Below are positions 1-13,925 of a stretch of DNA of 13,925 nt, one piece after another. Each line of letters opens with the position of its first letter. The stretch's first letter is position 1. The notes below the pieces were generated by a model. The model made no database searches. It was given only the letters and a program-made list of their open reading frames with translations, and had not been told where the DNA came from. The position numbers and the translations under genes are program-made. This DNA is from a virus. The DNA lies in the IMG/VR virus record IMGVR_UViG_3300027824_000187; one strand, written 5' to 3'.

Positions 1-333
1 AAGAGCAGGGTGAGCGGTCGAATTCACACCGTCACCTTCCACGGTGATGCGACCGAGGGTGACGCCAGTGACGATCACGTCATACCGGATTACACCGAGG
101 TTGAGTACGACCCGTGTGACGGCGACGATTGTGAGTACGCGCAGGTGAAGTTCTGCGGCAACCAGTTGGACTCGTTCGAACCGGGCAAGATGCTCAGCAT
201 GGTGGTGAAGGATTCCAACCTGACGGAGTACAACGGTTGCTATATGCTCGCCGTAACTGAGCTTACGAACGGTGGGAAGCCAATCAGCCGATGGCAGCCG
301 AAAAGAAAATCAATGGTGCCGGGAAGCAACTGA
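1..333 (+). CDS. Hypothetical acidic Cys-containing protein. It may be 5'-partial (frame open from position 1) or start at GTG 10.
   Basis: The frame is open from nt 1. GTG at 10 is preceded by AAGAGCAGG, and the stop is TGA 331-333. D/E-rich with the spacings CDGDDC and CGN...GC. No family recognised. Confidence 0.5.
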   Translation, partial: KSRVSGRIHTVTFHGDATEGDASDDHVIPDYTEVEYDPCDGDDCEYAQVKFCGNQLDSFEPGKMLSMVVKDSNLTEYNGCYMLAVTELTNGGKPISRWQPKRKSMVPGSN

Positions 334-779
334 TGTTTTTGGAAAGTGTCAAAATAGGTCGGGTAAGGATCGCCGGGTATCTCGGTCACACGCTCTATCA
401 TTTGGTGGAAGCGCGGAGGGCAATCGGCATCGGTGTACTTGCGATCTCGTTGATGAGTTTGTTCTCGGTCGGTGCGGCTCGCGGTGTGCGAACGTTTCTC
501 AACTGGGAAGCCCAGTCTCCTATTGCAAAGGACGCTTGGGTGGTTGAAAACACTCACGCTGAGGCTCGTGATCTGGTAGTCCGACGCGGTACCACGCATC
601 TCCGGCTGCACTGCACAGGTGACATCGAGTGGAGTGACTACTGGAAGCATCTGGATCACGGCTATGGTTGTCTCCCGGTGAAAGAGGGTCAGGAAATTCT
701 CTTGGAACATTGGGACAACGACTACGTGCTCAAGTTGGATAAGGGGCAGGAGAACACCTACCATGAAGGTAGCTGGTGA
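333..779 (+). CDS. Hypothetical protein. The start is uncertain, with alternatives ATG 291 or GTG 540.
   Basis: ATG 333 overlaps the upstream stop (TGATG). The C-terminal half (GDIEWSDYWKHLDHGYGCLPVKEGQEILLEHWDNDYVLKLDKGQ) looks coding. The N-terminal half has weak codon bias. AAAGGA lies 7 nt before GTG 540. Confidence 0.45.
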   Translation: MFLESVKIGRVRIAGYLGHTLYHLVEARRAIGIGVLAISLMSLFSVGAARGVRTFLNWEAQSPIAKDAWVVENTHAEARDLVVRRGTTHLRLHCTGDIEWSDYWKHLDHGYGCLPVKEGQEILLEHWDNDYVLKLDKGQENTYHEGSW

Positions 780-1111
780 CTCGCGTAGTTCACGTCCGTA
801 AAGCAGAATTCGACATCTACATCGGGCGGGCGATCAAAGAGTTTGCTGAGTCGCCTTGGCACAACCCTTTTCACATTGAGTACGGCTGCGGACGAGACTG
901 CGTGCTGGAGAAATACGAAGTGCATGTCCGTAACAGCCCGGAACTGATGGCGCGTCTGGGCGAGCTTCGCAACAAGACGCTGGGTTGCTGGTGCAAAGAC
1001 AAACACGGCGCGGGGAAGAAATGCCACGGGGATGTCCTCGTGAAGTTAGTGAGAGAGGTTTATGCTGATCCTGAAGATGCGGTGCAGCAAGCACCCAAAC
1101 TACAAAGCTAA
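776..1111 (+). CDS. DUF4326-family protein, a widespread small phage/plasmid domain.
   Basis: GTG 776 overlaps the previous stop (GTGA). Motifs: YIGR near the N-terminus, NPF, and LGCWCKDKHGAGKKCHGDVLVKL, which matches the DUF4326 signature (GCWC...CHGDVL) as I recall it. Confidence 0.7.
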   Translation: MTRVVHVRKAEFDIYIGRAIKEFAESPWHNPFHIEYGCGRDCVLEKYEVHVRNSPELMARLGELRNKTLGCWCKDKHGAGKKCHGDVLVKLVREVYADPEDAVQQAPKLQS

Positions 1112-1265
1112 GCGTGCGCCGCGCAACTGCCAGACGTGCCAAGCAATGTGGGAAGAGACCCACCCGCGTGCGACGGCAAAGACGTGGCCCGCCAAGCTCG
1201 ATAATGTGGTGTATCGCAGCTTCGCGGATGATAGCATCCTGATCACGCGCCTCGAAAGAAAATGA
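1062..1265 (+). CDS. Small basic Cys-cluster protein (C-x3-H...C-x2-C), putative zinc-binding.
   Basis: GAGAGAGG SD lies 4 nt before ATG 1062. The gene overlaps the previous gene by 50 nt, out of frame. The stop is TGA 1263-1265. Confidence 0.45.
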   Translation: MLILKMRCSKHPNYKAKRAPRNCQTCQAMWEETHPRATAKTWPAKLDNVVYRSFADDSILITRLERK

Positions 1266-1402
1266 CGCAGAAGATTGAAAAATGGCGCTTCGGTTTTCGT
1301 AAGGATTTCATGCTGAATCTCGGTCATGAATACTACGACGGCGACATGTACTACCTGAATCTGGGCTGGTTCTGGGTCAACTACAAACCGTGGGGATGGT
1401 AA
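1262..1402 (+). CDS. 46-aa Trp/Tyr-rich peptide (MTQKIEKWRFGFRKDFMLNLGHEYYDGDMYYLNLGWFWVNYKPWGW). It is below the ORF-track size cutoff.
   Basis: ATG 1262 overlaps the upstream stop (ATGA), and TAA is at 1400-1402. The frame is clean, read by hand from the sequence. Confidence 0.45.
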   Translation: MTQKIEKWRFGFRKDFMLNLGHEYYDGDMYYLNLGWFWVNYKPWGW

Positions 1403-1563
1403 TGGCAACTCTCAAAGAACAACTGATGGCGCTGCTAGTTTGCAATCAGTGTGGCGCACCAGTTGAGTTCGACAAGCAAGACAAAGTTTACCGACACAAA
1501 GAGCCTCTGGATCGTCACTGCAAACAGAACGGCTACCCGGTAACTCCCAAAGTGAAATCCTAA
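1402..1563 (+). CDS. 53-aa zinc-ribbon-like peptide (CNQCG...DRHC). It is below the ORF-track size cutoff.
   Basis: ATG 1402 overlaps TAA (TAATG), and the stop is TAA 1561-1563. Translation: MATLKEQLMALLVCNQCGAPVEFDKQDKVYRHKEPLDRHCKQNGYPVTPKVKS. Confidence 0.5.
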   Translation: MATLKEQLMALLVCNQCGAPVEFDKQDKVYRHKEPLDRHCKQNGYPVTPKVKS

Positions 1564-1590
1564 TCTCGGAACCCTTTGTAGGAGGCTGCC

Positions 1591-1725
1591 ATGTCCAACA
1601 TTGGTGAGCCGCAAAGGGTCATCATTTCCGAACCCCTGTCCGATCCGGTACCTCATGAGGTGCCCATAGAGCAGCCTGTCTCCGAACCAGTTCCAGAGCG
1701 CGAGCCGGAGAAGGTTCCCGCATGA
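1591..1725 (+). CDS. 44-aa Pro/Glu-rich peptide (MSNIGEPQRVIISEPLSDPVPHEVPIEQPVSEPVPEREPEKVPA).
   Basis: Near-consensus SD TAGGAGG lies 6 nt before ATG 1591. The stop TGA 1723-1725 overlaps the next start (ATGA). Confidence 0.5.
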   Translation: MSNIGEPQRVIISEPLSDPVPHEVPIEQPVSEPVPEREPEKVPA

Positions 1726-2264
1726 GCGACTCTTGGCTGCATCCTTACGAAGACAATCTCCCATCAGACATGATCATTTCCCCGGTGACGGCGTATCGCA
1801 TCTGGTACGTTCCGCTCCAGCCGATCCTCCAGCTTCGTTCTTACTGGATACAGACTCCGTGGGAGCCGTGCCAGAAGCTCGAAGCGGAATGCCGCAACCA
1901 CATGTCGTGTGTTTGCGCCGGAGAATTCTGGACGAGCACCAAGCGCGAACCCGAAGAGGCGTTCACCTGTTCATGCAGCGCCGGAATCTATGGCTGGAAA
2001 ACATTCGATCAAGGTTTCGAGATGTACATCGACGAAATCGAAAAGATGCGTTGCTGCAATCCAGAGGAGCCGATCACAAATCGTGTGGCATTCGGCAAGG
2101 TCTATCTCTGGGGCAGAGTCATCGAATGCGAAAAAGGATTTCGGGGTCTCTACGCTTACCCATCCGGCATCTACTACACCGCCAACAACTCCCCGGCGCT
2201 CGCGTCCATGTACCGCGTGCCTTTACTCGCGCTCAAGGACCATCATGCCAATCATCCGCATTGA
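1722..2264 (+). CDS. Hypothetical 180-aa protein with several Cys/His clusters (CQKLEAECRNHMSCVCAGEF...CSCSAG...CCNPEE).
   Basis: ATG 1722 is coupled to the upstream stop. The overlapping alternative frames (1733..2407, 1909..2244) are Arg/Ser-rich shadows typical of wrong frames in high-GC DNA. Confidence 0.55.
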   Translation: MSDSWLHPYEDNLPSDMIISPVTAYRIWYVPLQPILQLRSYWIQTPWEPCQKLEAECRNHMSCVCAGEFWTSTKREPEEAFTCSCSAGIYGWKTFDQGFEMYIDEIEKMRCCNPEEPITNRVAFGKVYLWGRVIECEKGFRGLYAYPSGIYYTANNSPALASMYRVPLLALKDHHANHPH

Positions 2265-2454
2265 CAACCCTGAGGTGTTCGTCGGCATGGACGCGACGAA
2301 AGCCCAGCGCGAGATCAAGGATCGCGGCTACGACTGCCGCATCGTGTGGGTCGAGGGGCGCACCATTGTGCCGGACTACAAGCCGGACTATGACCCACTG
2401 CGCGTGAACTTGCACGTCAAATCAGCCAAGGTTACCAAAGCTACCATAGGCTAA
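2245..2454 (+). CDS. 69-aa small protein resembling the peptidase inhibitor I78 / potato inhibitor I fold family.
   Basis: AAGGA lies 5 nt before ATG 2245. The residue pattern is G-x-D-A-T-x-A-x-x-E-I...R-I-V-W-V-E-G-x-x-V-P-D-Y-K-P-D-Y-D-P-L-R-V-N-L...G. It follows the I78 consensus (G...A...I...RV..PG..VT.DYRPDRLNV...G). This rests on memory of the family and is not a computed hit. Confidence 0.45.
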   Translation: MPIIRIDNPEVFVGMDATKAQREIKDRGYDCRIVWVEGRTIVPDYKPDYDPLRVNLHVKSAKVTKATIG

Positions 2455-2480
2455 ACCCATCAATCTAAAGGCATTATAAT
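2452..2480 (+). promoter_or_regulatory. Candidate sigma-70-like promoter in the 63-nt gap.
   Basis: Perfect TATAAT at 2475-2480 in otherwise GC-rich DNA. The -35 region is poor (TAAACC at 2452-2457). This is one of only a few real intergenic gaps in the block. Confidence 0.25.
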
Positions 2481-2517
2481 CTCTCCGAATCAGCCTCTTC
2501 CGGTGTATCCTTAGGGC

Positions 2518-2766
2518 ATGGAAACGACAGTGTACGTGCTCACAACTCTCTTTGAAGTCAAAGGCGAACTGCGCAGCAAGAACGTGCGTGTCGTCACCAA
2601 CATTCATGACGCCGAGGCACACGCTGGCGCGGACGCGGCGAACGGGTTCGATACGCTCACACTGGACGCCGACTGGCGCGAGGGCGCGGCGATTTCCGAA
2701 ACCGTGATGATCATGCGCGAGATGGGCGACCAGATCAAAGCTGACATTGAAAGGTCACTCGCTTAA
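2518..2766 (+). CDS. Hypothetical 82-aa protein.
   Basis: ATG 2518 follows a 63-nt gap. The stop TAA overlaps the next start (TAATG). Reasonable third-position GC. Confidence 0.5.
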   Translation: METTVYVLTTLFEVKGELRSKNVRVVTNIHDAEAHAGADAANGFDTLTLDADWREGAAISETVMIMREMGDQIKADIERSLA

Positions 2767-2975
2767 TGGCTAAGGCACGCATCAGACAGAACCGCTTCGA
2801 CAACTGGTACGGCTACGTCGGTACCCGGCGTGTCGAGGCATTCGGCAATTCGCCGACCGGGTCAGCCGAGGAGAACGCCAAGGCGTGGCTGGAGGGCATG
2901 GGTCGCGTTGACCAAGCCTTCGCCAACGATGCCAAGCGCAAGCACCTGTTCGACGAGAACGGGAGGCGCAAATAA
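2766..2975 (+). CDS. Hypothetical 69-aa protein.
   Basis: TAATG coupling at both ends. Confidence 0.5.
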   Translation: MAKARIRQNRFDNWYGYVGTRRVEAFGNSPTGSAEENAKAWLEGMGRVDQAFANDAKRKHLFDENGRRK

Positions 2976-3172
2976 TGCACGCTCTCGCACAACATCTCGC
3001 GTTTGTTTTCTCATTCTTCTTCCTGATCTGCGCCCTCCTGTTCATGGTCATATTCATCGGTACGTTCACGCGAGTGGCGCACATAGTCCGCCTTCGGATG
3101 TTCCGAGGATTCGTTGTCACCGGGTTCGTTGGCGTCATGCTGTTGCTCTATTCGGGGTTCATCAAATGGTAA
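2975..3172 (+). CDS. 65-aa integral membrane peptide with two predicted TM helices.
   Basis: Hydrophobic runs LAFVFSFFFLICALLFMVIFIGTF and GFVVTGFVGVMLLLYSGFI. TAATG coupling at both ends. Confidence 0.55.
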   Translation: MHALAQHLAFVFSFFFLICALLFMVIFIGTFTRVAHIVRLRMFRGFVVTGFVGVMLLLYSGFIKW

Positions 3173-3477
3173 TGGATTTACCTCCCGACTCGCTCGGCCC
3201 CAAGCCGACCAAGAAGCAGATGGAAGTGCTCAAGAAGCTGGCTGCGCCCGGCGCGACCTGCAAGACTTGGCTCGGCACCAGCCCCGGCTCCGGGGGTGCG
3301 TACATCGACTACCACACCGAGGGCGAAGTCAAACACGAGAACATGAACGAGGGCACCTTGGGTAAGTTCCACGATTGGGGCTGGTTACAGCGCGTGGGCG
3401 GTGACTGGCGCGGCAGTGAATATAAATTGAGCGAACGGGCACTTAAAGTCATCGAATTAGGAGTGACCCGAAAATGA
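3172..3477 (+). CDS. Hypothetical 101-aa protein.
   Basis: ATG 3172 (TAATG). The stop TGA overlaps the next start (ATGA). The upstream part of the 2830..3477 track ORF is an Arg-rich wrong-frame extension. Confidence 0.55.
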   Translation: MDLPPDSLGPKPTKKQMEVLKKLAAPGATCKTWLGTSPGSGGAYIDYHTEGEVKHENMNEGTLGKFHDWGWLQRVGGDWRGSEYKLSERALKVIELGVTRK

Positions 3478-4118
3478 ACAAAAACGGCAAGATGATTACG
3501 GGCGACGAGGCGAAGGTCACTAAAAAGCAGCACACGTCGCCTTGCTCCGACTGCCCTTTTCGCCGTGACTCGATCCCCGGCTGGTTGGGAACGTTGAGCG
3601 TTGAAGATTGGGTAGAGCTTGCGCACGGCGAAGGCGGCGCTGACTGCCACACAACGAAACAGAAGGGCGGCAAGGGTTGGGCGTGCGCAGGACTGGCGAT
3701 CTATCGGGCGAACGTGGCAAAGGCTCCGCGTGACCCAAACGTCATGCGGTTGAAGCCTGACACCAAGCTCGTGTTTTCGTTCGGAGAGTTCAGGAAGCAT
3801 CACAGCGAGGGCATCATCGTGGCGAAAAAGAAACCAGTCGAAAAAGCGCCCAAGACAGACGCGCAAATCGACGCAGAGATCGCGTTGCTTAGCAAAATGA
3901 AACCCACGGTGCGCCACTACAGCGCGTTCGGCGACGATCACCACGCGCACATTGACATTCAGATCGAAGTGCTTGAAGGGCGCATGGACGATGATGAGAT
4001 CGGTGACCGCTACGACGACCCCGATGATAACTCCGCTGCCTACGAAGCTGTGAAGTGGATGAAGGGTGAGGCAGACGAGGAACTGGGAGAGAGTTGGAAG
4101 TCACTCGTAAGAGGATAA
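3474..4118 (+). CDS. Hypothetical 214-aa protein with a Cys-rich N-terminal domain (CSDCPFRRD...C...C) and an acidic C-terminus.
   Basis: ATGA coupling. The frame is clean. The C-terminal third is D/E-rich. Confidence 0.55.
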   Translation: MNKNGKMITGDEAKVTKKQHTSPCSDCPFRRDSIPGWLGTLSVEDWVELAHGEGGADCHTTKQKGGKGWACAGLAIYRANVAKAPRDPNVMRLKPDTKLVFSFGEFRKHHSEGIIVAKKKPVEKAPKTDAQIDAEIALLSKMKPTVRHYSAFGDDHHAHIDIQIEVLEGRMDDDEIGDRYDDPDDNSAAYEAVKWMKGEADEELGESWKSLVRG

Positions 4119-4120
4119 TT

Positions 4121-4456
4121 ATGGCAGATCGAGATTACGGCGATATGGACAATCCGCACACGTTCGAGGAAGCCGTGGCATACCTCCGCGCCGGGAACCA
4201 CATTGACTACGAAGTCAAGATCACCGAGCAGGGTGAGGGGCGGCTCAGTACGCATCAGGGAGCACTGATGACGCGAGAGACGTGGCTGGAGGCTGTGAAA
4301 GACCACAGCTTCATCGACTACGACGGTATGGGTAACGAGATCGCGGAAGATGGGGCGCTCTTGAAGTCTGAAATCAACGTCACGGGCTGGCTCAAGCCGT
4401 CTCAGGCGGCGACAATTCGACCGGAGACAAAGTACATTCTCTGGTACAACCGATAG
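4121..4456 (+). CDS. Hypothetical 111-aa protein.
   Basis: AAGAGGA SD lies 6 nt before ATG 4121. The track ORF from 4094 includes an unlikely 5' extension. Confidence 0.55.
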   Translation: MADRDYGDMDNPHTFEEAVAYLRAGNHIDYEVKITEQGEGRLSTHQGALMTRETWLEAVKDHSFIDYDGMGNEIAEDGALLKSEINVTGWLKPSQAATIRPETKYILWYNR

Positions 4457-4466
4457 GAGACATCAC

Positions 4467-4769
4467 ATGAGCAAAATTCGTAAAGCACTAGGGGTAGTCG
4501 GCATTGCACTTTTCGGCTGGTTCGTCGGCCCGTTCCTACTGGTGGGCTGCGACAACACCACCACAACCACCCCACCCGCTCAGACTTCAACCGCGCCGGA
4601 AAAGCCAGCACGTTTCACGGCTGAGCGCGTGGAGATGCCATCAGGCGTATCTGACATGATGGTCTATACTGACACCAAAACTGGCTGCGAGTTCTTCACC
4701 CTGATCGAGGGCAGTGGGAACAGCGCAACCGCCATTCCCCACACTTGCAACGACGACAAGGGGAAATAA
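4467..4769 (+). CDS. Putative lipoprotein (100 aa).
   Basis: TAGGAGA SD. Signal peptide MSKIRKALGVVGIALFGWFVGPFLLVGC with lipobox L-V-G-C, followed by a Thr/Pro-rich linker (NTTTTTPPAQTSTAPEKP). Confidence 0.6.
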   Translation: MSKIRKALGVVGIALFGWFVGPFLLVGCDNTTTTTPPAQTSTAPEKPARFTAERVEMPSGVSDMMVYTDTKTGCEFFTLIEGSGNSATAIPHTCNDDKGK

Positions 4770-5182
4770 TGCCAACCTATAACCTGCACTGGAAGGGAAT
4801 GCTCACGAAGGGCAACATTCAGGAAGTAGCGAAGCTCTGCCGCTTGCTGCTTAACCGCCGTCGCTTCGCCTACGCGCAGGTGCGCCCCACGTGGGTGCCG
4901 GAGAGCGTTGAGCACGCCGCGTTCGTGGACACACGAGTCGATGTTCACACCCGGCAGAAACTCATGGAACCGATTAGCGCCAATGACAACATGATCGCGA
5001 TCCCTACCACTGAGTGGCTGTGCATGTTCGAGACTGATCTTGAAGGCACAGGCTTCGTTGCAGTATATGACGTCACGCACAAGAACCCCCACTTTTCGTT
5101 CGACGGTGACCGCCTGACAGTGAAGTGGCAGACGCCCTGCGGCGACCAAGCGGTGGACGTGTTCACACTGGAGGTTCGATGA
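4769..5182 (+). CDS. Hypothetical 137-aa protein.
   Basis: ATG 4769 overlaps TAA (TAATG). The stop TGA 5180-5182 overlaps the next ATG. Confidence 0.55.
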   Translation: MPTYNLHWKGMLTKGNIQEVAKLCRLLLNRRRFAYAQVRPTWVPESVEHAAFVDTRVDVHTRQKLMEPISANDNMIAIPTTEWLCMFETDLEGTGFVAVYDVTHKNPHFSFDGDRLTVKWQTPCGDQAVDVFTLEVR

Positions 5183-5325
5183 CAAGCAGAATGATGTTCG
5201 TTTGTGTGCTCATTTTCGTGCTGACGTTCGCGGCTCTAGTGGTCATTGACCCTGCGGCCCAGTTCCAGCGTCACGACCTTTTTCGTAGCCGGGTCATCTA
5301 CGCGCCAGCGGGGCACAACAAATAG
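5179..5325 (+). CDS. 48-aa single-pass membrane peptide (MTSRMMFVCVLIFVLTFAALVVIDP...).
   Basis: ATGA coupling at 5179. Hydrophobic core of about 20 residues. The track entry 5125..5325 adds an improbable Arg-rich leader. Confidence 0.5.
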   Translation: MTSRMMFVCVLIFVLTFAALVVIDPAAQFQRHDLFRSRVIYAPAGHNK

Positions 5326-5372
5326 CCTTGAACCGTTTGGCACGCCGGGGCATCGAAGGGATAGGAGCTTTT

Positions 5373-5825
5373 ATGGACGACATTTTTCGTGCAAAGCGCG
5401 TCGTGGTAACGCCGGAAGCGGTTGAAGCGATCCAGAAGGAAGTAACGGAACTGGACGCCGATCTTGCGGCGGCAACCGGGACGGAATTGACTCGCAATCT
5501 GGACTACGATAAGCACGCCAAGGATGTTCAAGCGTTGAGCGACAAGCTCATCGACGTGTTCGAGGCGACGGATTACAACACCACCGTAGCGCTGGACGCC
5601 CTCGAAGCCATCCTCCGGGGCGGCGTTGAGTTGAGCATGGGCAAAGATGCGGGACGACTGTTGGAGCGCCATCTGCGACGGTTCCACGCAGAGCTTGCTA
5701 CGCTACAGCTTATCAGCCTGATCAGCGGCACTATGCACGGCGACGGCCCCAAGAAACAGTCGCTCGAAGATTTGCTCAACGAAATGAAAGGTGCCAGTGA
5801 GAGCAGCGACGAGAAAAAAGGCTAA
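5373..5825 (+). CDS. Hypothetical 150-aa, mostly helical, acidic protein.
   Basis: GGATAGGAG SD lies 6 nt before ATG 5373. Confidence 0.55.
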   Translation: MDDIFRAKRVVVTPEAVEAIQKEVTELDADLAAATGTELTRNLDYDKHAKDVQALSDKLIDVFEATDYNTTVALDALEAILRGGVELSMGKDAGRLLERHLRRFHAELATLQLISLISGTMHGDGPKKQSLEDLLNEMKGASESSDEKKG

Positions 5826-6036
5826 GGAAGCCTACAGCAAGCTGGCGGAAGTCTACCACCTGCTCGACGATTTGATGAAAGAGCTTTCCAGCCGGGAAGA
5901 CTTCGCCGGATACCTCTTGGCGCAGGACGCCCGGCAGATGATCTTCGGTTCTGGTGTAGGGACTGATGCGTTAACCAAGCTGGGCGCGATAGCCAGCTTA
6001 GGTGAGCGGAGTAAAGGTGAAAAGGAGAAGTCATGA
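5791..6036 (+). CDS. Hypothetical 81-aa protein. The start is uncertain (GTG 5791 or ATG 5875).
   Basis: It overlaps the previous gene by 35 nt, out of frame. The stop TGA overlaps the next ATG (ATGA). The segment KKAKEAYSKLAEVYHLLDDLMKEL looks protein-like. Confidence 0.4.
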   Translation: MPVRAATRKKAKEAYSKLAEVYHLLDDLMKELSSREDFAGYLLAQDARQMIFGSGVGTDALTKLGAIASLGERSKGEKEKS

Positions 6037-6413
6037 AACTACGACACGTTGATGGATTTGTTGTCCTGATCGTTCTGTTTCTGCTCGTGACCGCGATGTT
6101 CTCTCACGCGCAAGCTGTTGGCTCCAGCGTCCAGCCCGTTACCGGGCCGACTTATTCGGTGCCTGACCATCCGCAGCACGCCAGCTACACCCCGATGCGT
6201 ACTGAAACCAGTTTGCTTGGCTCTACGGTGACCGTGGCGCAGGGCGAACGTCCGTTGTCGGACTTCCCCTCTGACCAGCCGTATGTGACGCCACTGGGTG
6301 ACGTGGCGCGAGAATACCGCGAGATGAAGTTCGCCACGCGAGGGCACTCCGGCTCCGGTCGCGCCCCGCAGTACAGCCATATCTATTGGGAGCAGCAAGG
6401 CAGCAGCAAGTAG
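6033..6413 (+). CDS. Secreted protein (126 aa) with a classical signal peptide.
   Basis: AAAGGAGAAG SD. N-terminus MKLRHVDGFVVLIVLFLLVTAMFSHAQA|VGSS, with an AxA cleavage motif. Confidence 0.6.
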   Translation: MKLRHVDGFVVLIVLFLLVTAMFSHAQAVGSSVQPVTGPTYSVPDHPQHASYTPMRTETSLLGSTVTVAQGERPLSDFPSDQPYVTPLGDVAREYREMKFATRGHSGSGRAPQYSHIYWEQQGSSK

Positions 6414-6449
6414 TTCGGAGTTCAAAATTTGCAGTAACAGGAGAGCATT

Positions 6450-6779
6450 ATGTGCGGTGGAACAGAACGTGATTATCGGCAAGAGCGCGAACAGGAGCGC
6501 TTGAACGAGCAGCGCCGGGAGAACGAACGGCTGGCTGCGCAACGGCGCACTCGCGCCCTCAAGGCGGCTAAGACCCGCAAAGCAAATGCCCTGATTGCCA
6601 AGCGCCGGGCAACTGCATTGAAAGCAGTTCGCACCCGACGTCGCAATGCGGCGGCAAAGGTGAAGTCGCCCAAGACACTCACGGTGATCTTGAATCCGAC
6701 AATCCAGACATCTCCTGCTATCCCCCGCAGGAAAATGGCGCTCACGCCTATGAAGGCGCGTTCGCTGCGGATGAACTAA
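6450..6779 (+). CDS. Highly basic Lys/Arg/Ala-repeat protein (109 aa), a candidate histone-H1/AlgP-like DNA-binding protein.
   Basis: ACAGGAGAG SD. ER-rich N-terminal coiled-coil, followed by two tandem ~20-aa basic repeats (RRTRALKAAKTRKANALIAK / RRATALKAVRTRRRNAAAK). Confidence 0.55.
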   Translation: MCGGTERDYRQEREQERLNEQRRENERLAAQRRTRALKAAKTRKANALIAKRRATALKAVRTRRRNAAAKVKSPKTLTVILNPTIQTSPAIPRRKMALTPMKARSLRMN

Positions 6780-6811
6780 GAGGGAAATTCAATCAGCGGT
6801 AGGACAACACT

Positions 6812-7306
6812 ATGGCACGGAAACATCACCCCATCGGTACCCGCGTAGTGGCAGTGAGCCACAACGAGGGCAGGAAGCTATTCGTGTTCGGTCGTGGCGT
6901 ATTCGAGGGATGCTTCGTCCCGCCAGCGATCAACATGGACGAAGCCATCATGCAGTTTCAACAGCAGTATGCCGCGCAGCAAGCCGTAACGCCGGACCTG
7001 CCACAGGAATTCACAGCAGATGAAGCTCGCAAGGGCATTATCTTGTCGCAAGCCAACCCCCGCATCCGCCTGACGGAGACGATGGACGGAACGCCGCTGG
7101 ACGAAGTTGTCTGGGGCTACGAGTGTTGGTGGGGCACGGAAGAGGAGTTCAACACTGACTCCGGCAAATTCGAGATCATCACGGTGACGGTTGAGCAGCA
7201 TCGCGCCGACGTCGAGAAGATGCAAGCGGAAGCCGATGCAGAAGAGGCGCAGCTTCACGCGGCTCTGTGTAGCATGACCGGGCACCACACGCACGACGAG
7301 AACTAA
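6812..7306 (+). CDS. Hypothetical 164-aa protein.
   Basis: AGGACAA lies before ATG 6812. Clean frame with an acidic C-terminus. Confidence 0.55.
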   Translation: MARKHHPIGTRVVAVSHNEGRKLFVFGRGVFEGCFVPPAINMDEAIMQFQQQYAAQQAVTPDLPQEFTADEARKGIILSQANPRIRLTETMDGTPLDEVVWGYECWWGTEEEFNTDSGKFEIITVTVEQHRADVEKMQAEADAEEAQLHAALCSMTGHHTHDEN

Positions 7307-7307
7307 C

Positions 7308-13925: not shown

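What the first reader, a model, noticed from the sequence alone, without database searches (positions are those of the whole stretch)
2245..2454. Possible I78 / potato-inhibitor-I-like serine protease inhibitor encoded by the element
The 69-aa product has the compact pattern of this inhibitor fold (G..A...I...R.V...G..V..DY.PDRL.V.....V..V..G). A mobile-element-encoded protease inhibitor could block a host protease, such as Lon or ClpP adaptors or a defence-associated protease. That would be a plausible anti-defence or host-takeover function.
Basis: partly seen in the sequence, partly recalled or inferred. Interest (0 to 1): 0.5.

Follow-up and report, generated by a model that had tools for sequence, protein, structure and literature searches.

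The report
Huge-phage CI-2-fold protease-inhibitor-like protein
This small gene from a very large bacteriophage encodes a real, conserved 69-residue protein with the fold of the classic plant and leech serine-protease inhibitors (CI-2, eglin c), but its protease-binding loop is remodelled, so whether it inhibits a protease, and which one, is still untested.

Summary
The ORF at 2245-2454 (+) is a real gene. It encodes 69 aa, has an AAGGA ribosome-binding site, shows dN/dS 0.10-0.23 against homologs, and is called identically in five assemblies.

- A template-free AlphaFold model (pLDDT 84) has potato-inhibitor-I (I13) proteins or the I78 inhibitor AFUEI as all 50 of its best PDB matches.
- The family profile reaches bacterial I13/I78-like domains (hhalign 99.75%), and those reach CI-2 (91%).
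- An iterated profile puts 26 I13 structures at the top of the PDB list.

It is not a member of either curated family. PF00280 scores 17.1 bits against a 24.5 cutoff, and PF11720 gives no hit.

The loop keeps the P1' Asp and P6' Arg at I13 spacing. It lacks the P2 Thr and P8' Arg, is about two residues longer, and has Pro at the inferred P1.

The clade is leaderless and single-domain. It is known only from viral and metagenomic contigs, including 463- and 465-kb genomes, and lies in a block of small same-strand genes near DUF4326. No protease is nearby.

Most likely it is a cytoplasmic, substrate-like serine-protease inhibitor whose target is unknown. The anti-defence role is untested. This is a new variant of a known kind, of moderate interest.

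The parts
2245..2454 (+). CDS of the 69-aa CI-2-fold protein (stop codon included)
   Evidence: Translation. 16 homologs at 57-100% identity, all 69-73 aa. dN/dS 0.10-0.23. Same gene called in five assemblies. AF2 pLDDT 84.1. Foldseek top 50 are all I13/I78 inhibitors.
2235..2239 (+). Shine-Dalgarno-like AAGGA, 5 nt upstream of the ATG; lies inside the 3' end of the upstream gene
   Evidence: Read directly from the sequence.
2293..2322 (+). Residues 17-26: the single alpha-helix of the fold. It follows the conserved xVGm motif (G14) and contains the nearly invariant A20.
   Evidence: DSSP on the model gives H17-26. G14, A20 and R32 are >=90% conserved across 114 domains. This matches alpha1 (residues 18-28) of the 69-aa inhibitor rBTI (PMC3115953).
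2359..2400 (+). Residues 39-52: exposed loop between strands E30-36 and E53-59, the counterpart of the I13 protease-binding loop. Inferred positions are P2 = K46, P1 = P47, P1' = D48.
   Evidence: pLDDT falls to 67 for residues 41-50. The register comes from the family-wide alignments. Residues 42-47 vary in sequence and length among homologs, while 48-52 are invariant. The rBTI binding loop is residues 39-50.
2386..2412 (+). Residues 48-56, DYDPLRVNL: the invariant signature of the phage-type clade. D48 = P1' (CI-2 Glu60), R53 = P6' (CI-2 Arg65), N55 = P8' (CI-2 Arg67).
   Evidence: Invariant in 16/16 close homologs. D48 and R53 are >=90% conserved in 114 domains. Aligned to CI-2 EYRIDRVRL and BGIT DFRCDRVRV.
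2371..2394 (+). Imperfect 12-nt tandem repeat, CCGGACTACAAG / CCGGACTATGAC (9 of 12 identical), encoding PDYK-PDYD within the loop. Possible origin of the loop extension.
   Evidence: Inference only: shorter relatives already carry KPDYD.
1722..2264 (+). Context: upstream 180-aa Cys-rich gene that overlaps the inhibitor-like gene by 20 nt. A lineage-specific neighbour, not a recognisable protease.
   Evidence: 31 homologs with no Pfam domain. Present in L001 (84% identity), L002 (76%) and L009, but absent upstream of the homolog in L003 and L005. AF2 pLDDT 74.9. No PDB fold match: best E 1.6, TM <=0.24.
776..1111 (+). Context: DUF4326 gene, the most constant neighbour of the family, about 1 kb upstream.
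   Evidence: PF14216, E 1.1e-20. A ~98-aa family at about -1 kb recurs in 15 loci, and Pfam labels it DUF4326 in L001, L002, L005 and L024. PMC7824862 predicts an enzymatic domain linked to NAD+/ADPr conflict systems.

Best explanation
The gene encodes a leaderless, single-domain, disulfide-free protein of the CI-2 / potato-inhibitor-I / I78 superfamily, carried by a lineage of huge (~460 kb) phages.

Shown: it is a real gene under purifying selection; it has the CI-2 fold; it is homologous to bacterial I13/I78-like domains and, through them, to CI-2.

Inferred: it is made in the infected cell's cytoplasm and works as those inhibitors do. The exposed loop (residues 39-52) would dock like a substrate into the active-site cleft of a serine endopeptidase of the chymotrypsin (S1) or subtilisin (S8) type. 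The scaffold would hold the loop rigid through the P1' Asp48 and P6' Arg53, so the protease is blocked rather than completing cleavage.

The specificity residue is uncertain. The family-wide register puts Pro47 at P1 and the conserved Lys46 at P2. The sister subclade has Lys or Arg directly at P1, which would suit a trypsin-like target.

The target is unknown. A host intracellular S1/S8 protease, possibly one that belongs to an anti-phage system, is the most attractive candidate, but this is pure inference.

Approximate confidences: fold and homology about 0.9; acts as a protease inhibitor about 0.5; target is defence-related about 0.2.
For: Real gene.

Fold:
- AF2 without templates gives pLDDT 84.1 with helix 17-26, strand 30-36, loop, then strands 53-59 and 62-68. 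This matches rBTI, which has alpha1 at 18-28, beta1 at 30-38, the binding loop at 39-50 and beta2 at 51-56 (PMC3115953).
- All 50 best Foldseek PDB matches are CI-2, eglin c, BTI, BGIT, HPI, ATSI, DCHP or AFUEI, with probability up to 1.0 and TM 0.53-0.67.

Homology:
- PF00280 is the only Pfam hit (E 0.009, near full length).
- hhalign of the family against CI-2 gives E 1.8e-4, or E 4.2e-5 with the wider phage clade.
- An exhaustive profile search finds 107 representatives at E<=1e-3. Single-domain relatives among them sit just under the PF00280 cutoff with full-length coverage, for example P0042 at 24.3 bits against 24.5, E 5e-5.
- Phage clade against bacterial domains: 99.75%, E 3e-27. Bacterial domains against CI-2: 91%, E 1e-6.
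- The iterated profile ranks 26 I13 structures first in PDB (BGIT E 9e-4, CI-2 E 2.4e-3), with AFUEI at E 0.077.

Inhibitor-like loop:
- D48 and R53 are invariant and spaced exactly as P1' and P6' in I13.
- The non-primed side varies in sequence and length, as contact residues of canonical inhibitors do.
- The sister subclade reads [VIL]-[KR]-DYDPLR, parallel to the BGIT reactive site T-K-DFRCDR.
- rBTI remains a 2.7 nM inhibitor with Pro at P2 and Trp at P8', so losing the P2 Thr and P8' Arg does not rule out inhibition.

Bacterial relatives keep the canonical signature: P2 Thr in 95 of 103 domains and a hypervariable P1.

Phage context: 463-kb IMG/VR genome; 465-kb contig; the vault-like neighbour is 42% identical to proteins of the 462-kb and 735-kb huge phages; absent from 185,579 species genomes.
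Against: - No biochemical evidence, and no target was identified.
- It fails both curated family thresholds.
- Two of the four positions that PMC3115953 names as conserved for the loop-scaffold hydrogen-bond network are changed. P2 is Lys, with no Thr at this position in 36 phage-clade sequences, and P8' is Asn rather than Arg or Trp.
- P3' is Asp instead of Arg.
- The inferred P1 in this protein's subclade is Pro (also A, S, V or N in relatives), which is a poor P1 for most S1/S8 proteases.
- The loop is about 2 residues longer than in the bacterial relatives (about 4 longer than in CI-2), and some homologs have further 4-residue insertions.
- The most strongly conserved feature is the DYDPLRVNL block, which could equally be a binding surface for a non-protease partner.
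- No protease gene recurs near the gene in 21 loci.
- The strongest Pfam E-values among distant relatives are inflated by summing over tandem repeats.
Confidence: 0.5

Rival explanations
1. The scaffold is retained but the function has changed. The phage clade keeps the CI-2 fold but no longer inhibits proteases, and the invariant DYDPLRVNL surface and loop bind some other host or phage protein, as a small adaptor or decoy.
For: - The P2 Thr is lost throughout the clade (0 of 36) while 95 of 103 bacterial relatives keep it. P8' is Asn, P3' is Asp, and the inferred P1 is Pro.
- The loop carries indels.
- The primed-side block is strictly invariant.
- No protease lies in the neighbourhood.
- The gene sits among fast-evolving small genes of unknown function.
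Against: - The two network residues that matter most for hydrolysis resistance in I13 (P1' acidic and P6' Arg) are invariant and correctly spaced.
- rBTI shows that P2 and P8' can vary while nanomolar inhibition is kept.
- The sister subclade has a textbook K/R-D reactive-site dipeptide.
Confidence: 0.3
2. It is a genuine protease inhibitor, but it serves the phage's own biology rather than host takeover. It might restrain a phage-encoded protease until assembly, or protect virions and proteins from extracellular or periplasmic proteases around the time of lysis.
For: The fold and loop evidence is the same as for the main explanation. Huge phages encode many enzymes, and only about 20 kb of each ~460-kb genome could be read here.
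Against: - There is no signal peptide, so no route to the periplasm before lysis.
- Known phage prohead proteases do not belong to the S1/S8 families that this inhibitor class targets (established knowledge).
- No protease gene lies within +/-5 kb in any of the 21 loci, or among the Pfam-annotated genes of L001, L002 and L005 apart from a SprT-like metalloprotease about 9 kb away.
Confidence: 0.12
3. It is a PASTA-like or other generic small alpha/beta domain, and the match to inhibitors is a coincidence of a simple fold.
For: Sub-threshold PASTA hits appear in one member of the close family and a few distant relatives, covering the N-terminal xVGxxxxxA helix region only.
Against: - The PASTA matches cover only about profile positions 5-42 and never the C-terminal half.
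- No PASTA structure appears among the top 50 Foldseek matches, which are all I13 or I78.
- The iterated profile aligns in register through the loop and the following strand of CI-2 and BGIT.
Confidence: 0.03

Closest known systems
Potato inhibitor I family (MEROPS I13, Pfam PF00280): CI-2, eglin c, BGIT, CMTI-V, LUTI, rBTI
   Same: - Size (64-70 aa) and order of elements: N-terminal xVG, one helix, a strand, a long exposed loop, then two strands.
- No stabilising disulfide, as in CI-2 and eglin c. The single Cys31 is not conserved.
- No signal peptide.
- P1' acidic (D48) and P6' Arg (R53) are conserved at identical spacing.
- It is the only Pfam family hit and provides the top PDB matches by both fold and iterated profile.
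   Different: - The score is below the Pfam gathering cutoff (17.1 against 24.5 bits).
- P2 is Lys, not Thr. P8' is Asn, not Arg or Trp. P3' is Asp, not Arg.
- The loop is about 4 residues longer than in CI-2.
- The inferred P1 is Pro.
- There is an extra N-terminal MPIIRID segment.
- It is encoded by a phage rather than a plant, leech or bacterium.
Peptidase inhibitor I78 family (Pfam PF11720; prototype AFUEI, the Aspergillus fumigatus elastase inhibitor) and related bacterial tandem-repeat secreted proteins
   Same: - Same fold class: AFUEI is among the Foldseek matches (rank 48, TM 0.53) and is found by the iterated profile (E 0.077).
- The strand motif R-[VIL]-N-[LI] (R53-V54-N55-L56), with Asn at P8', is shared with the bacterial domains that score on PF11720, such as P0032 and P0045.
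- hhalign against that bacterial set gives 99.75%.
   Different: - PF11720 gives no hit for the window protein or any close homolog.
- The bacterial relatives are secreted proteins or lipoproteins, often with 2-5 tandem copies, and have T-x-DYRPDR loops.
- The phage clade is leaderless and single-domain and has x-K-x-DYDPLR.
Known phage-encoded protease inhibitors (T4 PinA against Lon; lambda cIII against FtsH). These are recalled from established literature and were not checked here.
   Same: The concept is the same: a small phage protein that blocks a host protease during infection.
   Different: Those have unrelated folds and mechanisms and act on ATP-dependent proteases. Nothing of the CI-2 / Laskowski type was found in the jumbo-phage survey PMC7824862 or in the main text of the EVADES anti-defence catalogue, nor in full-text searches.

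Membership tests
Potato inhibitor I (I13, PF00280) | Scores at or above the Pfam gathering threshold (24.5 bits) | tested here: not met
   17.1 bits, E 0.0092, profile positions 5-59 of 64. Six of 16 close homologs hit it, all sub-threshold.
Potato inhibitor I (I13, PF00280) | CI-2 fold: one helix packed on a small sheet, with a long exposed binding loop between two strands | tested here: met
   AF2 pLDDT 84.1 with elements H17-26, E30-36, loop, E53-59 and E62-68. Foldseek top 50 are all I13 or I78, TM 0.53-0.67, probability up to 1.0. The layout matches rBTI.
Potato inhibitor I (I13, PF00280) | Conserved P1' acidic residue and P6' Arg in the loop-scaffold hydrogen-bond network (PMC3115953) | tested here: met
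   D48 and R53 are invariant in the family and >=90% conserved in 114 domains. They align to CI-2 E60 and R65 and to BGIT D and R.
Potato inhibitor I (I13, PF00280) | Conserved P2 Thr and P8' Arg (or Trp) (PMC3115953) | tested here: not met
   P2-equivalent is K46 and P8'-equivalent is N55. No Thr occurs at P2 in 36 phage-clade sequences, against 95 of 103 in bacterial relatives. rBTI (P2 Pro, P8' Trp) shows that exceptions can still inhibit.
Potato inhibitor I (I13, PF00280) | Tight, substrate-like inhibition of S1 or S8 serine proteases | not testable with these tools
   Needs protein expression and enzyme kinetics. No complex-prediction tool was available.
Peptidase inhibitor I78 (PF11720) | Match to the PF11720 profile | tested here: not met
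   No hit at E<=10 for the window protein and none among the 16 close homologs at E<=1. Only distant multi-repeat relatives score, with summed scores.
Peptidase inhibitor I78 (PF11720) | Structural similarity to the prototype AFUEI (PDB 3w0d) | tested here: inconclusive
   Foldseek rank 48, E 0.48, probability 0.51, TM 0.53. Iterated profile E 0.077. This is weaker than the match to I13 members.
CI-2 superfamily (I13 plus I78-like domains; the grouping as one Pfam clan is recalled from memory) | Statistically supported homology to member domains | tested here: met
   - A1 profile against 1.84 billion proteins: 107 hits at E<=1e-3, with I78/I13-like bacterial domains down to E 2.4e-23.
- hhalign, phage clade against bacterial domains: 99.75%.
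- hhalign, bacterial domains against CI-2: 91%, E 1e-6.
- hhalign, phage clade against CI-2: 70%, E 4e-5.
PASTA domain (PF03793) | Full-length match to the PASTA profile or fold | tested here: not met
   Only sub-threshold hits restricted to the N-terminal part. No PASTA structure is in the Foldseek top 50.

The most novel reading that the evidence does not exclude
This is the founding example of a phage-encoded canonical (Laskowski-type) serine-protease inhibitor. It would be a leaderless CI-2-fold protein that huge phages express in the host cytoplasm to neutralise an S1/S8-type protease needed for host immunity, for example a protease that activates or executes an abortive-infection response. 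Its remodelled K-x-DYDPLR loop would be tuned to that target.
Probability: 0.15. Interest if true: 0.75.

Novelty: new variant of a known kind. Interest (0 to 1): 0.45.

Why it matters
Canonical serine-protease inhibitors of the CI-2 and eglin type are textbook proteins of plants, leeches, fungi and bacteria. I found no described phage example in full-text searches, in a 224-genome jumbo-phage survey, or in the main text of a catalogue of 268 anti-defence proteins.

If this clade inhibits a host protease, three things follow:
- It would add a new mechanistic class to phage counter-defence.
- It would point to a serine protease as a relevant barrier to huge-phage infection.
- It would provide a 69-residue, disulfide-free scaffold with an unusual extended loop for inhibitor engineering.

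If it does not inhibit proteases, it is an example of the CI-2 scaffold being reused for another binding function.

The claim is cheap to test, because the protein is small and soluble-looking and standard protease panels exist.

Tried and rejected
1. I78 membership. PF11720 gave no hit.
2. PHROGs. No family matched the 69-aa protein even at E<=10.
3. Direct sequence search of PDB with the single protein found nothing. With the 16-member profile, CI-2 appeared only at E about 0.9. The link became significant only with the wider profile.
4. The overlapping upstream 180-aa gene as a cognate protease or obligate partner. Rejected: no Pfam or PHROG hit; no PDB sequence hit apart from a weak zinc-finger match; no fold match, best TM 0.24; absent from L003 and L005; present in only 4 of 21 loci.
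5. A recurring protease gene in the neighbourhood. None was found in 21 loci within +/-5 kb or in the Pfam labels of L001, L002, L005, L023 and L024.
6. PASTA-like reading. Rejected.
7. The strong Pfam E-values for distant relatives turned out to be sums over tandem repeats. The same proteins also hit unrelated families, so I discounted these values.
8. Homologs in deposited phage genomes: none by tblastn, and no nucleotide match for the whole window. Homologs in 185,579 species genomes: none.
9. The promoter and terminator scan around the gene found nothing above background.
10. An alternative loop register with P43|D44 as the scissile bond. Rejected because it would put Tyr49 rather than Arg at P6'. 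The family-wide alignments place D48 at P1'.
Full report
THE OBSERVATION

Window 2245-2454 (+) is an ATG-initiated ORF of 69 codons plus a stop. It encodes MPIIRIDNPEVFVGMDATKAQREIKDRGYDCRIVWVEGRTIVPDYKPDYDPLRVNLHVKSAKVTKATIG. An AAGGA Shine-Dalgarno lies 5 nt upstream, at 2235-2239. The start overlaps the end of an upstream 180-aa gene (1722-2264) by 20 nt.

A word-indexed search of 5.8 billion proteins found 16 relatives at 57-100% identity. All are 69-73 aa, all start with M-[PS]-I-[IVE]-R-I, and all are from metagenomes. Pairwise dN/dS among the window and two homologous loci is 0.10-0.23. Independent gene calls in five assemblies from at least four samples give the same product. This is a real protein-coding gene.

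The resemblance it pointed to is nevertheless real, as shown next.

WHAT IT IS: FOLD AND HOMOLOGY

- **Pfam.** The only match is the potato inhibitor I family, PF00280, with E 0.0092 and 17.1 bits against a gathering cutoff of 24.5. It covers profile positions 5-59 of 64. Six of the 16 homologs give the same sub-threshold hit. PF11720 (I78) gives none. PHROGs has nothing.
- **Structure.** A template-free AlphaFold2 model built on the 16-sequence alignment is confident (mean pLDDT 84.1). It has a helix at 17-26, a strand at 30-36, a less confident loop (pLDDT 67 for residues 41-50), and strands at 53-59 and 62-68. This is almost residue for residue the layout of the 69-aa buckwheat inhibitor rBTI: helix 18-28, strand 30-38, binding loop 39-50, strand 51-56 (PMC3115953).
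- **Fold search.** All 50 best Foldseek matches in the PDB are I13 family members (CI-2 in many variants, eglin c, rBTI, BGIT, HPI, ATSI, DCHP) or the I78 inhibitor AFUEI. The best E is 0.01, probabilities reach 1.0, and TM scores are 0.53-0.67.
- **Exhaustive profile search.** An HMMER search of 1.84 billion representatives with the family profile found 107 proteins at library-wide E<=1e-3. Their domain alignment shows a continuum. It runs from the window's clade (TIVPDYKPDYDPLRVNL), through other leaderless single-domain proteins (xx[KR]DYDPLRVxL), to bacterial domains with the consensus T-x-DYRP[DG]R[IL]N[LF].
- **Profile-profile comparisons.**
  - Phage clade (36 sequences) against bacterial domains (106): 99.75% probability, E 3e-27.
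  - Bacterial domains against CI-2: 91%, E 1e-6.
  - Phage clade against CI-2: 70%, E 4e-5.
- **Iterated profile.** A 114-domain profile puts 26 I13 structures at the top of a search of all PDB sequences (BGIT E 9e-4, CI-2 E 2.4e-3, then CMTI-V, DCHP and LUTI). HPI (E 0.063) and AFUEI (E 0.077) follow a few places lower. All align in register.

One caution applies. The most impressive Pfam E-values among the distant relatives (1.9e-10 for PF00280 and 6.5e-9 for PF11720) come from proteins with three to five tandem copies, where weak per-repeat scores add up. The same proteins also 'hit' unrelated families. The reliable bridging evidence is the single-domain relatives just under threshold with full-length coverage: P0042 at 24.3 bits and E 5e-5, P0050 and P0044.

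Taken together, I put the assignment to the CI-2 / I13 / I78 superfamily at about 0.9. The protein is not a member of either curated family by their own thresholds.

THE LOOP

PMC3115953 states that P2, P1', P6' and P8' are the highly conserved positions of I13. They form the hydrogen-bond network that holds the binding loop rigid.

The family-wide alignments place D48 at P1' (CI-2 Glu60), R53 at P6' (CI-2 Arg65) and N55 at P8' (CI-2 Arg67). D48 and R53 are invariant in the close family and >=90% conserved across 114 domains.

The other two positions differ. P2 is Lys46 and P8' is Asn. In the bacterial relatives P2 is Thr in 95 of 103 domains and P1 is hypervariable (M, A, R, L, Q, D and others), which is the classic signature of canonical inhibitors. 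In the phage-type clade none of 36 sequences has Thr at P2.

Within the phage clade there are two loop types:
- [VILF]-[KR]-DYDPLR, with a basic residue at P1. This parallels the BGIT reactive site T-K-DFRCDR.
- K-x-DYDPLR, the window's own type, with x = P, A, S, V or N. Here the conserved Lys is at P2 and, in this protein, Pro is at P1.

The non-primed side (residues 42-47) varies in sequence and length, and two homologs carry 4-residue insertions. An imperfect 12-nt tandem repeat (2371-2394) encodes PDYK-PDYD.

rBTI shows that P2 and P8' can depart from Thr and Arg while nanomolar inhibition is kept: its P2 is Pro, its P8' is Trp, and its KD is 2.7 nM. The changes therefore weaken the case for inhibitor function but do not exclude it. 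Pro at P1 is the most awkward feature. The real P1 may be Lys46 if the longer loop bulges, and I could not resolve this without model coordinates or a complex prediction.

CONTEXT

The window is a run of small genes on the + strand, nearly all with no detectable family. Recognisable genes are:
- a DUF4326 gene at 776-1111;
- an AAA ATPase at 9470-10528;
- an 817-aa protein with major-vault-protein shoulder and repeat domains at 10582-13035.

Homologs of the inhibitor-like gene lie on a 465-kb JGI contig and a 463-kb IMG/VR viral genome (seen again as L013). The vault-like protein is 42% identical to proteins of the deposited 462-kb and 735-kb 'uncultured phage' genomes LR756500, LR756501 and LR756503. 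The carrier is therefore a huge phage.

The inhibitor-like gene itself has no homolog in 50,697 deposited phage records or in 185,579 species-representative bacterial and archaeal genomes.

A neighbour analysis of 21 loci shows a conserved syntenic block. The DUF4326 family recurs about 1 kb upstream in 15 loci, and several small families of unknown function recur on both sides. No protease-like family recurs.

The overlapping 180-aa upstream gene is present only in the closest relatives (4 loci) and is replaced by unrelated genes in L003 and L005. Its model (pLDDT 74.9) has no structural relative in the PDB. It is not a recognisable protease and not an obligate partner.

The jumbo-phage survey PMC7824862 predicts that DUF4326 is an enzymatic domain linked to NAD+/ADPr conflict systems. 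This is compatible with a host-interaction gene block but says nothing specific about this gene.

HOW IT MOST LIKELY WORKS

Shown: a conserved, leaderless, disulfide-free CI-2-fold protein with an exposed loop, and with the P1' and P6' anchor residues intact.

Inferred: it is made in the infected cytoplasm and binds a serine endopeptidase of the S1 or S8 type in a substrate-like way. These are the only families that I13 inhibitors are known to block (established knowledge).

The identity of the target, and any role in anti-defence, is unsupported by direct evidence. I put about 0.5 on protease inhibition and about 0.2 on a defence-related target.

The main rival (about 0.3) is that the scaffold has been repurposed, with the invariant DYDPLRVNL surface binding a non-protease partner. 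The lesser rivals are covered in the rival-explanations section.

NOVELTY AND SCORE

Foldseek against predicted viral structures finds similar folds only in 'Uncharacterized protein' entries. These come from uncultured Caudovirales (TM up to 0.82), giant viruses and the jumbo phage phiRSL1.

Full-text searches, the jumbo-phage survey and the main text of the EVADES catalogue of 268 anti-defence proteins describe no phage inhibitor of this class.

This is best described as a new variant of a known kind: a divergent, phage-restricted clade of the CI-2 superfamily with a remodelled loop. Interest is moderate (0.45). The fold call is solid and the biology would be fresh if confirmed, but the function rests on inference and the loop departs from the canonical pattern.

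Noticed in passing
window 10582-13035 (+), with the AAA ATPase at 9470-10528: An 817-aa protein matches major-vault-protein domains (MVP_shoulder E 5.4e-26, Vault_3 E 1.2e-10) and is preceded by an AAA ATPase. It is syntenic in L001 and L002 and 42% identical to proteins of the 462-kb and 735-kb huge phages LR756500, LR756501 and LR756503. A 2023 bioRxiv preprint (10.1101/2023.11.10.566534) already reports viral MVPs in gut phages.
   Followed up: partly
window 1722-2264 (+): A 180-aa Cys-rich protein overlaps the start of the inhibitor-like gene by 20 nt. It has invariant C57, C63, C65 and C85 plus GIYGW and G-x-V-x-LWG motifs. It has 31 homologs, no Pfam or PHROG family and no PDB fold match, so it is an orphan fold.
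   Followed up: yes
window 776-1111 (+): A DUF4326 gene (E 1.1e-20) is the most constant neighbour of the family, recurring in 15 loci. PMC7824862 predicts a link to NAD+/ADPr conflict systems.
   Followed up: partly
window 2371-2394 (+): An imperfect 12-nt tandem repeat, CCGGACTACAAG / CCGGACTATGAC, encodes PDYK-PDYD inside the putative binding loop. It may be a trace of loop extension by duplication.
   Followed up: partly
proteins P0021, P0030, P0032, P0045 (distant relatives, not in the window): Bacterial secreted proteins or lipoproteins carry 3-5 tandem copies of an I78/I13-like domain. In some it is fused to SLH, DUF4377 or META domains. Their summed repeat scores produce spurious Pfam hits to unrelated families.
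   Followed up: partly
BFVD entries A0A6J5KSP7, A0A8D9CCI0, A0A3G4ZN11, A0A3G5AD22, A0A2P1EME8 and B2ZYE5 (not in the window): CI-2-like folds occur in uncharacterised proteins of uncultured Caudovirales (TM 0.82), giant viruses (Terrestrivirus, Satyrvirus, Moumouvirus, Marseillevirus) and the jumbo phage phiRSL1. The fold may be more widespread in large viruses than current annotation suggests.
   Followed up: no
window 13095-13319 (+): A 74-aa ORF gives a sub-threshold match to the N-terminus of the nicotinamide mononucleotide transporter family (PF04973, 22.5 bits against 27.3). It may be a fragment or a chance match.
   Followed up: no
window 1390-1563 (+) and L003 9040-10001: Several of the small genes between DUF4326 and the inhibitor-like gene are CxxC-rich and look like zinc fingers. 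The window ORF gives a weak zf_C2H2_13 hit (E 0.0015), and the L003 ORFs carry multiple CxxC pairs.
   Followed up: no

Follow-up and report, generated by a model that had tools for sequence, protein, structure and literature searches.

The functionally closest described counterparts of the protein reported here are the NUMOD-type tails of GIY-YIG and HNH homing endonucleases, in which short basic modular units, single or repeated, occupy the termini of phage nucleases. The ARM RNA-binding peptides, such as those of lambdoid N and HIV Rev, resemble it in a different way, given that they use a short Arg-rich helix with Thr, Asn, and Arg positions within an otherwise unstructured protein of ~100 amino acids. 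The ER/K single alpha-helix (SAH) domains share with it a long, predicted isolated helix that is rich in Glu, Arg, and Lys and is without a hydrophobic seam. The tails of AlgP, PhaF, and certain H1 variants are likewise highly basic, Ala-rich, and repetitive; they are typified by KPAA-type, proline-containing, disordered repeats and have been implicated in DNA and/or RNA binding (PMC12818456). Here, we describe a small gene in a 13,925-nucleotide stretch of DNA (the window, meaning the whole stretch that was analyzed) whose product carries two copies of a basic unit. Judging from sequence searches, this repeat unit is a widespread and apparently uncatalogued basic helix module, and it is the module, rather than this particular protein, that is of main interest.

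The ORF at 6450-6779 on the + strand (109 aa, from the ORF list and its translation) is a genuine and conserved gene, preceded by a good ribosome-binding site (Table 1). A purine-rich GGAG/AGGAG block lies at the equivalent place in loci L001, L007, and L008, and the sequence ATGTGCGG at the start of the gene is invariant at the DNA level in four loci. The gene is located within a long run of small accessory genes that all point the same way, and PHROG matches of the neighboring genes mark the element as a phage. The same flanking genes surround it in three other metagenomic phage contigs, one of them 149,980 bp long, and the four contigs are collinear around it; the identity of the gene itself is 39-50%, compared to 49-67% for the adjacent downstream gene. 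A library-wide search among 1.84 billion representatives returned five relatives, P0001 to P0005, with E-values from 1.6e-41 to 5.7e-09, for a family of six members. No match was returned by megablast of the whole window against collections of phages and plasmids or by tblastn of the basic protein against 50,697 GenBank phage records, and the family profile produced pattern matches in IMG/VR and GTDB genomes, none of which was confirmed as a relative. Given that no relatives were confirmed in those searches, the family is apparently restricted to a handful of metagenomic phages. The gene is ordinary-looking and small, and we take it to have a minor, accessory part in one clade of large phages.

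Table 1. Features of the basic-protein gene, with positions counted from the first letter of the window
Feature	Position (nt)	Strand	Basis or remark
Shine-Dalgarno-like AGGAG	6439..6443	+	6 nt 5' of the ATG; from the sequence directly
109-aa basic-protein gene	6450..6779	+	Stop codon 6777-6779; homologues P0001-P0005 from library-wide searches
N-terminal M-C-G-G	6450..6461	+	M-C-G invariant in 6/6 family members (alignment A2)
E/R/Q-rich segment, predicted helical, nearly neutral, residues 5-29	6462..6536	+	Length differs among family members (A2)
Basic module copy 1, residues 30-49, AQRRTRALKAAKTRKANALI	6537..6596	+	External unit HMM, 13.2 bits on residues 30-47
T-R-K-A-N core of module copy 1	6573-6587	+	
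Basic module copy 2, residues 50-69, AKRRATALKAVRTRRRNAAA	6597..6656	+	External unit HMM, 16.1 bits on residues 50-69
T-R-R-R-N core of module copy 2	6633-6647	+	
Conserved C-terminal tail, residues 73-109, SPKTLTVILNPTIQTSPAIPRRKMALTPMKARSLRMN	6666..6776	+	Predicted disordered; net charge +7

All six family members share one layout, in which an M-C-G start is followed by an E/R/Q-rich segment of variable length, a K/R/A-rich segment, and a conserved tail. The tail follows the pattern TLTV[I/F]L..PAIPRRK..KAR.LRMN and is the most conserved block of alignments A1 and A2. We considered that it could be a targeting peptide common to other proteins, but a tail HMM run against all ORFs of seven loci matched family members only, and this candidate was rejected for now. 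Together, the invariant Met-Cys-Gly and the conserved, predicted-disordered tail suggest that the protein has a specific partner. Two full modules are present in the window protein and in P0001, and each of the other members contains a single full module together with a degenerate half. The second copy is the one conserved throughout the family, with T62, R63, and N66 invariant in the alignment; its equivalent scores 20-21 bits in P0002 to P0005 and 16.8 bits in P0001 with the external unit HMM described below.

The basic protein contains 21 Arg, 10 Lys, and 17 Ala residues and has a pI of ~12 and a net charge of +23. Lys and Arg make up 28.4% of the whole protein and reach 41% in residues 32-70 only, so the ~35% given in the original prediction was an overestimate. 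Residues 1-31 have a net charge of -1. The protein had been labeled histone-H1-like or AlgP-like, and this label did not hold up: a comparison with AlgP/H1-like KPAAK-repeat proteins looks for multiple KPAA repeats, and the protein contains zero KPAA motifs, its basic region is free of proline (all five prolines lie within residues 74-100 and none within residues 1-73), and no linker-histone model matched. The label came with the idea that many copies of the protein coat and compact phage or host DNA non-specifically, in the manner of histone H1 or AlgP. The very high positive charge and the Ala-richness are consistent with such bulk coating, as is a weak module-like match, P0117 (E = 2.6), that carries the source name "histone, partial." However, KPAA motifs are absent, residues 1-73 lack proline, the basic region is predicted to be helical rather than disordered, matches to linker histones or any other family are absent, and the family is restricted to one phage clade. 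The best-conserved part of the protein is, moreover, a specific, non-repetitive tail that would be superfluous for a pure polycation. We consider bulk coating decidedly unlikely.

The original prediction also described the center of the gene as a 60-nt tandem repeat, diverged but recognizable in both protein and DNA. The two-copy repeat is genuine at the protein level. Both of the peptides that had been quoted exist, but the first interval was placed ~8 nt off; the peptides correspond to residues 32-51 and 52-70 (nt 6543-6602 and 6603-6659), and the best repeat phase pairs residues 30-49 with residues 50-69 (nt 6537-6596 and 6597-6656). In this phase, the copies share 11/20 identities without gaps and give a Smith-Waterman score of 49, which was reached in 44/2000 shuffles of the central segment. 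Self-alignment of the whole protein scores 80, and this score was reached in 2/500 segment-wise shuffles. We then built an HMM of 20 columns from 21 units, all of them taken from proteins unrelated to the target family. This external unit HMM matched both copies in the window protein, compared to 0/1000 shuffles of the central segment, a test that is not fully independent given that the outside units were partly retrieved via the family profile. In the same shuffles, the best score was at most 10.2 bits and the second-best at most 4.6 bits, below the scores of the real copies, and compositional bias alone therefore does not account for the repeat.

At the DNA level, the repeat claim did not hold. 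Neither TRF nor a second repeat search found a tandem repeat in 6300-6900. The in-register nucleotide identity of the two copies is 28/60, which is below the 31.0 +/- 2.2 expected when synonymous codons are resampled, and the same codon is used at 2/11 identical residues, compared to 3.8 expected. Third codon positions agree at 5/20 in the phase that pairs residues 32-51 with 52-71. Given that the DNA identity is no higher than the protein forces it to be, the duplication is old or the copies have been kept similar by function; the repeat is not a recent 60-nt tandem duplication.

The unit also occurs in other proteins. Its 20-residue consensus is AKRxAAAxKA[A/W]xTR[R/K]xN, and the proteins P0006 to P0009, as well as a 98-aa protein of L005/L006, are tandem arrays of AKR[S/V]AAA[K/L]KA[A/W][A/E]TR[R/K]xN. 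The multi-module proteins P0006 and P0007 were retrieved with the family profile at library-wide E-values of 3-4e-5, via central positions 34-66 only, and the 98-aa protein, which has four modules, aligned with target residues 22-67 in the metagenome scan (tblastn). The spacing from Thr to Thr in module arrays is very often exactly 20 residues, as it is between T42 and T62 of the window protein and also in P0001, P0006, P0007, P0008, P0009, and the 98-aa protein of L005. In the window copies, the sequence is KAAKTRK or KAVRTRR, not KAWETRR, which means that the conserved Trp and Glu are absent; this A/V variant is also found in P0006, P0033, and L005. At 13-16 bits, the window copies score lower than canonical units. 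The unit HMM found no match in the other ORFs of at least 40 aa in the six frames of the window, L001, L002, L007, L008, L047, and L048.

A profile of two modules matched 136 proteins at E <= 10 among 5.8 billion, ~37 of which were below 1e-3. All 136 are 28-70 aa long and made of two or three modules, and P0010 (MPRKTVSKRSQAAIKAAATRKANILFAKRSEAAKKAWETRRANAG) is an example of such a stand-alone protein. Stand-alone proteins of 36-70 aa number more than 100. The three stand-alone module genes that we looked up are carried on phage-like contigs, with Phage_endo_I, a phage RNA polymerase beta-like subunit, SSB, and HNH as neighbors. The same double-module profile run against IMG/VR gave 413 pattern stretches, of which 0 were confirmed by tblastn, probably as a result of the short query. 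A homologue search from P0007 returned three uninformative matches. With respect to known families, no model of Pfam, NCBIfam, or PHROG matches the target, and the family members and module-only proteins, scanned with one or more of these collections, belong to no family in them. Pfam gave a sub-threshold match of the target to OmpH only (E = 0.0016; 19 bits against a 32.4-bit cut-off), and NCBIfam gave nothing meaningful. Sequence searches of the PDB with the family profile and with P0007 were at chance level and yielded no structure or characterized homologue. In the searchable literature, we found no printed instance of the module motif and nothing similar among small basic phage nucleoid proteins.

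The module also appears singly on larger proteins, and the identity of these proteins provides a clue to its function. A DNA pattern scan for the exact motif KKAWETRR found 37 IMG/VR loci, and where the protein is 90 aa or longer, the motif nearly always lies within ~50 residues of one terminus. A Pfam scan of 20 carriers gave a confident domain in 11 and no recognizable domain in the other 9. Nine of the 11 are DNA-acting, namely, four GIY-YIG proteins (two with NUMOD3), two HNH_3 proteins, one DNA_pol3_delta2/AAA clamp loader, one topoisomerase IB core, and one protein with NUMOD3 only; the remaining two have an HK97-gp10-like domain and a DUF2637, domains without known DNA activity. This association between module and DNA enzymes is drawn from the 20 scanned proteins, all of which have the Trp/Glu variant (KKAWETRR); in the window copies, these positions are occupied by A/V and K/R. 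We also considered that the L005 and L024 proteins could have a catalytic domain in common, and this was rejected given that BLASTP found them alike in the module only, which they carry at opposite termini. From the company that it keeps, the module probably grips DNA.

We next considered what the predicted structure adds. AlphaFold2, run with the six-sequence alignment, predicted one helix spanning residues 4-72, with a pLDDT above 90 (92-95) for residues 11-60, and a disordered tail with a pLDDT of ~50. A three-module miniprotein (25-sequence alignment) was predicted as one continuous helix with a pLDDT of 95. Such models call for caution, given that AlphaFold2 returns confident isolated helices for many charged sequences. 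The N terminus had been described as an ER-rich coiled coil; a helix is predicted there, but it has no heptad seam. The large hydrophobic residues of positions 1-72 are M1, Y9, L18, L28, L37, L48, I49, L57, V60, and V71, with Y9, L18, and L28 the only ones besides M1 in residues 1-31, and they occur only about every 10 residues along the helix. The hydrophobic moments of residues 1-72 are low near 100-103 degrees, and residues 30-70 have a moment of 0.08 at 100 degrees and a net charge of +17 within 41 residues. The weak moment, the charge, and the sparse large hydrophobics argue that the helix is neither a coiled coil nor an amphipathic membrane helix. A helix this cationic would be expected to need a polyanion partner in order to form.

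That partner could be something other than a nucleic acid. The protein may be a single-alpha-helix spacer or may bind an acidic protein (a host factor), polyphosphate, or a membrane surface. The N-terminal segment is indeed ER/K-like, given that a hand count gives nine opposite-charge pairs at i to i+3/i+4 within residues 6-27. The conserved tail and the invariant MCG suggest specific contacts with other proteins, and AlgP associates with polyphosphate granules (PMC12818456). The module, however, is enriched on DNA-acting enzymes, and the +17 is concentrated in 41 residues in which Thr, Arg, and Asn positions are conserved. A role away from nucleic acid therefore strikes us as unlikely.

Nucleic-acid binding is, in our view, the most reasonable reading of the protein, with DNA as the more likely ligand. 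It is favored by the presence of the module at the termini of DNA-acting phage enzymes and by a +17 helix without a hydrophobic face, and it is the part of the original idea of a DNA-coating or nucleic-acid-binding protein that stands, without the H1/AlgP-like label. More specifically, we propose, with a probability of roughly 45%, that the basic protein is a DNA-binding adaptor whose helix binds nucleic acid and whose tail docks a partner; we infer the binding, the preference for DNA, and the role of the tail alike. Residues 4-72 would form one long alpha-helix, either preformed or folding upon binding. The first third of this helix, which is E/R/Q-rich, variable in length, and has a net charge of ~0, would serve as a soluble spacer. 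The last 40 residues would present the two tandem modules, ~30 Angstrom apart along the helix, and their Thr, Arg, and Asn residues, together with nearby Lys and Arg, would touch the nucleic acid. The conserved but disordered 37-residue tail may act as a docking peptide that delivers a hypothetical partner, encoded by the phage or its host, to the nucleic acid.

These observations would also be compatible with RNA binding. The protein could be an RNA-binding, arginine-rich (ARM-like) helix, in which the T-R-R-x-N helix sits on structured RNA and the tail recruits the transcription or translation machinery. Like the N-type regulators, it is a protein of ~109 aa with a C-terminal part that is largely disordered. 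Its basic segment is R-rich (21 R to 10 K), helical by prediction, and non-amphipathic, and the position of the gene among co-directional small accessory genes would suit such a regulator. In addition, the K/A-rich repeats of PhaF, once presumed to bind DNA, were recently found to bind RNA (PMC12818456). However, no antiterminator family was matched in PHROG or Pfam, the basic motif is central (residues 30-69) and not N-terminal, and neither an Rfam family (at gathering thresholds) nor a tRNA was found in the window. The recognizable fusion partners of the module are, furthermore, DNA enzymes and not RNA enzymes. We regard RNA as a possible but doubtful ligand and continue to prefer the DNA-binding adaptor.

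A further proposal concerned a neighbor of the gene. Phage homologues of the major vault protein (MVP) have already been described (bioRxiv 10.1101/2023.11.10.566534), and the window encodes one, an 817-aa protein at 10582-13035 (Pfam MVP_shoulder, 5.4e-26; Vault_3, 1.2e-10). The MVP-like gene lies 3.8 kb, about ten genes, downstream of the basic-protein gene. The window also encodes an AAA+ ATPase at 9470-10528. The original prediction raised a cargo-packaging role for the basic protein, which would make it a cargo or cargo-adaptor of the MVP-homologue shell, with the tail docked inside and the basic helix carrying nucleic acid. In other protein shells, cargo-loading signals likewise take the form of a conserved C-terminal peptide that is disordered. 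Beyond the presence of the MVP homologue itself, both genes occur in the same order in both contigs that are long enough to test, those of the window's phage and L008. The 150-kb relative, ERZ25039540 contig_42840, is collinear throughout, however, and the co-occurrence is thus not independent and says little. About ten genes lie in between, the tail was found in no other ORF, and Pfam revealed no resemblance of the basic protein to known partners of the vault. MVP homologues at 42% identity are encoded in the megaphage records LR756500, LR756501, and LR756503, and the +/-20 kb around the MVP gene of LR756500 and LR756501 contained no member of the target family and no module. With co-occurrence limited to one collinear clade, no relative near the MVP gene of those megaphages, and an unshared tail, the cargo-packaging idea went unsupported, and we consider an association with the shell very unlikely. 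The fuller version, in which the protein loads nucleic acid into a vault encoded by the phage, with its tail in the MVP-homologue shell and its two-module helix carrying DNA or RNA, has a slimmer chance still. If it were true, this phage clade would be a tractable prokaryotic model for nucleic-acid cargo uptake by vault-like cages. The basic protein is neither a relative of histone H1 nor a demonstrated vault cargo.

In summary, the module is common in phages and takes three forms there, as stand-alone proteins of 40-70 aa, as tandem arrays in slightly larger proteins, and as single terminal appendages of homing nucleases, a clamp-loader-like ATPase, and topoisomerase IB. If it binds DNA or RNA, it would provide an annotation for many small phage proteins now called "hypothetical," would explain in part how these nucleases hold their substrates, and would represent a compact, repeatable binding helix that could be used in engineering. 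Compared to the repeats of AlgP, PhaF, and H1, which are 4 residues long, K-rich, proline-containing, predicted to be disordered, and present in ~9-30 copies, the window protein has two 20-residue units that are R-rich, proline-free, and predicted to be helical, followed by a unique conserved tail. It differs from the ARM peptides in that its motif is central and duplicated and that it matches none of their families in Pfam or PHROG. In the ER/K SAH domains, intrahelical salt bridges stabilize the helix; the charge of the window protein is balanced only in residues 5-29, and the rest is cationic (+17), beyond what such bridges can stabilize. The comparison is closest with NUMOD3 (PF07460), given that the KKAWETRR form stands directly beside NUMOD3 repeats in the same nuclease tails and that, by eye, both have an E-T-R/K core. 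The two are adjacent and do not overlap (NUMOD3 at 190-205 and the module at 212-224 in L010; 177-200 and 145-155 in L044), and the NUMOD3 model has no match to the target at E <= 0.1. Given that this model neither matches the target nor covers the module in the nucleases, the basic protein is not a NUMOD3 member. Unlike NUMOD3, the module follows a separate 20-residue consensus and makes up tandem arrays that stand alone as miniproteins.

Comparison of the 109-aa basic target protein (6450-6776) with itself gave 19 identities at a 20-residue offset, which is the length of one basic module, and 20 identities across the protein at a 10-residue offset. The latter may represent an internal half-period of the module or may reflect R/A composition only. 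We also found the module in other phage proteins. A phage protein encoded at L014 and L020, two IMG/VR loci with the exact KKAWETRR form of the module, has a topoisomerase IB catalytic core of the eukaryotic type and carries four to five scattered copies of SSEGAKKAW[E/L]TR[K/R][Y/F]GGSH. In addition, the module makes up entire stand-alone proteins: over 100 of these (P0010-P0129), 28-70 aa long and located in phage-like contigs (loci L049-L053), are built solely from two or three basic modules, and none of them carries an informative functional annotation.

All six target-family members start with Met-Cys-Gly, and ATGTGCGG (6450-6461 in the window) is invariant at the DNA level in the window and the related phage loci L001, L007, and L008. 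A lipoprotein box was ruled out for this Met-Cys-Gly because the proteins lack a signal peptide. At the other end of the gene (6752-6795), AAGGCGCG, which encodes Lys-Ala-Arg near the C-terminus, is likewise invariant at the DNA level across loci in which the target-family proteins are merely 39-50% identical, and TAAGAGGGAAAT, directly 3' of the stop codon, is mostly kept. Together, AAGGCGCG and TAAGAGGGAAAT could constitute a regulatory or translational-coupling element.

Genes accompanying the target gene and the module
Feature	Coordinates	Strand	Evidence
DUF4326 protein	776-1111	+	Pfam 1.1e-20; phrog_464 4.6e-26
126-aa protein, upstream of target	6033-6413	+	Sec-signal-like start, by eye
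AAA+ ATPase, 352 aa	9470-10528	+	Pfam AAA 2e-10; phrog_7485 7e-20
Major vault protein (MVP) homologue, 817 aa	10582-13035	+	Pfam MVP_shoulder 5.4e-26; Vault_3 1.2e-10
RlaP/nucleotidyltransferase-like	13286-13925, continues past window end	+	Pfam RlaP 1.4e-12; phrog_388 1.3e-35
Topoisomerase IB-core phage protein, ~1100 aa	L014 2961-end; L020 4191-7703		Pfam Topoisom_I 4.9e-21

The gene for the 126-aa protein, whose N-terminal segment MKLRHVDGFVVLIVLFLLVTAMFSHAQA was judged by eye to be Sec-signal-like, adjoins the target gene in L001, L007, and L008 as well, and a DUF4326 domain is again encoded upstream of the target-family gene in L007 and L008. Downstream, the AAA+ ATPase gene lies immediately 5' of the MVP-like gene; at the equivalent position in L008, a related phage contig of 149,980 bp, no AAA gene was called. 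The order of the MVP-like gene followed by the RlaP-like gene is common to the window, L008, and a further related locus, L002. Copies of the MVP homologue were found in L008 (78% identity) and in three megaphages (LR756500, LR756501, and LR756503; 42% identity), and MVPs of phages are already on record (bioRxiv 10.1101/2023.11.10.566534).
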